NCBI GenBank assembly: GCA_937907455.1
Contig: CALESQ010000111.1
Coordinates: 21,454-85,453, forward strand
Direction of reading: 5' to 3'
DNA from: an uncultured Caldilineales bacterium
GTDB taxonomy: Bacteria > Chloroflexota > Anaerolineae > JAAEKA01
DNA: 64,000 nucleotides
In this document: one piece after another, positions 1 to 64,000 of the stretch
Layout: each line of letters opens with the position of its first letter
Numbering within the stretch: position 1 is the stretch's first letter
The notes under the pieces: model-generated
The model's input: only the letters and a program-made list of their open reading frames with translations
Database searches by the model: none
What the model was told of the DNA's origin: nothing
Made by a program: the position numbers and the translations under genes

Positions 1-2455
1 TCCACGTCACCATAATGTCAACGGTCGTTCTGGGGAACTGACCCTCGCGGGTGATCTCTCGCTCAGTGATGGCCATGCTGACGTTGGTCGTAAGCCCCGG
101 CCGGCTCATCAGACGCATGAAGGTGTCGGCGTCGGTGAACTCATCCAGCCGCGCGGGCGCGCCGGCGATCTGCGGCTGCCCACCCTCTGGTCGCCACTGC
201 CCGCCGCGCTCGTCGCCGGCCGGCCAACGAGGCTGCGAGGGGTCGTAAGTTTTTTCGATGCCGAACAGCTCAGCAAAGCGCCGGCGGTCGTCCTCTCTGG
301 CGCCGCTGCCCACAACCCTGGGGCGGTAGCCCTGTTGAGCTGCGGCGGTGATCTGGTAGGGGCCGAAGACCCGTACCATCATCCCGTCGTCGCGCTCCAT
401 CAGGCTGGTCTCTTCAGCTTTTAGCCCGCGCCCGCCCAGGTCCCGGAACTTACGGTTGACCTGCTGGATGTCATTGCTGGCGCGCGCCGTAACCTTTTCG
501 TGGGCCTCCTCCAGGTTCAGTTGCCAGGCGTTCTGCTCGGCGACCAACTGGTTGCGCAACTTGTTGACTTGGCGGGTGTCCATCCACTGGTCGTCACGGT
601 AGCCCAGCGCCTGCCAGAGGTGCTCAGAGCCGTAGGTGGCAATCTTGCCGTCGGCGTGCTCCACGAAATAGACGTGAACGATCTTGCGTCCACAGGTGGC
701 GCACTTGCCGGCGTTGTCCCAGTCGCTGACCTGTTTGCTGTAGTAGCCCTCGTGTTCGTTGTAGGCCAGGTCCTCGACCGTCTTGTGTTCGTAGGCGACC
801 AGTTTGCTGCCGTTGGGGCCGGTAAAGGGCCGGTTCGACCGCATGTAGAGCTTGGCGTTGCGCGGCATCACCGTGCCGCCGCCGTCCTCGGACCACTGAC
901 CGCCCTCTGGCTGCCCCGCCGGCACGCGCGGCTGGTCGGGGTTAAACTTCTTCTCTCCCATCGCGAACACGCGCCGGCTGGACCACAGCGTCACCACGTC
1001 GCCAGCGCCGTTGATGGCCACGAAGTCCTCGCCGGGTTCCAGCCGGGCGCGCCGGGCCTTCTCCGCCACGGCCTGGTCAACGGCCGGCGGGGTGGCCTGC
1101 TCGGCGGCCGGCGGGGTGGCCTGCTCAGCCGGCGGCGGCTCCTCGCGCTCGACCACCTCCGGCGCCTCTTCGTCGGTGTTGGCGTTGCCGTGGACGGTGG
1201 TCATGTTGGTCTCGGCCAGCCACTCCGGCGCCATCTCCAGCTCGACCAGCCAGCGCCGGGCCTCGTCGGGCGAAATGAGCTGCCCGCCGGCCAGGGTGGC
1301 GATGTTGGCGATGACCTTCTCCCGGATCGTCTCGCGCAGCAGGTCGTCTTCCGAGTCCTTCTGGTCGAAGACGAACTCCAGCCCCTCCGGCAGGATGTCC
1401 CAGTTGACCATGCGCTCGACGCTGGACAGCGCGCGCCCAAAGCCCTTGCCCTTGGCCTTCTGGGCCTGCACCTCGGCCTCGGCCTTGGTGGCGCCGGTCT
1501 GCGAGGCCGGCCAGAACTCCCGCACATCCACGCCAAAGTCGAGGGCCAGCGTGTAGACGTACAGCTCGATGGTGGTCTTCTTGTCGAAGCCCTCCGGCAG
1601 GCTGGAGAAGCTGGTCAGGTTGACGCCAATGGGGTTGATGGGTGACGACTGCGCCGCCAGCCACAGCACCCCCTTGAACGTCGTCTGCTGCTTGTCCTCT
1701 CGGTGGGCTTTGTACAGCTCAAAGGCCGACCTGACCTCGCTCTGCGTCATGCCGGTGATGGCGGCGATGCCGGGCAGCGGCATGTCGGACAGGCGCTCCT
1801 CTTCGTAGTTGTACAGCGCCATCAGCACCTGGGCGACCTTCAGCGCGCGGCTGGTGGCGCAGAAGCCCAGGCCGGCCTTGCTCTCGTCCGGCGTCGGCAT
1901 GTCCACGATGCGGGTGTAGTCGCTCGGCTCCAGAGGGATGCGCTTGCCGCTAACCGCGCCGGTGATCAGGCGGGGATAGTAGGCCGCCGGCGTCTTGGGC
2001 GACGCGAGCAGTTGCATCGTGCCGGCATCCAGGTTGTAGACGCCCAGCACTGGCCCATTCTTGCCGTGCCGGCCCAGTTCGACAAAGCCGCCCTGGTCGG
2101 CCTGCCAGTAGTCCTGGAGCAGGCGGTCGAGGAAGAAGCTCCAGCCGGCGCCGGCGTCAGCCTCGGCCAGTATCTCCTGGTAGCGGGTGACGCGGTTGCG
2201 GCCGCCGGTGATTTGCCAGTCCAGCGAGACGGCCTTGCTGGTCATGCTGGACAGCGCGCCCACCAGGATCGGCTCCTGGCGGGCAAACTCGCGCAGCTTG
2301 TCCACCCGGCTCGGATTGCCCCATTCTGGTATCGTGTTCTCGGACGTGAAGCGGTCGAAGAAGGTCCACAAATACGCAGACGCGTCGGTCATCTGCCTGG
2401 CGTCGAAGCGGGGTTGTACCGAGAGTTTGCCGTTGGTGGCGGTCGTGGTTGGCAT
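1..2455 (-). CDS. Large phage portal/head-morphogenesis-like protein; portal-like N-terminus fused to an extension with a zinc ribbon and repeated PxQPRxPAGxxxGGQW motifs; partial (C-terminus beyond window start)
   Basis: rc ATG at 2453-2455 (MPTTTATNGKLSVQPRF...); open minus-strand frame down to nt 1 (absent from ORF track: no stop inside window); motifs FNPDQPRVPAGQPEGGQW (nt ~890-950) and YDPSQPRWPAGDERGGQW (nt ~180-240); 24-bp tandem duplication at ~1075-1125. Confidence 0.55.
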   Translation of the reverse strand, partial: MPTTTATNGKLSVQPRFDARQMTDASAYLWTFFDRFTSENTIPEWGNPSRVDKLREFARQEPILVGALSSMTSKAVSLDWQITGGRNRVTRYQEILAEADAGAGWSFFLDRLLQDYWQADQGGFVELGRHGKNGPVLGVYNLDAGTMQLLASPKTPAAYYPRLITGAVSGKRIPLEPSDYTRIVDMPTPDESKAGLGFCATSRALKVAQVLMALYNYEEERLSDMPLPGIAAITGMTQSEVRSAFELYKAHREDKQQTTFKGVLWLAAQSSPINPIGVNLTSFSSLPEGFDKKTTIELYVYTLALDFGVDVREFWPASQTGATKAEAEVQAQKAKGKGFGRALSSVERMVNWDILPEGLEFVFDQKDSEDDLLRETIREKVIANIATLAGGQLISPDEARRWLVELEMAPEWLAETNMTTVHGNANTDEEAPEVVEREEPPPAEQATPPAAEQATPPAVDQAVAEKARRARLEPGEDFVAINGAGDVVTLWSSRRVFAMGEKKFNPDQPRVPAGQPEGGQWSEDGGGTVMPRNAKLYMRSNRPFTGPNGSKLVAYEHKTVEDLAYNEHEGYYSKQVSDWDNAGKCATCGRKIVHVYFVEHADGKIATYGSEHLWQALGYRDDQWMDTRQVNKLRNQLVAEQNAWQLNLEEAHEKVTARASNDIQQVNRKFRDLGGRGLKAEETSLMERDDGMMVRVFGPYQITAAAQQGYRPRVVGSGAREDDRRRFAELFGIEKTYDPSQPRWPAGDERGGQWRPEGGQPQIAGAPARLDEFTDADTFMRLMSRPGLTTNVSMAITEREITREGQFPRTTVDIMVTW

Positions 2456-2631
2456 GGCCGGCCCGAATACGAAAAACGCCCCGCGAGAAGAAGGCTCTCG
2501 CGGGGCGCAGGGTTAGCGGTGGGTGTAGCGGCGCTCAAGGCGCTCAACGTTGTTCGTCGGCTACTCAGCCAGTATAGCACGCGACAGGACGGGTTGTCAA
2601 GACCCAAGTTTGAGTTACTCGAACTCGATAC

Positions 2632-2660
2632 TTGACAGATTTTGGTTATAGGTGTATAAT
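2632..2660 (+). promoter_or_regulatory. sigma70-type promoter, conserved cassette copy 1 (TTGACA-N17-TATAAT)
   Basis: TTGACA 2632-2637, TATAAT 2655-2660, followed by conserved TCCTTTGACGGTAGAGAGAGG block. Confidence 0.7.
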
Positions 2661-2713
2661 TCCTTTGACGGTAGAGAGAGGCCGCAGGGCCAACAGCCAA
2701 GGAGCGCACCCCC

Positions 2714-2899
2714 ATGAAACGCATCGCCACCGCAACGGCCAAAGCCTGGCCCCACACCTACACCTACCGGCTCTACCAGTTTGGCCCCCGGACCTTCGCC
2801 TGGATGGCCGGCAGCTTCCGGGTGAGCGGCCTGCCCAACTACCGCAACGCCGAAGCTGCGCTGGCTGCGGCCAAGGAGCTGGGCTGGACGATTGTCTAG
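2714..2899 (+). CDS. hypothetical phage early protein (61 aa)
   Basis: ORF track; RBS CAAGGAG 7 nt upstream. Confidence 0.6.
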   Translation: MKRIATATAKAWPHTYTYRLYQFGPRTFAWMAGSFRVSGLPNYRNAEAALAAAKELGWTIV

Positions 2900-2915
2900 C
2901 CGGCCGGCCGGCCCG

Positions 2916-2936
2916 AATCCGCAAAATTTGCGGATT
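2916..2936. promoter_or_regulatory. palindromic operator-like site (ATCCGCAAA-N1-TTTGCGGAT), copy 1
   Basis: gaatccgcaaaatttgcggattt between gene end and next RBS. Confidence 0.55.
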
Positions 2937-2959
2937 TGCCCAACAAGGAGACCTGACCC

Positions 2960-3148
2960 ATGACCGCAGACGAGCTACAGAAAGGCTATCTCTACCGCAT
3001 CAAGGCCGACGTGGCGCTCAAGGTTTGCGCCGGCCCCATGTTCTACATAGGCGTGACGACGTACCGGGGCGTCGCCTACCACGACTTCTGGGATTCCAAG
3101 CTGCGCCTGCATCACTGGATCGCCCCAGAGGAGGTAGAACTGGTATGA
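2960..3148 (+). CDS. hypothetical protein (62 aa)
   Basis: ORF track; RBS CAAGGAGACC. Confidence 0.6.
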   Translation: MTADELQKGYLYRIKADVALKVCAGPMFYIGVTTYRGVAYHDFWDSKLRLHHWIAPEEVELV

Positions 3149-3285
3149 CCCGTATCAAGCTACGCAGGACGGCGACTTGCCCGGTGTGCAAGCGTAAGAT
3201 TACCCTGATCAAGCACAGCGGCACGCTCCGTCGGCACATGAGCAGCCCCGGCGTTGTTTGCGCTGGCGCGTGGAGGAAGCCATGA
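3145..3285 (+). CDS. small zinc-ribbon protein (46 aa, CPVC...C..C)
   Basis: ATGA start/stop overlap with upstream gene; MTRIKLRRTATCPVCKRKITLIKHSG... Confidence 0.5.
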   Translation: MTRIKLRRTATCPVCKRKITLIKHSGTLRRHMSSPGVVCAGAWRKP

Positions 3286-3488
3286 CCACCGCTACCCTGA
3301 TCTGCGCCGACGGGACCCCCGTCACCATCGTCAACGTCCCGGCCTGGGTGATGGCCTACGCCAAGCACAAGGCCGGCGGCGGGCGCCTCGGCTTGGCCGC
3401 GTGGCTGGGCGAGCACGACCTGGCGACCCTGGCCGCGTTGGAGGCGGACGGCGCGCTGAGCGACCCGCTACTGGAGGGCGCCCGATGA
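3282..3488 (+). CDS. hypothetical protein (68 aa)
   Basis: ATG 3282 after GGAGGAAGCC RBS; in frame with track ORF 3258..3488. Confidence 0.5.
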   Translation: MTTATLICADGTPVTIVNVPAWVMAYAKHKAGGGRLGLAAWLGEHDLATLAALEADGALSDPLLEGAR

Positions 3489-3673
3489 CCGACCTAAAGA
3501 TCGGCGATAAAGTCATTTGGCAGGAGACAAGGAAGTGGGGAGGCAAACAGAACTGTCCTGCCACTTTTCTCGGCTATGTCGGCAAGAAGAGCATCAGCGC
3601 GCAAATCGACGTAGCCGGCCAGCGCAAGACTGTGCGCGTCGCCAACCTTAGCAAAGAGGAGACTACCCCATGA
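3485..3673 (+). CDS. hypothetical protein (62 aa)
   Basis: ATGA overlap; lower-GC codon usage; in frame with track ORF 3254..3673. Confidence 0.5.
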   Translation: MTDLKIGDKVIWQETRKWGGKQNCPATFLGYVGKKSISAQIDVAGQRKTVRVANLSKEETTP

Positions 3674-4026
3674 CCATCCCCACCTTCGACGAGCAAGCCA
3701 CCGCCGACCTGCTGGCCACCATCGAAAACGCCAAGACCCGCCAGGACGTGGTGCCGGCCTACGCCGCTGGCATCATGCACAAGCCCGGCCCCCGCTTCCT
3801 GCCGGCCAACGAGGCCATCACCGCCAAGTGGTCGAAGGCCGGCCTGCGCTGGATCAAGCAGCAGGCGTGGAAGATCGTGGACGCGGAGACGCTCAAGCAG
3901 TCGCGCGCCGATGCCGGCACGATCTGGGCCATCCAAGAAAACGGCCTGATCCTGGTCGAGCTGGCGGAGTGCCTGTGGCCGGTCAACGCAGAGGACATCC
4001 AGCCGGCAAAGGAGGCAACCCCATGA
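3670..4026 (+). CDS. hypothetical protein (118 aa)
   Basis: ORF track; ATGA overlap with neighbours. Confidence 0.6.
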   Translation: MTIPTFDEQATADLLATIENAKTRQDVVPAYAAGIMHKPGPRFLPANEAITAKWSKAGLRWIKQQAWKIVDAETLKQSRADAGTIWAIQENGLILVELAECLWPVNAEDIQPAKEATP

Positions 4027-4256
4027 CCGCATCAACTGGCTACCGCAAGCTGACGACCCAGTATCTGGAAACCGTAGACGGGCACGGCCACGCCAGCGCC
4101 GTTAGACTGCTCAGTGATGCCGAAGCGCTGCTGCGTGACGCGCTGGACTTGTTCAGCGGCACCCACGAACTTTGCGATGAAGTCGAGTCGCCTGAGTGGA
4201 TTTGGCGCTGGCGCGTGTTGGAGTTGCTAGATGACGCCCAGGAGGTGCAGATATGA
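4023..4256 (+). CDS. hypothetical protein (77 aa)
   Basis: ATG 4023 overlapping upstream stop; in frame with track ORF 3828..4256. Confidence 0.5.
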   Translation: MTASTGYRKLTTQYLETVDGHGHASAVRLLSDAEALLRDALDLFSGTHELCDEVESPEWIWRWRVLELLDDAQEVQI

Positions 4257-4501
4257 CCCACCCGACCGACCCCCGCGACGCCGCGATTGACGCTATACTC
4301 GCCAATCGCGGCTTGCCGTTCACAACGTACACTGATCCGTCAAGCGCCAGCCTGCAACGGCGGCTCGGTATCTCCCAGCGCGCCATCGTCAACGCCTGTA
4401 AGCGCAACGGCTGGCCCTGGCGCAAGGTCTACGGCCGCATCTGGGTGTGCGCCGACTTCGAGCAGCGCTGGGCGGAGATCACCGGAAAGGACAGCATTTA
4501 A
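4253..4501 (+). CDS. hypothetical protein (82 aa)
   Basis: ORF track; ATGA overlap. Confidence 0.6.
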   Translation: MTHPTDPRDAAIDAILANRGLPFTTYTDPSSASLQRRLGISQRAIVNACKRNGWPWRKVYGRIWVCADFEQRWAEITGKDSI

Positions 4502-4782
4502 TGCGTACCCTACCCCATAACGCCCTAGAGCTAGGCCCCCTGGCCGGCCCTTGGATCGACGCGACCGCCTTCGACGAACACCACGTGACGCTGGCCGAAT
4601 TAGATGCAGCCGCCGCTTTCCCGGCTGACTGGAGCAGGATTCTAGATGCGCGTCCTTTTACTGGCGTAACGGCTATAATTCACGATTTCGTCCGGCCCCA
4701 TGTGCGCGGCGAGGGCGACGTAATCGAGCACCAAACCATCGTCCACGCCAAGGGACTGGCCACGATCATGGCGTTCGCCTGA
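4501..4782 (+). CDS. hypothetical protein (93 aa)
   Basis: ATG 4501 overlapping TAA of upstream gene; frame of track ORF 4447..4782. Confidence 0.5.
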   Translation: MRTLPHNALELGPLAGPWIDATAFDEHHVTLAELDAAAAFPADWSRILDARPFTGVTAIIHDFVRPHVRGEGDVIEHQTIVHAKGLATIMAFA

Positions 4783-4804
4783 TGCGCGCGGTCGTAATTG
4801 ATAC

Positions 4805-4833
4805 TTGACAGTTTTTGCTTTTGGGTGTATAAT
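4805..4833 (+). promoter_or_regulatory. conserved promoter cassette copy 2
   Basis: TTGACA 4805-4810, N17, TATAAT 4828-4833, then ACTCTTGACGGCACAGAGAGG. Confidence 0.7.
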
Positions 4834-4891
4834 ACTCTTGACGGCACAGAGAGGCCACACCGGCCATCACCCACAGCAAGGAGACCAGACG

Positions 4892-5272
4892 ATGAGCAAC
4901 ACCAGCCGCAGCCTACGCCAAGAGGAAATCGACAGCTACAACCGCCAGCGCTTCATCGACCAGGTGCTGGCGGCCATCGCCAACGGGCGCAAGGTACGCT
5001 TCCTGATCCACAAGCGCAACTACAGCCTGGTCGAGGTGCAGAAACGCACCACTGGAGAGTACGAGTTTCAGGTAGCCGACCGCTCCCGCTACACCTACCG
5101 CATGAGTGACTTCATCCAGTTTCTGGAGACCATCTACGACAGCGGCGCCGAGATCATCAGCCTGACCGGCGAGGCCGAGATCACCGCCGAACGACAGACC
5201 GCCAACGCCGACGCCGAGCCGGATCACGACTACGAGATCGCCAAGCGCCAGGAGGCGCAGAAAGGAGAGTAA
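4892..5272 (+). CDS. hypothetical protein (126 aa)
   Basis: ATG 4892 after CAAGGAGACCAGAC; frame of ORF 4805..5272. Confidence 0.6.
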   Translation: MSNTSRSLRQEEIDSYNRQRFIDQVLAAIANGRKVRFLIHKRNYSLVEVQKRTTGEYEFQVADRSRYTYRMSDFIQFLETIYDSGAEIISLTGEAEITAERQTANADAEPDHDYEIAKRQEAQKGE

Positions 5273-5509
5273 GCCCTGAACACAAACCCCGGTCCCGGAC
5301 AGCCCCGCCGCTCAAACGTAGCCAATCGTGCGACGCGGCGGGGCAGTGGACCGAGACACCGCCGTCGCTGGGTGTGTGCCCAGCCCGATGAAGCGAAAGC
5401 AGAAACGGCACCTTACCACCAGAATGAAGCGGCTGAATAACGAGGCGTCGGGACGCCTACACGTTGATTGATCCCAACGTGAGACTGCGCACCACTTGGA
5501 AATGACCAA

Positions 5510-5645
5510 GCCCGTGTAGCTCAAACGGCAGAGCAGCCACCAGCACTTACAGCCGGGCGATGATCCCTCCCGGACTAAGTAGAAGGCAAGCTGATCACTT
5601 GCTGGCTGAAATGGAAGGTTGGAAGTTCAAGTCCTCCCACGGGCA
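5510..5645 (+). ncRNA. tRNA-like element with a ~63-nt insertion in place of the anticodon arm (interrupted, intron-containing or degenerate tRNA)
   Basis: 7/7 acceptor pairing GCCCGTG (5510-5516) with CACGGGC (5638-5644); D-arm GCTC-AAACGGCA-GAGC (5519-5534); T-arm GGAAG-TTCAAGT-CCTCC (5621-5637, one mismatch); discriminator A; insert 5540-5602 folds into two hairpins (CCGGG..CCCGG; GCAAG-CTGATCA-CTTGC) closed by AGCCA/TGGCT. Confidence 0.35.
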
Positions 5646-5886
5646 GCGCGCAGTGTAGGCCGCAAAAACAGCAATCAATACGACAGTACCTTACCAACCT
5701 CACAACGCACCCGTCGCCCATCAACGGCGACGCCCCAGGCAGGAGCGCTGTCAGCGGGAAAACCGCTGAAGCTGCGGCGAAGCCGAAAGCCCGCCGGCCC
5801 AGCGCTCCGGGCCGAACCCCGATACCACGGTGGGCGCCGGGTTTGCCGGCGAGTGAGCGTGAGGACCAGCACAAGGAGACCGCCCC

Positions 5887-6180
5887 ATGAACTGCCCCTG
5901 CTGCGGCAAGCCCATCAGTCAGAAAGACCTCAACACGCCCTACATCGACCGCCACGGGCACGCCATCAGAGGCGTCTACGAGCACAGCCGCTGCGGCGCC
6001 GTGCTGGGCCAGTGCTACAAGGGCGACGCCTACGGCATCTACATCCCCCAGTGGGCGCCGGCCGACACGCCAGCCGAGAACCAGCGCTACTTTGACCTGA
6101 CCGTGCTGGGCAGCGCCGGCATCGAGCGGGTCCACGGCTGGTTCGATATCGAGACCCGCAAGCTGACCCGGGTCGGCTGA
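5887..6180 (+). CDS. hypothetical Cys-rich protein (97 aa, CPCCG motif)
   Basis: ORF track; RBS CAAGGAGACC. Confidence 0.6.
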   Translation: MNCPCCGKPISQKDLNTPYIDRHGHAIRGVYEHSRCGAVLGQCYKGDAYGIYIPQWAPADTPAENQRYFDLTVLGSAGIERVHGWFDIETRKLTRVG

Positions 6181-6227
6181 GCACAAGGGCCGGGGACCGC
6201 AACCCGGCCCGAAGGAGGAACTACCCC

Positions 6228-6446
6228 ATGCACGACGAACAGACCTTCCCTGCCGGCACCATAGCGGAGTGCAACCGCTGCAAGCAGTTCAGCCCGTTGC
6301 CCAAGCCGTGCCTGGGCCATCTGGAGGCGCCGACATCCGAGTTTCTCTCCGCCGTCTACCGCCTGGACACCATGTGCCTGCTGGGCTGCGGCCACATGGA
6401 CGCCCACTGGGTGCTCGTTACGCCGGAGAAGGAGGCAAGCTCGTGA
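6228..6446 (+). CDS. hypothetical Cys-rich protein (72 aa)
   Basis: ORF track; RBS GAAGGAGGAA. Confidence 0.6.
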   Translation: MHDEQTFPAGTIAECNRCKQFSPLPKPCLGHLEAPTSEFLSAVYRLDTMCLLGCGHMDAHWVLVTPEKEASS

Positions 6447-6778
6447 CCGACAAGGAATACATCAGCGAGATCACCGCCGCCCTTCGGGACTGGGCGGGCA
6501 GGTGCGCCGGCGACCTGAGCGACAAGGACGCCCACGCCAGCCAGTGGCGCCAGCGCTTCCGGGAGTTCGGCTACGGCCTGGGCGACCTGCTGGCGCGCGG
6601 CAAGACGAGCGGCGCCGCCATCCGCAGCACCACCGGCTCGGCCTACTCGACCCTATACGTGGTCAACGCCTTCAACCGCCGGCCCGGCGTGGTGCTCAGC
6701 GCCGGCGACGTGGTGGGCGAGATCAACACCGGCATCGCCCAGGCCCAGGCCGACCGCACCGCCATCAAGGAGACCTGA
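6443..6778 (+). CDS. hypothetical protein (111 aa)
   Basis: GTG 6443 (GTGA overlap) after GGAGGCAAG RBS; frame of ORF 6269..6778. Confidence 0.5.
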   Translation: MTDKEYISEITAALRDWAGRCAGDLSDKDAHASQWRQRFREFGYGLGDLLARGKTSGAAIRSTTGSAYSTLYVVNAFNRRPGVVLSAGDVVGEINTGIAQAQADRTAIKET

Positions 6779-6781
6779 CCC

Positions 6782-7078
6782 ATGCCCCGCAAGCAGACCG
6801 TCCACGGCAAGCCCATCGTCCGCAAGTCCACCCACGTCCGCTACTTCTCGCAGCACCGCATCTGCCTGGAGTACCGCCCCCTGTCCAGGCCAAAGCACGA
6901 GTACGTCGCCTGGTTCATCGGCGACGACGGCAAGGAGGCCGGCTACGACGTGACCAAGAAGGTCTATGACGGCTTGCGCGTGCCTGAGACCGTCCACAAC
7001 AGCGCCAGCGACCGCCTGGAGTGGGAGCGCCTACAAAAGCGCCGGCAGCCCAGCTACAGCGGCTTTGTAAGACCTTGA
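6782..7078 (+). CDS. hypothetical protein (98 aa)
   Basis: ORF track; RBS GGAGACC. Confidence 0.6.
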   Translation: MPRKQTVHGKPIVRKSTHVRYFSQHRICLEYRPLSRPKHEYVAWFIGDDGKEAGYDVTKKVYDGLRVPETVHNSASDRLEWERLQKRRQPSYSGFVRP

Positions 7079-7090
7079 AGGAGACCACCC

Positions 7091-7324
7091 ATGCGCTGCA
7101 CCCAACGCATCCCACCGCCCGGAGCGAACGACCTGCACCCCGCCGCCAAGCCATGCACGCGGGAGGCAACCCACAAGTTGATCGCCCCTAACGGCACCCT
7201 GATCCCCGGCGGGCTGTGCCTTGAACACGGCCAGGCCGTGGTCGAGGAGTACGCCGCCAAGCTGGGCGAGACCTGGACCTTGCGGCCGGTCGATGAGCAC
7301 GGCCGGCTGGTGATCGAGGAATAA
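7091..7324 (+). CDS. hypothetical protein (77 aa)
   Basis: ORF track; RBS GAAGGAGACC. Confidence 0.6.
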   Translation: MRCTQRIPPPGANDLHPAAKPCTREATHKLIAPNGTLIPGGLCLEHGQAVVEEYAAKLGETWTLRPVDEHGRLVIEE

Positions 7325-8442
7325 TGGCAAAGAAGACCGGCCCCAACCTCGACAGCCGCGACCCAGCCGGCGAGATCATCAAGCACCTGCTGCGGGTCCA
7401 GTCCTGGACGGGCAACAATATATCCCGCATCTTCGAGGACTGGTTGCAGCTCGTGGAGTCGGAGCTTGACAACCTGCCGGCCCACCTGGAGAGCGCCGTC
7501 AAGAGCGGCAAGCTGGCCGAAGGCTCGCCGGAGACCCAGGCGCTGTGGCAGCGGATGCGCAGCGTCTACAAGCGGCCGGAGTGCTGGGAGCAGTTCAGCA
7601 TGGCCTTTGCCATCCTGCTCGACCAGTCCGAGCGCTTCTGGCAACGCGACCCGGCGCCGACCTCCTACGGCTATGACCTGGTGGGCCGGGTCTACTCCGA
7701 GTTTTCCTACAAGCAAGGCAGCGGCCAGTATTTCACCCCCTGGCCCATTGCCGAGATGATGAGCCAAATCACGATGGCCGGCATGGACGGCCCCGACATC
7801 ACCCAGGAAGTGATCGACCGCCTGAACGCGGCCGGCCGCGCGGTGCTGGCCGACGACAGCGACCCCCTCCAGGCGCTGCTGATGGCCACCACCCTGGCCG
7901 GCCTGATGCTGGACAGCCCCAGCGTCAGCGACGAAGACCGCTTCGAGTACCTGACGACCCGGCTGCTGCCCTTGGTGGCCCACAAGTATAAGCCCATCAA
8001 GATCAGTGACCCTTCCTGCGGGTCCGGCATCATGTTCGTGGCGGCCGCGTTCCATATCCCCGCTTGGATCGTCCAGAACGGCCTGGTCCAGTTCTACGGC
8101 ATGGACATCGACGCCGTTTGCGTCCGCATGGCCCGGATCAACGTCATGCTCTACGGCCTCAACGGCGCCTACGTCAAGTCAGCCCTGGCCCTTTCCGCCG
8201 GGGAGCTGGCCGCCCTGCCCCAGCCCTACGTCGCAGCCTACGAAGCCGCCCAGGCCGCCAACGGCGCCGGCGACCAGGAGACCGTCCAGGCCCTGGCCGA
8301 GGCGGTGCGCCAGCAGCAGGCCCTGTTCGACATCGACGCCTTCCAGGCCAGCCGACCGGCCACCAGCGCCAGCAAGCGCCGGCCGGCGGCCTCACCCAAA
8401 GCGCCGGCCCTCACCGAGGCGCTGTTCGAGATCGGAGAGTAA
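7324..8442 (+). CDS. N6-adenine DNA methyltransferase-like protein (HsdM-like motif X GQYFTP and motif I DPSCGSG) that lacks a recognisable motif IV (N/DPPY/F); Ala-rich C-terminal tail
   Basis: 372-aa ORF; motifs GQYFTPWPIAEMM, ISDPSCGSGIMFV, MARINVMLYGLNG; no NPPF/DPPY anywhere in the protein. Confidence 0.55.
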   Translation: MAKKTGPNLDSRDPAGEIIKHLLRVQSWTGNNISRIFEDWLQLVESELDNLPAHLESAVKSGKLAEGSPETQALWQRMRSVYKRPECWEQFSMAFAILLDQSERFWQRDPAPTSYGYDLVGRVYSEFSYKQGSGQYFTPWPIAEMMSQITMAGMDGPDITQEVIDRLNAAGRAVLADDSDPLQALLMATTLAGLMLDSPSVSDEDRFEYLTTRLLPLVAHKYKPIKISDPSCGSGIMFVAAAFHIPAWIVQNGLVQFYGMDIDAVCVRMARINVMLYGLNGAYVKSALALSAGELAALPQPYVAAYEAAQAANGAGDQETVQALAEAVRQQQALFDIDAFQASRPATSASKRRPAASPKAPALTEALFEIGE

Positions 8443-8444
8443 CC

Positions 8445-8603
8445 ATGAGCAAGGTGCAAAAGACGCCCCCTCCCGCTTGTCCACACCCGCCGGTCCGCCA
8501 GTACGCTTGGTTCGCCCGCGACGACACCGCCCCCGCCAGCCAGGTGCTCTGCACCGCCTGCTGCGACTGCGGCGCCGTCCTGGCCGGCCGCGCGACCCTG
8601 TAG
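8445..8603 (+). CDS. small Cys-rich protein (52 aa)
   Basis: ATG 8445 after GGAGAG; CTACCDCG motif. Confidence 0.4.
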   Translation: MSKVQKTPPPACPHPPVRQYAWFARDDTAPASQVLCTACCDCGAVLAGRATL

Positions 8604-8610
8604 CCAGATT

Positions 8611-8639
8611 TGACAACTTTTGCTTTTGGGTGTATAATA
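8611..8639 (+). promoter_or_regulatory. conserved promoter cassette copy 3
   Basis: TTGACA 8611-8616, N17, TATAAT 8634-8639. Confidence 0.7.
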
Positions 8640-8661
8640 CTCTTGACGGTAAAGAGAAACC

Positions 8662-8684
8662 AAATCCGCAAATTTTGCGGATTT
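8662..8684. promoter_or_regulatory. palindromic operator-like site copy 2 (AAATCCGCAAATTTTGCGGATTT)
   Basis: perfect 23-bp palindrome between -10 and RBS. Confidence 0.6.
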
Positions 8685-8709
8685 GACCACCCAACAAGGA
8701 GATGCAACC

Positions 8710-9645
8710 ATGCCGCTGACCTACCACGACAAGCAACGAGCCGCTGTGAACGTCGGCCACGCCCTGGCCGAGCGAGGCTGGAAGCTGTGGGGCTACCACG
8801 AGGACCAGTCCGACAGCATGACTGACTACTATGCCCCCGCCTCTTGGGATGGCATCGCCACCCATACCGACCTGGCCGGCTTTGTGGTCTGCGTCAACGT
8901 CAGCGAGTACGACGCACGTAAGTCCGGCCAACCCGACAGCAAGGGCGTGTCCGTGCCGGCTGAGACCTGCCCTCGCTGCAACGGCGACCGCATCGACCCC
9001 TCTGGCTGGACGCTGGAGCAGGCCCGCCAGAAACCCCGCGAGTGGCACCGGGCCTATGCTGAGCTGGAGGGCATGGGCGAGGGCGTGCGGGCGCTCTTCC
9101 CCGATGTGGTCTCACCGATCCCCTTCTTCGACAGCGGCGAACTCAAGTGCCGCAAGTGCCACGGCGCCGGCCACTTGACCCGCATCGAGACCGTGGCCCT
9201 GCCCACCTGGCCGACCTTCCAGGCTACGCCGCGCGGCAAGATGTGGCACGTCGAGCACGACGGCCAGATCATCGCCTCTGGCACCGGTTTCAACCAGTGC
9301 TACCACATCACGGAGCGACAGAACAAGGCCGGCGTCGAGGCCGTGGTCAACGCCATCCTGGCCGCCATCGCCAAAGCCACTGCCGCCGCCATCGCCGAGG
9401 GCGTCGAGGAGATCAACGCCTACCTAACCGAGACCGGCAAAGAGAAGCCGGAGCCGGGCACTACGGTCTACGAGGTGGCGCAGGAGCGAGACTGGACCTG
9501 GATCAAGTTCGCCAGCCGGCCGGCCAACAGCATCCTGGAGGCCCTGCACGACCGGCTGGACGCCCACTGGTCCAAGAAGCGCAGCGCTTGGTACATCACC
9601 CGCTCCCTGAGCGCCGCCGAGGTGGCCGCCGCCCTGAGCGCCTGA
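8710..9645 (+). CDS. hypothetical protein (311 aa) with two CxxC pairs
   Basis: ATG 8710 after CAAGGAGATGCAACC; frame of ORF 8683..9645. Confidence 0.6.
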   Translation: MPLTYHDKQRAAVNVGHALAERGWKLWGYHEDQSDSMTDYYAPASWDGIATHTDLAGFVVCVNVSEYDARKSGQPDSKGVSVPAETCPRCNGDRIDPSGWTLEQARQKPREWHRAYAELEGMGEGVRALFPDVVSPIPFFDSGELKCRKCHGAGHLTRIETVALPTWPTFQATPRGKMWHVEHDGQIIASGTGFNQCYHITERQNKAGVEAVVNAILAAIAKATAAAIAEGVEEINAYLTETGKEKPEPGTTVYEVAQERDWTWIKFASRPANSILEALHDRLDAHWSKKRSAWYITRSLSAAEVAAALSA

Positions 9646-9712
9646 GACGACCTTTCCGCCGGCCGGGCCGCTCGTGAGCCTGGCCGGCAAAGCAAGCAAG
9701 GAGACCCGACCC

Positions 9713-10072
9713 ATGACACAGCGCTGGCCTGAACCAACAGAAGACGAGCACATCCCCGGCCCGTGGGAAGTGCGCCATGTCACAGTGAAATGGAACGCAA
9801 TCTGCCCCGTAGGGTATGTGACGCGGATAGCCGAGCAGTACCAGGACGAAAGACTTACGCCCAGAGACCATGCCAACGCGCGCCTGTTGGCTGCTGCGCC
9901 GGACTTGCTGGAAGCGCTAAGCGCGCTAGGAAGCGCTATCTATGCGGCTCGCACCATTAGCGCAAGTTCGGACGGAATAGACAACGACGTGTACTACAAC
10001 GGCGCCGATTTCGGCCCTGCCCTTGACATCGCTCGCGCTGCCATCGCCAAGGCCACAGGAGGCGCCGAATGA
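9713..10072 (+). CDS. hypothetical protein (119 aa)
   Basis: ATG 9713 after CAAGGAGACCCGACC; frame of ORF 9674..10072. Confidence 0.55.
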   Translation: MTQRWPEPTEDEHIPGPWEVRHVTVKWNAICPVGYVTRIAEQYQDERLTPRDHANARLLAAAPDLLEALSALGSAIYAARTISASSDGIDNDVYYNGADFGPALDIARAAIAKATGGAE

Positions 10073-10410
10073 TCCCGCCCGTGGCCATCCAACTCGATGA
10101 CCTGCTCTCCCTCCAGCAGACCGGACGCGTGCCGTTCGGTATGCTGATGGCCGACTTCATCTCTGCCAACAGCCCGCTGGCCAGGGTGGACAAAGACAAC
10201 TTCGACGGCAGCGCCGTGGTGGTGGATGGGCCGGCGGCCAGCGACGACGAGCACGTCGCCGGCTTGGTGGACCTGCTGATGACCGTGCTGGGGCCGCGCA
10301 AGCTCAAGCGCCGCGTGCGCGTCTACCAGCAAGGCAGCCAGGGCGGCTGGCGCCCGATCCGCAAGATGGAAGACCTGCGCCGGCCTGAGCCGGAGGAGGT
10401 GATCGCTTAA
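10069..10410 (+). CDS. hypothetical protein (113 aa)
   Basis: ORF track; GGAGG RBS; ATGA overlap. Confidence 0.6.
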   Translation: MIPPVAIQLDDLLSLQQTGRVPFGMLMADFISANSPLARVDKDNFDGSAVVVDGPAASDDEHVAGLVDLLMTVLGPRKLKRRVRVYQQGSQGGWRPIRKMEDLRRPEPEEVIA

Positions 10411-10814
10411 TGGGCGCCCGCAAGGAACACCGCGACGCACAAGCCAGCCGGCGCTACTTCGACCGGATACTGGAAGACCACCGCCGGGCCGGCAACGCCG
10501 ACCAGCGCGCGCTGAACGAGTCCCACCAGCGCCTACTGGACGGCTACGCGGCCCAGGTGGACACCTTGCAAGCCCAGGCCGATACCCTGCGCGGCGACGT
10601 GGGCCGGCTGGAGGCCGAGAAGGCCGGCCTGGCCGAAGCCCTGGAGACCGAGCGCCGGCGCGCTGACCGCATGGCTGGCTGGGCGGCCCAAATGAAGGAC
10701 AACTGGTTGGCCGAGAAGGCCAATCGCCAAGAGTTGAGCCAAATCGTCAGCCTGGCCCTGACGCCTGAGCAGTACCACAACTACCGACAGATCGTGAAGG
10801 AGACAACCCAATGA
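10410..10814 (+). CDS. coiled-coil hypothetical protein (134 aa)
   Basis: ORF track. Confidence 0.55.
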   Translation: MGARKEHRDAQASRRYFDRILEDHRRAGNADQRALNESHQRLLDGYAAQVDTLQAQADTLRGDVGRLEAEKAGLAEALETERRRADRMAGWAAQMKDNWLAEKANRQELSQIVSLALTPEQYHNYRQIVKETTQ

Positions 10815-11002
10815 CCGACTTGACCGACAGCGAGAAGCGCCGCCTGGCCCTGGCCCGGCCGGCCGACCGCAGCCTGGAAGCCTACAAGGCTTGGATACAG
10901 AAGATGGTGCGCGCGATGGGCGGCCCAACTGGCGACACCACCGATGAGGAGTGGGCCGAGCTGCACGCTGAGTTCTGGGCCGGCGCGGACAAAGCTCAGT
11001 GA
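10811..11002 (+). CDS. hypothetical protein (63 aa)
   Basis: ORF track; GGAGACAACC RBS. Confidence 0.55.
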   Translation: MTDLTDSEKRRLALARPADRSLEAYKAWIQKMVRAMGGPTGDTTDEEWAELHAEFWAGADKAQ

Positions 11003-11193
11003 CCCGCACCCGCTGCCCTGCCTGCGCCGGCAAGCTGACCCCGGTCGGCCCGCCGGCCAGGCACGGCGCCTTCCTCGACCAACTGCTCGACTGCCCGGCC
11101 TGCGGCTGGTGCAGCGTGGACTCGGAGATCGCCGACCCCGCCGCGCCGGCCCAGCCGGAGCAACTGGCCTTAAGGCTGGAAGTTGCATCTTGA
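10999..11193 (+). CDS. zinc-ribbon protein (64 aa, CPAC...CPACGWC)
   Basis: GTG start with GTGA overlap; ORF track. Confidence 0.5.
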   Translation: MTRTRCPACAGKLTPVGPPARHGAFLDQLLDCPACGWCSVDSEIADPAAPAQPEQLALRLEVAS

Positions 11194-11218
11194 CATGATT
11201 TGTTTTCGGTTGTAAACT
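11189..11218 (+). promoter_or_regulatory. promoter (TTGACA-N18-TAAACT), divergent variant of the cassette
   Basis: TTGACA 11189-11194, TAAACT 11213-11218. Confidence 0.45.
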
Positions 11219-11253
11219 GGTACAAACACCCAAAAGCAACAAGGAGACCAAGC

Positions 11254-11448
11254 ATGAGACCGCACATCCGACCCACTGTTGAACACCTGTTGGCCAGCGT
11301 CAGAGAGAATACCCTGGCGGCTATGTACCAGGATGTGACCGACAAAGACGACATCTATTCCGACGACCTGGCCCAAGCCATCTTCGACAAGTTGGCCGAA
11401 CGCGTGGGCCACGACGAAGCCAGTCGCCGGCTGGACTTGATCACGTAA
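11254..11448 (+). CDS. hypothetical protein (64 aa)
   Basis: ATG 11254 after CAAGGAGACCAAGC. Confidence 0.55.
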   Translation: MRPHIRPTVEHLLASVRENTLAAMYQDVTDKDDIYSDDLAQAIFDKLAERVGHDEASRRLDLIT

Positions 11449-11460
11449 GGAGACCACACC

Positions 11461-11733
11461 ATGCCCGACACCACCTTCGCCGTCGGTGACAAAGTGACCT
11501 GGACGCACGTCTCTCCTGGCAGAAACGTGATGAGTATGCGCCTGCGAGAAGGCACCATCACTGCCCTGGAGGGCGCCGTAGCCACGGTCCAGCCGCCATC
11601 CAAGAAGACACGCCCAATCCAGATCAACGTCGCTCGCCTGCGCCGGCCTGGCCAGCGCTCACAAATCACCGAGTTCATCGAGGCCGTCCGCACCGCCAAC
11701 GCGCCGGCCCAACAGGAGACCACCAGCTTATGA
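11461..11733 (+). CDS. hypothetical protein (90 aa)
   Basis: ORF track; AAGGAGACC RBS. Confidence 0.6.
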   Translation: MPDTTFAVGDKVTWTHVSPGRNVMSMRLREGTITALEGAVATVQPPSKKTRPIQINVARLRRPGQRSQITEFIEAVRTANAPAQQETTSL

Positions 11734-12155
11734 CACCAGCGAATCCCGACCACCCGTCCTGGGGCGGCAAGCGCAAGCCCCGCCAAGGCAAGAAGATCGG
11801 CCGGCCCCGGATGCACCCGTCCGGCCTGAACCGCTTCTACATCAACCTGTCACCAGACGACCTGGCCTGGCTGGACGAGCACACCGGCGAGATGGGCACG
11901 CGCGCCAGCGTGGTGCGCCGGCTGATCGACGAGGCGCGCCAGGCTGAGGCCGACCCGACAGCCGGCCCGGTCGGCCAGATCAACCTGCTGGCAGGCGTGC
12001 TGCTGGACGAGTTCGGCGGCCCGGTCGAGGGCGACGGCGGCGCCGGCAGCATGGCCGTCCGGCTGCTGCGCGAGCAGCAAGCGGAGATCGAACGCCTGCG
12101 CCGTATGCTGACCTGGCACGAGGACGCGCCCAACCGAAAAGGTTTCGCCGCATGA
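11730..12155 (+). CDS. putative ribbon-helix-helix DNA-binding protein (141 aa)
   Basis: ORF track; GLNRFYINLSPDDLAWLDEH RHH-like segment. Confidence 0.45.
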   Translation: MTPANPDHPSWGGKRKPRQGKKIGRPRMHPSGLNRFYINLSPDDLAWLDEHTGEMGTRASVVRRLIDEARQAEADPTAGPVGQINLLAGVLLDEFGGPVEGDGGAGSMAVRLLREQQAEIERLRRMLTWHEDAPNRKGFAA

Positions 12156-12646
12156 TCCACACCATCTACCCCCACATCAACGCCGCCGGCCTCCTGGTCT
12201 TCGACGCGCCTGAGCACGGCCTGATCGAGGAGCCGTTCGTCAACGGCGCCGACGCCATCATCCTGCGCGCGGTCGAGGAGGCCGGCATCCCCGACCCCGG
12301 CGCCGGCTTCGAGCTGCGCTTCAGCGCCGACCCGGACGCCGGCCTGGACTACCCCTTAGACTGGGTGGGCGGCGAGACCATCGGCGGGCTGGCCGGCAAC
12401 TGGTACTACTCGCCGGACATCGCTGCCGCCGGCTGGCTTTGCCCGGCCCTGCTGTGCTACTACGAGACGCCGCCGAGGCAGCTCTACTTCCAGGTAGCGC
12501 CGCTGCCGGATCACCACAAGCAGACCGACCGGCTGCGGATCAACCGCATGACCGACGGCGAGTTCCGGGCCTACTGTGGCCGATTGGACATCGGCGGAAT
12601 GCTGGAGCTGCTGGCGCGGGTGAAACCCATTAAGGCCGACCCATGA
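12152..12646 (+). CDS. hypothetical protein (164 aa)
   Basis: ORF track; ATGA overlap. Confidence 0.6.
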   Translation: MIHTIYPHINAAGLLVFDAPEHGLIEEPFVNGADAIILRAVEEAGIPDPGAGFELRFSADPDAGLDYPLDWVGGETIGGLAGNWYYSPDIAAAGWLCPALLCYYETPPRQLYFQVAPLPDHHKQTDRLRINRMTDGEFRAYCGRLDIGGMLELLARVKPIKADP

Positions 12647-12927
12647 CCGACAAAGCCGCCGCCCAGCAAGAACTCGAAATGGGCGACAAATACCCCTACG
12701 ACGCGCCTGACTCCTGGCACGACGCCTACCCTAACGAGCCGGCGCCGCCTGCGGTCGATTGGGCGCACCGTGCGGCGCGCGGCGTCATCAGCGACCTGAC
12801 AGACCGGCGCGACATCAAGCGTGGCTTCGAGAACGTAGACGAGGGCACGCGTATAGAAATCGTTGCCGCCCTGGCCGACATTATCCGAACAGCGCACGAC
12901 GCGGTTGAAATCGAGGTCATCCTGTGA
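12643..12927 (+). CDS. hypothetical acidic protein (94 aa)
   Basis: ORF track. Confidence 0.55.
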   Translation: MTDKAAAQQELEMGDKYPYDAPDSWHDAYPNEPAPPAVDWAHRAARGVISDLTDRRDIKRGFENVDEGTRIEIVAALADIIRTAHDAVEIEVIL

Positions 12928-13148
12928 TCGTTCAACTCTCCCCCATTACCTACCAACTTTGCTGTGACTACTGCCGCCAGCCCGTCTCATCGCGTTTCAA
13001 CGACACGAAGTGGCCCACCGTGCGCGGCGGCGTAGAGTGCCCGGAATGCCTAGAACTGGTGGACGAAGCCATCGCCAACGCCTACATCGGCGCGATGCAA
13101 GAAGCCGGCAAGACGCGTCGCCGGCAACTGGCCCAGGAGGCCCCATGA
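12924..13148 (+). CDS. zinc-ribbon protein (74 aa; CCDYC...CPEC)
   Basis: ORF track; GTG start overlapping upstream stop. Confidence 0.5.
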   Translation: MIVQLSPITYQLCCDYCRQPVSSRFNDTKWPTVRGGVECPECLELVDEAIANAYIGAMQEAGKTRRRQLAQEAP

Positions 13149-13597
13149 AAAAAACACTACTGCTGATCTTGCTGCTTGCCCTGCTGGCCGGCTGCGCGCC
13201 GGCCGCGCCGACCGCCACGCCTGAGCCGCGCCTGTCAAGCTGCGAGTACCTGGAGCGCTGGACGCCCTGGTTCAAGATGATGACGGATCGCGCCGCTGCC
13301 GCCTTCGAGGACTACAGCAACGAGAACTTCAACAACGAACCGCTGGAGGCGCACATTTTCTTCCTGGAAACGCTGCGCGACGAAGTTGAGGAGACCCAAG
13401 TCGAAGCCGCCGGCGCGGAGATGCACCGGCAAACCCTGAACGTCATCGACCTGGGCCTGACCGTCTTCGAGACCCTGCGCGACGAGGGGCCGGCCGAGAT
13501 GAGCCGGCCGCGCTTCAAAGAGCTATTCGAGCAATATACCGATGACCTTTGGGAGTTGATGCGGGTCAGCAACGAACTGCGCAAGGGCTGCCCATGA
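13145..13597 (+). CDS. phage-encoded lipoprotein (150 aa; signal peptide plus lipobox LLAGC)
   Basis: ATG 13145 after GGAGG; MKKTLLLILLLALLAGCAP... Confidence 0.6.
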   Translation: MKKTLLLILLLALLAGCAPAAPTATPEPRLSSCEYLERWTPWFKMMTDRAAAAFEDYSNENFNNEPLEAHIFFLETLRDEVEETQVEAAGAEMHRQTLNVIDLGLTVFETLRDEGPAEMSRPRFKELFEQYTDDLWELMRVSNELRKGCP

Positions 13598-13854
13598 TCA
13601 GCGAAAACATCTGGGGCATCCCCATCGCTCCCGGTCTGCTGGCCGCGCTCAAGCCGGGCGCCCGCCTACGCCGCACCATCGGCAGCCTGACCCCTACGCC
13701 GTACACCGAGCTATGGCACGTCCGGGCCATCGTAGACGGTGAATACATCGTTTACCGGGTCTGGAGCCGGAGCCGGCGGCGCTGGCAGTACCGCATCAAA
13801 GACCTGATCTTCTTTCACCTGTGCTGGCAAGACGGCACCCTGGAGGCCCAGTGA
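13594..13854 (+). CDS. hypothetical protein (86 aa)
   Basis: ATG 13594 overlapping upstream stop. Confidence 0.5.
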   Translation: MISENIWGIPIAPGLLAALKPGARLRRTIGSLTPTPYTELWHVRAIVDGEYIVYRVWSRSRRRWQYRIKDLIFFHLCWQDGTLEAQ

Positions 13855-14207
13855 GACAACCCGACGAACTCCGCACCTACCTGGCCGGCCAGCCCGACAC
13901 TGAGACCGCCGCGCGCAACGCCATCGCGGTCTACCGGGAGGCCCGCCTGCACGCCAAAACCGCCGCCCAGGAGTGGGACGCCGTGGCCGACGAAGCCAAG
14001 GCCCTGCTGGGCGAGATCATCGTCGAGACTGGGCGCACGTCCTGGAAGTTCGACGAGGGCAGCGCCTACCTGCCGGCGCCGGGCGTGACGGTCGCTTACG
14101 ACGCCAAGGCCCTGGACGTCCTCTGCGCCAGCGACGACGGGCTGAAGCGCCTGCTCTGGCCGCACCGCCAGGAGCGCGAGCGGGCCGGCAGTTTGACGAT
14201 ACGGTGA
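13851..14207 (+). CDS. hypothetical protein (118 aa)
   Basis: GTG 13851 (GTGA overlap); frame of ORF 13821..14207. Confidence 0.45.
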   Translation: MRQPDELRTYLAGQPDTETAARNAIAVYREARLHAKTAAQEWDAVADEAKALLGEIIVETGRTSWKFDEGSAYLPAPGVTVAYDAKALDVLCASDDGLKRLLWPHRQERERAGSLTIR

Positions 14208-14214
14208 GGCTCCC

Positions 14215-14460
14215 ATGACCAAGAAATACGACGAGACCTCCGACCCCCTCTCCGACCTACCCCAACACCCGCGCGGCATCATCGGCGCGATGTGCGCCAA
14301 CCGGCTGCTAGGCGCCGGCTGGCAGGAGTACGATCACCCCCACCCCGCCTTTGGTACGCTGTGGATGACTCCAGGCGCCACTACCGACGCCTGCTCTCTA
14401 TTTGACCTGGAGACCGCCTACAAGATCGCCTTCGACGCCTGGACCGGGCTGGAAGCCTGA
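14215..14460 (+). CDS. hypothetical protein (81 aa)
   Basis: ORF track; GAGG RBS. Confidence 0.55.
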   Translation: MTKKYDETSDPLSDLPQHPRGIIGAMCANRLLGAGWQEYDHPHPAFGTLWMTPGATTDACSLFDLETAYKIAFDAWTGLEA

Positions 14461-14475
14461 CCGAGGAGACCCACC

Positions 14476-15315
14476 GTGAAACTTGCAAGCATCTTTAGGC
14501 AGGCGATAGAAAGCGCTGAAGAGTGGTATTACGACACCGGCGAGGCGGGCACGGCGAGGCGCGAAGCAGAAGCGAGGCGCAATATGGATCAGGCCAGCCG
14601 CTTGCTTAATGTTCTCGCTAAACAGCATGGACTAGGCCAATCGCCTGCTCGCGACTATGTACCCCCTTCGCCTATCCGAGACTTTTTGCCCTATGGCCGC
14701 GTGTTAGTAAGGGCAATCGAGATGCTGAACGCCCGTCCCTGTGGCCAGTGGACTGTGCAGTGGAAACCAGGCAGTATCATTGTCACCCCTCCGGCCGGCA
14801 CAGAGATCGTGTATCCGTCTGATAACCTCAGCGGATACTTTGGCGATCCCAACGATGAAGACGACCTAAACCGGAGAGCGGAGGCAATGGCAGTGGGATT
14901 GGTGAGGGGCACCAGGTTCGGGATCAACGCGGATACGAGTCGCGACACGATGCACTTCGAGCCTCTGTATTCGTCTCTCATCAAGAAGGACATCTGGGCA
15001 TTGGTGAACAGCGGCGACATCATCCACATGGAGCCTGACGACCCATTTGCCATCGAGACAGTGCGCTTCGTGGTCTACTACATAGACCCACATTCGCTGT
15101 TTCTGGTCAGACAAGACGGCGAGATGCTGTCTCTGAATCTCCCGCTGGACACGGACGAGTGGCGCCCAGCATGGAAGGAACTACCCTCTATCAGCGTCGG
15201 CTGTATCAACGACGATTGCCAGGAATACCGAACCGTCCGGTGTCCTGTCTGCAAGGCATTCATGGATGCAGACCAGCTTCTGGCGCACACTCACTGGGAG
15301 CATGTTCGTTCTTAA
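14476..15315 (+). CDS. hypothetical protein (279 aa) with C-terminal C2H2-type zinc finger; lower-GC gene
   Basis: GTG start after GAGGAGACC; CPVCKAFMDADQLLAHTHWEH; clearly lower GC than flanks. Confidence 0.6.
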   Translation: MKLASIFRQAIESAEEWYYDTGEAGTARREAEARRNMDQASRLLNVLAKQHGLGQSPARDYVPPSPIRDFLPYGRVLVRAIEMLNARPCGQWTVQWKPGSIIVTPPAGTEIVYPSDNLSGYFGDPNDEDDLNRRAEAMAVGLVRGTRFGINADTSRDTMHFEPLYSSLIKKDIWALVNSGDIIHMEPDDPFAIETVRFVVYYIDPHSLFLVRQDGEMLSLNLPLDTDEWRPAWKELPSISVGCINDDCQEYRTVRCPVCKAFMDADQLLAHTHWEHVRS

Positions 15316-15344
15316 CCCGCCCCCCACATCCCCCAGGATCGCCC

Positions 15345-15380
15345 CACAGCCCCCGCAACACGCCGGGGCTGTGTCTTTTT
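15345..15380 (+). terminator. rho-independent terminator ending the plus-strand early block
   Basis: CACAGCCCC-N10-GGGGCTGTG followed by TCTTTTT. Confidence 0.65.
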
Positions 15381-15423
15381 ACGCCCCCACCGCACACAAG
15401 CCGCCCTGGCCCGTCCTGGCGTC

Positions 15424-16401
15424 TCACGCGGCCCGGTAGTAGGCAATAACCTGGCGCAGCGTCGCGTCCAGCCCGTGCTCAGGCCGCCAGCCGATGGCCG
15501 CCTCGATCTTGGTCGTGTCCGGCACCCGGCGCTGCATGTCCTCGAAGCCGGCGTCAGCAAACGCCTCCCCGTAGGGCACCAGCTCAATCGGGCTGTTGGA
15601 GCCGGCCAGAGCGCGCACCCAGTGGGCCAGGTCCAGGATCGTGATCTCCTCGGTCGAGCCGATGTTGAAGACCTGGCCCACGGCTCCCGGCGCATAGGCC
15701 AGGCCGGCGATGGCGCGCGCCGCGTCCAGCACATTGCAGAAGCAGCGCGACTGCATCCCGTCGCCGTAAACCGTCAACGGCTGGCCGGCCAGCGCCTGCT
15801 GCACAAAGCGCGGCACCACCATGCCGTACTGGCCGCTTTGGCGCGGGCCGACGGTGTTGAACAGGCGGAAGACTACCGCCGGCAGGCCGTACTCCCGGTG
15901 ATAGGCCAGCGCCAGGAACTCGTCCACCATCTTGGACGCAGCGTAGGCCCAGCGGCTGCGCGCCGTAGGCCCCAGCAGCGCGTCGTCGTCCTCGCTGTAG
16001 GGCACGCGCGCGCTCTTGCCGTAGACCTCCGACGTGGAGGCCACCAGCACCTTGGCCCGGTAGCGCAGGGCGGCCTTCAGCACCGCCTCCGTGCCCATGA
16101 CGTTGTTCTCGATGGTGTGGACCGGGCGCTGGAGGATCAACTGCACGCCGACCGAGGCGGCCAGGTGGAAGATCACGTCGCACTGGCTGGCCAGCCGGTC
16201 CAGCACCGCCGCGTTGGCGATGGTCTCGACCACCACCTGAAACTGCTCACGGCCGGCCAGGTCGACCAGGTGCTGGACGTTGGCCAGGCTGCCGGTGGAC
16301 AGGTCGTCGATGGCCGTGACGCGCCAGCCGCGGTCGAGCAGCAGGCCGGCCAGGTGGGAGCCGATGAAGCCGGCGCCGCCGGTGATGAGGGCGTGTTGCA
16401 T
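15424..16401 (-). CDS. NAD-dependent epimerase/dehydratase (SDR family; UDP-sugar epimerase/decarboxylase-like)
   Basis: GGAGFIGSHL Rossmann motif; YxxxK (YAASK); 325 aa. Confidence 0.85.
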   Translation of the reverse strand: MQHALITGGAGFIGSHLAGLLLDRGWRVTAIDDLSTGSLANVQHLVDLAGREQFQVVVETIANAAVLDRLASQCDVIFHLAASVGVQLILQRPVHTIENNVMGTEAVLKAALRYRAKVLVASTSEVYGKSARVPYSEDDDALLGPTARSRWAYAASKMVDEFLALAYHREYGLPAVVFRLFNTVGPRQSGQYGMVVPRFVQQALAGQPLTVYGDGMQSRCFCNVLDAARAIAGLAYAPGAVGQVFNIGSTEEITILDLAHWVRALAGSNSPIELVPYGEAFADAGFEDMQRRVPDTTKIEAAIGWRPEHGLDATLRQVIAYYRAA

Positions 16402-16404
16402 GGA

Positions 16405-16770
16405 CTAGTGCTCCTCCGCGCCGTTGCTGTGGTCCCACGGCGCGTAGACCAGCCGCCGGCCGCCGCCCTTGATCGTCTCCTGGCGCACCTGCACCAGCAG
16501 GCCCAGGCGCTCCAATTCGGCCAGCCGGTTGCAGAGCGCGGCCGCGCTGGTGGTGGGGTAGAGCGGTCGCAGGTCGGCGCTGCCCACCGTCCCCCCGGCG
16601 CGCGCCAGCCGCATCGCCTCGGCCAGCGCCGGCGACAGCCGCGCCTCCTGGAGGCCCAGCCACACGAAGCGCGGGTCGTTGCCGGCGTCCAGTCCCCGCA
16701 CAGCGTCCACCACCGGCTGCCCGCCGACGGCGAACACCAACAGCTCAGCGTAGTCGGGTTGTTCTGTCAT
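16405..16770 (-). CDS. putative winged-helix DNA-binding protein (121 aa)
   Basis: rc ATG 16768-16770; LCNRLAELERLGLLVQVRQETIKGGGRRLVYAP wHTH-like. Confidence 0.45.
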   Translation of the reverse strand: MTEQPDYAELLVFAVGGQPVVDAVRGLDAGNDPRFVWLGLQEARLSPALAEAMRLARAGGTVGSADLRPLYPTTSAAALCNRLAELERLGLLVQVRQETIKGGGRRLVYAPWDHSNGAEEH

Positions 16771-16885
16771 AGTTACTCTCCAATCGCCCCGCAACGTGCG
16801 GACTTGAACGCTGCGCTCCCGGCCGGCCAGCAGGATGACCGCCTTCCAGTCGCTCAGGAAGCGCAACAGCAGGGCCGGCTTGGGG

Positions 16886-17092
16886 TCACAGCATAAACCC
16901 TTTCCCGCTGGCCTCTGCCTTGGCCTCGACCTCGCACAGGTAGGCTTGCAGCTCAGCCACCAGCGCCAGGACGCTCACCTGCTTGGGCCGGCCGCAGCGG
17001 GGACAAACGATGGTGATCGTCGCCCCGTCGCACTTGGCCAGCAGCTTGCCGCAGCCGTTGCCGGCGCTGTCCTGGCAGCGGATGTCGGACAC
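16886..17092 (-). CDS. com: Mu Com-like zinc-finger translational regulator (68 aa)
   Basis: IRCQDSAGNGCGKLLAKC...ITIVCPRCGRPKQV matches the Com family pattern IRCxxCxKLL..IxIxCPRC. Confidence 0.6.
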   Translation of the reverse strand: MSDIRCQDSAGNGCGKLLAKCDGATITIVCPRCGRPKQVSVLALVAELQAYLCEVEAKAEASGKGFML

Positions 17093-17093
17093 A

Positions 17094-17294
17094 TTACAAC
17101 CTGGTCGCCCAGAGCGCCGGGCGCGCGCCAGCCAACTCCGCGCGGATGCCGGCCAGGGCGGTCGTCGTAGCCTGTACCGCCGGCAGCGGGATGCCGTCGT
17201 CCAGGGCCTGCTGGCGGTAGTAGTCCAACAGCCAAAGCACGCAGCGCTCGGCGTCGGCCCGGTTGGGTTCGCGGGCGGTGATGAGGATGGTCAT
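17094..17294 (-). CDS. hypothetical protein (66 aa)
   Basis: ORF track. Confidence 0.45.
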   Translation of the reverse strand: MTILITAREPNRADAERCVLWLLDYYRQQALDDGIPLPAVQATTTALAGIRAELAGARPALWATRL

Positions 17295-17340
17295 AGGTTA
17301 ATGTGCATCCCGTGGAACTGGTTTGATGTATTTCGCCATA

Positions 17341-17394
17341 CCCTTTGTGTCTATAATAGGTGAAACAGCTTCTGCGACGAATTTAGTGTACAAT
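17341..17394. repeat. left copy of perfect 54-bp inverted repeat (contains TGTCTATAAT -10-like box)
   Basis: ccctttgtgtctataataggtgaaacagcttctgcgacgaatttagtgtacaat is the exact reverse complement of 19992-20045. Confidence 0.9.
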
Positions 17395-17414
17395 TGGCGC
17401 TCCACCCGTCCCGC

Positions 17415-18152
17415 CTATTTGCGTACCACGTAACGCACGTTGTTCCAGTCGTCGCTGCGCACGTAGTAGACCCGCACTTCGCCGCTGCTCAAGTGCTCAG
17501 CGCGCTGAGCCGTGTAGTCCTGCCCAGTCCACTGCACCTTGAACTCGCCAGAGTTGGGCACGAACCCATCGGCGAAGATGCGTTTCTGCAGGGCAGCGCC
17601 CGGGTTGAATTCGATCACCTGCTTGCGTTGGCCGTGCCAAACGAGGGCATCATCCAACTTGCCAAAGATCGGCTCCACATCCTCTAGCTGCCAGACGCCA
17701 TGCAATGGGCCTCGGTGATTGGTGCCACCCTTCATGCCAGTACCAGACAAACAATCAGACGGAGCGCTGGACAACACCCAAAGGTGATACCACGGTCCAT
17801 AGGCGCTGCCTAGGCCAAGGCCGTGCATTCCATCCGAGGCCGTGCGCTTGACAACGCCACGATCTGCCCAGCGATTATCATAGCCCGTCAGGTTGTCGAA
17901 AGTTGGCTCGTTGCCTGGACTGTCCAGACTCGGCCAAGTCATCACCACCGGTTGATTATCCACCGGCATGTTGTTCTTGCCGCGAACTTCAGCCTTGACC
18001 AACGCAGGGCCTTCCGTGCAGAAGATTGCTTGCAAGCGCCAAACTTCCTTGGCATTGCCAATCTTGGCCGGCAATACGACGCAGCCATCATATGTTTGCG
18101 CCAGCCAAGTCAGGCTGCGCTCGGTTCCGTCAACATCAAATACACGTGTCAT
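17415..18152 (-). CDS. hypothetical secreted/cell-wall-associated protein in lysis cassette (245 aa)
   Basis: rc ATG 18150-18152 after AGGAGACAAACG RBS; low-GC. Confidence 0.55.
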   Translation of the reverse strand: MTRVFDVDGTERSLTWLAQTYDGCVVLPAKIGNAKEVWRLQAIFCTEGPALVKAEVRGKNNMPVDNQPVVMTWPSLDSPGNEPTFDNLTGYDNRWADRGVVKRTASDGMHGLGLGSAYGPWYHLWVLSSAPSDCLSGTGMKGGTNHRGPLHGVWQLEDVEPIFGKLDDALVWHGQRKQVIEFNPGAALQKRIFADGFVPNSGEFKVQWTGQDYTAQRAEHLSSGEVRVYYVRSDDWNNVRYVVRK

Positions 18153-18162
18153 CGTTTGTCTC

Positions 18163-19812
18163 CTATGGTTTGTTGACTTGCCTGACGACCCACTGTCCGT
18201 CAGGAGTAAGGTTGGTGGCAAAGAAGGCGACCTCATGGCCGTCAGCGGGGCGATATCCCAGCTGAGTTACCCCCTGCCACGTGCTTCCCGCGCGTACATC
18301 CGTCTCGTTGCCGATGGGTGTGTAGCCCGCCTGACGCATGGCAATCTCGATGGCTGAGACAGGGTTGGGCGAGATGACCTGTGCAGTCTTGGCGACTGCC
18401 CAGATCAGCGAACTGCTGGCGTCGGGACTGTTCAACCAAGGCAGGACAGCGGCCAGTTTGTCGCCAGGGCACGAGGTCTGGTTGCCCGGCACATCGCGGT
18501 GGCCCGCCACCGGCAAGGGCGCAGCAGTCCAAGTGGCCCAGCGCCGTGCTGTCTGAAGGACCCGGCGCAGCACGTCCACTTCCTCGACGGTCGGTTCTTC
18601 ACGGACGAAGCTGCCGGCCAGGCAGACGGCGAGGCCGCGGTCGTTGCCAATCGTGTGGGCGTGATAGCTGCGCGTCCGCGGGTCGTTGAGCAGTGAGACC
18701 ATCACCTTGCCACCAAATGAGCGCACGCCGATGTGATAGCCGATCCCCGGCCAGCCGTTGCTGTTGACGTGGTATTGCGCCACGCTCTGCCACGTTGCCG
18801 CCTTCGATGCCTCGGTGTGGTGCAGAACAATGCGGTCGATGGCTGAAAGCGCCCGCTCGTGATAGACCAGTGTCGCATGGCGAGGCAGCGACCTGGATAG
18901 GTCCTCGTAGTCGGCGCCGAACTCTGCCCTGAGCAGTTCTCCCAGCGGGGGCGGCGCGCTGGGTGCGGTCGGCTCATACGAGCCACCCCGCGCTTGAATG
19001 TGTGCATTGATCATGTCGTTCATCTCCCTGTCCACTTCGAAGTCCTCCCAGCCCATGGGGCCGGCCGTGAAGATGGTGGCCGTCAACACGTAGGGGTCTT
19101 TTGCCAACTCGGCATCGAACATGGCCAACTGCTCCATGTAGTGCGCCCGATCTCGGCAGAACGTCCTCCAGCCCCTCTTGGGCATATCGATCACTCCGCC
19201 ATCCACACCACATTCGGTGATCAGCAGTGGGGGCAGCACGATGCCCGCTTCAATGGCATAGCGCGCGTTCAGGCGATAGCGAAAAGCGTGCCATTCGGTC
19301 ATGCCACTTTCCAAATGCGGATAGTCCAACACCCAGTAGCAGTGCTGAGACCAGTAGTCGCAGGCCGCCAACCCACGGGCGATTTCCTGAAAACAGGCTC
19401 TGCGCTGCGCCTCGTCGCCGCCCGGATTGCCCTCGCTCAGGTTGCCGCCCACAAGCTGCAACCCGGCGCCGTGCATCAGCTCGGCCAGGCGGATCGTGAA
19501 CTCGCTCAGCTGGCGGCAAAACGCCAGATCGGCTACCGGCTGCGGCTCGTTGGGCGCCTCCCAAATGCGGATGTATGGCGCGCGGGCGAATGTGGGCTGG
19601 CAGAAGCCGAACCATGCCTCAGCGCCGGCCGCCCCGCGCCTAACCAAGTCATTGCTGTCATTGTCGGGCATGTACACCCGCCCAATGATCTGCTTTCCCG
19701 GCCAACGATTCTCGCTGGGCGGATCCATGACCTTGATCCAGCGCGCTGCGCTGCTGTTACCATCGGCCCAGTTGGGGTGGGCCTGTAAGTGCAACGACAG
19801 TTTACTTGTCAT
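18163..19812 (-). CDS. two-domain endolysin: N-terminal GH5-like glycoside hydrolase (NEP...ITECG) plus C-terminal N-acetylmuramoyl-L-alanine amidase (Amidase_2/PGRP)
   Basis: WEAPNEP and ITECGVDGG catalytic-type motifs; amidase_2 signature HHTEA..GIGYHIG..HRDV..TSCPG. Confidence 0.75.
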   Translation of the reverse strand: MTSKLSLHLQAHPNWADGNSSAARWIKVMDPPSENRWPGKQIIGRVYMPDNDSNDLVRRGAAGAEAWFGFCQPTFARAPYIRIWEAPNEPQPVADLAFCRQLSEFTIRLAELMHGAGLQLVGGNLSEGNPGGDEAQRRACFQEIARGLAACDYWSQHCYWVLDYPHLESGMTEWHAFRYRLNARYAIEAGIVLPPLLITECGVDGGVIDMPKRGWRTFCRDRAHYMEQLAMFDAELAKDPYVLTATIFTAGPMGWEDFEVDREMNDMINAHIQARGGSYEPTAPSAPPPLGELLRAEFGADYEDLSRSLPRHATLVYHERALSAIDRIVLHHTEASKAATWQSVAQYHVNSNGWPGIGYHIGVRSFGGKVMVSLLNDPRTRSYHAHTIGNDRGLAVCLAGSFVREEPTVEEVDVLRRVLQTARRWATWTAAPLPVAGHRDVPGNQTSCPGDKLAAVLPWLNSPDASSSLIWAVAKTAQVISPNPVSAIEIAMRQAGYTPIGNETDVRAGSTWQGVTQLGYRPADGHEVAFFATNLTPDGQWVVRQVNKP

Positions 19813-19830
19813 GCTGTTTCTTCTCCTTCT

Positions 19831-19971
19831 TCATATCCAACTCAGCTTGCACTCAGCACTGAACCTGCGTCGTTTGGCCTTCGGCACGACTTCCGGGTTT
19901 GACTGTACTACCAGTGAGTGGCCGTTCAGTGATCCGTTCTTGCTGACTTTGACCGGTTGCTTGTGTGACAT
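19831..19971 (-). CDS. small basic protein (46 aa) between right IR and endolysin
   Basis: rc ATG 19969-19971 preceded by GAAGGAG RBS; MSHKQPVKVSKNGSL... Confidence 0.4.
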   Translation of the reverse strand: MSHKQPVKVSKNGSLNGHSLVVQSNPEVVPKAKRRRFSAECKLSWI

Positions 19972-19991
19972 CTTCTTGACTCCTTCGGTGT

Positions 19992-20045
19992 ATTGTACAC
20001 TAAATTCGTCGCAGAAGCTGTTTCACCTATTATAGACACAAAGGG
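19992..20045. repeat. right copy of perfect 54-bp inverted repeat (likely promoter for lysis cassette)
   Basis: exact reverse complement of 17341-17394; TATAAT on minus strand upstream of 19971 gene. Confidence 0.9.
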
Positions 20046-20120
20046 CTTGATATATGCGCATTCCTGCATTCTCCTATTGCCTCACCACGAAGGGGATTAC
20101 ACTTTCATTTGACGAGATGT

Positions 20121-21995
20121 TTACAACACAAACCCCACGCCGCCCACCGGCCCCCGCAAATCCTGCCAGGACCAGTACGCGGCGTCAGTCAGGTCGAACG
20201 GCTTGACCTTGGGAAAACGGCGCAGCGCCTTCTCCAGGGTGACGTGGGTGCCCAGGACGTGGATGATGCGGCCCCGTTCGTAGTCGGCCAGCATCTGCTG
20301 CGCGCGATGGGCCTTGGGGCCGTGGCCGGCGCCGGCCTTGTCGGAGCGGAACGGCGGCGGGTCGCTGATCCCTAAGCCGGCGGCCGCCTCCCGATAGACG
20401 CTGGCCCAGGTGTCGCCGCCCTGGTCGGTCTCCACGCCCACCGCCTCGGCGCCCAACTCGACCGCCTTGCGGATGGCGCGCTGGAGGGCGTCCTGCGGAC
20501 TGGTGACGTGCTCCCACGAAAACAGGCGGAAGATCGTGCCGTCCGGGCCGATGCCGTCGGCCTGGATGCCCTGGCTGTCCGAGGCGTCGGTGGACGTGAC
20601 AGCCGGGTCTACCCAGACCACGATGCGCACCAGCGCCGGCAGCTCGTCCCAGGCGCAGCGCATGAACTCCAGGTGGTCGAACATGCCGCCGGCAGCCTCC
20701 TCGACCTCGTGCTGGGCCTCGTGCAGGAAGGCCGTCAAGCCCCAGGCGTCGAGCTGCTGCTGGGCGTGCTCCATGCTCTGGCCGACCCAGATCGACTGGC
20801 CGCCGGTGATGACGTAGCGCCCGCCGCGCATCTCGTAGGTCAGGTTGCGCACCGCCGGGTGGGGACCTGAGACGATGCGCTCGCGCAGGAAGTCGGCGCG
20901 GCCGTCGGCCATGCGGCTGAACAGCCCGTTGGGGATAATCAGGTTCTGGATGCCAATCACCGCCACGTCGGGCGAGCCGGCCGGCAGCAGGGACGTGGTG
21001 AGGGTGGTGATCTTCTTGGCCGTGTAGCCGGGGTTGTCCAGCTTGTTGTCCAGGTCATCCAGGCAGTTGTGGGAGAGGCCGAACGCGGTCAGGTAGGTAT
21101 GCGAGGCCGTGGTGATGGGCGCGAAGGTCCTGACGCCGGCCGGCTGGACGCTGCGCACCCGGTTCCAGAAGGCGCCGTTCAGTAGGCCGTAGCCGATCTG
21201 GTCGCCCGGCTCCAGGTCGCGCGCCTCGATCCAGCCGCCGTCTTCAACCACGTTCTTGCGCGCCCAATAGCGGTGTTCAGGCGTCACCACCTCGGCAAAC
21301 GACAGGCCGGCCACCTGCACCTCCAGGCCCTCAGCCTGGCGCAGGCCCAGCAGTCCGGGGTGCTCCTCGACCATCACCCAGCGGCCCATGTCGTAAACGG
21401 GCGTGCCGACCTCGTGGCAGATCAAGTCGGGCCGGTTCTCCTCGACTTTCGAGCCGCGGTAGGCCGTGTCGAAGCCGATGGCGTCCACCGTGAAGCCGCT
21501 GGCCGCGCGCATTCGCTCACGCCGCCAGCCGCGCGTGTTGCCGTACTTGCCCTTCTGCGGCGCGCCCAGCATGGGGTAGAACTCGGCGATGGCCGACGAC
21601 TCCAGCAGCACGGCGATGTTCTCGACCGACTTGTCGGCCAGCTCCTGGGTCTCGCGCACGTACCAGGCGTACTTGCGCACGCCGCGCGCTCCCAGGGCCA
21701 CGGTGGCCATCTCGGCGGAGGACGACTTGCCGCCGCCGCGCGGCCAAATCGCGATGAAGGCCGGCGGGCGCTGGCCCCGCTTTAGCGCCCAGACGTGATC
21801 CCAGAACTCGGCATGGTGGTCGCCGAACTCGAAGCCGACGTAGGCCGGGAACATGGCGCGCAGCCAGCCGGCCCAGTCAGCCGGCGGCGGGTCGATGCGC
21901 TGGGCGCGGCTGCGCGGGTCGATCTCGTCGGCCGCGCGCCGCAGCAGCATGTCGTAGGCCGTCCCGAACTGCGGGAGGAGGGAGGAGACCGTCAT
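20121..21995 (-). CDS. terL: terminase large subunit (ATPase plus nuclease) containing a mini-intein
   Basis: Walker A IWPRGGGKSSS; nuclease-domain similarity; 624 aa immediately downstream of the terS-like gene. Confidence 0.8.
   Translation of the reverse strand: MTVSSLLPQFGTAYDMLLRRAADEIDPRSRAQRIDPPPADWAGWLRAMFPAYVGFEFGDHHAEFWDHVWALKRGQRPPAFIAIWPRGGGKSSSAEMATVALGARGVRKYAWYVRETQELADKSVENIAVLLESSAIAEFYPMLGAPQKGKYGNTRGWRRERMRAASGFTVDAIGFDTAYRGSKVEENRPDLICHEVGTPVYDMGRWVMVEEHPGLLGLRQAEGLEVQVAGLSFAEVVTPEHRYWARKNVVEDGGWIEARDLEPGDQIGYGLLNGAFWNRVRSVQPAGVRTFAPITTASHTYLTAFGLSHNCLDDLDNKLDNPGYTAKKITTLTTSLLPAGSPDVAVIGIQNLIIPNGLFSRMADGRADFLRERIVSGPHPAVRNLTYEMRGGRYVITGGQSIWVGQSMEHAQQQLDAWGLTAFLHEAQHEVEEAAGGMFDHLEFMRCAWDELPALVRIVVWVDPAVTSTDASDSQGIQADGIGPDGTIFRLFSWEHVTSPQDALQRAIRKAVELGAEAVGVETDQGGDTWASVYREAAAGLGISDPPPFRSDKAGAGHGPKAHRAQQMLADYERGRIIHVLGTHVTLEKALRRFPKVKPFDLTDAAYWSWQDLRGPVGGVGFVL
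21066..21419 (-). other. mini-intein (Hint domain, ~118 aa, no homing endonuclease) inside terL
   Basis: starts CHEVGT (Cys1 and Thr6 of block A), block B TPEH, C-terminal block VRTFAPITTASHTYLTAFGLSHN followed by +1 Cys. Confidence 0.65.
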
Positions 21996-22624
21996 CGGCC
22001 CTCCGCGGCGATGATGCGCCGGATGCCGTCGGAGATGGCAATCAGCGCGCGCTGGTCGTCTACGTGCTCCTTGACCAACTTCGTGACCGCCATCACCAGC
22101 ACCATCGCCTGCTCAGCCGTCACCATCTGGGAAAGTTGCACCAGCCGCTTGCGCTCCGACTCCACCAGTTTGCGCCGCAGGTCCAGCATTTCGCCCACCT
22201 CGCGCCAGGCATGATACCCGGCCTGGCCCCGCCTCAGCGCGCCGCCCATCGCGTCCAGGGAGGACTTCAGGCCGGCCGCGTCGCCGGCGGCGATGGCGTC
22301 CTGGAGGGCGGCGTAGTTCTCCATCGCCTTGGCCCAGGCCGCCCCGGTCTCGCCGCTGTCCAGCTTAGAGAGCAGCTCGGCCAGGCGGGTGTCGATGATG
22401 GCGATGTCGTCGCGCATGACCAGCAGGTCGCCGTCGTTGGCCGCCCGCTCGTACTGCTCCAGCAGGCGCTTGGGCATGTAGCGGGAGTAGCGGCCGTCCT
22501 TGTACTGCGGCAAGGCCACACCCACCAAAGACTTACCACCGTGTAGCCGACACCGCCCGTTGGCCATGACTGCTGTGTTTTTGCACGGTTCTCCGCTGCG
22601 CGTCTTCGCGCCACACTGTTTCAT
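21992..22624 (-). CDS. putative terminase small subunit / DNA-binding protein with N-terminal zinc-ribbon (HGG motif)
   Basis: rc ATG 22622-22624; CGAKTRSGEPCKNTAVMANGRCRLHGGKS; directly upstream of terL. Confidence 0.55.
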   Translation of the reverse strand: MKQCGAKTRSGEPCKNTAVMANGRCRLHGGKSLVGVALPQYKDGRYSRYMPKRLLEQYERAANDGDLLVMRDDIAIIDTRLAELLSKLDSGETGAAWAKAMENYAALQDAIAAGDAAGLKSSLDAMGGALRRGQAGYHAWREVGEMLDLRRKLVESERKRLVQLSQMVTAEQAMVLVMAVTKLVKEHVDDQRALIAISDGIRRIIAAEGR

Positions 22625-22671
22625 TATGACAACCGTACATGGGGGTTTTGCGCGTGCATAGGGGTGTGCGC

Positions 22672-22863
22672 CTACGCCTGAGCCGGGCCGGCTTCGAGGA
22701 GGACGGGCGCGACGCCGGTTAGGAGGAAGAAGCGCTCCAGCGCCACAGCCACATAACCCGGCTCGATCTCCACAGCCCGGCAGCGCCGCCCCAGCCGCTC
22801 GCAGGCTATCAGGTCTTGTGCTTTTGCCAGTCTTGTGGTACAATGCCCGTATGAAACACTCAT
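22672..22863 (-). pseudogene. orphan 3'-end fragment of a DNA methyltransferase (paralog of the C-terminus of the 23490..24680 gene)
   Basis: RLGRRCRAVEIEPGYVAVALERFFLLTGVAPVLLE vs RLGRRCFGIEIDPGYCAVTLERMSGLGVTPILVE. Confidence 0.5.
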
Positions 22864-23591
22864 TGCAATGCTCTCACTGTGGCAAGGCGATTAAACGGGA
22901 AGATTACCAGATTGCCCGTAACACGACGGGGCTTTGGTTTTGCTCTTACGACTGCCAAAAGTCCTACCGCAAAGCCAACACCATTGCGCCTGAGTTGACT
23001 TGTCCGGTGTGCGGAAAACAGTTCATTGTCAAACCCTACAGGGTGAAGCAAGGAAAACAGCTTGCTTGCTCGTTGGAATGTCGCCAAGTTCTGCTTGGCT
23101 GGGGTAGCAAGCTGCTCAACTGTGAATGGTGCGGACAAGAGTTTCGCCGTCGAAATGCCCAGGTGAACGGACACAACTTTTGCAGCCGTCATTGCATGGG
23201 ACAATGGCAGTCTGAATACGTCACGGGTGAACAAAGCCCAAGTTGGCGCGGTGGCTGGCAACCTTACTATGGCAAGGATTGGAACAAGCAAAACCGCCAA
23301 GCCCGCAAGCGAGACGACCACACCTGCCAGGGGTGCGGAGTTCATCAAAGTGAAATCGCCTATACCCTCGAAGTTCATCACAAGAAACCTGTGCGCCTTT
23401 TCGACAATCCCAACGATGCCAACTCGCTGGACAATCTCGTTACGCTTTGCCGTCCGTGTCACGTCAAGATGGACGTATACGCCCGTTGGCTATTCGACAA
23501 GAATGGGCGTGACACCAAGCCCGCTCATCCTCTCCAAAGTGACAGCGCAATAGCCAGGGTCTATCTCAATACCAAAACAGCGCCGTCCTAG
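22851..23591 (+). CDS. HNH homing-type endonuclease with N-terminal multi-CxxC zinc fingers; low-GC
   Basis: HNH motif DDHTCQGCGV..EVHHKKP..NLVTLCRPCH; own TTGTGC-N17-TACAAT promoter; 3' end overlaps convergent MTase by ~100 nt. Confidence 0.8.
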   Translation: MKHSLQCSHCGKAIKREDYQIARNTTGLWFCSYDCQKSYRKANTIAPELTCPVCGKQFIVKPYRVKQGKQLACSLECRQVLLGWGSKLLNCEWCGQEFRRRNAQVNGHNFCSRHCMGQWQSEYVTGEQSPSWRGGWQPYYGKDWNKQNRQARKRDDHTCQGCGVHQSEIAYTLEVHHKKPVRLFDNPNDANSLDNLVTLCRPCHVKMDVYARWLFDKNGRDTKPAHPLQSDSAIARVYLNTKTAPS

Positions 23592-24680
23592 TCTGTGCGC
23601 TGCGACCATTGTCGTGCCGCTGCCGAGGAAGGGATCGTAAACAATGCCGCCAACGCGCTTCACAAGATCAATGACCACGGCTTGCGGCTTGACGCTGGCG
23701 TGCCATCCTTCTGTGTCAGACAACTCTTGCCCAAGCGTCGTTGGTGAATAGCAGTCGTGAGAATACGGGTGTACGTCCAACCACTCCGCTTTCCCTTTAC
23801 TGCTGGCGCGGATGGCTTCTGAAGTCAGAAGCCATCCGCGCCAGGGGAAAGTCTCATCATTCGGCTTGTACATCCACAACAGCCGCTCAGGATGCCAGCC
23901 CGCCGCCCGCGTTGCGTCAAGCCACACCCATTCAAGCCGTGGTGACTGAAACGCAATCAGCACGCCGTCGTCAATCGGCATCGCAGCAAGGCACCCATCG
24001 AACAGCGCCCGCAGCCCTTCGGGATCGTCGTTTGTGATGCCCTCCCGATTGATGCCGTAGGGCGGATCAGTCACGCAACACCCTGCCTTCTCCCCGCCCA
24101 TCACTCGTGCCACCACCGCCGCGTCCGCGCAGTCGCCGCAGATCAGCCGGTGCTCGCCCAACTGCCACAGTTGCCCCGTGGCCGTTGACCACTTGGCTTG
24201 CAACTCCGCCGCCCGATTTACCTGCCCGCTGTCGTCCTCGCCGGCCGGCGCCTTGAGGCTGCGCAGCAACTCCTTCAGCCGCGCGTCCCCGCCAGCCGCC
24301 ACCGCCGCCAGCTCCTCGTCGGTCTCCTTGAGCTTCGCCACCAGCGCCGCCAGCCTGGCCAGGTCGGGGCTGGAGCCGCGCGCGGTCTCGTTGTCGGCGG
24401 CCATGTAGGCGACGACCTTCTCCGCCGTCCAGTCGGGCGGGATCACGTCGGCCTTGACCTCGGTCTTGCCTTCGGCCTGGGCCGCCTCGATAAAGCCGTG
24501 GCCGGCGACGCCGACGAAGCCGCCCTGGCCGTCGTCCAGCACCACGACGGAGCGAACCTGGCCGAACAGCCGGACCGACCGGCGTAGGTCGGCGATTTGC
24601 TCGTCCGGGTGCTCGTTGTAGTTGTCCGGGCTGGCCCGGTAGCGGTCGAGGGAGATGATGCGGTTGACGACTTCTGACAC
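23490..24680 (-). CDS. ParB-like nuclease domain fused to N4/N6 DNA methyltransferase (beta-class: DPPY then FLGSGTT)
   Basis: VTDPPYG motif IV; DPFLGSGTT motif I; N-terminal ParB-like region. Confidence 0.8.
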   Translation of the reverse strand: MSEVVNRIISLDRYRASPDNYNEHPDEQIADLRRSVRLFGQVRSVVVLDDGQGGFVGVAGHGFIEAAQAEGKTEVKADVIPPDWTAEKVVAYMAADNETARGSSPDLARLAALVAKLKETDEELAAVAAGGDARLKELLRSLKAPAGEDDSGQVNRAAELQAKWSTATGQLWQLGEHRLICGDCADAAVVARVMGGEKAGCCVTDPPYGINREGITNDDPEGLRALFDGCLAAMPIDDGVLIAFQSPRLEWVWLDATRAAGWHPERLLWMYKPNDETFPWRGWLLTSEAIRASSKGKAEWLDVHPYSHDCYSPTTLGQELSDTEGWHASVKPQAVVIDLVKRVGGIVYDPFLGSGTTMVAAHRLGRRCFGIEIDPGYCAVTLERMSGLGVTPILVE

Positions 24681-24694
24681 AGCGTTACTCCAGA

Positions 24695-24724
24695 CTTGAC
24701 AGCTTTTGCTTTTGGGTGTATAAT
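24695..24724 (+). promoter_or_regulatory. conserved promoter cassette copy 4
   Basis: TTGACA 24695-24700, TATAAT 24719-24724. Confidence 0.65.
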
Positions 24725-24748
24725 TCCCTTAGCAGTAGAGAACAAACC

Positions 24749-24771
24749 AAATCCGCAAATTTTGCGGATTT
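24749..24771. promoter_or_regulatory. palindromic operator-like site copy 3
   Basis: aaatccgcaaattttgcggattt upstream of parB-like RBS. Confidence 0.6.
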
Positions 24772-24793
24772 GCCCAGCAAGGAGGCACGACCC

Positions 24794-25693
24794 ATGACCG
24801 GCGAGCGCACCATCCAGCTAATCGACATGCAGCAGATCGTCCCTGGCGACAACGGCACCGGCCACCAAGATCGCACCGTCTTTGACCCGGCCGGCTTGGC
24901 CGAGTTAGCCGGCTCGATCCAGCAGCACGGCCTCTTGCAGCCCATCACCGTCCGGCCTATCGGCGAAAGCGACCTCTACCGCATCGTCGCCGGCGAGCGC
25001 CGCTTCCGGGCCTGCGAGCTGCTGGGCTGGCTGGAAATCCCGGCCATCGTGGCCGACGTGACCGCCGACGAGGCCGCGGCCCTGATGCTGGCCGAGAACA
25101 CGAGCCGGGAAGACCTCAACCCGGTGGACGAGGCCAACGCCTACCAGGTGCGCATCGAGCGCTTGGGCTGGACGGTGGCCGACTGCGCCAGAGCTGCCGG
25201 CGTGTCCGAGGCCCGTGTCTTGTTCCGGCTCAAGCTGCTCAAGCTGCGGCCCGACCTGCTGGACCTGGTGCGCACGGGCAACCTACCGCTGGGCTATGCG
25301 CAGATCATCGCCGACGGCAACCTGGACGTGAACCGCCAGCTCCTGGCCCTGCGGGCGCTGCGCAACAACCCGTCGCCTACGCCCGGTTGGTTCCGCCGCC
25401 AGGTGGGCGAGTTGCTGACCCAGCAGGCCCAGGCCAGCATGTTCGACGACGGGCCGCTGTTCGGCGGGCTGGACTTCGACGAGCCGGCCCAGCACGCCAC
25501 GCCCATCGAACCGCCCACGCCGGCCACGGTCGCGCCGCCGGCAGTAGGGCAGACGCCCAGGGAGATCGTCGCCGGCCAGATAGGCTTCTGGGAACAGGCC
25601 GCCGACGCTTGGGCTGATCTGGGCAAGCCGTTCAAGCGCCAAGAGTGTAAGGCGGCAGCCCAAGCGCTGGGGTTCCTGTTTGCCACGCTCTGA
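24794..25693 (+). CDS. ParB/Sulfiredoxin-domain protein (ParB-like nuclease/partition protein)
   Basis: ATG 24794 after CAAGGAGGCACGACC; ParB N-domain motifs LQPITVRP..YRIVAGERRFRA. Confidence 0.75.
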   Translation: MTGERTIQLIDMQQIVPGDNGTGHQDRTVFDPAGLAELAGSIQQHGLLQPITVRPIGESDLYRIVAGERRFRACELLGWLEIPAIVADVTADEAAALMLAENTSREDLNPVDEANAYQVRIERLGWTVADCARAAGVSEARVLFRLKLLKLRPDLLDLVRTGNLPLGYAQIIADGNLDVNRQLLALRALRNNPSPTPGWFRRQVGELLTQQAQASMFDDGPLFGGLDFDEPAQHATPIEPPTPATVAPPAVGQTPREIVAGQIGFWEQAADAWADLGKPFKRQECKAAAQALGFLFATL

Positions 25694-25841
25694 GCGCCGC
25701 TTGGGCGACCAGCGCGCCGCTGCCAGCGCACGGCTCCAGCAACACCGCGCCGGGGACGTGGGTCGGCGTGAAGAACAAGCCGCGAGCTGGGGGGGTGTAG
25801 CCGCCAGCGCCTGCTCCAACAGTTGACCGAGAGCGGTGGGA

Positions 25842-26072
25842 TCAAGGGGCATTCTGCGTTTCCTCTCTCGCCATCTGCCTGGCCTGGGCTGGCGTCTTGC
25901 CGCTGTATTCGCAGCGCCCAAAACCATTGGTGTGTTCCACGTAGCGGCCGCGTCGCAGCATGACGCGCGCGCTGCATAGGCAGAACGTCTCCACCGCAGC
26001 AGCCGGCAGGTGGCCGGCCTGGACCGCCAGCCTGTGAGTAGCAGGGTTGCGGGTGTAGATCATATTAGGCAT
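25842..26072 (-). CDS. small Cys-containing hypothetical protein (76 aa)
   Basis: ORF track; weak. Confidence 0.3.
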   Translation of the reverse strand: MPNMIYTRNPATHRLAVQAGHLPAAAVETFCLCSARVMLRRGRYVEHTNGFGRCEYSGKTPAQARQMAREETQNAP

Positions 26073-26556
26073 GACAACCCTCGCCGATGCCGACCAGCGC
26101 CGCGCCGCCGTCGGTCAGAGGATCGCCCGCTGGCACAACGCAGCACCGGCACTGACCCAATGATGCCAGCGTCGCCTCGTAGCCCGCCGGCTCAGGCGCG
26201 GTCGACGCGATACGGATCACCACGCGCGGGGCGGCCTTGTCCAGCGCCGTCACGGTGCGCACGCTCAGGACGTGCTGCTGGTCATCGTCAACCAGCAGCC
26301 AGCCCTTCAACGCGTCGATGTACAGCTTGCCGGGGATGTTGTCCGCGTCCAGGGGGCGGCTGGCGAAGAAGACCGTGATCGTCACGTCCACCGGCACAGC
26401 GAACGGCTCCACCGCGTCCGGGTCGATCTGCTCCCGCACTGCCAGGCGTATGCGCTCGACCTCGGCTTTGCGCTGCGTCCAATGCTGGCCAGCGTAGGCT
26501 TTGTTCCAACTGAGTGGCCTTTCGCTGGGGAGGGTGAGGGTGACGGTGTTACTCAT
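26065..26556 (-). CDS. rusA: RusA-family Holliday junction resolvase
   Basis: rc ATG 26554-26556; motifs DADNIPGKLYIDALKGWLLVDDDQQH (DxDN / DDxQ). Confidence 0.7.
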   Translation of the reverse strand: MSNTVTLTLPSERPLSWNKAYAGQHWTQRKAEVERIRLAVREQIDPDAVEPFAVPVDVTITVFFASRPLDADNIPGKLYIDALKGWLLVDDDQQHVLSVRTVTALDKAAPRVVIRIASTAPEPAGYEATLASLGQCRCCVVPAGDPLTDGGAALVGIGEGCHA

Positions 26557-26560
26557 CAAT

Positions 26561-26821
26561 TTACACGTTGATCCCGTTCCTGCGTAGTTCGGCAATGCAG
26601 GCATCGTAATTCCGGCGCGGTACCATCTGATACCAGTCAAGATCGTGCGTTACGTCAAGCCCTCGCCCGCCATGCTTGCGGATGATCTTGTCGGCTATGC
26701 GGAACTCCGCATCTGTGAACTCAACCATTCCTTCGCCGTTGGCTGTTCGTATCCCGTTTACGACTGGTGAGGCCCAGTCCATCATTGCACCGACTTTGAG
26801 TATTGTGGTGAAAAGCCCCAT
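26561..26821 (-). CDS. hypothetical protein (86 aa), lower GC
   Basis: ORF track; GGAGGTAAGGAG RBS. Confidence 0.5.
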   Translation of the reverse strand: MGLFTTILKVGAMMDWASPVVNGIRTANGEGMVEFTDAEFRIADKIIRKHGGRGLDVTHDLDWYQMVPRRNYDACIAELRRNGINV

Positions 26822-26826
26822 GCTCC

Positions 26827-27039
26827 TTACCTCCGATGTTTCAAAAACAAATCAGAGCCTTGGTGGCCGGCGGCGGGCTGGGCGGGGTCGGTTATCGTTG
26901 TCGGTGTTCCAGTGCCACAGGATGCCGCCGCCGGCCACCAGTCCTCGTCGCCGCTGGGCGCGCACAGGTCGCCGTCGAAGACCATGCGCAAGCCAATGCG
27001 GTCACAGAGGCTGTCGAGAAGGCGGGTGAGGATGGTCAT
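26827..27039 (-). CDS. hypothetical protein (70 aa)
   Basis: ORF track. Confidence 0.4.
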   Translation of the reverse strand: MTILTRLLDSLCDRIGLRMVFDGDLCAPSGDEDWWPAAASCGTGTPTTITDPAQPAAGHQGSDLFLKHRR

Positions 27040-27593
27040 CGTGCCACCTTGACAAACTTAATCCGTTTTCCGAGTTGACCCTTCAAGTATTCAACGGCAT
27101 TGACGATCTGTCCGTCCACGCGCATTACGCCGCGAGAGTAGGTGTATTCGTCTATGTACACAGTGACCTTTTCAATGTTCCACGCGCCAATGGTGGCCTC
27201 GGCCTTGTCAAGCGTTGGGTGGTCGTCGGGACGCCTTGTCCATTTGATGGATTCGTTTGTTGTCATTTCTACAACGGCGGACCCAGGGACGCGGCGAACC
27301 TTATCACTAACAACTTTTGACGCTTGGGCGTCGGCGTAGAGCTGAGCGCGCTCAGGCGTATCAGTCACAGACAAACCAGGGAACCTTGTGCTCTCGCCAC
27401 TTAATAAGTTGGAGAGCTTGTAATAAGTCGTCCCGTGGTATACACGCGTTTGACCTGTTTGGGCGTTCCTGCCACCGCCGGCCCCGCTCGTCCACTGGCC
27501 GCCGCCTTCCTGGCCGGCAGGCACACGCGGCTGGTCAGGGTTGTACCCCTTCGACCGCACCGATACCTTGGAAATGTTGATCTGTTGCGTCAT
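27036..27593 (-). CDS. hypothetical protein with N-terminal NPDQPRVPAGQ..GGQW motif (same motif as in gene 1..2455)
   Basis: GYNPDQPRVPAGQEGGGQWTSGAGGG at N-terminus; 185 aa. Confidence 0.5.
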   Translation of the reverse strand: MTQQINISKVSVRSKGYNPDQPRVPAGQEGGGQWTSGAGGGRNAQTGQTRVYHGTTYYKLSNLLSGESTRFPGLSVTDTPERAQLYADAQASKVVSDKVRRVPGSAVVEMTTNESIKWTRRPDDHPTLDKAEATIGAWNIEKVTVYIDEYTYSRGVMRVDGQIVNAVEYLKGQLGKRIKFVKVAR

Positions 27594-27865
27594 TGCGCCG
27601 TCTCCAGCAGAAGCGTCTGGTCGATGGGGATGCAGTCAATAGCGACCGCAGAGCCTCCGTAAACGTGATTTCGGGCAAACCAACAGACCACGCCGGCCTC
27701 GTAGTCAACAGCGCGAAACCAAGCCGTATGGCCGACGGCGCCCAACTCGACCACCAGTGTGTCTCCTGGCTGGTCAGCAGCCGAACCAGACACCGCGACA
27801 CACCCCAGCGCAAGGGTGAGCAGTATCAGTCCTATTGTCCAAGCCCAGAGCGTCTTAGCTTTCAC
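27590..27865 (-). CDS. small lipoprotein (signal peptide plus lipobox LALGC)
   Basis: GTG start after GGAGGAG; MKAKTLWAWTIGLILLTLALGCVAVSG. Confidence 0.55.
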   Translation of the reverse strand: MKAKTLWAWTIGLILLTLALGCVAVSGSAADQPGDTLVVELGAVGHTAWFRAVDYEAGVVCWFARNHVYGGSAVAIDCIPIDQTLLLETAQ

Positions 27866-27998
27866 GGCTACTCCTCCTCCGCCTTCTTGCCGGCAACCGG
27901 ATCGGCGAAGGTCACTTTGTACTGGATGTCAGGCATCAGCATACTCCGCAACGAGACGTAGGCGCGTGATGGGCCGGTTCTCGATGGGTCCTACCCGG

Positions 27999-28358
27999 TC
28001 AAAGGCACCCTCGAAGTGGACGCGCCCCGTAGAAAATCACCGGCTCCAGCGGCTCGCCGACTCGGTGCGTGTTCTCGCGGCGCAGGGTCAGTTCGTCGAT
28101 GCTCGCCCCTGTCGCCTCGACCAGCACTTGCACCTCTGGCTGCGGCTGGACTGGTGGGATGTGCATCCAGCGGTCAACGGCCTGGGGGGAGCCGATGGTT
28201 TGCGCTCGCACACCAAGGAAGTCGTTGCAATACCAAACATCGCTTTTTATGTAAGCAACGACTGGCCTGCCGCCCGTATAGGCCAACACTTCTTTGAAAT
28301 CTTCCGGCAGCGCGTCACGCGGGCTATTCCATTTGCCGGTTTCCAAATAGTCAACCAT
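27999..28358 (-). CDS. hypothetical protein (119 aa); possible frameshift at 3' end
   Basis: ORF track; coding continues in another frame for ~30 codons. Confidence 0.4.
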   Translation of the reverse strand: MVDYLETGKWNSPRDALPEDFKEVLAYTGGRPVVAYIKSDVWYCNDFLGVRAQTIGSPQAVDRWMHIPPVQPQPEVQVLVEATGASIDELTLRRENTHRVGEPLEPVIFYGARPLRGCL

Positions 28359-28554
28359 CGGTCTCGGCCTCCTCCCACACCAGCGGAGTCTCTGCCGGCA
28401 CCCAGCGCCCGATCACCCTCAGCACCAAGAACGGCTCTCCGTGCTTCCGCGCCAGCCGCTGGGCCTCGGCGTCGGCGGCCTCAGAAGTCTGGTGCCTGAT
28501 GGTCGCCTTGATGTCCGGCACACCCTCGCGCGCCACGATCCAGAACGGTGTCAC
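28351..28554 (-). CDS. hypothetical protein (67 aa)
   Basis: ORF track. Confidence 0.4.
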   Translation of the reverse strand: MTPFWIVAREGVPDIKATIRHQTSEAADAEAQRLARKHGEPFLVLRVIGRWVPAETPLVWEEAETDG

Positions 28555-28976
28555 TTTCGCACTCCTCTGGCCGCATCAGCCTCGGCCTTGCGCACGCCCT
28601 TGGCCATCATGTCATCAACGGCCAACGAGTCGGCCAGCACCGCCGCCGGCACCACCAGGTCGGCCAACTCGTGGGCCAAGACGGCAGTGTTGACCGTCAC
28701 ACCGGCGAACAAATCCAGCCGCTCGGTGAACAGCACACGCGCCCGCTCGCCCAGGTCGATGGCGTCCATCACGAACATCAACATGTCGCCGGTGATGCTG
28801 GGCAAGGAGATGGCGGCGCAAGCCTCGCCAACCTCCTCTAGCAACTTGACGAGCTGGCGCAAGGCCACCTCGTCGTCGGTCCAGCCGTCCAGGTAGCCGC
28901 GCAGGGCAACGGCCTGGACGATGCGATCTTGAGCGTTGCTGGTCTTCAAGAATTGCTCCAATTGCTGGCCCCGCAA
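28551..28976 (-). CDS. hypothetical protein (141 aa)
   Basis: ORF track. Confidence 0.5.
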   Translation of the reverse strand: MRGQQLEQFLKTSNAQDRIVQAVALRGYLDGWTDDEVALRQLVKLLEEVGEACAAISLPSITGDMLMFVMDAIDLGERARVLFTERLDLFAGVTVNTAVLAHELADLVVPAAVLADSLAVDDMMAKGVRKAEADAARGVRK

Positions 28977-29256
28977 AGCGAGGCCGTTACTGTTTCCGCG
29001 CGTGGCGGATCAGCTTCTCTGGGGCGGGCCGCCCTGGGCCATTGTGAAACCCATCAGCCCGCCCCATCGCTCGGCTTCGTTCGACACGGCCGATTTACAC
29101 GACCGTTGTCTGGGCCTGTTAGCCGGCGGGGAAAGGAAAACCGCCGTAGCGCCGGCCGGCCAAGGAGGAAGCACCGAACCGGGGCCGCGCCACCGAACGA
29201 AGACCCATGTCGCGCAAACATGCACCGCAGAAAACCAGTCTCTCCCTGGTCTACCA

Positions 29257-29640
29257 TCATTGCAACACCATCTCGCCGCGTCGCGCGGCCGGCTTGATAG
29301 TGGCCAAATACTCCGCCCGCTCTGCCACCGGCCACAGTTCGGCATACTGCGGGCGCCACGGGCCGGCCCAGATAGCCTCGTCCACGTCGGCGATCAGGTT
29401 GCGCGACTGCCGGTAGGCGACGTGGCCAGCCCAAGCGCAGTCCGCTACCCCGACCAACACGTCGCGCTGCCCAGGGCGCACCAGCACGTAGCGGTTGCCC
29501 AGCTCTGCGCAGTCGTTGACGGCGATGTAGCCCTCGACGCCGGGGTCGGCGCGGTCGGGGTAGCGGTCAAGGACGCTGGGCATCGCCGCGTGGACGACGA
29601 TCTGGCCGGCGATGACGCTGGCAAGGAGCAGGTTGGTCAC
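29257..29640 (-). CDS. hypothetical protein (127 aa)
   Basis: ORF track. Confidence 0.5.
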   Translation of the reverse strand: MTNLLLASVIAGQIVVHAAMPSVLDRYPDRADPGVEGYIAVNDCAELGNRYVLVRPGQRDVLVGVADCAWAGHVAYRQSRNLIADVDEAIWAGPWRPQYAELWPVAERAEYLATIKPAARRGEMVLQ

Positions 29641-29969
29641 GCTGCGTCCACCGGCAACGAGGCCGCCGCCACGGCAGCCGCCTCGTCCATGTCGAGCGAG
29701 TTCTGCACCAACTCCCAGACCAACTGGCAGAACTCATCCCGGCCCACGTAGTTGCTTCCCACGGCGAAGGTGTCATAAGCCACACCGGCCAGCAACTTGA
29801 TACGCTCCTCGGTGACGACCGAGCCGGCCTGGACGCGGATAGCAGCGGCCAGGGCGGCCGCGTCGCGCCAGAGCGGCTCAGGCAGGCCACGGCGCGCGAA
29901 CCAGGCGACAGCGGCGCCGGCAATGAAGATGGCGACAGCGGCAAGAGCGAGGGCGATACCAGAATCCAT
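29637..29969 (-). CDS. small membrane protein (one N-terminal TM helix; holin-like candidate)
   Basis: rc ATG 29967-29969 after GGAGG; IALALAAVAIFIAGAAVAWF. Confidence 0.45.
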   Translation of the reverse strand: MDSGIALALAAVAIFIAGAAVAWFARRGLPEPLWRDAAALAAAIRVQAGSVVTEERIKLLAGVAYDTFAVGSNYVGRDEFCQLVWELVQNSLDMDEAAAVAAASLPVDAA

Positions 29970-29994
29970 GTGAGAGACCTCCAGGGGGACAACG

Positions 29995-31272
29995 CTAAAG
30001 GGAAGCGCGCAAAAGACTGTAGTCGTATCCATCACTGCGCTGTAGTAGCGTAAGGTGTTTGTGGTGTACGCTGAAACCGCTAAGAGAAAAAAACGGTGAT
30101 CGACGGATAGTTATCCTACCAACATGCGTACCTGTATGCTTGCCTCTTGGCACAACCGCCTTCACGATGTCACCGGTCTGGTAGCCAAGGTAGCGCTTCT
30201 CATTCCCGCGGTGGCGCTTGGGGAAACCGTACTTGTCAGTTTGGCACATCTGGCGCGTGCCACGTCCGGTCGCCTTGATGCGTAATACCTGCATCTCAGG
30301 GTTCAGCATCACACCCAACCCCGATATACCCACGCACGCCGCGTCGATCCAATGCGCTTTGGGATAGCCGTTTTCGTGCCGGTTCCGGGCGGTACGGCCA
30401 CCGCTGCCCCACTCGACGCGCAGGCCGGTTTGACCAAGCGCGTCAGCGAGGGCGTTACGAGTCGTGTTGACTGATGCCGCATCTCTGAGTGGCTTCTTCA
30501 CTTGCCGCTCGATATTGGCCGCCTTCTCTGGCCCGACGAAGACCTCCAGCCGCTGGTTGCCGCGCTTCTGGTTGCACTCATAGCAGGCCCAGGCCAGATT
30601 GTCGATGCGGTCGGAACCGCCGAGGCTGCGAGGGGTGATGTGCTCGATGGTTCCCCGCACTGCCGGCCGCGCGCCGCAGTAGATGCAGGTGTGGTTGAAC
30701 TTGTGCAGCAGATACTCGCGCACCTCCGTACCTTGCAAGGTGCCCTGTTGGTACTCTACGCCGCTGATCTCCGGGTTGCGCATCGCCTGCACGTCGAACT
30801 TGACGCGCTCTAGGCTGATCATGCTGACTGGCGCAAAACGGCGCAGCCTGCCGACCCAGGTCATTACGCTGTCCACCTTGCTGCGCATCGACGGCGCCAA
30901 CCATCCTTGAAGGCGACGGCGGTTGTCAAAACGAGCGGGGCGGTAGCGGGTCTTGCGGTTGCGCCGGCCGCGCCGCAGTTGCCGTCGCGCTGTCATCTTG
31001 TTAGCCACGTTGGTACGGTGCTGCAACTCAGCAGCCCAGACAACTTCGCCGTTGGTTACAACAGCCAAGCCAGTTTGTTTGCTGCCGGGGTCGATCTTGA
31101 CCTGGACCGGCTGCACGTCGCCATTTTTTCGGTCGTGTAGGATAATGGTAAAAGGGTAGCGCCTGTAGACGCTGGCCCGCCCACTCTTGAGGAGTTCTCG
31201 CGCCCGTGCTGGGTGGCAGGGCATCAGGGGTTTACGGTTCGTATCTAGTACGAAAACTGAGTTTTGTTTCAT
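29995..31272 (-). CDS. iscB: IscB-family RNA-guided nuclease (OMEGA / proto-Cas9; PLMP, RuvC-I/II/III, Arg-rich bridge helix, HNH)
   Basis: NRKPLMPCHPARA (PLMP); KIDPGSKQTGLAVV (RuvC-I); RRQLRRGRRNRKTRYRPARFDNRRR; CIYCG..HITPRSLGGSDRIDNLAWACYECNQKRGN (HNH); HWIDAACVG (RuvC-III); 425 aa. Confidence 0.85.
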   Translation of the reverse strand: MKQNSVFVLDTNRKPLMPCHPARARELLKSGRASVYRRYPFTIILHDRKNGDVQPVQVKIDPGSKQTGLAVVTNGEVVWAAELQHRTNVANKMTARRQLRRGRRNRKTRYRPARFDNRRRLQGWLAPSMRSKVDSVMTWVGRLRRFAPVSMISLERVKFDVQAMRNPEISGVEYQQGTLQGTEVREYLLHKFNHTCIYCGARPAVRGTIEHITPRSLGGSDRIDNLAWACYECNQKRGNQRLEVFVGPEKAANIERQVKKPLRDAASVNTTRNALADALGQTGLRVEWGSGGRTARNRHENGYPKAHWIDAACVGISGLGVMLNPEMQVLRIKATGRGTRQMCQTDKYGFPKRHRGNEKRYLGYQTGDIVKAVVPRGKHTGTHVGRITIRRSPFFSLSGFSVHHKHLTLLQRSDGYDYSLLRASL

Positions 31273-31508
31273 CTTACGATGAACTCACCTTTCGGTGGTA
31301 ACGGTCTCCTCGACAATGTTATCCGAAGGTTTTCGACCAACGCACTGGCTTAACCACTTCACCTGTTTAACGTTGGCCCGCAGAGCGTGGGGCTGGAGAA
31401 GCACCCCACGGTGCCTGTATCATTCTTCGGTAACGTAGCCCGATGGACCTTGCGGCCCCTTGCTGTGTCTGGTTTCACGTCTCCTGTGCGGATTGTCAAG
31501 ACTGCGAG
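31273..31508 (-). ncRNA. omega-RNA/tracrRNA-like scaffold: anti-repeat (plus coords 31472-31508) joined to a ~200-nt structured leader directly upstream of the iscB start
   Basis: 31472-31508 is an imperfect reverse complement (~29/38) of the CRISPR repeat; non-coding, 236 nt; position matches IscB omega-RNA architecture. Confidence 0.5.
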
Positions 31509-31535
31509 TTGTCCATGTTTCGCCTACGTCTTTGC

Positions 31536-31785
31536 GCTCTCAGTCTAGACAACCCGCACAGGCGTGGGTGAAACCTACGTGACCCGAAAAAGGCGGCGCG
31601 CGCCAAGCGGCTCTCAGTCTAGACAACCCGCACAGGCGTGGGTGAAACCTATGCTATCCAGAAAAGCGCGGGCCGCTGCAATGTCTCTCAGTCTAGACAA
31701 CCCGCACAGGCGTGGGTGAAACCGGGCACCAAGTACGATCTAACCAACCTCTCAGTCTAGACAACCCACACAGGCATGGGTAAAA
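31536..31785 (-). CRISPR. CRISPR mini-array: 4 repeats of 38 bp (4th degenerate), spacers 36, 36 and 26 bp
   Basis: repeat CTCTCAGTCTAGACAACCCGCACAGGCGTGGGTGAAAC at 31536, 31610, 31684, 31748 (last has 3 mismatches); spacers unique. Confidence 0.8.
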
Positions 31786-31817
31786 CCATATCGTGCCGGA
31801 ATCATCGTGCCAGAACA

Positions 31818-31847
31818 ATTGTACCACGCCCCCCGCCCTGCTGTCAA
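31818..31847 (-). promoter_or_regulatory. minus-strand promoter (TTGACA-N18-TACAAT) reading into CRISPR array, omega-RNA and iscB
   Basis: rc TTGACA at 31842-31847, rc TACAAT at 31818-31823, in AT-rich leader. Confidence 0.55.
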
Positions 31848-31891
31848 TAGTTTTGGGGATAAATTTCAGTACATCGGCAAAATTCGTATCT

Positions 31892-32176
31892 TTACCCCAA
31901 ATCCACGCCAGTTACCTCCCCGCGCGCAATCGTAATCTCCGTGAAGATTTGCCGCAATAGCGCGTTGGCCTCCGTCACCGGCGCCGCCAGCAGTCGCTCC
32001 TCCAGGGTGGGCAAGACTTCCGCCAACAGCGCCAGCCGCCCCGCGCGTCGGCGCACCCGGCCGGCCGCGTCGCGCAAGCGCTGAAGCTCCCCTTCCACCT
32101 GGGCCACCTGCGTCGCCGTCTCCCGCTCCCGCGCGTCGAACTCCTCCAGGCTGATGCGGGCGGTCTCGAACAGCAA
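31892..32176 (-). CDS. hypothetical coiled-coil protein (94 aa)
   Basis: ORF track. Confidence 0.35.
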   Translation of the reverse strand: MLFETARISLEEFDARERETATQVAQVEGELQRLRDAAGRVRRRAGRLALLAEVLPTLEERLLAAPVTEANALLRQIFTEITIARGEVTGVDLG

Positions 32177-32317
32177 GATCAGCCGGCCGCGCCGTTCGGT
32201 CAGGCCGGCCAGCTCGCGCGCCAGCGACTCCGCCCGGTCGGCGCCGGCCAGAGGCGGCGGCGCGTCGTCCGGCGTATACTCAGCCAGGATCAGGCGCAGG
32301 TACGTCGAACTTCAGAT

Positions 32318-32346
32318 TTGACAGAGTACGTTATAGTCGCTATAAT
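32318..32346 (+). promoter_or_regulatory. perfect consensus promoter TTGACA-N17-TATAAT
   Basis: TTGACA 32318-32323, TATAAT 32341-32346. Confidence 0.7.
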
Positions 32347-32392
32347 GACTTTAACAGTACGAGTAAGTCAAACAACAGCCACGGAGGTACAA

Positions 32393-32593
32393 GTGCAGCA
32401 AGAACCAGAATACACCACGATGCAAATCTTGACGCTTCATCGCAGGCAGATTGAGCGATTGCAGTTTTTGGCCCAGGCCGCAGAAAACCGCCCCATCCAA
32501 CTGCGCGAGATGACCGCTACGGTGGTTGACGCCGGCCTGAAGGCGCTAACTCCCATCATCGCGCCGAATAGCGTTTTTGTCGATGAGGTGTAA
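32393..32593 (+). CDS. hypothetical protein (66 aa)
   Basis: GTG 32393 after GGAGG. Confidence 0.45.
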   Translation: MQQEPEYTTMQILTLHRRQIERLQFLAQAAENRPIQLREMTATVVDAGLKALTPIIAPNSVFVDEV

Positions 32594-32600
32594 AAACGCA

Positions 32601-32840
32601 ATGAAAACCATCATTCCGCAGCAAAAGGCGCACCGCCTGCGAACTGCTTTGCACACCAGCTACGGGCGGGATGCCGCCGCTGGCTACACCGCGGTGCGCA
32701 TCAACCACACGCCCTTCCCGCAATTAACCGCTGAAGATCGGTGTTCGGTCCTCGGCCAGATCGCGCAGTTCTTTCGTGACCTGGCCGAGCAGGCCGAAGA
32801 GGAACGCCTCACCATCGCCCAGGAGGAACTTTCAGCATGA
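32601..32840 (+). CDS. hypothetical protein (79 aa)
   Basis: ATG 32601; frame of ORF 32577..32840. Confidence 0.5.
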   Translation: MKTIIPQQKAHRLRTALHTSYGRDAAAGYTAVRINHTPFPQLTAEDRCSVLGQIAQFFRDLAEQAEEERLTIAQEELSA

Positions 32841-32965
32841 AGAACACCCTACTCGCCGTCGCCTTTCTCGCATCGACGCTCCTGCCGGCGGCCTCGGTCG
32901 CGCCGGCCCAGAGCCTGGTTTGCAAAATCGTCCCCAACCAAATTGTCTGCCAGGTGGTGAAATGA
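32837..32965 (+). CDS. small secreted peptide (42 aa): signal peptide plus 16-aa mature peptide with two Cys (LVCKIVPNQIVCQVVK)
   Basis: AGGAGG RBS 10 nt upstream; MKNTLLAVAFLASTLLPAASVAPAQS signal; ATGA overlaps on both sides. Confidence 0.5.
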   Translation: MKNTLLAVAFLASTLLPAASVAPAQSLVCKIVPNQIVCQVVK

Positions 32966-33330
32966 AACGCGTCGCCGACCTGGACGTGAAAGACCCCGTC
33001 TGGCGAGAGATCGTAGTCGCCGCCATCGCCCGTGGCTCGGTGCGCGGCCTGCCCAAGCCGGCGGGGCTGCCAACCGACGGCGATCTGACGTTGCAGTACA
33101 ACGTCTACGGCCGGCGCCGGGTGATCTACCGGATGGCAAACCAAACTGTCACCCTGGGCAGTTGCAAGGACAGTTACTTCGAGCAGCTACGGCAGGAGTG
33201 GTTGCGAGACCACCCCGTCACCCTGGAGTGCGGCCGGCAAGTCGTCGTCACCTTTGACGGCGGCAACCCCGACCTGGCCCGACCTTTGCCGGTGGAGCTT
33301 TTTCGCCGGCCCACCTTACAAGGAGCGTAA
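32962..33330 (+). CDS. hypothetical protein (122 aa)
   Basis: ATG 32962 overlapping upstream stop. Confidence 0.5.
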   Translation: MKRVADLDVKDPVWREIVVAAIARGSVRGLPKPAGLPTDGDLTLQYNVYGRRRVIYRMANQTVTLGSCKDSYFEQLRQEWLRDHPVTLECGRQVVVTFDGGNPDLARPLPVELFRRPTLQGA

Positions 33331-33334
33331 CCCC

Positions 33335-33592
33335 ATGACCTGCGTCGCTGACAACACCCACGCCTTCATCTCCCCTGGCGCCTTCGAGATCGACGGCAAG
33401 GTCCGTGACGGCCTTATCACCGCCACCCGCTGGGAGGAGGGACGGCTGGAGATCGTCATCCAGCCCCTGTTCCAACTGCCCCACCCCATCGAGATCAGAG
33501 TTCTCCTGGACGACGCTGACCTGGCCAGTGTCAACACCCTGCTGCGCCAGCAAGTGAACGAGGAGGAGGTCGCCGATGATCAAGCCGCGTAG
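33335..33592 (+). CDS. hypothetical protein (85 aa)
   Basis: ATG 33335 after AGGAGCG. Confidence 0.5.
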   Translation: MTCVADNTHAFISPGAFEIDGKVRDGLITATRWEEGRLEIVIQPLFQLPHPIEIRVLLDDADLASVNTLLRQQVNEEEVADDQAA

Positions 33593-34550
33593 AACCCCCA
33601 TCATTCTCTCCCAGACCACCACCGCACAGGACGACGTGGCCGTGGTGCTGGGCCGCGCGCCGGCGCAGGAAATCATCGCCCCGTTCAGCTACGAGGAGTT
33701 GGATCCGGAGACCCGCATCGTCGCCCGCCAGGCCGCCAGCGAGATCAAGACGCTGATGCGGCAGACAGCCCAGGGCGTGATGGACATCGGCCAGCGCCTG
33801 ATCGAAGTCAAGGAGCGCCTGCCCCACGGGCGCTTCGGCAGCTGGCTGCACCAGGAGTTTCAGTGGTCGGAGCGCACGGCGCACAACTTCATGGCCGTGG
33901 CGCACAGCTTCAAATCCGCAAATTTTGCGGATTTGAGCATCGCCCCGTCGGCCCTCTACGCGCTGGCCGGCCCGTCGGTGCCGGCGGCGGCCCGCCAGGA
34001 GGCTGTCCAGCGCGCGACCAACGGCCAGGCCGTCACCCACAAGCAGGCCCGCCAGATCGTCGCCCAGCACCGGCCGGCGCCGACTCCCAAGCCCAAGCCG
34101 GCCCCGGTCGCCGCGCCGGCTGAGGAGACGCCCGACAGCCCCTACACCGTCGTGGTTTCCTGGCTGGCCGGCCGCTTCGGCAACGACAACCAGCGCCTGT
34201 TTGCGGTGCGGGAGTTGCTCAACCAAAAGACCAAGAGCCAATACTGGCCCAGCATCGCCCGCCTGCTGCCCGGCGTCAGCGAAAGCGACGCGCTGATGGT
34301 GCTGGATGCGGTAAGGGCCGACCTGGAGGGCAGCGCGCCGGCCACGCCCAGGGCGCCGCTGCCGGCTGCCCGCGTCACCTTTGCCCCGCCGCCGGCCGCG
34401 CGCCAGCCCAGCGCCGAGGAGCGCCTGGAGAGCCTGCGCCGCCGGCTGGCCGACGTGCTGCTCCTGCCCCACACCGCCAGCGACGACGAGTTGGTCGAGG
34501 CCGTTGAGACGGTGGTCGCAGCCTGGCGATTGAACGAGGCCGGCCAATGA
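33576..34550 (+). CDS. DUF3102-like DNA-binding protein (plasmid/phage partition-associated), Pro/Ala-rich C-terminal half
   Basis: GRFGSWLHQEFQWSERTAHNFMAVAHSF; AGGAGGAGG RBS; operator palindrome lies inside the coding sequence (33912-33934). Confidence 0.6.
   Translation: MIKPRRTPIILSQTTTAQDDVAVVLGRAPAQEIIAPFSYEELDPETRIVARQAASEIKTLMRQTAQGVMDIGQRLIEVKERLPHGRFGSWLHQEFQWSERTAHNFMAVAHSFKSANFADLSIAPSALYALAGPSVPAAARQEAVQRATNGQAVTHKQARQIVAQHRPAPTPKPKPAPVAAPAEETPDSPYTVVVSWLAGRFGNDNQRLFAVRELLNQKTKSQYWPSIARLLPGVSESDALMVLDAVRADLEGSAPATPRAPLPAARVTFAPPPAARQPSAEERLESLRRRLADVLLLPHTASDDELVEAVETVVAAWRLNEAGQ
33912..33934. promoter_or_regulatory. palindromic operator-like site copy 4 (intragenic)
   Basis: aaatccgcaaattttgcggattt encoding KSANFADL. 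Confidence 0.5.
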
Positions 34551-35524
34551 GAATCCTTGAGCAAGACGCCCGTTTTCGCGCTTACATCTATGACGCGATA
34601 CAGCAAACGAACATCGCGCCTGCGATGGTGGATATTAGCGATGCCGCCAATTGGTTCTGGGCCGAAAGTCCGCAGGATAACTGGGACTTAGCAACTGACA
34701 TGCACGCTTTAACGCTGCCCAACAAAGTCACATATCTGGAGTATGCCATTCCGTCCGCGATGAACGTAAACGGAACAATGGAAAAATCAGGATTGACGGG
34801 AAAGAGGGCAGGATGTATTGCGCTGTGCTTGGAGATCGAAAATGAGAAGAGGATTGATGCCCAAAGAAATTGGATGCTGGAGGCTTTTCTTGTTGCGCCG
34901 GAGCCAGATAGGAAATTGTATTTTGAGCGCTTGCAAAAAGACAAGGAGTGGCAAGAGAAACGAGAGACCGGATTAGTGAACGGCATCATCCCTTCGTTTC
35001 TTCTCGACGCCACTGTTCTTATCAGTGACGGCAAGAAAACCATACGGATGATCAGAGTTACTATGTACCTTGATGAGCAAGGAAAGGCATACCCAGGCGA
35101 ACAAGGAACTATGTTGCTCAGCGCCCATTTGCCTGGCCTGAGCGAAAAACATGCACCTTTATCGGGATTTTTACCGTTTGCGTTCGCCATTAGCCTGATG
35201 AACTGCCGAAACGTGGAACTCATTGACGACCGAAGAGTGCTTTCGCGAAACCAGCGGCGGCGGATGGAGAGGGACAAGCAGCCGATCATCACGTACAAAT
35301 GGCTGCACATCAAGCAATTCCAAAAGAGGGTGGACTCCGACATGGAGCACCAGAAGACCGGACGGCATAACCGCCTGCACTTCGTGCGTGCCCACTGGGC
35401 CACCTACACAGCGGACGCCCCTCTGTTCGGCAAATACGAGGGAGTGTTTTTCAAGCCATCGCACGTCAAAGGACGATTATCTTCCGGCGTCGCGCTCAAG
35501 GATTACAAGGTCGATGCCCCATGA
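34547..35524 (+). CDS. hypothetical protein (325 aa), low-GC island
   Basis: ORF track; markedly lower GC than flanks. Confidence 0.6.
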   Translation: MRILEQDARFRAYIYDAIQQTNIAPAMVDISDAANWFWAESPQDNWDLATDMHALTLPNKVTYLEYAIPSAMNVNGTMEKSGLTGKRAGCIALCLEIENEKRIDAQRNWMLEAFLVAPEPDRKLYFERLQKDKEWQEKRETGLVNGIIPSFLLDATVLISDGKKTIRMIRVTMYLDEQGKAYPGEQGTMLLSAHLPGLSEKHAPLSGFLPFAFAISLMNCRNVELIDDRRVLSRNQRRRMERDKQPIITYKWLHIKQFQKRVDSDMEHQKTGRHNRLHFVRAHWATYTADAPLFGKYEGVFFKPSHVKGRLSSGVALKDYKVDAP

Positions 35525-35709
35525 CTCCCATCACCCGCCCCACCAGTCAAACGCGCCGCGCGCAGGTGGCCCAAGCCTGCGCCCGGCTGGTGGATTTGCT
35601 TGCCGACCGGCCGCTGCCGGCTGGTTCTGTGGCCGCGCCAGGTCGTGCCAACCCCCAGCCAACGAGCTACAGAACCAGCCGGCAGCGGCTGGAGGAGACC
35701 ACCCCATGA
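35521..35709 (+). CDS. hypothetical protein (62 aa)
   Basis: ORF track. Confidence 0.4.
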   Translation: MTPITRPTSQTRRAQVAQACARLVDLLADRPLPAGSVAAPGRANPQPTSYRTSRQRLEETTP

Positions 35710-35843
35710 CCACCCCAAAACGCCTGCGCCTTTTCCTGGCCGCGCTGCTGCTGGCGCTGGCCACTCTCGCCTGCGGCAACATGAGCGAAAACAGCCGCAC
35801 GCTGGACGGCATCCAGCGCACCGTACAGGAGGCATCCCGATGA
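35706..35843 (+). CDS. small lipoprotein (45 aa; lipobox LATLAC)
   Basis: ATG 35706; MTTPKRLRLFLAALLLALATLACGN. Confidence 0.45.
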   Translation: MTTPKRLRLFLAALLLALATLACGNMSENSRTLDGIQRTVQEASR

Positions 35844-36049
35844 CCGCCGCCACCCTGCCCCTCGACTTCGACCTGCCCGACTTCGGCCGCGGCGCCTGGC
35901 AGATGTTCACCGCCGACCACGACCCGGACGAGGCGCGCGCAGCCTTCCAGGCCCGCTACGGCCGGCCCCCGCAACACGTCGCGCTGGACAAGCGCTTCCG
36001 GGTTGTGACCCTGAAAGCCGGCCCGGCGCCGGAGGAGGAGACGCTGTGA
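35840..36049 (+). CDS. hypothetical protein (69 aa)
   Basis: ATG 35840 overlapping stop; frame of ORF 35600..36049. Confidence 0.45.
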   Translation: MTAATLPLDFDLPDFGRGAWQMFTADHDPDEARAAFQARYGRPPQHVALDKRFRVVTLKAGPAPEEETL

Positions 36050-38085
36050 CCGACATCCCGCGCGTAGACTGGTACGGCTGCTTTGATAAAACCTGGGCTG
36101 GCTTGCTAGTTGGTGAGGCATTCTCGCACCCCGCCAAAGCCCCGCACGGGTTAGCGGAACGCATTTATCGCCACATGCTTGACAATGGCTGGATCAAGCC
36201 CGGAGACAAAATTATTGATCCCTTTGGTGGCATCGGCGGCCTGGGTTTTCATGCGGCGCTCTTCGGCCTGCACTGGACCGGCTGCGAGTTGGAGGCCCGC
36301 TTCGTGGACTTGGGCAACGGCTACGAGTGCAGCGAGGCGCACCCCTGCCCGGCCTGCAAGCCGGCCTTCGACGAGCTGGCCCGCTGCCGGCGCGCGGAGG
36401 AGGAGGCCAAGGCGCTGCTGGACGGCGGTACTGAGGACGACACCGAGGCGGTCGCGCGCCAAGCGGCCTACGATCACGCTCACGAGAAGCTGCTGGACGC
36501 GCTGACCGTCGAACCCTGCGGCCAGCGCCAGGCCGGCAACATCGAGACCTGGCGCGCCCGCTATGCGCCCCACTTCCCCGGCTACGGCTCAGCCCGGCTC
36601 CTGCAAGGCGACAGCCGGCGGCTTAGGGCGGTGATCGCGGAGGCGGATGGCGTGGTGAGTAGCCCGCCGTTTCATGACAGCCTCGACCTGGGCTTGGTCA
36701 ACGCTGCAGAACGCCGTCAGGTGGCGCGTGCCGCTGGCATAAGCAACGCTGAACACATTTCGCCAATCGACATGGAGCGGCACAAACTACGCAATCAAGC
36801 TGACTACGACTCCACCCCCGGCCAACTCGGCGCCATGCCTGCCGGCTCTCACGACGCCGTAGTCTCCTCACCCCCCTACGCCCAGGCCCGCATCGACGGC
36901 CACGGCGACGAGGGCGCGTCGGGGCTGCGTGCGCAGGACGGCAGCTACCTGCGCGGCCCGGACGGCTGGCAGCAGCGCAAGGCAATGGGCGGGCGCTACG
37001 GCGATAGCGACGGGAACCTGGCCAATCTGCCGGCAGGGGAGCTGGCCGATGGGGTGGTGTCAAGCCCGCCCTACGCGGAGACGGAGATCACCGGACGCCG
37101 CAACTTCGCCTCGCCGGCCAACCCCGGCGGCCAGGACGCCAACATCAACACCGCCGACCGGCAAGACGGCTACGGCAGCACGCCGGGCAACCTGGGCGCG
37201 CTACGGGCCGGCGATTGGGATGCGGCCATCTCGTCGCCGCCCTACGCGGAGACCATCAACCAGACCGATGGCGCCAACGACGCCCAGGCCCGCGTGCAGC
37301 GCAAGGCCGCGGCCGGCGTAGACGTGACGCAACCGATCAACGTCGGCGGCCCCAACAGCGTCCTGAACCAGCCGCAAAACTACGGCAGCACGCCGGGCAA
37401 CCTGGGCGCGCTACGGGCCGGCGATTGGGATGCGACCATCTCGTCGCCGCCCTACGCGGACGGCGCGCAGCACACAGGCGGCGAGACCCGCATGACCAGC
37501 GGGCAAGGCGGTCCGATCCAGTTCGTGGCCTACGGCTCATCGCCCGGCCAACTTGCCGACCTGCCAGCCGGCGACTTCGACGCCTCGGTGGCCTCGCCGC
37601 CCTACGAGCAGCGCACCGTCCACGGCCAGGCCGGCGTGACACGGGAAGGCTTTGCTGACCCGGCGCGCGTCGGCAAAACAAGCGCTGCGCTGGTGTTGGA
37701 CGACTACGGCGCCGACCCGGACAACCTGGGCAACAACACTGGCGAGACGTTCTGGTCTGCCGCGCGCACGATCCTGGAGGAGACCTTCGCCATCCTGAAG
37801 CCGGGCGGCTATGCAGCGTGGATCACTGGCGATTTTGTCCGCGACAAGAAGCGCGTCCTTTTCGGCGAACAGTGGCTGGCGCTGTGCGAGGCCGTCGGCT
37901 TCGAGCCGGTGCTGTGGGCGGTGGCCTGGAAGGCCGAGACGCACGGCCACCAGCTCGGCATCTTCGGAGAGCCGGTCGAGCTGAGGACCTCAAAAGTTTC
38001 GTTCTTTCGCCGGCTGGCCAACCGCAACAACCCGGACGCGGCGATTGAGAACGAGGATGTCCTGTTTGTTCGCAAGCCTTTATAG
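36046..38085 (+). CDS. DNA methyltransferase-like protein with N-terminal SAM motif I and six tandem SPPY(F) modules
   Basis: IIDPFGGIGGLG; VVSSPPF, VVSSPPYAQA, VVSSPPYAET, AISSPPYAET, TISSPPYADG, SVASPPYEQ each preceded by a YGSTPGxLGA-type segment; C-terminal ILKPGGYAAWITGDF. Confidence 0.7.
   Translation: MTDIPRVDWYGCFDKTWAGLLVGEAFSHPAKAPHGLAERIYRHMLDNGWIKPGDKIIDPFGGIGGLGFHAALFGLHWTGCELEARFVDLGNGYECSEAHPCPACKPAFDELARCRRAEEEAKALLDGGTEDDTEAVARQAAYDHAHEKLLDALTVEPCGQRQAGNIETWRARYAPHFPGYGSARLLQGDSRRLRAVIAEADGVVSSPPFHDSLDLGLVNAAERRQVARAAGISNAEHISPIDMERHKLRNQADYDSTPGQLGAMPAGSHDAVVSSPPYAQARIDGHGDEGASGLRAQDGSYLRGPDGWQQRKAMGGRYGDSDGNLANLPAGELADGVVSSPPYAETEITGRRNFASPANPGGQDANINTADRQDGYGSTPGNLGALRAGDWDAAISSPPYAETINQTDGANDAQARVQRKAAAGVDVTQPINVGGPNSVLNQPQNYGSTPGNLGALRAGDWDATISSPPYADGAQHTGGETRMTSGQGGPIQFVAYGSSPGQLADLPAGDFDASVASPPYEQRTVHGQAGVTREGFADPARVGKTSAALVLDDYGADPDNLGNNTGETFWSAARTILEETFAILKPGGYAAWITGDFVRDKKRVLFGEQWLALCEAVGFEPVLWAVAWKAETHGHQLGIFGEPVELRTSKVSFFRRLANRNNPDAAIENEDVLFVRKPL
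37170..37250 (+). repeat. 81-bp intragenic direct repeat, copy 1 (encodes one SPPY module)
   Basis: 80/81 identical to 37380-37460, spacing exactly 210 bp (70 codons). Confidence 0.85.
37380..37460 (+). repeat. 81-bp intragenic direct repeat, copy 2
   Basis: see copy 1. Confidence 0.85.
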
Positions 38086-38256
38086 CCCGCAGCGACCAAC
38101 ACGGCCAAATCGCCGGTCGAGCAAGCCGCTACAGTAGCCCCCAGGGACGCCAGGACGGCCCAGGAGCGATTTTACCGCCATTTCGTGTGTATCCATCCAG
38201 CAGATCGCCAGAACGCCCATTCTGGCCCCGCTACAGCCAACCGAAAGGACCGCACC

Positions 38257-38493
38257 GTGACCACTGAAGCCCAACTGCGACTCGCCATTCGCCTGCGCGA
38301 CGGCGGCGCCGCCCTCTACGACCTGGCCTACCTGGCCAGCCACAGCAGCATCCACCCCGACTATGGCCGGATCGCCTTCCGCATGAACGCCGAGGGCTGG
38401 GCCAGGCGCTCCGGCGACGAGGTAGTGGCCGAAGCTGCGGCCCGCTTCGCTGCGGAGCAGGCCGCGCTCGGTGCGATGGACGGGCAGCCATGA
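38257..38493 (+). CDS. hypothetical protein (78 aa)
   Basis: GTG 38257; weak RBS. Confidence 0.35.
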   Translation: MTTEAQLRLAIRLRDGGAALYDLAYLASHSSIHPDYGRIAFRMNAEGWARRSGDEVVAEAAARFAAEQAALGAMDGQP

Positions 38494-39029
38494 CCACCAT
38501 CATCGTCCGCCATCGCACCGACAAGCAGCCCACCGAGAGGCCCTACCTGCGGCGCTTCCAGCGCATCAGCTGCGCCAAGACGTACGGCTACCGCCCGCTC
38601 TGGTCGGCAGAGCGCGAACACGCGGCGGAGTTGGAGGCGCCAGCGGCCCGCGCGCTGCTGGCCTGGCTGCGCTCCTCCAAGTTCGGAGCCGGCTACGAGT
38701 ACGAGTCGCCCGGCCTAGCCGAAGCGCCCGCCATCTCCCCGCGCGAACGGGAGATTACCCGCCGGCAACACCTGGTGCTGGAGGCGCTGGCTCAGTGGAG
38801 CGAGATCAACTCCGGCGCGCTGGCTGACCAGACCGGGCTGCCCCGCCGCGAGATCAGAACCATCTTGACCTACCTGAAAGACACCGGCGCAGCCGAGCGC
38901 GACGGCGATCTGTGGCACGGCCAATGGCGCGCCACGAAGTACGGCTACTGGCTGGTGGCACGCCGCCGGCTGGTGGCGCAGATCGCCGGCCGGCCCGGCT
39001 GGGTGGTGCAGGAGGCTCCCCGTGTTTGA
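38490..39029 (+). CDS. winged-helix (MarR-like) DNA-binding protein (179 aa)
   Basis: ORF track; REITRRQHLVLEALAQWSEINSGALADQTGLPRREIRTILTYLKDTGAAER. Confidence 0.5.
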   Translation: MTTIIVRHRTDKQPTERPYLRRFQRISCAKTYGYRPLWSAEREHAAELEAPAARALLAWLRSSKFGAGYEYESPGLAEAPAISPREREITRRQHLVLEALAQWSEINSGALADQTGLPRREIRTILTYLKDTGAAERDGDLWHGQWRATKYGYWLVARRRLVAQIAGRPGWVVQEAPRV

Positions 39030-39396
39030 GCACTGGCGCATGGCCCTCTTCGTGGCCGGCATGATCGTTCTGGCTCCCCTGCTCGCGCTGGGCCTGCTGC
39101 GGCTCGCGCACTTCCTGGCCATCAACGCCCTGGCCCGCCTCACTATGCGGCCTGGCGTGCGTTACGAGGGCTGGCGTTGGCGCCGGGTGCGCGCCTACGT
39201 CATCGACCGGGACCACGGCAAGTGCGTGCGCTGCGGCCGGCGCTACCGGCTGATGCACGTCCACCACCGGCTCCCCGTGGCGCGCGGCGGGTCGCACCAG
39301 ACGTGGAACCTGGAGACGCGCTGCTACGAGTGCCACCGGGATGAGCACGCGTGGATGCCCGAAACTGGCCCATCAAATAGCTTGACAATCCGGTGA
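39022..39396 (+). CDS. HNH endonuclease with N-terminal TM segment (124 aa)
   Basis: GTG start after GGAGG; DHGKCVRCG..HVHHRLPVARGG..NLETRCYECH. Confidence 0.65.
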   Translation: MFEHWRMALFVAGMIVLAPLLALGLLRLAHFLAINALARLTMRPGVRYEGWRWRRVRAYVIDRDHGKCVRCGRRYRLMHVHHRLPVARGGSHQTWNLETRCYECHRDEHAWMPETGPSNSLTIR

Positions 39397-39410
39397 TAAT
39401 AGGTTATAAT
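39382..39410 (+). promoter_or_regulatory. promoter TTGACA-N17-TATAAT upstream of RHH gene
   Basis: TTGACA 39382-39387, TATAAT 39405-39410. Confidence 0.65.
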
Positions 39411-39420
39411 CGGTGATGCC

Positions 39421-39651
39421 ATGACAAATAGAAACCACCCCCCTGTCACACTCTCTATTCGGATGCCGCGCAACGTCTACGACGCCGTGGCCGCGCGGGC
39501 GCAGGCCGAGGATCGCTCGCTGAACTACGTGATCAACACGACTCTGGGCGCAGCGCTTGCCGGAGCAGGTGGACGACCTGCTGAGACAACGAACGGTTCT
39601 CTTGCCGCGCCAGCTCAGCCAGCGCCTGGTGCAGATCGGCCGGCATCCTGA
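39421..39651 (+). CDS. ribbon-helix-helix (CopG/Arc-like) protein, plus-strand member of convergent pair
   Basis: VTLSIRMPRNVYDAVAARAQAEDRSLNYVINTTL; low-complexity tail. Confidence 0.5.
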   Translation: MTNRNHPPVTLSIRMPRNVYDAVAARAQAEDRSLNYVINTTLGAALAGAGGRPAETTNGSLAAPAQPAPGADRPAS

Positions 39652-39700
39652 CGCTCATCGTCACGGTCTCTTGAGACTGGTCGAGTTTGGGTCTGGACAT
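39533..39700 (-). CDS. ribbon-helix-helix protein (55 aa), minus-strand member; 3' ends overlap ~120 nt with plus-strand paralog
   Basis: VTMSVRMPADLHQALAELARQENRSLSQQVVHLL; own minus-strand TTGTGC-N17-TATACT promoter, near-leaderless start. Confidence 0.5.
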   Translation of the reverse strand: MSRPKLDQSQETVTMSVRMPADLHQALAELARQENRSLSQQVVHLLRQALRPESC

Positions 39701-39744
39701 AGCCCAAGTATAGCACCAAAACGGTGCGCGCACAAGAGTTTTTT

Positions 39745-40593
39745 ATGACGACTTACAAAATCGCCGTCAACCGTCACCCCCTCGACCGAAAACTACCCCA
39801 CGGCGACCCGTTCTGGCCGACCTTCAACGCGTCGTTTCAGAACCTGGAGCTGGAGCCGTTCGACCTGGGCCGGATGATCTACGACGGCCACGCCATTACC
39901 ACCTGGCACGGCAACAACTGGCGCCACTCCAAGAACTTCCTGCTCGGCCAGCACCTGGGGCTGGACTTCGACACCGAGGACAAGCGCAGCGCGCTGGCCA
40001 CGCTGATGGCCGACAAGTTCATCGCCCGCTATGCGGCGCTGCTCTACACCACCCCCAGCCATACCCCAGAGAAACCTCGAACGCGCGTGATCTTCCTGTT
40101 GGACACCCCCATCCAGCAGGCCAAAAACTACGCCTTGGCTGCCCAGGCGCTCATCTGGTCGTTCGGCTCCGCCGACAGCGCCTGCAAAGACCCGGCCAGA
40201 AGCTGGTGGGGGTCCCTGCACTGTGAGATGGAGATACCCTACAAGGAACTGCCGCTGGATATGGTTAAGCGGCTGATCGCCCAGCACCAGGAAGTTACGG
40301 CTAGGGAAAAGAGTAGCCGGCCGCGCGTGGCGCTAGACACGGCGGTCAACGACAAGTACATCACGGCCGCTCTGCGCAGCGAGGTGGAAGCAATGCTCGC
40401 TGCCCCCCAAGGCGCGCGCAACGCGACACTGAACCGGGCGGTCTTTAACCTGGGGCGCTTCGTCGCCAGCGGGGAAATGTCGGAGACCGTGATCGAGGAC
40501 GCGCTGGCTGATGCGGCACGCGCGGTCGGCCTGGAAGAGCAGGAGATAGTGGCCACCCTACGGAGCGCAATGAGAGCAGCGACAGGAACGTAA
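39745..40593 (+). CDS. bifunctional primase-polymerase (Prim-Pol) with PriCT-1-like C-terminus
   Basis: LGLDFDTED (DxD); TTPSHTPEKP; NATLNRAVFNLGRFVASG PriCT-like. Confidence 0.6.
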   Translation: MTTYKIAVNRHPLDRKLPHGDPFWPTFNASFQNLELEPFDLGRMIYDGHAITTWHGNNWRHSKNFLLGQHLGLDFDTEDKRSALATLMADKFIARYAALLYTTPSHTPEKPRTRVIFLLDTPIQQAKNYALAAQALIWSFGSADSACKDPARSWWGSLHCEMEIPYKELPLDMVKRLIAQHQEVTAREKSSRPRVALDTAVNDKYITAALRSEVEAMLAAPQGARNATLNRAVFNLGRFVASGEMSETVIEDALADAARAVGLEEQEIVATLRSAMRAATGT

Positions 40594-40595
40594 CT

Positions 40596-40799
40596 ATGCC
40601 AACCATCACGCACCACGAAGACGGGCTAGAACTGTTCGTCAACCAACTTGGCACCATCTCGCTCCAGCAATACGAGCCGGCGCTGGGGATGACCATGACC
40701 GTCTGTATCCGACCGGAACACGTCGAAGCAGTGCGTCAGCACCTTGCTGACCTGAGCGCCGAAGCGCAGCAGTTTGTCGCAGAGGAAACACCGCGATGA
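40596..40799 (+). CDS. hypothetical protein (67 aa)
   Basis: ORF track. Confidence 0.45.
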   Translation: MPTITHHEDGLELFVNQLGTISLQQYEPALGMTMTVCIRPEHVEAVRQHLADLSAEAQQFVAEETPR

Positions 40800-41215
40800 G
40801 TGTCAAGCTAATGTCCGCCATCTGGGACAACGACGATCCCAACTTATACGGTGATGGCTTGCTGACCATGCTGGTTTTGGCAGACAACACTCAGGACGAC
40901 GGAGCGTGCGAGGTAGCAATAAAGCGCCTCGACCGCCGCTTGCGGCTGACGCGCGCCGACACAATCAGCATCTTGCTGATGCTTGAAAAGATGGGCTACG
41001 TGACCATCGGGTGTGTAAACGATTTTTCTTTTACAGGAACCGTTAACGTCTTTGCCGACGACAAGCGCTGCGCAAAGTGCGGTACGGGATTTCACCTGAC
41101 GATTGATCATGTCACGCCGAAATCATGGGGCGGCTCCGATGAACCAGGCAACTTGCAATGGCTGTGCCGGTCATGCAACAGCAGCAAAGGCAATCGCCAC
41201 GCCACGAGGTATTAG
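40796..41215 (+). CDS. HNH endonuclease (139 aa), low-GC
   Basis: CAKCG..HLTIDHVTPKSWGGSDEPGNLQWLCRSCNSSKGN. Confidence 0.7.
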   Translation: MSVKLMSAIWDNDDPNLYGDGLLTMLVLADNTQDDGACEVAIKRLDRRLRLTRADTISILLMLEKMGYVTIGCVNDFSFTGTVNVFADDKRCAKCGTGFHLTIDHVTPKSWGGSDEPGNLQWLCRSCNSSKGNRHATRY

Positions 41216-42118
41216 ATGACCCGCAGAATGCTCGATAGCGCAATCTGGAAAAACGAGAAGTTCGCAGTCATGCCCCCGATGGCGAGACTGCTTGCTATCG
41301 GCATAATCAACCACGCCGACGACCAGGGACGGGGAAAAGCGCACCCGGTTTATCTGCGTTCGCAAATCTTCCCCTTCGACGACGTGACAGCCGGACAAGT
41401 AGCCGACTGGCTAGATATGGTTGCGGGGAACGAAACGATCCTGATCTACCAAGCGGACGGCAAGGACTATTACCAAATCCTGAACTGGTGGACCTACCAG
41501 TCACACCAGTACGCCATGCCGTCGCAGTATCCCAAACCCCCCGGCTGGCGGGACCGAATCCGCAAGACATTCACCAGGGGCGTAATAGTCACCTGCAACT
41601 GGATCACAGCGGACGGCAAACGTTCACCTGATACGTGCGATGAGCAAGGACTTGCTATTCAGGTGAAGGATCAGGTGAAGGATCAGGTGAAGGTACAAGG
41701 TGAAGGATCGGGTGAAGGTACAAGTTCAAGTATAAGTTTAAGTATAAGATCATCTTCTAAAGACGCCGCTGAAAACGCTTTGATCGACCCGGAACTTGCG
41801 CAAGCGCTGACTCGCTGGAAAGAAATCTTTACCGGCACGCCCCACGAAGCCACCCCGCCGATTGCGATGCTGCCTAAGTGGCTAGCCTACGGTGGCGTGA
41901 ACGTTTTGTGCTACATGATCGACAAGGCCAAGGACAAGTCAAACCCTACCGGGTATCTCTACACAACTTACGATAACTGGCGCCAAGACGGCGAGGTGGC
42001 GCCCTACGTGCAAAAGGCCGTCGCAAATGGAAAGAACCCGGCGCCTACGAAACTCGAAGTCACTCACTTCATTCATCCTATCACTGGAGAAATTACGCCG
42101 GTGCCAGAAAAAGCATAA
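41216..42118 (+). CDS. phage replisome organiser-like / DnaD-like replication initiation protein with internal QVKD tandem repeats
   Basis: N-terminal MLDSAIWKNEKFAVMPPMARLLAIGIINHADDQGRG; 12-bp tandem repeats at ~41660-41700. Confidence 0.5.
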   Translation: MTRRMLDSAIWKNEKFAVMPPMARLLAIGIINHADDQGRGKAHPVYLRSQIFPFDDVTAGQVADWLDMVAGNETILIYQADGKDYYQILNWWTYQSHQYAMPSQYPKPPGWRDRIRKTFTRGVIVTCNWITADGKRSPDTCDEQGLAIQVKDQVKDQVKVQGEGSGEGTSSSISLSIRSSSKDAAENALIDPELAQALTRWKEIFTGTPHEATPPIAMLPKWLAYGGVNVLCYMIDKAKDKSNPTGYLYTTYDNWRQDGEVAPYVQKAVANGKNPAPTKLEVTHFIHPITGEITPVPEKA

Positions 42119-42187
42119 TTACAACAGCGTCTTGCCGCAAACGGTGGCAAGTTCTCGCCCTCCCCAAAGGGTATCCCGGAGCATTTA

Positions 42188-43246
42188 ATGAATCCCGACG
42201 TTGCGCAATTTGAAGCCCTTGGCAAGGAACTCCTGCGCCGCTGTCTCGCCGAGGAGGAGCCGGCCGACCTGCACGCTTGGGCGACACAGGCGCTGGCCCA
42301 CATCGGCGGCACGACCGACGCCAGCGCGGTCTTGCGCTGGAAAGACAGCTTCACCTATTACGAGGAACTCTTGCGCCAGCGCGCCGCAATGGCCCTCCTG
42401 CCGCCTGATCAGCGCCGGCAGATCGACTGGCCCTGGGCCTCCTGGAACCGGCTGATCAGTCCCATGAAGCCGGGGATGCTGGCCAGCATCTCTGCCCCGG
42501 ACGGCGAGGGTAAGACCATCGTGGTTGAGTGCCTGGCAGAACATTGGGCGGCGCGCGGCCACCGGGTTGCCTTTGTCCACTACGAGTTGAACCGCGAACT
42601 GATGATGGATCGGCGCACCGCGCGCCATACGTCCATCGTTGTGCGAATGCTTGAGTCTGGTATGCTCACGCCAGAGCAAGAGGCAATTATTCAGGCCGTG
42701 CGCCCCCGACTTGAGGCGTGGGAGGGCGAGATCAACTACGTCCACACCCCCGGCTGGACGATGGAGCAGACTGTCGCCGAGCTACGCAGGCTGCGCGAGG
42801 AGGGCTTGTGCGACGTGGTGGTCATCGACTACCTGGAGAAAGCATTTGCCAGCGCGCGCCAACTCAAGATGTACGGCGCCAACTACTGGCTGCGTGAGGC
42901 CGACAACGTAGAGATGCTCAAGAGTTTCGCCGAGAGCGCCAAATTGCCGGTCATCATGGTGACGCAACTAAACAAGGCCGGCAAGACCATCGAGGCGGCC
43001 AAGATGGATCGCAGTGACATCGGTGGTTCCGGCGAGAAGTCCACCAAAGCAAATCTGGTGGTGCTACTGAAGCGCGAGACGAACGCCGACGGCAGCCGGT
43101 CCAACGTCGTCCGGGTGCGCATTGACAAGAACACAATGGGCGCGGACGGCGCCTTCGTGCAGTACATGCAGCCGGAGTTCTTCCGGCTGGCCGACATCCA
43201 CGAGGCAGGCAACAACAACAATGGACGATCTCATACAGCGAATTGA
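42188..43246 (+). CDS. DnaB-like replicative helicase (RecA-fold C-terminal domain)
   Basis: Walker A SAPDGEGKT; Walker B VVVIDYLE; helicase-type segment DIGGSGEKSTKANLVVLL. Confidence 0.7.
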   Translation: MNPDVAQFEALGKELLRRCLAEEEPADLHAWATQALAHIGGTTDASAVLRWKDSFTYYEELLRQRAAMALLPPDQRRQIDWPWASWNRLISPMKPGMLASISAPDGEGKTIVVECLAEHWAARGHRVAFVHYELNRELMMDRRTARHTSIVVRMLESGMLTPEQEAIIQAVRPRLEAWEGEINYVHTPGWTMEQTVAELRRLREEGLCDVVVIDYLEKAFASARQLKMYGANYWLREADNVEMLKSFAESAKLPVIMVTQLNKAGKTIEAAKMDRSDIGGSGEKSTKANLVVLLKRETNADGSRSNVVRVRIDKNTMGADGAFVQYMQPEFFRLADIHEAGNNNNGRSHTAN

Positions 43247-43403
43247 TGAACTGGAACAGACCCTGGCGCAGATCGCCGGCTGCGCGGCTCACCAGCAGCA
43301 GCCGCACCGCCGGCTGGCCGCCATCCACCGCTGGGCCACGAACGCGCTGCTGCCTGAGCCAGAGCACAGCATGGGCCTGGTGGTCGAGGAGTTTGACGCA
43401 TGA
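43221..43403 (+). CDS. hypothetical protein (60 aa)
   Basis: ATG 43221 overlapping helicase 3' end (frame of ORF 43122..43403). Confidence 0.35.
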   Translation: MDDLIQRIDELEQTLAQIAGCAAHQQQPHRRLAAIHRWATNALLPEPEHSMGLVVEEFDA

Positions 43404-43576
43404 CCCCAAACCAGAAGCAAGGCCGCTTCGACTTCCTGCTCGCCCTGCCACACCTGTGGCCAGAGCAGGTCGAAGAGCTGCGGCAACTCAGCGTCGAGCT
43501 GGGCCGGGCAGCGCGCTTCTACCAGCTCGACCTCAACAACCAGCCGGCCGCCTGGCTGGAGGCCAACCATGACTGA
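43400..43576 (+). CDS. hypothetical protein (58 aa)
   Basis: ATGA overlaps both sides. Confidence 0.4.
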   Translation: MTPNQKQGRFDFLLALPHLWPEQVEELRQLSVELGRAARFYQLDLNNQPAAWLEANHD

Positions 43577-43826
43577 GACCGAGCGCCTCCTACTCCTCGT
43601 CGCCATCGGCTTCGCCCTGGGCTACGCCACCGGCCGGATGATCCCCGTCCTCTGGGCCACCCGCCTGCGCTGGACCATCCAGGATCACACGCCCCGCCGC
43701 TGCGCCGAGTGCGGCCGCTGGTGCTGGACCGGCGACACGGAGCGCGCCCGCCACAAGCTCGCCGGCTGGGTGCGCGTCTGCCGGCGCTGCTACGCCGAGC
43801 ACTACAAGCCGTTCAGCAAGGAATAG
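43569..43826 (+). CDS. small membrane/zinc-ribbon protein (85 aa)
   Basis: ORF track; CAECGRWC..CRRC. Confidence 0.5.
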   Translation: MTETERLLLLVAIGFALGYATGRMIPVLWATRLRWTIQDHTPRRCAECGRWCWTGDTERARHKLAGWVRVCRRCYAEHYKPFSKE

Positions 43827-43828
43827 TT

Positions 43829-43948
43829 ATGTCAAAAAGCGAGGTGATCAAACTTGTCCAAGAAATCAAGGCCACTAAAGACCCGCAAACCTTGCGTGAG
43901 CTGCGCAAGCGCCTCATCAAGGCGGTCGCGCTCACGCCCAAACGCTAA
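43829..43948 (+). CDS. small basic protein (39 aa)
   Basis: ATG 43829; in-frame part of ORF 43709..43948. Confidence 0.3.
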   Translation: MSKSEVIKLVQEIKATKDPQTLRELRKRLIKAVALTPKR

Positions 43949-44022
43949 CAGCCACGACGCGCACCGCGCCGAGTACGTCGCCGCCGGCTGGCGCGTCGTT
44001 GACATCGACGCCCCTGTGGCGC

Positions 44023-44480
44023 CTGAGCCGGCCGCGCCCGACGCCCGACCGCTCACCCTCCTCCTGGCCGGCGCGCTCCTCCTGGCGGCGCTGACCGTGC
44101 TGCTGGTCGGCGGCTCCCTGGCCTGGCTGGACGCCGAGGCACAAGGACAGCCAACTGTTTACCGCGCGCTGCTCACCTGCCCAGAGAACCGCATCATCGT
44201 CAACGACGAGACGCCCCATACCTACTGGCGCGCGGTCTACACTGGCCGGCCACCCACCGATCCAGCCTGCAACTGGGGATGCGTCTGCTTCACCGGCTGG
44301 GGCCTGCTGCCGGCTGGCGGCAGTTGGTGGGTGCCGATGTACCAGGACGATGGCGCTGTTGTGCGCCGCAACCTCTCCGTTGAAGTCATGGAGGCCGGCA
44401 ACGCGCCGCTAGTCGTGGCGGTGTGGCCGGCGCGCCCCTGTGGCAGCTCGGTGTGGCTGCCGGCAGTGGAGCGCTACTGA
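44023..44480 (+). CDS. membrane protein (one TM helix; start uncertain, possibly GTG 44023)
   Basis: frame of ORF 43854..44480; LLLAGALLLAALTVLLVGG. Confidence 0.35.
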
Positions 44481-44679
44481 TGACCATCTCCAACGCCCTG
44501 GCTGTTTGGGGCCGGCAACTGGAGGCCGCCGGCTACCGCGACGTACAGCCGCGCGTGCTGGTCGTCACGCAAGGCCCCAACCCGCTGCCTGTCCTGCTGA
44601 TCGACGCCGCCCTGAGCGATGCCGAGGCCGAGCAGGTGCTGCTGGCCGCGCTGGCCGTGCTCAAGAAGGGAGACGGTTG

Positions 44680-45363
44680 ATGATCAAGCTGACCCACGCT
44701 TCGCGCGGCTCCGAGTTGTACCAAGTCGTTTCTGATTACGTGCGCGAGCGCCACTACCTGCACACCATGCCCGATCCGCGGGCAACGCCTGAGACGTTTA
44801 TTGTTTGGTTGCCGTCCGGCCTGGCCGGCGTCCTGGTCTTCAGCCGCCCGGAGGCCACCCGCTGCGCTGATTGGTACGGCAGTGTTGACGATGCAGCCGC
44901 CGGCCGCTGCGACTCCACGCGCTGGCAGGTTCTCAACCTGGCCCGCGTTTGGATCGCGCCGCGCTACCAGGCCGGTGGGGAATTGTATGAGCCTGCGCAT
45001 GTACCCGGCTACACCGACCGGCGCGGTCGCTTCCGCTCAACGCTGGCCAGCGCAATTCTGCGCACCGCCATCGACCACATCGGCTATGAGTACCTGCTTT
45101 TGCGCCCGCCCTGCTTTCTGGAGGAGCCGTACCGCATCCGTTGGCTGCTGTCCTACTGCGACACTCGCCTGCATCGCGGCGTGATTTATGCCGCTGCCGG
45201 CTTTGAACTTTACAAGACCAACCCCAAAGGCATCCAGACCTGGCGCATTCGCCTGCCCGACCTAACTGCTCAGCAGGATGCCGCCATTCGCCTGGCCGCT
45301 GAGCGCCACCCCCGGTCTATCGCCTACCGCGGCCAGCGCGCGCAGATGGCGCTAGGAATCTGA
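44680..45363 (+). CDS. hypothetical protein (227 aa); possibly GNAT-fold / Mom-like (very tentative)
   Basis: ATG 44680 after GGAGACGG; motifs ERHYLH, RVWIAP, HRGVIYAAAGFE. Confidence 0.5.
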   Translation: MIKLTHASRGSELYQVVSDYVRERHYLHTMPDPRATPETFIVWLPSGLAGVLVFSRPEATRCADWYGSVDDAAAGRCDSTRWQVLNLARVWIAPRYQAGGELYEPAHVPGYTDRRGRFRSTLASAILRTAIDHIGYEYLLLRPPCFLEEPYRIRWLLSYCDTRLHRGVIYAAAGFELYKTNPKGIQTWRIRLPDLTAQQDAAIRLAAERHPRSIAYRGQRAQMALGI

Positions 45364-45657
45364 TTGCGTGGCCAGCTCTATGATGCGCTTCACTACCGCC
45401 CGCCATTGCTCCGGCACTGCATCCAGGTCTAGCGGCCGGCCCGGATCATCGGTTATCCCGTACAGAAAATCGGTAGTCGTCTCGCAGGCCAGAGCGATAG
45501 CCGGGGCATATTTGCCCAGCCCCTGGCGGCCTGTCTCGATGTCGGAGATGGTTATGGGCCGGTGGCTGAGGCCGACCCGCTCGGCGAGCTGAACCTGCGT
45601 CAGGCCGGCCCGCTCTCGGACAATCCGAACCCGCTGGGCGGTGATAGGTAGCGACAT
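45352..45657 (-). CDS. XRE-family (CI/Cro-like) HTH transcriptional repressor
   Basis: rc ATG 45655-45657 after AGGAAG; RVRIVRERAGLTQVQLAERVGLSHRPITISDIETG. Confidence 0.75.
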   Translation of the reverse strand: MSLPITAQRVRIVRERAGLTQVQLAERVGLSHRPITISDIETGRQGLGKYAPAIALACETTTDFLYGITDDPGRPLDLDAVPEQWRAVVKRIIELATQSDS

Positions 45658-45681
45658 TTTCAACTTCCTGTAAGTCGGGAC

Positions 45682-45710
45682 TTGACAAGATAGCGTTTTG
45701 GGTGTATTAT
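45682..45710 (+). promoter_or_regulatory. promoter TTGACA-N17-TATTAT within divergent repressor/early switch region
   Basis: TTGACA 45682-45687, TATTAT 45705-45710; minus-strand TATAAT overlaps. Confidence 0.6.
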
Positions 45711-45785
45711 ACCAACAACGGCAAACGAAAGCCCCGGCAGGTGTTAGCAGCACCTCCAGGGGCGTGATCGCAACAGGAGTGCGAT

Positions 45786-46058
45786 ATGACCAGTCTATCA
45801 GAAAACCGTAGTTCTGTCAATGAGCAATTTCAACCCGGCGCCCCGGTCTTCCTTCGCCGCCCCCAGCCTCGCCAGTTCAGCCAGGCCGGGCGCGTTGTCG
45901 CGGCCTGGGACACTGGCATCAGCGCCGCCGGCATCGTGGCCTGCATCACCAGCGCGGCCGGCCAGATGTTCGTCCGGGTCACGCCCGACCCCGCCGCCGG
46001 CTTTGGCGAATTTGCATTTTTTGCGCATGAACTGCGATTGGTCGAGGTGGTGCAATGA
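45786..46058 (+). CDS. hypothetical protein (90 aa), first gene divergent from repressor
   Basis: ORF track; AGGAGTG RBS. Confidence 0.55.
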   Translation: MTSLSENRSSVNEQFQPGAPVFLRRPQPRQFSQAGRVVAAWDTGISAAGIVACITSAAGQMFVRVTPDPAAGFGEFAFFAHELRLVEVVQ

Positions 46059-46348
46059 CCTCCGATGAGTTCACCACTTTACAGCGGGCGCGCGCCGAGC
46101 AGTACGCCCCAGCCGAAGCGGTTTCCGAGCAAGAGTTTGTCAGCCTGGCCGGCTGCTACCCCATCGACGTACTGCGCCTGGCCAGCGTGCGCTACTCGCC
46201 GGCGCGCGGCCGCAACCACGAACAGGTGCTGGCGCGCTTCACCGCCTTTCTGGAGAACGAGCACGTCAACCGGGGCGACGACTTCCGGCTGGCCCTTGGC
46301 CACATCGAGGCCACATACCGCTGGATGGTCGAGCGAGGGTTGCAATGA
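46055..46348 (+). CDS. hypothetical protein (97 aa)
   Basis: ORF track. Confidence 0.55.
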   Translation: MTSDEFTTLQRARAEQYAPAEAVSEQEFVSLAGCYPIDVLRLASVRYSPARGRNHEQVLARFTAFLENEHVNRGDDFRLALGHIEATYRWMVERGLQ

Positions 46349-46845
46349 GCCGCTACCGCCCGCCCGCCAAAGAGGACCCGAACGCCTGGATGCTGGCCGA
46401 CATCGACAAGTACCTGGCGCCGACCGACCCGCACAGCGCCAGCTACGTCCCGCAGTCCCGCTACCTGGGCGGTGACTACCGGCAGATCAAGGCCGCCGAG
46501 CTGGACCGCTTCCCCGGCCGCGTCACCCGCATCGACCTGGTGACGACTGAGCACGGACCAGTCAAGCGTTGCTGGCGGGCCGGCTGGATGCCCGGCGACA
46601 AGGCGCTGACCCAGGACGTGGGTCGGCTGGCTGCCGGCTGGACCGTCGAGAGCGCTGCCGACAAGCTGGTCGCCGACGGCTGGACCGTCCGGCGTTGGCC
46701 CGGCGGCGCCAGAGCCTGGCGCATCGCCGCCCGTCCGGTGCGCACTGGAGAATGGGCTGCTCGCTTTCGCGACCGCCTGCTGGCCAACCCGCCGGCAGAG
46801 CTGGCTGGACGGGTAGGCAGCTTCGACAAGTACCTGGGTTTGTAA
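46345..46845 (+). CDS. hypothetical protein (166 aa)
   Basis: ORF track. Confidence 0.55.
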   Translation: MSRYRPPAKEDPNAWMLADIDKYLAPTDPHSASYVPQSRYLGGDYRQIKAAELDRFPGRVTRIDLVTTEHGPVKRCWRAGWMPGDKALTQDVGRLAAGWTVESAADKLVADGWTVRRWPGGARAWRIAARPVRTGEWAARFRDRLLANPPAELAGRVGSFDKYLGL

Positions 46846-46866
46846 ATCCGCAAATTTTGCGGATTT
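46844..46866. promoter_or_regulatory. palindromic operator-like site copy 5
   Basis: aaatccgcaaattttgcggattt immediately before CAAGGAGACC RBS of 46891 gene. Confidence 0.6.
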
Positions 46867-46890
46867 GCCCACCGACAAGGAGACCCACCC

Positions 46891-47790
46891 ATGACTACCG
46901 ACAACGCCCCAGACTGGGCATTCCTGGCCCAAACGATAGCCAGTATTGACGTTTCGCTCAAGACCATTGCCGACTACGTGCAGCTCTTGCACATCGAGAA
47001 GACCGGCGAGAAAACCTGGGAAGTTCAGCGCTTCGTCGTCGGAGCAGACGGAGAGGACCAGCCGTGCGTGTGGCTCTACGCGACGCACCCCGGCATCGAG
47101 TTCGCCGTCACCCGCATCTACCACGAGCGCATTGCCGACCTGCCCCTGACCATACCCGCCAACGCCAAGGTCTGGGATGGCGAGGTAGCACCTAGCGCAG
47201 AGGCCGCCGCCAAGAAGGGCTACTTCTACGTGGCGCCGGCACCGTTCACTATTAGCCTTATGCCGACCGGCAAGAAGACCGACGCCGGCCAGGACATCCG
47301 CCGCTTCAGCCGGGTTCTCTCGGTAGGAGAGCCTTCCCGCAACCCGGCCGGCAAGGCACCGGCGCAGCCGGCCAGCAACCGGGCCGCCAAGGATGAAGAG
47401 GACGCGGCGCACGCCGCGTACCTGGCCGGCCAGCGCCCGCCGGCCCCTCCTGCCACCAGCGAGGAACCTTCGCCTTGGTCCGCTGAGGCCGAGTTCGAGC
47501 ATCTCCCCTCTGCCGCGCAAGCCCCGGCCCAGGCCCACGCGCTGGCCCAGGCTGCTGCCAGTCGGCCCGCACCGACCCCCGCCGGCGAGTTGCCCTTCAA
47601 GGACCAAGGGACCGCTGTCAAGTGGGCGGTCGGTTTTGCCCACTACCAGAAAAAGGACGGTAGCCCTGACTTCCCGCACGCAGTAGGATCGCACGCAGAT
47701 TTGTGCAAGCGACTGGGCTGCAACGACAAGGCCCTGGACCGCTGGGGCCAGGCGTGGCTGAAACACGTCCAGGAGCGCGCCGGTAACTAA
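46891..47790 (+). CDS. hypothetical protein (299 aa) with Ala/Pro-rich central linker
   Basis: ORF track. Confidence 0.6.
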   Translation: MTTDNAPDWAFLAQTIASIDVSLKTIADYVQLLHIEKTGEKTWEVQRFVVGADGEDQPCVWLYATHPGIEFAVTRIYHERIADLPLTIPANAKVWDGEVAPSAEAAAKKGYFYVAPAPFTISLMPTGKKTDAGQDIRRFSRVLSVGEPSRNPAGKAPAQPASNRAAKDEEDAAHAAYLAGQRPPAPPATSEEPSPWSAEAEFEHLPSAAQAPAQAHALAQAAASRPAPTPAGELPFKDQGTAVKWAVGFAHYQKKDGSPDFPHAVGSHADLCKRLGCNDKALDRWGQAWLKHVQERAGN

Positions 47791-47925
47791 CACCCCACCG
47801 CTGCCCCGTTCGTGACGCCGTGCCGACACAGCACGTAGCAAACGGGCCGACCCGTAGCCGGAAACAAGCCCCGGCCTGTCGTAAGACAGCATCAAGCGGC
47901 TGGGCGGCGGTGAGAAGGAGATGAA

Positions 47926-48234
47926 ATGATGGATAGCATAACAAAAATGGTCGGCGTAATCGAGACAGCGCTGCTAAACATCGAGGAGATCACTCAGCCA
48001 TCACCGATTGATATGCTCTACGCTTTGCAGGATCGCCTCGAAGCTGCCCGCGCAGAAGTTGAGGAGGTTCATCGATACCTCGATGAGTGCTTCGTCAACG
48101 ACCCCGACGAGGGACGCGCCGTGCCGCTGATTGATCGAGTGGTGCTACTGGTGAGCCAGATCGCCAGGGACAACGGCGAAGCGGCGTCATTGGCTATGCC
48201 TGAAACTGGCATAGAAAAAACGGAGATGTCGTGA
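47926..48234 (+). CDS. hypothetical protein (102 aa), lower GC
   Basis: ORF track; GAAGGAG RBS. Confidence 0.55.
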   Translation: MMDSITKMVGVIETALLNIEEITQPSPIDMLYALQDRLEAARAEVEEVHRYLDECFVNDPDEGRAVPLIDRVVLLVSQIARDNGEAASLAMPETGIEKTEMS

Positions 48235-48500
48235 TGATTGTTACGCTGGAAACAGACAATGGTCCCGTTACGATGGATGCCGTCTGCATCAGTCGCTGCG
48301 TGCAGCGCAACGGCAGAACCCCCGCTGGCCTACTGACAACCGTGATTGAGGTTTGGCGTGATGCAAGTGGTCAGGAATGGGAGTACACAGAGAACTTCAT
48401 TCAACCGCCAATGCCGTTTGCGTTTTTGGCGCTGATCGAGAAATCTTCACGAGCGCAGGATGCGCAGCACGAAACGGCGATTGTCGAGGTGTTGCGGTGA
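48231..48500 (+). CDS. hypothetical protein (89 aa)
   Basis: ORF track. Confidence 0.5.
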   Translation: MMIVTLETDNGPVTMDAVCISRCVQRNGRTPAGLLTTVIEVWRDASGQEWEYTENFIQPPMPFAFLALIEKSSRAQDAQHETAIVEVLR

Positions 48501-48883
48501 CTACGAAACCACGACTCGTACATTTCGCGTTGGCTGCCTTGGTACTGCTGTCCATGTGCGGCGCATCAATGGCCATCGGGTATATCGCTGACATTGGGCA
48601 TGGTCGCATCAGCCCTGGCGAAATCGAGCGCATCGTCGAGGAACTGGAGCCAGCGGCTGATGGTTCGCAAGTCGTTGTCCAGATTGCCACTGGAATTGGC
48701 ATCAAACAGGATGCCCAGCCGGCTATGACTGTCACCAGTACGCGCACTACCGTGGAGCGGGCTGAACCTGTCAAAAACAACTGGCTGCTAGCGCTGGCTA
48801 CGGCGCTGGCGTGTTTGATGGTGCTGGCCGGCGTGGCGGCGGCTAACAGTCTACCAGATTGGCCGTTTGGCGGCAGGAAGTAA
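48497..48883 (+). CDS. membrane protein (two TM segments)
   Basis: GTG 48497 (GTGA overlap); frame of ORF 48377..48883. Confidence 0.45.
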   Translation: MTTKPRLVHFALAALVLLSMCGASMAIGYIADIGHGRISPGEIERIVEELEPAADGSQVVVQIATGIGIKQDAQPAMTVTSTRTTVERAEPVKNNWLLALATALACLMVLAGVAAANSLPDWPFGGRK

Positions 48884-48946
48884 CGCCATAACCAGCATCT
48901 GCTTCAACACCGCCGCACCTGACAGCTGGAGAGCAGGAAGATTTCG

Positions 48947-50572
48947 GTGAAACGACTGGCCCTCCCCTTGACAATAGTCGCCGCCGGTTTGGCCGCGGCT
49001 TTTGTCGTAGGAAGTCTCGAACTCGTTGACCGCATCGACAGAGCGGTTGACCGGCGCTTCGGCGACTGGCTCTACGTAGCCGTCGTCGTGGTGCTGTTTG
49101 TCGCGTTCGCCGTCGTCGTCCTGAGCATCGCCGCAGCCGTTGCCGGTCGCGCGCTGGCCTGGTCTCGCCAAATCTCCCCCAACCGGCACGGCCTGTTTGC
49201 AATCTTCTTCCACCGCGGCCAGCCGCTCAATTTCAACGAGCCGGGCGCGCAATCCCTGTCGGCCCTATCGGCCCACAAGCGCCCCACCGCGCCGCTGGCC
49301 CAGCGCGTCATCGAGGCCAACTACCGCCTGCAACGGCCGGCCAACCTGCCTGAGCTGGCGCCCCCGCCTGACGCCCCGCCAGAGATCGACTACGCCGCGT
49401 CGCTGCCGCGCGAGGTCTCACTCTACTCGGCCCCCCTGCCGCGCGAGTTGTCGCTGCCGGTCGGTGTGGACGCCGCCGGCCGTCAGGTGGCCATCCCGCT
49501 GCGCAACCTGGGCAACGTTCTGATCGGCGGCCGGCCCGGCGGCGGCAAGTCCGAGCTGCTGGCCGGTTTCGTCGCCGGCCTGGCCCGCCAGGACGCCACC
49601 GGCGTGCGCGTCCAGATCGCCGTGGCCGACATGAAGCTGGTCTCGTTCGGGAACATTCCGCCCGACCTGTCGCTGCTGCGCTGGCCGGTCGCGGTGGACA
49701 TGGCGCCGGCGCAGGAGTTGATCGAGCAGGTGCTGGAGGAAGTGCGCCGGCGCTACGCCCTGCTCCAGCAAGCCGGCGTGCGCTCCCTGGACGGCTACAT
49801 CCAGCGCACCGGCGAGCCGCTGCCCCACCTAGTGACGATCATCGACGAGATTGCCGACCTGAGCGCGTCGCGCATCAGCCGGGCCTCGTTTGTGGAGGTC
49901 GCCAGCGAGATCGCCCGCAAGGGTCGCGCCGCCGGCGTCACCCTGGTCATGGCCACCCAGCGCCCCTCCTCCGACACGCTGCCGGCCGACCTGCGCAACC
50001 TGGAAGGCGTGGCCGTCGCGTTCGCCGTCGAGCGCCCAGAGGACAGCCGCCTGATCCTGGGCCGGCGCGGCGCGGAGATGCTGCCCGCCATCCCCGGCCG
50101 CTGCCTGGTGCGCATGGAGCGCGCCGTCGTCGCGCAAGCCTACCTGGCCGGCCTGGACGAAGCCGGCGGCCACTCCTCCTTCGACGCCTTCCTGGCCGGC
50201 CTGCCGCGCGCCGATGCGGTGCTGACGCCTGTACCGGCCCGTACCAGCATACCGATGCCCGCGCCGGCCCCGATACCGGCCCAAAACACGCCCAGCGCCG
50301 GTATACCGGCGTCTGTACCGCCGTTTCGTACCGATGAGCCAGAGGCTCCCTACACGCCGGAGCAGATCGCTCACATCGTCCGGTTGTATCGCGAGAGCGT
50401 CTCTGATCGTTACCCGAAAGGCAGCCTGAAGGCAGTTCAGCGGGCCATCTACCCCGACCAAGCGACTGGCGGCCACTGGTGGTATCGCATTCGCGATACA
50501 GTGCGCGAGGCGGGATATGACACCGCCCTGCCCACCACTCCCCGCCGGCACCGGCGCGTCGCGCGACAGTAG
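48947..50572 (+). CDS. FtsK/SpoIIIE-family DNA translocase-like ATPase with N-terminal TM segments (TraB-like)
   Basis: Walker A GGRPGGGKSELL; Walker B TIIDEIADL; MATQRPS; 541 aa. Confidence 0.75.
   Translation: MKRLALPLTIVAAGLAAAFVVGSLELVDRIDRAVDRRFGDWLYVAVVVVLFVAFAVVVLSIAAAVAGRALAWSRQISPNRHGLFAIFFHRGQPLNFNEPGAQSLSALSAHKRPTAPLAQRVIEANYRLQRPANLPELAPPPDAPPEIDYAASLPREVSLYSAPLPRELSLPVGVDAAGRQVAIPLRNLGNVLIGGRPGGGKSELLAGFVAGLARQDATGVRVQIAVADMKLVSFGNIPPDLSLLRWPVAVDMAPAQELIEQVLEEVRRRYALLQQAGVRSLDGYIQRTGEPLPHLVTIIDEIADLSASRISRASFVEVASEIARKGRAAGVTLVMATQRPSSDTLPADLRNLEGVAVAFAVERPEDSRLILGRRGAEMLPAIPGRCLVRMERAVVAQAYLAGLDEAGGHSSFDAFLAGLPRADAVLTPVPARTSIPMPAPAPIPAQNTPSAGIPASVPPFRTDEPEAPYTPEQIAHIVRLYRESVSDRYPKGSLKAVQRAIYPDQATGGHWWYRIRDTVREAGYDTALPTTPRRHRRVARQ
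50490..50570 (+). repeat. 81-bp direct repeat copy 1 (3' end of the ftsK-like gene)
   Basis: identical to 52382-52462. Confidence 0.85.
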
Positions 50573-50634
50573 CCGCGCCGCCCTGGACAGCCCTCCTCGC
50601 CGCGCGCCAGGCCGTTGACCGTTGGCAGGAGGAG

Positions 50635-50970
50635 TTGCAGCGCATCTATCCAGTCGTGCAGCGCTGGGACGTGCTGTACTACCGCAAGCACCCCTGCCAC
50701 ATCCTGCGCGCCAGCCGGCGCGATCCGCTGGCCTTTGACTACACCGGCATGGACGAGTCCAAGGTCATCGCACAGGCTGCGCGTATCGAGGACTATGCCG
50801 TGCTGGGCGATTTCTGCATGGGCCAGGGGCTGGTCGGCTTGGCCGCCTGGGATGCCGGCAACCCCTTTGTTGGCACGGAACTCAACCCGCGCCGCCTGGC
50901 CGTGCTGTTGCAGAAGCTGGCAAAACGAGGCGCACCCGTTGGGCACGAATCGGTCGATGTTGATACTTGA
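50635..50970 (+). CDS. hypothetical protein (111 aa)
   Basis: ORF track; its 3' end overlaps the promoter cassette. Confidence 0.4.
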   Translation: MQRIYPVVQRWDVLYYRKHPCHILRASRRDPLAFDYTGMDESKVIAQAARIEDYAVLGDFCMGQGLVGLAAWDAGNPFVGTELNPRRLAVLLQKLAKRGAPVGHESVDVDT

Positions 50971-50995
50971 CAAGTTTTGATTATAGGTGTATAAT
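50967..50995 (+). promoter_or_regulatory. conserved promoter cassette copy 5
   Basis: TTGACA 50967-50972, TATAAT 50990-50995, ACTCTTGACGGTAGAGATTAAACACCC. Confidence 0.7.
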
Positions 50996-51056
50996 ACTCT
51001 TGACGGTAGAGATTAAACACCCACCGGGCCACGGCCCACAGCACAAGGAGAACATC

Positions 51057-51308
51057 ATGGAAGCGCACTCGATCAAGGCAATAGCGGAATATCTAGTTAC
51101 TACGCAGTCTTCGGTTGAGGAAGCCATGCACGACTTTTGGAGTATTGACTTTTTGAATGACGTGAAGTTGGTATTTGGCCGGCACGCCGGTCAATACCTG
51201 AGCACGGTGCCGGGAAGATACCAAACGTGGATAGCCGACGAGGTTGCAAAATGGCTCTCTACGCACTCTGTGCATGGAGTGTCAATGAAGGTCAAGATCA
51301 ACGTCTAG
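51057..51308 (+). CDS. hypothetical protein (83 aa)
   Basis: ATG 51057 after CACAAGGAGAAC. Confidence 0.5.
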   Translation: MEAHSIKAIAEYLVTTQSSVEEAMHDFWSIDFLNDVKLVFGRHAGQYLSTVPGRYQTWIADEVAKWLSTHSVHGVSMKVKINV

Positions 51309-51366
51309 CACCCCACCCACCGGGCCGGGACTGACACCGGCCCACAGCAACAAGGAGCACAAGATC

Positions 51367-51672
51367 ATGTTCAAGAAGTTGTCGATGCGGCGTGAGCGAG
51401 AGTTCGCGGCGAACAAGGACACGTTCGCGACGCCTTCTAACCAGTACGCGGAATGCCGCGGGGTAGTCCCGTGGCAAGTTGACATCTTTGTAAAGTTGGC
51501 CGTGCGGCTGCGCGGCCACAAAAAGATTGCCGTTTTTCTTCTAGAAATGGCTTGGTTGTCCGCGTGGGTCATCGGCCCGCCAGAGGATACGAAGGAGTGG
51601 CGCTCGCGCCACCCGATGACCATCCCCCGTCCGCTGGCCTGGGTCGTTTTCCGTGTAGGCAAAGGGACGTAG
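51367..51672 (+). CDS. hypothetical protein (101 aa)
   Basis: ORF track; CAAGGAGCAC RBS. Confidence 0.5.
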   Translation: MFKKLSMRREREFAANKDTFATPSNQYAECRGVVPWQVDIFVKLAVRLRGHKKIAVFLLEMAWLSAWVIGPPEDTKEWRSRHPMTIPRPLAWVVFRVGKGT

Positions 51673-51838
51673 CCGGTTCGCAACAGCTAACCCCCCACCC
51701 ACCGGGCCGGCTCTGCGCAAGCATCTGACTGGTCTGAGCGCCGAGCCAAGGCATTGGCTCGGCGCCGAAGCGACTGGGCGCAGCCCGATTGGGTGTTAGG
51801 CCCTGAAGGGCAGAAGCGTTACTAGAAGGAGATGAACC

Positions 51839-52333
51839 ATGAAGGCAATTATTATCGGCAGACACGCCGGAGAAGTTCCCGGCATTGAAGTTTTCGAGAC
51901 CCGCGCCGTGACCTTCCCCGCCACGGCAACGGAGTGCCGTCCTGTCATTGAAAATCTGATCGCAGAGGCAAAAGCGCAGGGCGCTGCTGTCCTGTTCCAG
52001 AACACGCCCGGCCAAGTAGCCGTGGCGCTGGCGCAGATCGCCGTCAATCATGCATCACATTATCATGCGCTCTCTATGGAACCGCCGCCGATGGGTGTTG
52101 GCGTCGTCATCTCCGTCCCCGGCCCGCGACCGGGAAAGGTGTCGGCCATTTTCACGCTAGACGATCCCATGACGCTGGATCAGGCCAGCGCGCACATGAT
52201 TGCAACTGCACAGGGCATTGCGCGGTTCGCTAACCCCCGCGCCGTAGTTGTCTCCGAAGAGCCGGGCACCGTTACTGTCTCCGTGGATGGCCCGCCGATG
52301 CCATTCGAGTTCAGCCACATCGAGTGGCTGTAG
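51839..52333 (+). CDS. hypothetical protein (164 aa)
   Basis: ORF track; GAAGGAGATGAACC RBS. Confidence 0.55.
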   Translation: MKAIIIGRHAGEVPGIEVFETRAVTFPATATECRPVIENLIAEAKAQGAAVLFQNTPGQVAVALAQIAVNHASHYHALSMEPPPMGVGVVISVPGPRPGKVSAIFTLDDPMTLDQASAHMIATAQGIARFANPRAVVVSEEPGTVTVSVDGPPMPFEFSHIEWL

Positions 52334-52381
52334 CCCACCATCCACCGAGCCGGGACTGCCACCGGCCAGATCGTCACCCGC

Positions 52382-52462
52382 TTCGCGATACAGTGCGCGA
52401 GGCGGGATATGACACCGCCCTGCCCACCACTCCCCGCCGGCACCGGCGCGTCGCGCGACAGT
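52382..52462 (+). repeat. 81-bp direct repeat copy 2 (non-coding remnant of the ftsK-like 3' end)
   Basis: identical to 50490-50570. Confidence 0.85.
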
Positions 52463-52563
52463 GAAGGAAACAACCATGCAAAAACAACTCGCTAACTTCC
52501 TGGTGGCCGGCGCCGCTGCGCTACCGGGAAAACGAGGCGGCGTGAATCGGTCAGTATTGATAC

Positions 52564-52592
52564 TTGACAAGATTTGATTTTGGGTGTATAAT
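52564..52592 (+). promoter_or_regulatory. conserved promoter cassette copy 6
   Basis: TTGACA 52564-52569, TATAAT 52587-52592. Confidence 0.7.
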
Positions 52593-52655
52593 ACTCTTGA
52601 AGGTAGAGATTAAACACCCACCGGGCCACGGCCCACAGCACAAGGAGAAACGACC

Positions 52656-52880
52656 ATGGACTTTTGGAACGACGACAACGACACCACAGCCTGCGATATC
52701 TGCGGGGCCGACACCGGCGACAACATCGGCCAAGGTAGCTACAACGAAGTCACCCAGATGCACAGCTTCTACCTCTGCCCCACCTGCGCCGCAGCCGAAG
52801 CGAAGCGCCAGACCGAGGAAGACGCCGAGAACCAGCGCCGCATTGCAAACTCCATCGCAATGCACATGACGATGGACTGA
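52656..52880 (+). CDS. acidic Cys-containing protein (74 aa)
   Basis: ORF track; CAAGGAGAAACGACC RBS. Confidence 0.55.
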   Translation: MDFWNDDNDTTACDICGADTGDNIGQGSYNEVTQMHSFYLCPTCAAAEAKRQTEEDAENQRRIANSIAMHMTMD

Positions 52881-52948
52881 CACCACCGACACCCCACCCA
52901 CGCACCGGGCCGGGACTGACACCGGCTCGCAGCAACAAGGAGAGGACC

Positions 52949-53230
52949 ATGGACAAGTCGCATTTCCGTATTATGAACACCGTGTTTTACGGTGAAAACT
53001 ACATCAACCTGGACAAGGAGGCAAGGCCCATGTCTAAATTTGAGGTCGAGGTAAACGGGAAAGTTCACCGCTTCATGTTCGCCCCCTCCACCGACGATCC
53101 GGCGGAGGGGGCAACCTTGGTTGGTGTACGATACGCAGGAAGCGTGGACGTGCACCAGCTCTCGCCATCGAAGCACGCAGAGCCTGCGGCGTGGGATGCC
53201 GCCGCAGCGCATTACGGGCTGAAGAGATAG
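52949..53230 (+). CDS. hypothetical protein (93 aa)
   Basis: ORF track; CAAGGAGAGGACC RBS. Confidence 0.5.
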   Translation: MDKSHFRIMNTVFYGENYINLDKEARPMSKFEVEVNGKVHRFMFAPSTDDPAEGATLVGVRYAGSVDVHQLSPSKHAEPAAWDAAAAHYGLKR

Positions 53231-53289
53231 CCACCGGGCCGGGACTGCCACCGGCCAGATCGTCACCCGCAAGAGCCAGCCGCTACGCC

Positions 53290-53484
53290 GTGGGCCTGGT
53301 CCACAAGCAGACCGGCAAGCTGGTCAACGTCAAGTTCACCGCTGGCGCTCCAACGCCCGACTGGCGCGGCGTAGCCACCACGGTGCGCAAAGGCTACGGC
53401 ATCAGCCAGAATGACGCCGACCGCTGGACCGCCGAGGCGCTGGCCGAGCGGGAGAAGTGGAACGTCGAGGTGGTCAAGCTGTAG
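53290..53484 (+). CDS. possible small protein (64 aa); start uncertain
   Basis: GTG 53290 in frame of ORF 53191..53484; no clear RBS. Confidence 0.25.
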   Translation: MGLVHKQTGKLVNVKFTAGAPTPDWRGVATTVRKGYGISQNDADRWTAEALAEREKWNVEVVKL

Positions 53485-53492
53485 GAGTATGG

Positions 53493-53527
53493 CCCGCCAA
53501 ATCCGCAAATTTTGCGGATTTGGCGGG
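53493..53527. promoter_or_regulatory. extended 35-bp perfect palindrome containing operator copy 6
   Basis: CCCGCCAAATCCGCAAATTTTGCGGATTTGGCGGG. Confidence 0.6.
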
Positions 53528-53542
53528 CAAGGAGATGACGCC

Positions 53543-53830
53543 ATGTATCGCATCTACATCAAAGCAAACGACGCACCCACTGACCGCAAGCACCTGGTGG
53601 TGAAAGATTACCACTACCAGTACAGCGCCAACACGGTCAAATACGCGTGGCACTTGGCCGACATACTGGTCGATAACTTCAACGTCCGCAGCATCAAGAG
53701 CGGCAGCGCCGACCGGGCCAGCCTGATGCCCAGAGCGCGGCGAGACGTGGCGCTATCCAAGCTCGTCCCGGCGTCTCCGCACCTGATCGGCCACGCAGGA
53801 GACCGAACAATCGTCGTGGAGAGGATTTGA
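53543..53830 (+). CDS. hypothetical protein (95 aa)
   Basis: ATG 53543 after GGCAAGGAGATGACGCC. Confidence 0.5.
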   Translation: MYRIYIKANDAPTDRKHLVVKDYHYQYSANTVKYAWHLADILVDNFNVRSIKSGSADRASLMPRARRDVALSKLVPASPHLIGHAGDRTIVVERI

Positions 53831-54069
53831 TGAGCACAAAAGACAAGATCGCAGCAATCCTTCGTACAGCCGCCGCCGAACTCGAAGCCCTGGCGCCAGA
53901 AGGCGCAGGCGAGAGCATGGCGCTGATGGACGAAATCGGCTATGACTACCAGAGCGTTCTGGACGAGGACGAGAATTTTCAAAACAGCCAACTGCAACGG
54001 CTAGGCCGCAATCGCTTCAATTGGTTGGTCAACGCGGCCTTGAGCGAGCTTGACAATTTTAGGCCATGA
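53827..54069 (+). CDS. hypothetical acidic protein (80 aa)
   Basis: ORF track. Confidence 0.5.
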   Translation: MMSTKDKIAAILRTAAAELEALAPEGAGESMALMDEIGYDYQSVLDEDENFQNSQLQRLGRNRFNWLVNAALSELDNFRP

Positions 54070-54260
54070 AACGTACCTGCAACGGATGCAAGGCATTGAT
54101 CCAGGGAGAAAACCCGCCGACTTGTCTTCTGGGCTACGCTCAAGTCTACAGCTACCCAAGTCACGAGGAGCACTACGTCCGGCCAGCCGGCCCGGAAAAC
54201 TGCCCTAAACCTACCACCTACTCCGATTTGCTATTCTGGCAAAGACAGCCAGGTCACTGA
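54066..54260 (+). CDS. zinc-ribbon protein (64 aa)
   Basis: ORF track; CNGC..C and CPKP motifs. Confidence 0.45.
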   Translation: MKRTCNGCKALIQGENPPTCLLGYAQVYSYPSHEEHYVRPAGPENCPKPTTYSDLLFWQRQPGH

Positions 54261-54528
54261 ACCCCAGGAAGCCCGCCACGAGTAAGCGAACATACAGCTA
54301 TCGCTGGTGCTATGTCTGTGGGTGTGATGTCAGCGCGGCGGGTGCTGCGTGGGCTGCGCACTGCAAGATGCACGTCAAAGAAGGCAAGATGGTTGCGCTC
54401 CCGTACTATCACCGCACGCGATATGAACCAGCGCCAGGAGTGCCCATCATACCACCGCAAAAACGTCAACCAGCCTAGCCCTTTCCTCACCGGGCGCGGC
54501 GGTGTCCCGGCCCCTGACGACCGCCGAT

Positions 54529-54551
54529 CAAATCCGCAAATTTTGCGACTT
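54529..54551. promoter_or_regulatory. degenerate operator copy 7 followed by an orphan RBS and an ATG-TAA start-stop
   Basis: aaatccgcaaattttgcgacttt; CAAGGAGGCCCGCC then ATGTAA at 54565-54570. Confidence 0.4.
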
Positions 54552-54596
54552 TACCAACCAAGGAGGCCCGCCATGTAACGCCCACCGTTCCACCGC

Positions 54597-54634
54597 ACAA
54601 AAGCCCCGGCTTGTGTCGAGCCGGGGCTTTTGCT
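54597..54634. terminator. bidirectional rho-independent terminator between convergent plus and minus blocks
   Basis: AAAAGCCCCGGCT-TGTGTCG-AGCCGGGGCTTTT. Confidence 0.75.
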
Positions 54635-54684
54635 TGGAGTGGGATCACGCTCCCTTCTGGCCTCGCTTACGCCTGGCCAAGCGC

Positions 54685-54870
54685 TTACACCGAGGGCAGC
54701 GCCGCATCTGGCGCCGCCTGAGCCAGTTGGTTGTTCTCAGTTCGCATCTCCTCCAAAGCCGCCAGCAGATCGTCCAGCGCGGCCAGCATGTCGGTCAGCG
54801 TCCTCGCGTCCAACGGCAACGCCAGCAGGGCCGCGCGAAAAGCCCGGCCGGCAACCACAGCCTTGCGCAT
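54685..54870 (-). CDS. hypothetical protein (61 aa)
   Basis: ORF track. Confidence 0.35.
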   Translation of the reverse strand: MRKAVVAGRAFRAALLALPLDARTLTDMLAALDDLLAALEEMRTENNQLAQAAPDAALPSV

Positions 54871-55545
54871 TTACCACCACCATCCTGCCGCGTCCAGCAA
54901 CTGGGTCCGGGGTATCTTCTTGTCGATCATCGAGAACTGCTTCTGCTTCTGCTGCCGGAGCATCACCGCCGAGTCGTGCGGGCTGCGCTGGAGCCGGTGC
55001 AGGTGCAGGGCGTGGTAGCGCAGACCCGGCGGCGCGTCCCAGTAGAAGAAGTTGCGCGGATCGTTGAACACCACCGGCGCCTCGAAGGGGTAGTCGCCGG
55101 CCCACGCCACGCCGGCCGGCATCACCGCCGCGCGGCTGAACAGGTCGTCTAGCTCCCAATACTCGCCCGTCGCCTCGTCCTGGTCGATGGTCAACATAGC
55201 CGTGAAGCCGAGCTGCCGGCCTTCCGGCATCGGGTTGGCCGCGATCTGCGCCAGCGCCGCCGGGTGGTACAGCTCGTCGCCGTCCACTTGCATGATCCAC
55301 TGGCGGCCCAGCTCTAGCGCGCGCCGTCCCAGGGTGCGCCGGGCCTGGCCCAACTGCGGCGCGCCCAGCGGCCCCAACTCCAGCAGCTCCACGCCGGCCA
55401 CCGACCGGGCCACGTCTCTGGTCGCGTCGGTCGAGCCGGTGTCGCCGACGATGGCTATCCCAAATTGGGATACCAAGGGCCGCAGCACCCGCTCCAGCCA
55501 AATCTCCTCGTTCTTGACAAGCACCACGGGGGCTAAATCAACCAT
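54871..55545 (-). CDS. family-2 glycosyltransferase (GT-A fold)
   Basis: rc ATG 55543-55545; IVGDTGSTDATRD and QVDGDE DxD-type motifs. Confidence 0.6.
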   Translation of the reverse strand: MVDLAPVVLVKNEEIWLERVLRPLVSQFGIAIVGDTGSTDATRDVARSVAGVELLELGPLGAPQLGQARRTLGRRALELGRQWIMQVDGDELYHPAALAQIAANPMPEGRQLGFTAMLTIDQDEATGEYWELDDLFSRAAVMPAGVAWAGDYPFEAPVVFNDPRNFFYWDAPPGLRYHALHLHRLQRSPHDSAVMLRQQKQKQFSMIDKKIPRTQLLDAAGWWW

Positions 55546-55644
55546 CGTGTATATTTCCTCGTGTTCTGAGTGCAAAATCGCTCCTGGGTCGTCCTGGCGT
55601 CCCTGGGGGCAATCTGTAGGGGCTTGAATGCCGCATTCAACCCC

Positions 55645-56118
55645 CTACTTCCCGCATTCCTCGATTACCACCGGGCCGACCGTGTAGGCGTCCTCGCGGC
55701 CGTTGACCGAAACGTGGTCCAGCCAGTACACGCCCGCCGGCAAGTCCGGGATCAGCCGCCGCGCCGTCGTGCGCACCTCCACCGGCCGCACCAGCGGCAG
55801 CTCGTAGCTTCTGGCCGTGGTTTGCAGCGTCACGCCGTCCGCCTCCCGCCGCCACGCCTCGACGACGTGGGCAATCGACGGCAGTTCGTGCGCCAGCACC
55901 AGCACCTCCACCGGAAAGCGCATCTCCTCGCCGGGACAATACGCCGCCTTGTCCGGCGCGTAGATCGCTGAGCCGTACTCAACTACCACCGGCCGGCTTT
56001 GCACGTCCAGCAGGATTGCATACAGCAGCAGCGCCACCGCCGCCATCATCGTCACGATCAGCAGCCCCACCCCGCGCCGCGTCGTCCACAGAGTGCGGGC
56101 AATTGTTACCGGGGTCAT
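55645..56118 (-). CDS. membrane-anchored protein (157 aa, N-terminal TM)
   Basis: rc ATG 56116-56118 after GGAGAG; LLIVTMMAAVALLLYAILL. Confidence 0.45.
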   Translation of the reverse strand: MTPVTIARTLWTTRRGVGLLIVTMMAAVALLLYAILLDVQSRPVVVEYGSAIYAPDKAAYCPGEEMRFPVEVLVLAHELPSIAHVVEAWRREADGVTLQTTARSYELPLVRPVEVRTTARRLIPDLPAGVYWLDHVSVNGREDAYTVGPVVIEECGK

Positions 56119-57032
56119 CGTGATCTCTCCATCGTCACCGCCGCCATGCGCAGGCACAGCACGGCCAGCAACAACAGCACCGCCTCGAACATCGTGCCCA
56201 TCCACCAGGGCGTGAAGAGCACGGTGCGCGTCTGGAGGATGAAGAGCAGGCTCGCGCCGAAGAACAGCACCGTCGCCGCGCACCAGCGCCAGAACCACAC
56301 CTGCCAGGGCGGATTGATGCGCCGCTCCAACGCGCTGACCCTGCCGTCCAGGCCCAGGAAACGATCCTCCAGCTCGTTCAGCGTCGCGTGGCACTCGTGG
56401 ATGATGCGCAGCGCCTCCTGCGGGTGGCCGGCGTTGACCGCGTCCTGAAGCTGGCGCACTTGCGCGCCCAGCTCGTTGGTCGCCGACTTGCTGTCCGGCA
56501 TGAACAACTGCGGCGCGGCCCGGTTGCTGGTGTCGCTCACGCCGATGGCGGCCAGGCCGATGCGGTGCGCCGCGCGCACCGTCTCGCCGCCCAGCAGCGC
56601 GTGCAGCAGCGCCACGTCGTAATCGACCGCCGCCGTGTCTGAGATGCCGCTGGCCATCGCCACGAGCTGGATGCCTTCAGCCGGCAGCACGTCGGCGAAA
56701 CTCTCCCAGCCGGCCCGCTGCCCGCTGTCGCACACGCTCAGGATCACCAGCGTGGCGCCGCTGGTCTTGATCTCGCTGGCCAGCCAGTGCGGCTCGACAT
56801 CCTTGCCGCCTGGCAGCAGCAGCCGGCCGTTTTTGCCGTGGCCGCTCCACAGCACCACGTCGTAGTTGCCGCGCCGCAGCCGGTTCTGCACCCGCTCAGG
56901 CGTTACAAGCGGCCCGGTCAGTGGCTCCACAGTCAGCCCCTCCACGTCGCCCAGGCGCGTCAGCTCTGAGGTCTGCGCCAGCGCCGGCAGCCCGGCGATC
57001 TCCGGCGCAATGACCAGCGCGGAGAGCGTCAT
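56115..57032 (-). CDS. CHAT-domain (caspase-like His-Cys) peptidase with C-terminal TM helices
   Basis: VVLWSGHGKNG (His) and LVILSVCDSG (Cys) dyad; C-terminal VLFFGASLLFIL..LLLLAVLCL. Confidence 0.55.
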   Translation of the reverse strand: MTLSALVIAPEIAGLPALAQTSELTRLGDVEGLTVEPLTGPLVTPERVQNRLRRGNYDVVLWSGHGKNGRLLLPGGKDVEPHWLASEIKTSGATLVILSVCDSGQRAGWESFADVLPAEGIQLVAMASGISDTAAVDYDVALLHALLGGETVRAAHRIGLAAIGVSDTSNRAAPQLFMPDSKSATNELGAQVRQLQDAVNAGHPQEALRIIHECHATLNELEDRFLGLDGRVSALERRINPPWQVWFWRWCAATVLFFGASLLFILQTRTVLFTPWWMGTMFEAVLLLLAVLCLRMAAVTMERSR

Positions 57033-57295
57033 AGACCCCTCTCGCGCCAGTAGCGCCGCATACTGCCCCAGATCATCGGGCTGCCGCACGCCACGAAGAC
57101 CAGCAGCGCCAGCACGAACGTGCGCAGGTCCGTCAGCAGCAGCAGGCCCACCAGCGCAATGCCCACGCCGCCCACCACCAGCCAGGCCGTCACGCCGTGG
57201 GCGCGCGGCAGTTGCGCCTGCACGTACTCGACCAGCTCGTTGTACAGCAAGCCGGCGACGAACATCAGCGCCAGCACCAACCAGACAGGGATCAT
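57029..57295 (-). CDS. small integral membrane protein (88 aa, 3 TM)
   Basis: rc ATG 57293-57295; MIPVWLVLALMFVAGLL... Confidence 0.45.
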   Translation of the reverse strand: MIPVWLVLALMFVAGLLYNELVEYVQAQLPRAHGVTAWLVVGGVGIALVGLLLLTDLRTFVLALLVFVACGSPMIWGSMRRYWRERGL

Positions 57296-57306
57296 CAATG
57301 TCGCTC

Positions 57307-60300
57307 CTATGGCGATGGGGTCAGCGTTGGAGTCGGGGCCGCCGCCCAGTAGGAATTGCCCAGGCCCATCGTGGGCCAGCGCTGCTCGATCCACGTCGGC
57401 GCGCCGTCGTACAGCCGCGCCAGGCAGTGGTCGGGATTGACCAGCTGCCAGGATAGCGTATCGACCGCCGTCCAGGGCGTTGTGTTGCCGTTGAACAGCG
57501 TCACCTCGCCGCGCTGGTTGGAGAGCGTCACGCCGTCCAGCTCCTGGTAGAACACCAACCGCTCGCCTGCGTCCAGTGTCCCGTTCAGCCGCACGCAACG
57601 ATCCCGGCCGCACAGGCGCCAGCCGGTCACGTCCGTCGTGGCCCGCGCCAGCAGCTCGGTCGCGTTATCGTTGCCCAGCGTCCCGTCTGGGAACAGGTCG
57701 ATGCCCTGCATGTTCGGGCAAATCTCGTTCAGCATCACCGCCGGCATGGACGATACCACCGTCGGCGTGGCCGTTGCGGTCGGCGTTCGTGTTGGCGTCG
57801 CGGTGGCGGTCCCGGTGGGCGCGCTGGTCGCCGTCGGCGTGCTCGTTGCCCCACCCGGCGTGTTGGACGGCACGACCGTCGGCGTTCGGGTTGGGGTAGG
57901 CGTCAATGTCGGCGTGTTGGTCGGGGTGGGCGTGGGCGTGCTCGAAGCCAGCGGCGTGGCCGTGGGGGAGGCCGTCCAGGTCGCGGTCGGCGTGCTGCCG
58001 GCGGCGCTGGCCGAAACGAGCAGGCTGGGCAGGTTGCCCGTCGAGTTGTTCTGCGTGTTGAGGTAATAATCGACGTTGCAGTACCCTGACGGGTTGGGCG
58101 TGCAGACCGGCTGTAGCTTGATGTTGAGACCCTGGTACGTCATCAGGTTGGTCACGTCGAAGGTCAGGCGCGAGCCTACATCGGCGCTCGTGATCGGCAC
58201 CGGCGTCCCGCATGTCCCCACGTCGTTGGCCCCGTAGGCGCCCGGCGTCTGCCAGGCTGAGCCGGCGGCGTAGCTGTTCCAGGTCGCGCCCGCCTCCGTC
58301 CAGGCCCGCTTGATCTGGCAGGGGATGACGTACATCGTCGCCGGCCCGCCGCTGTTGACGTAATAAGACAAGCCGGCAAAGCCGAAGGCCACGTCGGTGG
58401 GGAAGGTCAGGTCAACGTCCACCAGCCCCTGCTTGGCCGTGCTGGGCGCGTAGGTCGGCATCGGCGTGTTGCGCAGCGTCCCCGCCGACAGGTTGACGTA
58501 CTGGTTGAAACCGTAGTTCGTGTCGCTCACCTGGCTGTTGATGTACGTGTCCTGCCAGTTATTGTTCGGCACAACGGTCTGCGCCCAGACGCTGCCGGCC
58601 GTCGGGGTGGCCGTCGGCGCAGCCGCGGTCGGCGTGGGCGGCGTGCCAGGCGTCCATGTGGGCGTGGGTGTGGGCGCGCCAGGATAGGTTGCGTCAACTT
58701 CCAGCTTCACCTTCTGAATGATCAGATTGCCGCCGCTGGTGCCGTCTCGCAGGTAGATGTCGCTCGCGCCGACCAGCGAGTTGGTGAGCGAGCAGGAAAG
58801 CTCAGTCTGCACCGTGACCCACTGCCCGGTGTTGGTCTTCGTAATCTCTGCGCTATCTGCTGAGCAACCGACTGTGAAGGAGGCCGTCCCCACGTCGGCA
58901 TAGGTGGTGTAGACCTGCACCAGCGAAGAGCCGTAGAAGAAGTCGTCGCTGACCCGGAAATACATATAAGGGTTGCCTGCCGTGGTCTTGCGGGCGTAGC
59001 GATTGCGCGGGTCGCACGATGGCACGCTTTGCAGATCCTGGCCTGCACACGCGATTTGCGGGATGGCGTCGTAGGCCGGGGCCGTGACGCTGCCCGCAAT
59101 CGCCGGCAGCGTGCTGGCCGGCAGGTTGCACGACTGGTTGGCCGGCCTCGACCCTTGCGTCATCACAAGCTCCAGGCCGCGCTCGAAGTTGCCGCACTTG
59201 GGCCGCCACGCAAACTGGCTCTCGCGCTGGTAGGAGACCACAAAGGGTAGCTCGTTGTCCTGTTTGTCGCCTAACTCCATGAATTCGGTCATGATCTCGG
59301 CCACCTGGGTGTTGGTGTACGGTACCCGGTAGGAGTAGATCGACCCCGGCACAGGCTCGAAATTGACCTTGAGGATGCTGATCCGGTTGGCGATGGCGTT
59401 GGCGACCGACCAGTACAACTGCTCTTCCAGATTGGTCTGGTTGGGCACTGGAGGGTTGTTGGGCGGGTTGGAGTTGCCGTAAGCCCAGCTATCCTGCGCC
59501 TCGGCCAGGCCGAAGCTCTCCGTCCCCATCAGTGGGAAGCCGTCATACTGGCCGTAGCGCCCGTTGGGCCAGTAGGAGTACCAGTCGTCGCCGTCGTCCA
59601 GCAGCTTGTTGTGGCTGATCCCCGCGCCGTTGGCGATGGCGTACCCGTTGATGCTCTCACGCACCCACGGTTCAAAACTGTAGTTGGCCGTCATGACGAC
59701 GAGGCGCTGCGTCGCGCCGGCTGCGGTAAACGCGTCCACCCATACGTCGATCACCGCCCTGATCGTCGCATCCCAGATGCGCGCGCCGTCGTTGGTGGTG
59801 CAGCCCGTCGCCGCCGTGCAGATCGAGCCGGCGGCAAAGCCCAGGTGCGCCAGGTCGCCGGCATCTGCGTCCGTGTTCATCTGCGCCAGGTGGAAGACGT
59901 TCTCCTCGCTAACGGTGATGCCCAGCTCGCCAAAACGGCCAAAAGGTATCTCGACCCAATCCACGAGCCGACCCTGCGGGTCTTCTGAGAAATGCACAGC
60001 CGCCTCGCTAGCAAAGTCCTCCATCCACGCCAGATACTCAGCGCCCCAGAAGCGGGGGACGCGGTGATAGTCCGCGCCGCTGCCAAAAATCTTGTAGTAA
60101 TAGACGCCCTCGTCGGCTGCCTCCAGATAGTCCGACGGCAGCCACACGTAGTCGTTGGGCGCCCACGTCCCGATCCCCCAGGAGATTGACGTAAAGCCCA
60201 CGCCGATGTCGAAGCCGAACGTGTTCTTGGTTCGGTCGGCCCAGTTGTCGAAGCGGCCCCAACTGAACACCCCGGCTGTGGGGTTGATCTCGTTCATCTC

Positions 60301-60516
60301 GATGCGGTCAAAGCTGCCGGTCTTGAACTGCGCGTAGGAGGCTCCGTTGCTTGGCCGGTAGTCCTCGAACTCGTAGAAGCCAGCCGGCGCGCCTTCTGCC
60401 ATGATCGAGACGCCATCCATTTTAGGCGGGATGGTATCGTCCGGCTCGCTCGCGCAGCGCGCCAGCAGCGCCACCGCCAGCAGCGCCAGCAGCAAAACAG
60501 GCAGCTTTCGTCTCAC
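57307..60516 (-). CDS. large secreted lipoprotein (1069 aa) with Pro/Thr-rich linkers, DNRLRE-like beta-sandwich region and C-terminal lamin-tail-like domain; possible carbohydrate-active/surface protein
   Basis: signal plus lipobox [13 protein letters not shown]; PTPTPT linkers; [12 protein letters not shown]; [18 protein letters not shown]-like. Confidence 0.6.
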
Positions 60517-60716
60517 AATCCGCCTCCTATCGGCAGGTTCTTCAGCACCTCGATCAACTGCGCCACCTGCCGCCAGCGCATCGGCGCCACCATGATTTTA
60601 CCCGTCTCGTCCGCCCACACCAGCGGCTGCACCCTGACCTGCTCAGGCGCTGTAGCCTCCGGCGCGCCGGTCTCATCTGTCGTCGTGTCTGTCTTCTTCA
60701 TCGTTCTGCCTCTCAT
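60513..60716 (-). CDS. hypothetical protein (67 aa)
   Basis: ORF track. Confidence 0.4.
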   Translation of the reverse strand: MRGRTMKKTDTTTDETGAPEATAPEQVRVQPLVWADETGKIMVAPMRWRQVAQLIEVLKNLPIGGGL

Positions 60717-63181
60717 GCAGTGCTCTTGATAGCCCAGTTCGCGCCCAGCCGTCGAATCGTCACAGTCTGGTACTGAGCCGTCAGAATGTAGGACGCCGCG
60801 CCGTTGATGGTTGCCGCGCCGTCCGGCTCAATCGCAACCTCGTTCGCGCCGCTGTCGCTCTTGTGGAACGTATATTCCCAATTGCGTGGCTTGGAGGTTG
60901 CGGCTGGTAGATTGATCGTGATCTTGCCGCTCGTCGCGTCGCAGGTATAGAAACGCACGTTGCCGGCCGTCATGCCGCTGTCGCTGCTGTCCACCGCTTC
61001 CCAGCCGGTAGCATCGCCAGCCAGCGCAACCGGCACCCAATAGCCTCCATACCATATGTACACGCCAGCGCCAGCCCCCGGTTCGTAGGTGCCGTTGCTA
61101 TGCAGCAGCCCGCCGTTCTGGATCGTCCCTCCTGGTATGGTTGCGGCAGTGTAGGGCATCGGGTAGATGATCTCGGCGCTCAGGTCAATGCGCGTGTGTG
61201 TGAACGGCGCCGTACCTTCCGCTCGATAGGCCCACAGGTCGATGTACGTCATTTGCTGGTTGGCCGTGTCGTAGCCGCCCACCGCGCGCACGCGGGCACT
61301 GGCCTGGTAGTCGCCCAGCGCGCTCAGCATGGCGCGCGCCCGCTTGCCGGTCAGCGGCTGCGCTTGCAGCAGCAGGATGTGCTCCTCCGGCGTGCCGCCG
61401 TTGTTGATCGCGCTGATCCGGTGGCTAGAGTGATCGTCCGTGGGGCTGGTCCAGAAGGAAACCATCCGGCTCTCGCCGTACTCCTCGCCTGTCACCTCTG
61501 GGTCCTCCGACTCTGGGGTGAAGAACTGCAACCCCTCGGTCGTGTCCAGCCGGATCGCGCCGCTCGGAGACGCCAGCATAGCCGTCCTGATGGCCCAGCC
61601 GCCCACACTCCCCTCGCCGGTGTAGACTTGGCCGGTGAAATGGCCGTCGCCGTTGTAGTCCAGGTAAACCACCGGCGTATCGCCGTTGAACAGGCCCACC
61701 CTGCCCAGCGCGCCGCGCTCGGTGCGAAAGTTGCGAAAGTCCGGGTCGCCGCGCATCATCGTGCCGGCCAGCCAGGTCTTCCACACGCCCGACCCTGGCC
61801 GGTTCTCCAGCGTCAGCGGCCCCCAGGCGTCCACCGCCGACAGGTATTGCGCGCCCAGCCCGTCCACCGAGTAGCCGGCTATGCCGCGGCTGGTGATCAC
61901 GCCCCGCCGCTGTGGGTCGTCCGGGTCGGTGATGACGAACTGCCCGTCGCTCTCGAAAATCAGCGTCCCCTTGACCACCGCCGACTCCATGATGACCGTG
62001 CCATCCATGATCAGCACGCCCGTCTCGTCGTCGTAGCTGACCGAGTTTGCCTGCGGTGGGGGGTTGCCGATGTAGGCATGGACCCCGCCCGTCTCGGTAT
62101 TGCGCAGCACCGCCTTGGCCACGCCGGCCTCGTTGCGCAGCGCAAACGTCGCCCGGTTGTTCACTTCGCCCAAGTCTATCCTGGCGCCCATCGCGTCGCC
62201 GATAGTGAACAGGTCTCGCAGATAGCTGTGCTCTGGCGTGATCTCGATAATCGGGCTGGCCCCACGGTACACCCCCCAGCGCTCGTTTGTCCCGTCGAAG
62301 GTGTTGTGAACGCCCTCCAGCGGGCCGAAGTCGTAGTCGCCGGCCAGCCGCTCGTTTTCGTCCTTGCCAAAAATGCGCACGCGGTCTTTGCCGTCGGAAT
62401 CAGCCACAACGATGTTTGTGTTGCGCAGCAGCAACTCCTCGCGCGTGGCCGAATACATCACATACGTGTCATAGTTGCTCAGGTCGCCGAACGCCATGCC
62501 AAACTCGTCCGTCGTCACGCCGGCCACCCCGTTCAGGTTGCCCAGACGGAAAACGCGCTCTTGTCTGGTGGGCGGGCTGTCGGTCCAGTAGGCCGCGGTC
62601 ATGTTCGGCGCGGCGTTCGAGTTGGCGTGCCGGTTGTCAATCGAGATGTAGCCGATCTCGGTCAGGCCGTTGATCAGCGTCGATACGGCCCACCCCGTCA
62701 CCAGGCCGGCCGGGCTGGTAAATACCCGCCGCGTCACCGGGTAGCGATAGCACACGCCCCCGCCGGGGCACGAGACCACCGTCGCTGCCGCCGTCACCCG
62801 CATGAACTCGATCTGGCCGGCCGTGTCGCTCACCGCCGCCTGCTCGCCCACCGCAAAGATGTCATCGGCCACGGTGATGAGTGTGCCGGTCGCGGTGAGC
62901 GCCGCGGTCAGGTGCGTTGAGTGGGTGAAAACCGTCCAGCCCGTGCGGGCGATGGTATCGGCCGCTTGCAAGTTGCCTATCGAAGACAGGGCAAGCTCCA
63001 CGTCCTCTCCCAGCTCCTGCAACGCGTTCTCGACCTCCAGCGCGTCGAAATAGGCGCCGGTATCCACAATGGGTACATCGACCGCCATTACCAGGCGCGA
63101 CGAGGCGTGTACGCCAGGAGACGCCACTGCGGGGCTGGTGGGGATGCTATCAATGCGGCGGCGAAGATCAGCTTTTGGCAC
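60713..63181 (-). CDS. putative phage tail fibre / host-specificity protein (822 aa)
   Basis: large Gly/Thr-rich beta-type protein; context with the following tail-like gene. Confidence 0.45.
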   Translation of the reverse strand: MPKADLRRRIDSIPTSPAVASPGVHASSRLVMAVDVPIVDTGAYFDALEVENALQELGEDVELALSSIGNLQAADTIARTGWTVFTHSTHLTAALTATGTLITVADDIFAVGEQAAVSDTAGQIEFMRVTAAATVVSCPGGGVCYRYPVTRRVFTSPAGLVTGWAVSTLINGLTEIGYISIDNRHANSNAAPNMTAAYWTDSPPTRQERVFRLGNLNGVAGVTTDEFGMAFGDLSNYDTYVMYSATREELLLRNTNIVVADSDGKDRVRIFGKDENERLAGDYDFGPLEGVHNTFDGTNERWGVYRGASPIIEITPEHSYLRDLFTIGDAMGARIDLGEVNNRATFALRNEAGVAKAVLRNTETGGVHAYIGNPPPQANSVSYDDETGVLIMDGTVIMESAVVKGTLIFESDGQFVITDPDDPQRRGVITSRGIAGYSVDGLGAQYLSAVDAWGPLTLENRPGSGVWKTWLAGTMMRGDPDFRNFRTERGALGRVGLFNGDTPVVYLDYNGDGHFTGQVYTGEGSVGGWAIRTAMLASPSGAIRLDTTEGLQFFTPESEDPEVTGEEYGESRMVSFWTSPTDDHSSHRISAINNGGTPEEHILLLQAQPLTGKRARAMLSALGDYQASARVRAVGGYDTANQQMTYIDLWAYRAEGTAPFTHTRIDLSAEIIYPMPYTAATIPGGTIQNGGLLHSNGTYEPGAGAGVYIWYGGYWVPVALAGDATGWEAVDSSDSGMTAGNVRFYTCDATSGKITINLPAATSKPRNWEYTFHKSDSGANEVAIEPDGAATINGAASYILTAQYQTVTIRRLGANWAIKSTA

Positions 63182-63969
63182 TACGCCTCCTCATCCTCGA
63201 TGGCATAAAGCGCTTCGCGTAGATGGTATTGGGTGCCCGGCCACAAGCCCTCGACGCTCTCCAGGTCTAACGCCAGCCAGCGCTCCGAGGCGTCCGGCAT
63301 TCCCACGGTTTGCTCCTCGCCGCGGTTGTCGAAGACCAGCGTCACGTTGCGCCCGGCGTCGTTGCGGTAGTGCAGGTAGCGGTGCCGGCGCACGCCGTAC
63401 AAGTCGGTGAAAATCGCTCCTGTGCTGGCCTCGCCCTCAGCCGTCACTGGGTTGATGTAGGCGGTCGTCGTCGCGCCTAGCGCCTCTAGGTTGTCCTTGA
63501 TGGTTACAATCTGGCGGGTGCCGGGGCCAGGGTTGGCGTTGCCCCACGCGTAGTCACCGTGTTGCCAGGTCTCGAAGTTGGTCCAACCTGGCAGGGTCTC
63601 GACGGGCGCCGGAGCCTCATACAAATAGTCTAGCCGCAGCGAAACGACATCATCCTCTGTGGTGCTGCCCTGCGACGTGACGGTCAGCACGTACTCCTCG
63701 CCCGGCGTGAGCGTGCCAGGATATGTGTCGAGATCGACCAACCCCGACCACTCGCCGTTGTCAACCGACTGGTCGAAATCCAGCCCTGGGCCGGCGGTGG
63801 TAGGCCGGCCAGTGCGCCGGTGCAGAATGCCCGTGCCGTTGATGCCGATGAAGGTCGAGACCCAGGGGTCGCCGCCGTCGTCGGCGGGGTGGTAGGGCGC
63901 CACCTGGAAGAAGCTGTAGGCCAGGTAGCGGCAGCGGTGGATCATCGTGCCGGCAAATTTGGTCTCCAA
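63181..63969 (-). CDS. putative tail-associated protein; N-terminus may extend beyond the annotated ATG
   Basis: ORF track; minus strand. Confidence 0.4.
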   Translation of the reverse strand: METKFAGTMIHRCRYLAYSFFQVAPYHPADDGGDPWVSTFIGINGTGILHRRTGRPTTAGPGLDFDQSVDNGEWSGLVDLDTYPGTLTPGEEYVLTVTSQGSTTEDDVVSLRLDYLYEAPAPVETLPGWTNFETWQHGDYAWGNANPGPGTRQIVTIKDNLEALGATTTAYINPVTAEGEASTGAIFTDLYGVRRHRYLHYRNDAGRNVTLVFDNRGEEQTVGMPDASERWLALDLESVEGLWPGTQYHLREALYAIEDEEA

Positions 63970-64000
63970 GTGTAGCGCGCCGGGGTTGGCTGGCCTGGCG

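Follow-up and report, generated by a model that had tools for sequence, protein, structure and literature searches.

Examination of the window (the whole 64,000-nt stretch of DNA that was analysed) revealed a bacteriophage gene for a ParB-like DNA methyltransferase, a convergent gene encoding an HNH endonuclease, a short orphan open reading frame (ORF) and a terS-like gene lying side by side (Table 1). The methyltransferase ORF was matched in profile searches by PF01555 (N6_N4_Mtase, E 6e-16) and phrog_498 (E 3e-60). This single ORF holds motif IV (DPPY) at residue 205, then the FxGxG-type motif I (DPFLGSGTT) at residue 349 and then motifs II-III, which is the order of the beta-class N6/N4 methyltransferases. 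By motif order the product is predicted to be a complete beta-class N6/N4 (PF01555) enzyme, and the gene, although a chimera, would encode an active methyltransferase.

Table 1. Features at the methyltransferase-terS boundary (positions are those of the window; a slash marks the insertion junction).
Feature	Position	Strand	Size	Remarks
terS-like gene	21992-22624	-		47 nt downstream of the orphan stop codon
Orphan ORF as first seen	22672-22863	-	63 aa	begins with 17 cassette-derived codons, ATG included
Orphaned native methyltransferase tail	22672-22812	-		LIACERLGRRCRAVEIEPGYVAVALERFFLLTGVAPVLLEAGPAQA, then stop codon; motifs II-III, without motif I
Net insertion relative to L005	22813-23610		798 bp	from DNA alignment to the HNH-free allele
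Cassette-private upstream DNA with candidate HNH promoter	22813-22850	+	38 nt	
Candidate promoter boxes	22816-22821; 22836-22837; 22839-22844	+		-35 TTGTGC; extended -10 TG; -10 TACAAT
HNH endonuclease gene	22851-23591	+	246 aa	ORF open from 22818; ATG at 22851 backed by homologues
Convergent coding overlap	23490-23591	both	exactly 102 nt	
Chimeric methyltransferase gene	23490-24680	-	396 aa	ParB-like N-terminus and N6/N4 catalytic domain
Imported replacement 3' end	23490-23639	-		motif I, 39 further codons (MVAAHRLGRRCFGIEIDPGYCAVTLERMSGLGVTPILVE) and stop codon
Native methyltransferase body	23640-24680	-		last 48 codons of the gene are imported
Insertion point				codon boundary just 3' of motif I (GSGTT/LIAC)
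Empty-site sequence across the junction				...GGCACGACG/CTGATTGCCTGCGAGCGGCTGGG...; L005-type ...TTCAGCGGTTCCGGCACGACG/CTGATTGCCTGCGAGCGGCTGGGCCGG...

The HNH protein belongs to the HNH (beta-beta-alpha-metal) endonuclease superfamily, with matches to PF01844 (E 2.9e-9, above the gathering score) and phrog_1271 (E 1.6e-33) and an HNH motif flanked by CxxC zinc ligands. Three zinc-ribbon modules of the form CxxC...C..C occupy residues 7-125, where weak TRASH and zf-FCS matches were also found, and the HNH core lies at residues 159-204 (CQGC...HH...N...CRPCH, or in a fuller reading CQGC...EVHHKKPV...N...N...CRPCH). Where the two genes overlap, the 33 final codons and the stop codon of HNH lie antisense to an equal stretch, 33 codons and a stop codon, at the end of the tail that completes the methyltransferase. 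This gives an exact length to an overlap originally put at about 100 nt, and because of this coding overlap the HNH gene and the tail are inseparable by recombination. An overlap of 66-174 nt between HNH and methyltransferase genes was present in all ten of the ten copies of this HNH lineage. A scan of the genome collection with the HNH protein gave no confirmed relative; haloviruses have relatives in multiple copies within one genome. Positions 22554-22567 and 23480-23493 share a 14-nt repeat, which is at about chance level and falls in a conserved ARWLF coding stretch of the HNH gene.

Regarding expression, the original prediction gave the HNH gene a promoter of its own. A generic consensus promoter scan did not report it, and its -35 box fits the consensus in only three of six positions, but a -10-like hexamer lies 6-7 nt before the ATG in 10 of the 12 readable cassette copies, which belong to two HNH lineages; the remaining two have TATAAT and then a Shine-Dalgarno leader. 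The predicted promoter is missed by consensus matching, and what speaks for it as a candidate is the positional conservation of the -10 across diverged cassettes. Since the -10 box ends 6 nt before the HNH start codon, the HNH mRNA starting from this candidate promoter is probably leaderless.

Comparison with an HNH-free relative had been proposed for mapping the junction of a suspected insertion, and a metagenomic allele, L005, provides it. This allele matches window positions 24078-23611 at 94.7% identity and positions 22812-22733 at 87.8%, with one L005 base between the two blocks, and so gives the boundaries of a clean insert in the window. The L005 methyltransferase is intact and its C-terminus (GSGTT/LIACERLGRR..VEIEPGYVAVALER...) is orphan-type sequence, in line with the view of the orphan as a remnant of the ancestral 3' end. 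Window and L005 thus differ by presence and absence at one precise site, as is characteristic of a homing endonuclease gene. L005 is the sole close empty-site allele; it lies on a partial metagenomic contig and its downstream neighbour differs from that of the window. Among 46 empty alleles, DNA conservation is highest over a 24-nt stretch centred on the insertion point, although the selection of these alleles by motif pattern inflates conservation at the junction codons. Megablast of positions 20100-26100 against GenBank phages gave no match, protein-level GenBank phage matches were all below 60% identity and held no information on the junction, and an HNH-free sibling with terS downstream was not found in a metagenome scan with the window-specific native tail (back-translated ERFFLLTGVAPVLLE).

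Other kinds of inserted element were considered and rejected. The boundaries have neither terminal inverted or direct repeats nor a target-site duplication, as an IS element or transposon would; no Rfam match at E <= 1 was obtained for an intron in 22000-25000; and an intein does not fit an HNH gene that is antisense to the host ORF, which itself ends at its own stop codon.

The ends of the transferred stretch were refined by three-way alignment of the window, L005 and L020, a contig with the same cassette in an unrelated methyltransferase body. The upstream crossover falls between 23640 and 23637: upstream of 23640 the window matches L005, whereas from 23637 on it agrees with L020 at 29 of 30 positions and with L005 at 21 of 30, and the mismatches between window and L005 concentrate at the end of their shared block (8 of 25 in the last 27 nt). 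This supports the proposal, made from the window alone, that the methyltransferase may have received a substitute C-terminus including motif I together with the cassette. The downstream crossover was placed at about 22772-22760. Over positions 22812-22762 the window agrees with L020 at 48 of 53 positions and with L005 at 41, and the same peptide also occurs in native tails; co-conversion and simple conservation fit this stretch equally well, and it is likely to be the downstream homology arm. The island comprises 22813-23639 and possibly a co-converted flank to about 22762.

The GC content is 0.53 for the cassette, 0.71 for the orphan and 0.64 for the whole window, and the cassette was lower in GC than the host in all six hosts examined. 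The original prediction of a low-GC island at about 22850-24000 was right in composition but not in extent: the low-GC stretch continues to about 23900, but positions 23643-24078 (GC 0.59) are shared with the HNH-free L005 at 94.7% and are therefore native and outside the island.

The orphan ORF consists of cassette-derived codons fused in frame to the native tail, the first four of its 17 cassette codons being antisense to the HNH 5' end and the rest to the promoter region. Its resemblance to the methyltransferase C-terminus, already remarked upon, extends over 46 residues with a BLOSUM62 local score of 114 compared with 27.3 +/- 4.3 (maximum 55) in 2000 shuffles, and the orphan alone matches the DNA-methyltransferase profile phrog_498 at the corresponding profile positions (E 2.5e-7). 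Simple local DNA alignment of orphan and methyltransferase gave a spurious GC-rich match, the homology being visible only at protein and codon level. At the DNA level the two tails of the window are only 51% identical and agree at 10 of 37 third codon positions; they are therefore diverged homologues and not the products of a recent local duplication. Orphan homologues are the 3' ends of intact methyltransferases and not a separate gene, so that the case named beforehand as contrary to the insertion, an orphan belonging to an independent intact gene, was not encountered. Among the 52 tails recovered, those linked to cassettes group by themselves and the orphans group with native tails. The substitute tail of the window methyltransferase is of the MVAAHRLGRRCFG type, which travels with the HNH gene, and aligns to native tails right up to the stop codon. 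Homologues of the terS-like gene were found in L001-L003 and L089, and a terS-like gene occupies the same position in L020, L043 and L089. The ancestral order is the methyltransferase gene followed directly by terS.

The cassette is present at the same codon in two other methyltransferases besides that of the window. In L020, a tract corresponding to 22760-23642 (883 nt) is 94.1% identical, the HNH protein 95.5% identical and the inner tail 95% identical in protein, with an unrelated methyltransferase body; the HNH protein is also 91% identical to that of P0001 and 91% identical to that of L093. The three host methyltransferase bodies are only 24-53% identical over the 110 residues before motif I, and such a near-identical element in divergent host genes is the mark of horizontal spread of a homing endonuclease gene. 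Both the clean insert and this occurrence in unrelated bodies agree with the homing-type insertion that the original prediction had suggested. HNH identity correlates with tail identity (Spearman 0.56) and not with body identity (-0.18); the HNH gene and the substitute tail travel together, separately from the methyltransferase body.

HNH homologues of 50-79% identity have the same layout in eight further contigs, of which seven were read at the DNA level: their HNH genes are convergent with, and overlap, the 3' end of an adjacent minus-strand gene. This gene is a PF01555 match in P0010, L087 and L088, and in L089-L092 methyltransferase motif I and/or the tail could be read from the translation. 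L088, L090 and L092 each have an orphan at the same junction, L091 retains a relic of 7 codons, and no orphan was present in L087 and L089. A second HNH lineage (33% identical) repeats the design in L043, L138, L140 and L156, about 22 codons nearer the 3' end, and in L043 a 709-bp insert is bracketed by the empty-site relatives L064, L053 and L075; this lineage is an independent instance of the design.

Overall, it is very probable that the 3' end of a phage gene for a ParB-like/N6-N4 methyltransferase has been invaded by an HNH homing-endonuclease cassette, a free-standing unit of about 0.8 kb that brings a portable gene end with it. Read in the orientation of the methyltransferase, the cassette would consist of some 30 nt with motif I that act as the upstream homology arm, a substitute tail of 39 codons and a stop codon that would complete the methyltransferase with motifs II-III, the HNH gene in reverse orientation, its 3' end overlapping the substitute tail, and the 38-nt promoter, which would probably fire a leaderless HNH mRNA. 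The displaced native tail would persist downstream as the orphan, its conserved first 50 nt or so acting as the downstream homology arm. During co-infection, the HNH enzyme may cut or nick methyltransferase alleles that lack the HNH gene, at their uninterrupted motif I/LIACE sequence or close to it, and repair from the occupied allele would copy the whole stretch between both arms. The occupied allele would be immune because its target is split and its substitute tail differs in DNA sequence, and since the methyltransferase stays whole, the insertion is proposed to cost the phage little. With arms of only about 30 and 50 nt, the cassette would need short-homology repair to pass between methyltransferases of very different sequence, which is plausible in phages.

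An association with terminase genes could also be read as function, with the HNH protein a domesticated packaging factor as in HK97-like cos phages and not a selfish homing enzyme. The HNH proteins associated with the terminases of these phages (HK97 gp74-like), reportedly described by Kala et al. (2014) and Moodley et al. (2012), are of small size, their genes run in the same direction as the packaging genes and they form a conserved part of the packaging module. The present protein is likewise encoded beside terS and terL, its gene lying directly upstream of terS-terL in the window and L020 and holding the same place before a terS-like gene in L043, L089 and L091, and the P0010 contig has a gene for the terminase large subunit nearby; one of the PHROG matches, phrog_4581 (E 4e-9), carries the annotation of a terminase small subunit, and there was a weak PDB match to the HNH protein of phage GVE2 (5h0m, E 0.007). 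However, the gene runs opposite to terS and terL and sits within the end of the methyltransferase gene, it is absent from the closest methyltransferase allele, and it moves with the methyltransferase tail independently of the terminase genes: the terL products of window and L020 align only over about 160 residues at 29% identity, compared with 95.5% for the HNH proteins. In L087 the called neighbours are a DUF5131 gene and another HNH gene, with no terminase match listed among the genes inside the contig ends, L089 carries a truncated HNH copy, and a protein of 246 residues with three zinc ribbons and multi-copy halovirus relatives does not resemble the small packaging proteins; a packaging role is accordingly improbable. 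The convergent layout at this locus is also a common one for restriction-modification systems, and a defence pair in which the methyltransferase protects DNA from the nuclease can be envisaged, but this is extremely improbable: HNH genes of 91-96% identity are paired with bodies only 24-53% identical over the 110 residues before motif I, which makes the matched specificity of a type II pair implausible, the same methyltransferase occurs in L005 without the HNH gene, and only the tail with AdoMet-binding motifs I-III moves with the nuclease. The probability is almost negligible for a local tandem duplication of the methyltransferase 3' end, followed by divergence and later arrival of an unrelated HNH gene between the tails. 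Two homologous tails in the same orientation do flank the insert, but their DNA identity is only 51%, beside a body matching L005 at 94.7%; the protein sequence of the inner tail agrees at 95% with that of the L020 tail, within a DNA tract of 94% identity, although the body there is unrelated; and the inner tails of all cassettes cluster together, apart from the orphans.

A further proposal, compatible with the homing cassette, concerns the orphan, which might be a working part translated from the cassette-supplied ATG, either as a small protein or to maintain ribosome flow into a coupled terS; this is rather unlikely. The ORF is open in the window, L020, L085, L088, L090 and L092, and pure debris would not need an open frame, but short ORFs in once-coding high-GC DNA remain open for long by chance, and the orphan is missing from L087 and L089 and reduced to 7 codons in L091. 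Three cassette lineages supply in-frame ATGs just upstream of the junction at non-homologous positions (MSVSYGHC.., MLE.., MKNISQT..). In L020 and L085 the orphan stop codon overlaps the start of the terS-like gene (ATGGCAAGTAG), and in L088 it abuts the start of an unannotated 146-aa gene at the shared coordinate 643, whereas in the window the 47-nt gap between orphan stop and terS start means that there is no coupling. The orphans of L020 and L085 differ by 14 synonymous and 7 non-synonymous changes (pS 0.40, pN 0.07; dN/dS about 0.12), but these are clustered in one patch, which fits gene conversion from functional alleles, and the ratio was therefore not counted as evidence of selection. 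As it does not contain motif I, the orphan cannot be a methyltransferase.

The homing cassette has its closest counterpart in the mitochondrial mORF gene hybrids of Allomyces macrogynus atp6 and of atp6, atp9, cox2 and nad3 in Glomus sp. (PMC3630166). As in these hybrids, a foreign C-terminal segment completes the host gene, an endonuclease ORF accompanies it and the displaced native C-terminus lies downstream; the native copy is close to insert-free relatives (87.8% here, 91-98% in Glomus), and the two copies in one genome are far more diverged (51% here, 64-81% in Glomus) (PMC3630166). The mORF lies within the host transcript in four of four genes, in phase in two of them (PMC3630166), whereas the gene for the present nuclease runs antisense to its host gene, shares about 100 nt with the substitute tail and is served by a candidate promoter of its own that probably gives a leaderless mRNA; it resides in a bacteriophage and not in an organelle, and it encodes an HNH enzyme with zinc ribbons, not one of the LAGLIDADG or GIY-YIG type. 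The cassette works like an mORF hybrid but stands outside that group.

Among phage elements, the free-standing homing endonucleases of the T4 Seg and Mob type perform intronless homing (PMC2988022, PMC2790892), and ICP1-type HEG islands carry fragments of essential genes (PMC10055350); Barth et al. described small gene fragments homologous to full-length cargo genes and proposed them to be recombination substrates (PMC10055350). The cassette shares with these elements a free-standing nuclease gene beside or inside a conserved gene, a presence/absence polymorphism and flanking sequence that moves along. It differs in that its target is a non-essential DNA methyltransferase at the AdoMet-binding motif I, and while classical T4 elements lie between genes or split them, the cassette sits inside coding sequence and, with the full substitute end that it brings, keeps the gene in a single piece. 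Intron- and intein-borne homing endonucleases are likewise selfish nucleases in a conserved coding site that do not destroy the host gene, but the cassette has no splicing element and preserves gene integrity by substitution of the gene end. Literature searches yielded no description of this arrangement in phage methyltransferases.

By bringing a substitute gene end, phage homing endonucleases can enter coding sequence with neither intron nor intein, a solution so far documented mainly in fungal mitochondria. Tentatively, and with considerable doubt, the cassettes might form a class of phage gene-end-swapping homing elements, in which a nuclease is interlocked antisense with a portable 3' exon and accompanied by both homology arms, a leaderless promoter and a start codon that keeps the orphan translated and terS coupled, the orphan being functional and not a scar. 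Were such a class real, selfish nucleases would have, next to introns and inteins, a third general means of living in coding sequence at no cost. As an experimental system, the cassette has junctions defined to the nucleotide, an allele with the empty site, three or more independent host genes and a further, convergent lineage of nucleases, so that the recognition of targets, repair through short homology and the burden imposed by selfish elements could be studied in it; as a compact 0.8-kb unit of nuclease, arms and promoter it is also a candidate scaffold for phage genome engineering. For annotation, it accounts for small orphan ORFs and odd GC dips at the phage methyltransferase-terminase boundary, and so advises caution against annotating such orphans as genes. 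That a phage methyltransferase can be a natural chimera in the motifs that bind AdoMet bears on the phylogeny of these enzymes and on methylation prediction.

Regarding the anatomy of the locus, the ParB-like/N6-N4 methyltransferase gene of this phage carries in its 3' end a cassette of about 0.8 kb, which brings an HNH endonuclease gene and an imported methyltransferase C-terminus (the substitute tail), with the displaced native tail (the orphan) left downstream as a small ORF. The HNH gene, encoded on the plus strand, is flanked by the methyltransferase gene and this small ORF; it converges on the methyltransferase gene with an overlap of 102 nt and encodes three CxxC...C..C zinc-ribbon modules N-terminal to the HNH core. 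With the substitute tail in place, motifs IV, I, II, and III can all be read in the methyltransferase sequence.

Genes at the cassette locus, in window coordinates, and the location of the second HNH lineage on comparison contigs
Feature	Coordinates	Strand	Remarks
Methyltransferase gene, 396 aa	23490-24680	-	ParB-like N-terminus and N6/N4 DNA methyltransferase domain; PF01555 E 6e-16, phrog_498 E 3e-60
HNH endonuclease gene	ORF opens 22818, homologue-supported ATG 22851, stop codon ends 23591	+	PF01844 E 3e-9, phrog_1271 E 2e-33
Small ORF (orphan), 63 aa	22672-22863	-	
terS-like gene	21992-22624	-	
terL	20121-21995	-	phrog_38
Second HNH lineage	L043 4371-5079; also L138, L140, L152, L156		

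No close relative was found among GenBank phages; an HNH-free allele was detected on the IMG/VR contig L005, of which positions 1-468 correspond to window 24078-23611 (94.7% identity) and positions 470-549 to window 22812-22733 (87.8%). The methyltransferase gene of L005 is intact and its end reads ...VYEPFSGSGTT LIACERLGRRARCVEIEPGYVAVALERW..., the orphan sequence being joined straight to motif I, and with L005 as reference the window has a clean insertion of 798 bp (22813-23610). The insertion claimed in the original prediction therefore stands, but the island had been drawn about 400 nt too long, since the lower GC of 23643-24078 is also present in L005, which assigns that stretch to the methyltransferase lineage. 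The methyltransferase body is itself mosaic, with a central and TRD module (23643-24078) of GC 0.59 that is common to L005 and conserved at the protein level in L004, and a ParB-like N-terminal part (24079-24680) of GC 0.70.

In a three-way alignment with L005 and L020, a contig with the same cassette in another methyltransferase, the window tracks L005 up to ...GGCGGCATTGTT, and from TAC GAT CCC TTC CTC GGC AGC GGC ACG ACA onwards it matches L020 at 29/30 positions and L005 at 21/30. This switch places the upstream crossover at 23640-23637 and agrees with the earlier proposal that motif I was imported. Downstream, cassette-private DNA ends at 22813; the following ~50 nt (LIACERLGRRCRAVEIEP) are nearer to L020 than to L005, which fits both co-conversion and plain conservation, and past ~22760 the similarity of the window is once more to L005 rather than to L020. 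Terminal repeats, a target-site duplication, and intron-like RNA were not found at the cassette boundaries or in the region.

The HNH protein of L020 is 95.5% identical to that of the window and is encoded at the equivalent site in the same orientation. At the DNA level, window 23642-22760 and L020 2151-3033 are 94.1% identical over 883 nt; elsewhere the two methyltransferase genes are unrelated, except in one 81%-identical patch (24251-24049). The cassette is also present in L085, from a relative of the L020 phage, and in L093 a third methyltransferase body houses an HNH gene whose product is 91% identical. Across the three hosts (window, L020, L093), identity is 24-53% in the 110 residues preceding motif I, 91-96% between the HNH proteins, and 85-95% between the substitute tails.

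The orphan aligns with the methyltransferase C-terminus at a score of 114 (shuffles 27 +/- 4) and, searched alone, matches a DNA-methyltransferase profile over the equivalent positions. The HNH segment has a GC of 0.53 and the orphan one of 0.71, compared with 0.64 for the window overall. The likeness and GC contrast noted from the sequence are thus borne out. Origin of the two tails by local duplication is contradicted by the pattern of divergence: their DNA identity is only 51%, which marks them as old homologues and not as a fresh duplication. Cassette-linked tails form one cluster, which the native tails of L004 join, and orphans cluster with ordinary native tails; HNH divergence follows tail divergence and not that of the methyltransferase bodies.

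A search of the HNH protein against 5.8 billion proteins returned 56 relatives at E <= 1e-10, and eight further contexts (HNH identity 50-79%) were examined. In all eight the HNH gene is convergent and overlaps the 3' end of an adjacent minus-strand gene by 66-174 nt; this gene matches PF01555 in three (P0010, L087, L088), and in four more (L089-L092) methyltransferase motif I and/or tail can be read in translation. An orphan lies at the same junction, directly after GSGTT, in L088, L090, and L092, is reduced to a 7-codon relic in L091, and is not visible in L087 and L089. The HNH copy of L089 (3500-3934), directly followed by a terS homologue, is truncated to 144 aa with the zinc-ribbon region reduced to a fragment, and looks like a decaying cassette copy; this truncation and the missing orphans are the decay phase expected of a selfish nuclease. 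L004 encodes two tandem ParB-like methyltransferase paralogues (3814-5070 and 5998-7284) with cassette-type tails (IIAAHRTGRRCYGCEIS..) and has no HNH gene after the first, and may be the lineage from which the portable tail came, or else a scar of HNH loss.

The second HNH lineage shares 33% identity with that of the window and shows the same design ~22 codons further 3', nearer the methyltransferase stop, in L043, L138, L140, and L156, with a shorter substitute tail of its own type (..ER[FY].Q.TG..PVL) and a short orphan (...ERW..TGK.PVL) in each; the 709-bp insert in L043 is bracketed by empty-site relatives. The last 20 residues of the window's orphan (ERFFLLTGVAPVLLE, 22672-22740) are at least as similar to second-lineage substitute tails (e.g., L138, ERYFQHTGVQPVLLES) as to native tails, and the orphan pairs with the L043 tail in the tail tree, which hints weakly at an earlier invasion with later loss of the HNH gene.

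Other roles for these genes were considered. That the HNH protein is a packaging factor is unlikely in view of the strand and context of its gene, which is independent of the terminase genes; a restriction-modification pair with the methyltransferase is likewise unlikely, as nuclease and methyltransferase body are not coupled. The orphan may still be translated, the thin evidence being an open frame and in-frame ATG kept in several lineages: three diverged cassette lineages (L020 2930-3121, L088 643-771, L090) each have such an ATG just 5' of the orphan junction, at positions that are not homologous, and the orphan stop abuts or overlaps the start of the following gene in L020 (at 3111) and L085, where this is terS-like, and in L088 (an unannotated gene, 203-643). 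Patchy differences suggestive of gene conversion, however, confound this evidence.

The anatomy fits a homing cassette carrying its own homology arms, with motif I as the presumed arm at one end and the beginning of the displaced tail at the other. In the empty allele the two adjoin, and no DNA in the sampled gene end is more strongly conserved, although alleles were picked by motif pattern, which inflates conservation at these codons. If a cut at this point were repaired with an occupied allele as template, the substitute tail, HNH gene, and promoter would all be copied, and the substitute tail would keep the methyltransferase complete. Because substitute and native tail DNA differ (6/15 matches in the first 15 nt past the junction), occupied alleles would be immune and deletion between the two tails discouraged. 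The antisense overlap binds nuclease gene and substitute tail into one unit, inseparable by recombination.

Regarding expression, the 38 nt of private DNA 5' of the HNH start codon contain TTGTGC-17 nt-TACAAT with a TG extended -10 element, the -10 box lying only 6 nt before the ATG; this candidate was not scored by a generic promoter scan. A -10-like hexamer recurs 6-7 nt 5' of the ATG in 10/12 readable cassette copies of both lineages (TGgTATAAT or TGgTACAAT in L043 and L138), several with good -35 boxes too; in the remaining two, TATAAT precedes a Shine-Dalgarno leader. This recurrence makes an own promoter and leaderless mRNA likely. To transcribe the methyltransferase and terS genes, polymerase has to cross the HNH gene in the antisense direction, which may keep HNH expression low.

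Among described designs, the mitochondrial mORF gene hybrid of Allomyces atp6 and four Glomus genes comes closest; it consists of an inserted C-terminus, an endonuclease ORF, and the native C-terminus (PMC3630166). From phages, free-standing HEGs are known, as are HEG islands whose gene fragments may act as recombination substrates (PMC2988022, PMC2790892, PMC10055350); the literature searched yielded no description of a cassette at the 3' end of ParB-like methyltransferase genes in phages, nor of the antisense-interlocked, leaderless arrangement.

Outside the cassette, the methyltransferase coding region contains a perfect 42-nt palindrome (23803-23844, minus strand; 20-bp arms, 2-nt spacer) encoding PWRGWLLTSEAIRAS, which as RNA folds at -46 kcal/mol (z-score -9.3). 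Its dyad is kept in 14/16 distinct homologous methyltransferase modules, where compensatory changes link amino-acid substitutions (a Leu-to-Ile change is accompanied by Ala to Ser, and Leu to Gln by a synonymous Ser change). Pairing holds in 84% of cells, compared with 33-51% for slid partners, and none of 500 shuffles reaches the observed covariation score. The palindrome may act as an RNA hairpin or as a protein-binding site with dyad symmetry, e.g., for the ParB-like domain or packaging. In terL, a 118-aa insert (21066-21419, minus strand; aa 193-310) in the Walker B region (RPDLI/CHEVG...LSHN/CLDDLD) begins with Cys and ends with His-Asn followed by Cys, has no Pfam match, and is absent from the uninterrupted L003 homologue (RPDVMIFDDID); it is likely a mini-intein, in which case the packaging module would hold two selfish elements. 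The divergent region between the methyltransferase and ParB genes has a perfect sigma-70 consensus promoter (24696-24724, plus strand; TTGACA-17 nt-TATAAT, 12/12), followed, before the likely ParB start, by a 25-nt hairpin (24748-24772, CAAATCCGCAAAATTTGCGGATTTG; 11-bp stem, 3-nt loop) that may be an operator or parS-like site.

Follow-up and report, generated by a model that had tools for sequence, protein, structure and literature searches.

A probable CRISPR-associated IscB module in a temperate-phage-like genome

The arrangement considered here, an iscB gene preceded by a non-coding RNA in which repeats and spacers are joined to an anti-repeat and a scaffold of the omega type, was reportedly first described for CRISPR-associated IscB by Altae-Tran et al. 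in 2021 (Science 374:57). One such protein, DelIscB (457 aa), has been characterised biochemically; it stems from a metagenome fragment of aquatic origin that has no taxonomic assignment (Zhang et al., 2025, PMC12660989), and IscB/HEARO pairs have also been reported on viral or prophage fragments (PMC9755519). Here we describe a locus that lies in a 64-kb stretch of DNA (the window, which is the whole stretch analysed) from a circular, temperate-phage-like genome of ~101 kb. As CRISPR-associated IscB and viral IscB have both been described already, it is a further example, and as it stands it adds to a described class without introducing a new principle. It has in common with DelIscB a small effector (425 aa versus 457 aa), an ncRNA upstream of the ORF holding repeats, spacers, anti-repeat and omega-like scaffold, a direct-repeat/anti-repeat hairpin that amounts to a natural single guide, and the absence of adaptation genes. 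Unlike DelIscB, it is found in a phage-like genome, is known from its sequence alone and has sister genomes with shorter versions of the array; the two are likened by architecture, not by sequence. We consider it probable that this phage-like genome harbors a module of the CRISPR-associated IscB kind from which the transposon ends have disappeared.

The effector gene (29995..31272, minus strand) encodes a protein of 425 aa that is recognised as IscB by NCBIfam and Pfam profiles and by matches in the PDB. It reaches 435 bits against the guided_IscB equivalog NF040563 (cut-off 175; residues 6-315), the Pfam families RRXRR and HNH match with E values of 6e-75 and 5e-11, and solved IscB chains match at E values of 1e-41 to 1e-31. 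Its RuvC residues (D61 in RuvC-I, E155 in RuvC-II, H307 and D310 in RuvC-III) and HNH residues (H211 and N234) align with the motifs of these solved chains. Together with two CxxC motifs (196-199 and 230-233), they are invariant or near-invariant among 17 homologues, in whose alignment the PLMP motif (residues 15-18) is conserved as well; an Arg-rich helix occupies residues 96-106, and a conserved C-terminal (TAM-interaction) region extends to residue 418. The preliminary description of a 425-aa IscB with PLMP, RuvC and HNH domains is borne out, and the residues of these domains are intact. Compared with the sister phage contig (L003, see below), the dN/dS of iscB is 0.13: the protein is under strong purifying selection.

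Type II systems, and especially the II-D effector Cas9d (Aliaga Goltsman 2022, PMC9755519), resemble the locus in several respects: a RuvC nuclease into which an HNH domain is inserted, the spacer-repeat order of the crRNA, an anti-repeat like that of a tracrRNA, and extended pairing that RNase III is likely to cut. Yet the window protein, at 425 aa, lacks a REC lobe and, while passing the IscB profile, stays far below the cut-offs of the Cas9 profiles (53.7 bits versus 375 for the Cas9d model NF049971, 15.2 bits versus 100 for the Cas9 model TIGR01865). The locus also differs in having no cas1, cas2 or csn2 among the ORFs scanned and in a tracr fused to a large omega-type scaffold.

The array is found 264 nt from the iscB ATG, close to the 260 bp reported before, and is read on the minus strand. 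Its four repeats of 39 nt, R1 (31537..31575), R2 (31611..31649), R3 (31685..31723) and R4 (31749..31787), are separated by the spacers S1 (31576..31610, 35 nt), S2 (31650..31684, 35 nt) and S3 (31724..31748, 25 nt), with direct-repeat periods of 74, 74 and 64 nt. The number of repeats had been given correctly, but their length (38 bp) and that of the spacers (36, 36 and 26 bp) are revised by these boundaries. R1, R2 and R3 are 100% identical, and the spacers differ at at least 54% of their positions. The repeat sequence does not recur elsewhere in the window, even with 10 mismatches allowed, which rules out that it belongs to a dispersed repeat family. R4, the promoter-proximal copy, is degenerate as had been noticed, and departs from R1 by three transitions: two turn into G.U wobbles with the anti-repeat, the third falls within an internal loop, and the R4:anti-repeat duplex has a predicted energy of -49.3 kcal/mol. 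These substitutions are compatible with selection for pairing, but by a rough estimate so are ~20% of transition triples, and we therefore discounted them as evidence. S1 and S2 agree at 16 of 35 positions (permutation p ~0.01), 11 of these agreements falling within the 17 repeat-proximal positions, which could mean that spacers were duplicated rather than acquired. In the RNA sense, S1 and S2 also each contain a short GC hairpin (3-4 bp) followed by a U-run.

Between array and gene lie an anti-repeat of 38 nt (31471..31508, minus strand), which is an inverted repeat of R1, and an omega-RNA (HEARO) scaffold with a tracr-like body (31273..31470, minus strand), which ends at the iscB ATG. The latter had been noted as a ~200-nt non-coding leader, and this segment of 199 nt proves to be a significant HEARO match: the Rfam covariance model RF02033 scores 103.2 bits (gathering threshold 83, E value 3.9e-20) at 31298-31574 on the minus strand, in an alignment that covers the full model (positions 1-211). 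This alignment begins at 31574, inside R1, its model positions 1-8 pair with 31478-31471, and the first stem of the omega RNA (P1) consists of R1 as 5' strand and of the anti-repeat; a 54-nt insertion in the alignment corresponds to the exact site where the repeat:anti-repeat pairing is extended. The scaffold is strongly conserved, with 184 of 198 nt (93%) identical to the sister phage, against a difference of 47% at the synonymous sites of iscB.

The anti-repeat pairs with ~31 of the 39 repeat positions, and an inverted-repeat search retrieved 26 nt that are 88% complementary and lie 28 nt from R1. The preliminary description had already placed an anti-repeat here, with a start at 31472 that is now corrected to 31471, and had proposed a single-guide-like duplex with the nearest repeat across ~25 nt. 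The duplex is upheld, with a loop of 28 nt (31509..31536, minus strand) instead: R1, loop and anti-repeat fold into a hairpin with a minimum free energy of -54.8 kcal/mol (z = -8.5), the loop fusing R1 to the anti-repeat in cis, which supports a natural single-guide-like hairpin. Pairing in trans is predicted to be nearly as stable, as cofolding of repeat and anti-repeat gives -53.4 kcal/mol, versus -20.2 +/- 3.1 kcal/mol with shuffled anti-repeats, and the fold of a 340-nt transcript has a z-score of -4.25. Both the omega-RNA scaffold and the duplex anticipated from the first look at the DNA were thus recovered by model and folding.

These features can be set against canonical OMEGA IscB systems (OgeuIscB, KraIscB-1, MG35-1), which have the same protein family and catalytic residues, a full-length HEARO (RF02033) scaffold and a guide located 5' of it. 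Whereas canonical systems take one guide from transposon-flanking DNA and have both a short P1 and a hairpin at the transposon end, the window locus has a P1 of ~31 bp formed by repeat and anti-repeat and three extra guide-repeat units, and neither transposon-end hairpins nor TnpA were found in it (60 ORFs scanned).

The array is preceded by a leader (31788..31847, minus strand) with a sigma-70-type promoter, TTGACA-18-(TG)TACAAT, which matches the consensus at 11 of 12 positions and has a TG extension; its location at 31847-31818 on the minus strand agrees with the one first reported, as does its reading of the whole unit. Promoter-like sites are frequent in the region (five versus 0.8 expected), and in the promoter scan the only strong one facing the array is this minus-strand site. 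Array, anti-repeat, scaffold and iscB all lie on the same strand behind it, and we infer a transcription start ~21-24 nt before R4. The array might instead be an independent, host-type CRISPR array, transcribed from the plus strand and merely adjoining iscB, since the repeat read on that strand ends with ...GGGTGAAAC (GTGAAAC), which may resemble the 3' handle found in certain class 1 repeats, the one point in favour of such an array. We strongly disfavour this reading and regard it as extremely unlikely: the HEARO model takes R1 as the minus-strand 5' strand of P1, a 38-nt anti-repeat is only 28 nt away, the strong array-facing promoter is solely on the minus strand, the homologous repeat is the omega-RNA 5' end in three related loci (L003, L080 and L081), and the Pfam results for the 60 window ORFs include no class 1 cas genes. 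It is also very unlikely that the repeats are regulatory, for instance decoys of the 5' module by which the anti-repeat is titrated, or attenuators through which the expression of omega RNA and IscB is adjusted. Each upstream repeat would indeed compete with R1 for one anti-repeat, and S1 and S2 have the hairpins and U-runs noted above; yet these hairpins have merely 3-4 bp, a terminator scan detected no minus-strand terminator inside the array, and the spacer lengths and repeat:anti-repeat geometry fit the functional arrangement of the DelIscB type.

The genes near the IscB unit are phage-like and include TerL, an endolysin, a ParB-MTase, a replication initiator, DnaB, FtsK, Mom and Mu-F. Neither Cas1 nor Cas2 was detected among the 60 window ORFs (Pfam, 22 families) or among the genes of a further 10 kb, which brings the part covered to ~70 of the ~101 kb, so that the phage setting without cas1/cas2 put forward initially is retained for the ORFs scanned. 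Among the same 60 ORFs no match to the Y1 transposase TnpA (PF01797) was found, and the 24 kb around the IscB locus had no match in INPHARED by megablast. Huge phages carry CRISPR-Cas systems that lack Cas1 and Cas2. Other viruses bear mini-CRISPR arrays that use host Cas proteins and whose spacers match related viruses (Medvedeva et al., 2019, PMC6858448). The window locus shares with both a very short array, a viral genome and absent adaptation genes, the role proposed in these cases being virus-virus conflict; it differs from the viral mini-arrays in that it brings its own effector and in that its guides matched no target searched.

A comparison of the three spacers with phage and plasmid databases, suggested in the preliminary description, gave no significant match: the best E value of S1-S3 by blastn was 0.3 in INPHARED phages, where the GC-rich 5' portion of S1 aligned, and all E values were 1 or higher in PLSDB plasmids. 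The exact repeat-proximal 20-mers of S1, S2 and S3 and of the leader have no match in IMG/VR, nor has the 20-mer of S1, the one searched there, in GTDB genomes. Fuzzy searches of the window and of 82 collected loci for guide segments of 16-20 nt yielded matches at chance frequency only. Among these, the nearest match of S3 is at position 63221 of the window (18-mer, three mismatches) and is at chance level, and that of S2, in the iscB of L028-L030 (two mismatches), is likewise at chance frequency. Homing through guides that match the "empty site" of a sister genome was considered and rejected, as the guides of the window and of L003 match nothing in the other genome. The searches thus lend no support to the role suggested in the preliminary description, interference aimed at competitors.

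The sister phage contig L003 (102 kb) is collinear with the window phage and encodes an IscB that is 86% identical. It has two repeats only and a short hairpin, in which both the 28-nt loop and 17 nt at the distal end of the anti-repeat are missing. L080 and L081 (IscB 63% and 64% identical to the window protein) likewise have two repeats, and in all three loci the omega RNA itself begins with the homologous repeat; L080 has its own promoter (TTGACA-17-TATGCT). A set of relatives with a single omega RNA (L052, L055-L059 and L079) carries a conserved hairpin with a TCCCGGAGC motif, placed after the ORF and in the omega-RNA 5' region, and we infer that these hairpins are transposon ends. Hairpin and motif are absent from the window, L003, L080 and L081, which have upstream repeat copies instead. 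Measured from a gene that the window phage and its sister have in common, the IscB unit is placed differently in the two, so that mobility may not be fully lost.

The last observation would suit a selfish OMEGA element of the IS200/IS605 type residing in a phage, whose array would be a by-product of local duplication or nested insertion at the omega-RNA end, with spacers as fossil flanks and a nuclease that serves retention or homing of the element and no function of the phage. In keeping with this, the closest relatives, with 70-82% identity, are IscB units of the ordinary kind with a single omega RNA, likewise on phage-like contigs, the last array repeat is the omega-RNA 5' end in L007, L026, L027 and L029 (~50% identity), L029 with three repeats and L030 without an array share a 100% identical IscB, S1 resembles S2, and neither adaptation genes nor protospacers emerged from the searches run. 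We nonetheless judge the selfish element unlikely, for TnpA is absent among the 60 ORFs scanned, the end hairpins of the single-copy relatives are missing, R1 to R3 are 100% identical with spacers that differ at at least 54% of positions, the two-repeat state is recurrent (L003, L080, L081) and the unit is driven by a strong promoter of its own. The anti-repeat, moreover, is extended by 17 nt that match the distal repeat, which is sensible only if use is made of the upstream repeats.

A module of CRISPR-associated IscB stripped of its transposon ends accommodates these points, and its workings can be sketched as follows. A single transcript would start at ~31811, read R4-S3-R3-S2-R2-S1-R1, continue with loop, anti-repeat and scaffold, and extend into iscB. 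The part comprising S1, R1, loop, anti-repeat and scaffold could by itself serve as a natural single guide RNA with S1 as its guide. S2-R2 and S3-R3 would be crRNAs, each pairing in trans with an anti-repeat on another transcript, and host RNase III would probably trim the long repeat:anti-repeat duplex, much as it does in type II systems. IscB would then find TAM-adjacent DNA through the 16-24 spacer nt nearest the repeat and cut both strands with its HNH and RuvC domains. With neither Cas1 nor Cas2 among the genes scanned, canonical acquisition of new guides would be impossible; the array would most likely have grown by duplication or recombination of the omega-RNA 5' module. Our leading guess for a putative use is that the module cuts the DNA of competing mobile elements or phages.

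A more far-reaching reading, which we hold only tentatively and regard as possible but doubtful, is that the phage has domesticated an IscB caught midway in the split of omega RNA into crRNA and tracrRNA, with guides that arise without Cas1/Cas2 and cut rivals or drive homing. Its basis is the comparison of relatives with two repeats and a short P1 (63-86% identity) with the four repeats and 17-nt anti-repeat extension of the window, and, for guides arising by duplication with divergence or recombination, the look of S1 and S2 as diverged copies. If the guides are used, the locus would be a self-contained RNA-guided nuclease module of ~1.9 kb, with a 425-aa effector and a natural single guide, needing no host Cas factors and serving the phage that carries it. 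The locus and its two-repeat sisters would then provide an ordered natural series for the split of omega RNA into crRNA and tracrRNA, and the same series would test array growth without Cas1-Cas2, so far argued mostly from phylogeny. The IscB itself is one more small candidate genome editor. Searches for the repeat pattern and for a conserved omega-RNA pattern had no match in IMG/VR or in JGI metagenome contigs, a negative of little weight as the source contig is outside both.

The preliminary description had read a minus-strand open reading frame (window 29995-31272, 425-aa product) as an IscB with PLMP, RuvC and HNH elements, and the protein bears this out: it matches the NCBIfam model NF040563, "RNA-guided endonuclease IscB" (435 bits, cut-off 175), the Pfam families RRXRR (E = 6e-75) and HNH, and solved IscB structures (E = 1e-41 to 1e-31). 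Among the IscB, Cas9d and Cas9 profiles only that of IscB was matched above cut-off, and identities as Cas9d (53.7 bits, cut-off 375) or Cas9 (15 bits, cut-off 100) were rejected. The PLMP motif (residues 15-18), the RuvC residues D61, E155, H307 and D310, the HNH residues H211 and N234, and two CxxC pairs are all present, leaving the active sites intact. An alignment with 16 homologues (54-85% identity) shows little or no variation at these residues or in the C-terminal region as far as residue 418.

Upstream of iscB and on the same strand, the proposed omega-RNA-like scaffold was recovered as a full-length match to HEARO, the Rfam family of IscB omega RNA (RF02033, 31298-31574; 103.2 bits, gathering threshold 83). 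The first eight model positions, i.e., the 5' strand of the first stem P1, coincide with the beginning of the array repeat nearest iscB (R1, GUUUCACC), and their P1 partners are found at 31471-31478, the model requiring a 54-nt insertion between the two. The array itself stands with its four repeats, although their boundaries had been off by 1 nt: the direct repeats measure 39 nt, R1 (31537-31575), R2 (31611-31649) and R3 (31685-31723) being identical and R4 (31749-31787) differing by three transitions, and the spacers S1-S3 measure 35, 35 and 25 nt. As to a dispersed repeat family, no further copy occurs in the window, even with 10 mismatches allowed. The segment between array and scaffold (31471-31508) is, as claimed, a predicted anti-repeat: as separate strands, it and the repeat would form ∼31 bp at -53.4 kcal/mol (shuffled anti-repeats -20.2 +/- 3.1), and the hairpin of R1, a 28-nt loop and the anti-repeat reaches -54.8 kcal/mol (shuffles -27.9 +/- 3.2; z = -8.5). 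Pairing is kept for R4 (-49.3 kcal/mol), two of the transitions producing G.U pairs and the third being located within the internal loop. From S1 to the iscB ATG, the 340-nt sequence folds with z = -4.25. The promoter placed upstream of the array (31847-31818, minus strand; TTGACA-18-TACAAT with a TG extension) matches 11 of 12 consensus positions.

Based on this protein, RNA, repeat and promoter evidence, the feature is real, was correctly read apart from the 1-nt repeat boundaries, and belongs to an already described class. A "CRISPR-associated IscB" was reportedly presented by Altae-Tran and colleagues in 2021. The window has the same arrangement of repeats, spacers, anti-repeat and omega-type scaffold as the exemplar of that class, the biochemically characterised DelIscB, in which the non-coding RNA upstream of the ORF holds repeats, spacers and an anti-repeat, with a repeat/anti-repeat hairpin (PMC12660989). 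IscB/HEARO genes are known from viral or prophage fragments (>16% of fragments; PMC9755519), and so are virus-borne mini-arrays proposed to act in virus-virus conflicts (PMC6858448); yet the latter rely on host Cas proteins, whereas the locus described here encodes an intact IscB effector. We found no published phage-borne IscB with an array in the part of the literature covered, which is not proof of novelty. What this locus adds is that it is set in a phage-like genome, has lost its transposon ends and has a promoter dedicated to the array, and that close relatives display shorter stages of the same array.

We propose that array, anti-repeat, scaffold and iscB would be carried on a single transcript, in which S1, R1, the loop, the anti-repeat and the scaffold would constitute a natural single guide. 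The remaining units, S2-R2 and S3-R3 and perhaps also R4 with the leader, could pair with the anti-repeat in trans and be trimmed by RNase III. The repeat-nearest 16-24 nt of each spacer would then guide TAM-dependent double-strand cleavage, a length suggested by analogy with DelIscB, which cuts DNA with 16-nt guides and a NAC TAM (PMC12660989), and with MG35-1, which prefers 24-nt guides (PMC9755519). That the anti-repeat has been extended to match the distal repeat, and that R1-R3 are perfectly identical beside unrelated spacers, argues for the upstream units being in use. Such a system might defend the phage or lysogen from rival elements, act in homing, or persist as a purely selfish unit.

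The search for spacer targets yielded no credible match, either for S1-S3 in INPHARED phages and PLSDB plasmids, for 20-mers of S1, S2, S3 and the leader in IMG/VR, for S1 in GTDB genomes, or for the guides in the window and all fetched loci. The 18 repeat-nearest nt of S3 match window 63221-63238 (+), within ORF 63181-63969, with 3 mismatches, probably by chance (∼0.1 such matches expected). S1 (31576-31610) and S2 (31650-31684) agree at 16 of 35 positions (p ∼0.01 by permutation), including 11 of the 17 nearest the repeat (CUUUU..GG.U..C.UA; p ∼0.0007, for a stretch chosen post hoc), and each shows, in RNA sense, a short GC hairpin and then a U-run. The two may be units that diverged after duplication, or may represent a single target in two variants.

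The surrounding sequence, drawn from JGI contig Ga0181821_1000926 (101,006 bp), agrees with the claimed phage context, and we regard the element as a temperate-phage-like genome. The window begins at contig position 81049 and runs across the contig ends at window 19958/19959, between an endolysin or amidase gene (18163-19812; PHROGs) and the large terminase gene (20121-21995; PHROGs, E = 1.5e-36), from which it is evident that the genome was handled as circular in the source. PHROGs matches further include a ParB-methyltransferase, a replication initiator, a DnaB helicase and FtsK; a Mom-family protein was recognised by Pfam, and the genes in the 10 kb preceding the window include those for a Phage_Mu_F protein and for a protein of 1639 aa. 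Only 22 Pfam families were found among 60 window ORFs, with no Cas1, Cas2 or Y1 transposase, and adaptation and transposition genes are likewise absent from these ORFs and the genes called in the further 10 kb (within ∼70 kb), as the preliminary description had held for cas1 and cas2. The same ORFs include two further HNH-domain proteins, a CHAT-domain protein, two N6/N4 DNA methyltransferases and a PADLOC SspH-like match (E = 1e-24). A tRNA-like gene (5510-5645, +; Rfam tRNA 38.6 bits, gathering threshold 29) carries 72 nt in place of a 9-nt anticodon loop, without an ARAGORN call or an intron family match at E up to 0.1.

A collinear sister phage (L003; ENA ERZ27241287 k141_345942, metagenomic, 102,443 bp) shares ∼80% nucleotide identity with the window and encodes an IscB 86% identical. 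Between the two, iscB shows dN/dS = 0.13 (pS = 0.47) and 184 of 198 scaffold nt are identical, which indicates that both protein and omega RNA are maintained by selection. The L003 repeat occurs in only two 27-nt copies, 60 nt apart, the second forming the 5' end of an omega RNA with a short P1 hairpin (-21.6 kcal/mol), and the 45-nt stretch absent there corresponds to the window's loop plus the distal 17 nt of its anti-repeat.

The two-copy arrangement, with the same GTTTCACCCAC start, recurs in L080 and L081 (IscB 63% and 64% identical), two phage-like contigs, the former with its own promoter (TTGACA-17-TATGCT). Among relatives of 70-82% identity (L005/6, L052-L059, L079), the omega RNA is single and the context again phage-like, with neighbours including NrS1-like polymerase, FtsK, GIY-YIG and Arc. 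In L052, L055-L059 and L079 a conserved hairpin (CCCC.CGSCTAAAGGS..GGGG) with TCCCGGAGC directly behind it lies ∼30-80 nt past the ORF and a second, similar hairpin within the 5' part of the omega RNA, a pair that we interpret as IS200/IS605-type ends. Such hairpins are absent in the window, L003, L080 and L081; in L081 (4250-5413) a cluster of five tRNA genes begins inside the last codons of iscB, leaving no room for a transposon end. At ∼50% identity, L007, L026, L027 and L029 carry arrays (2-5 repeats) in which the final repeat doubles as the 5' end of the omega RNA, and L023 an array plus a separate anti-repeat 158 nt off; none of 14 relatives in cellular genomes (Ktedonobacteria, Chloroflexia, cyanobacteria) has an array. 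L029 (three repeats) and L030 (no array, merely a 10-nt duplication of the omega-RNA start) are 100% identical in IscB and omega RNA (L029:1-430 versus L030:100-560), so that arrays in this family come and go quickly and repeatedly. The left flank of the L026 array (L026:38-300) equals sequence ∼85 nt further upstream in L030, and comparison of the three suggests that arrays are built by repeated local insertion or duplication at the omega-RNA end of the element.

Next to the window's array, a large serine recombinase remnant (31898-32230, minus strand) ends ∼45 nt before the array promoter. Of the intact L003 recombinase (4820-6448, 542 aa), it retains only the equivalent of residues 432-542 (50% identity), the catalytic N-terminal part being missing from the window. 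A perfect consensus promoter (TTGACA-17-TATAAT, 12/12; 32318-32346, +) points away from that of the array, such that two strong, divergent promoters ∼470 nt apart bracket the remnant.
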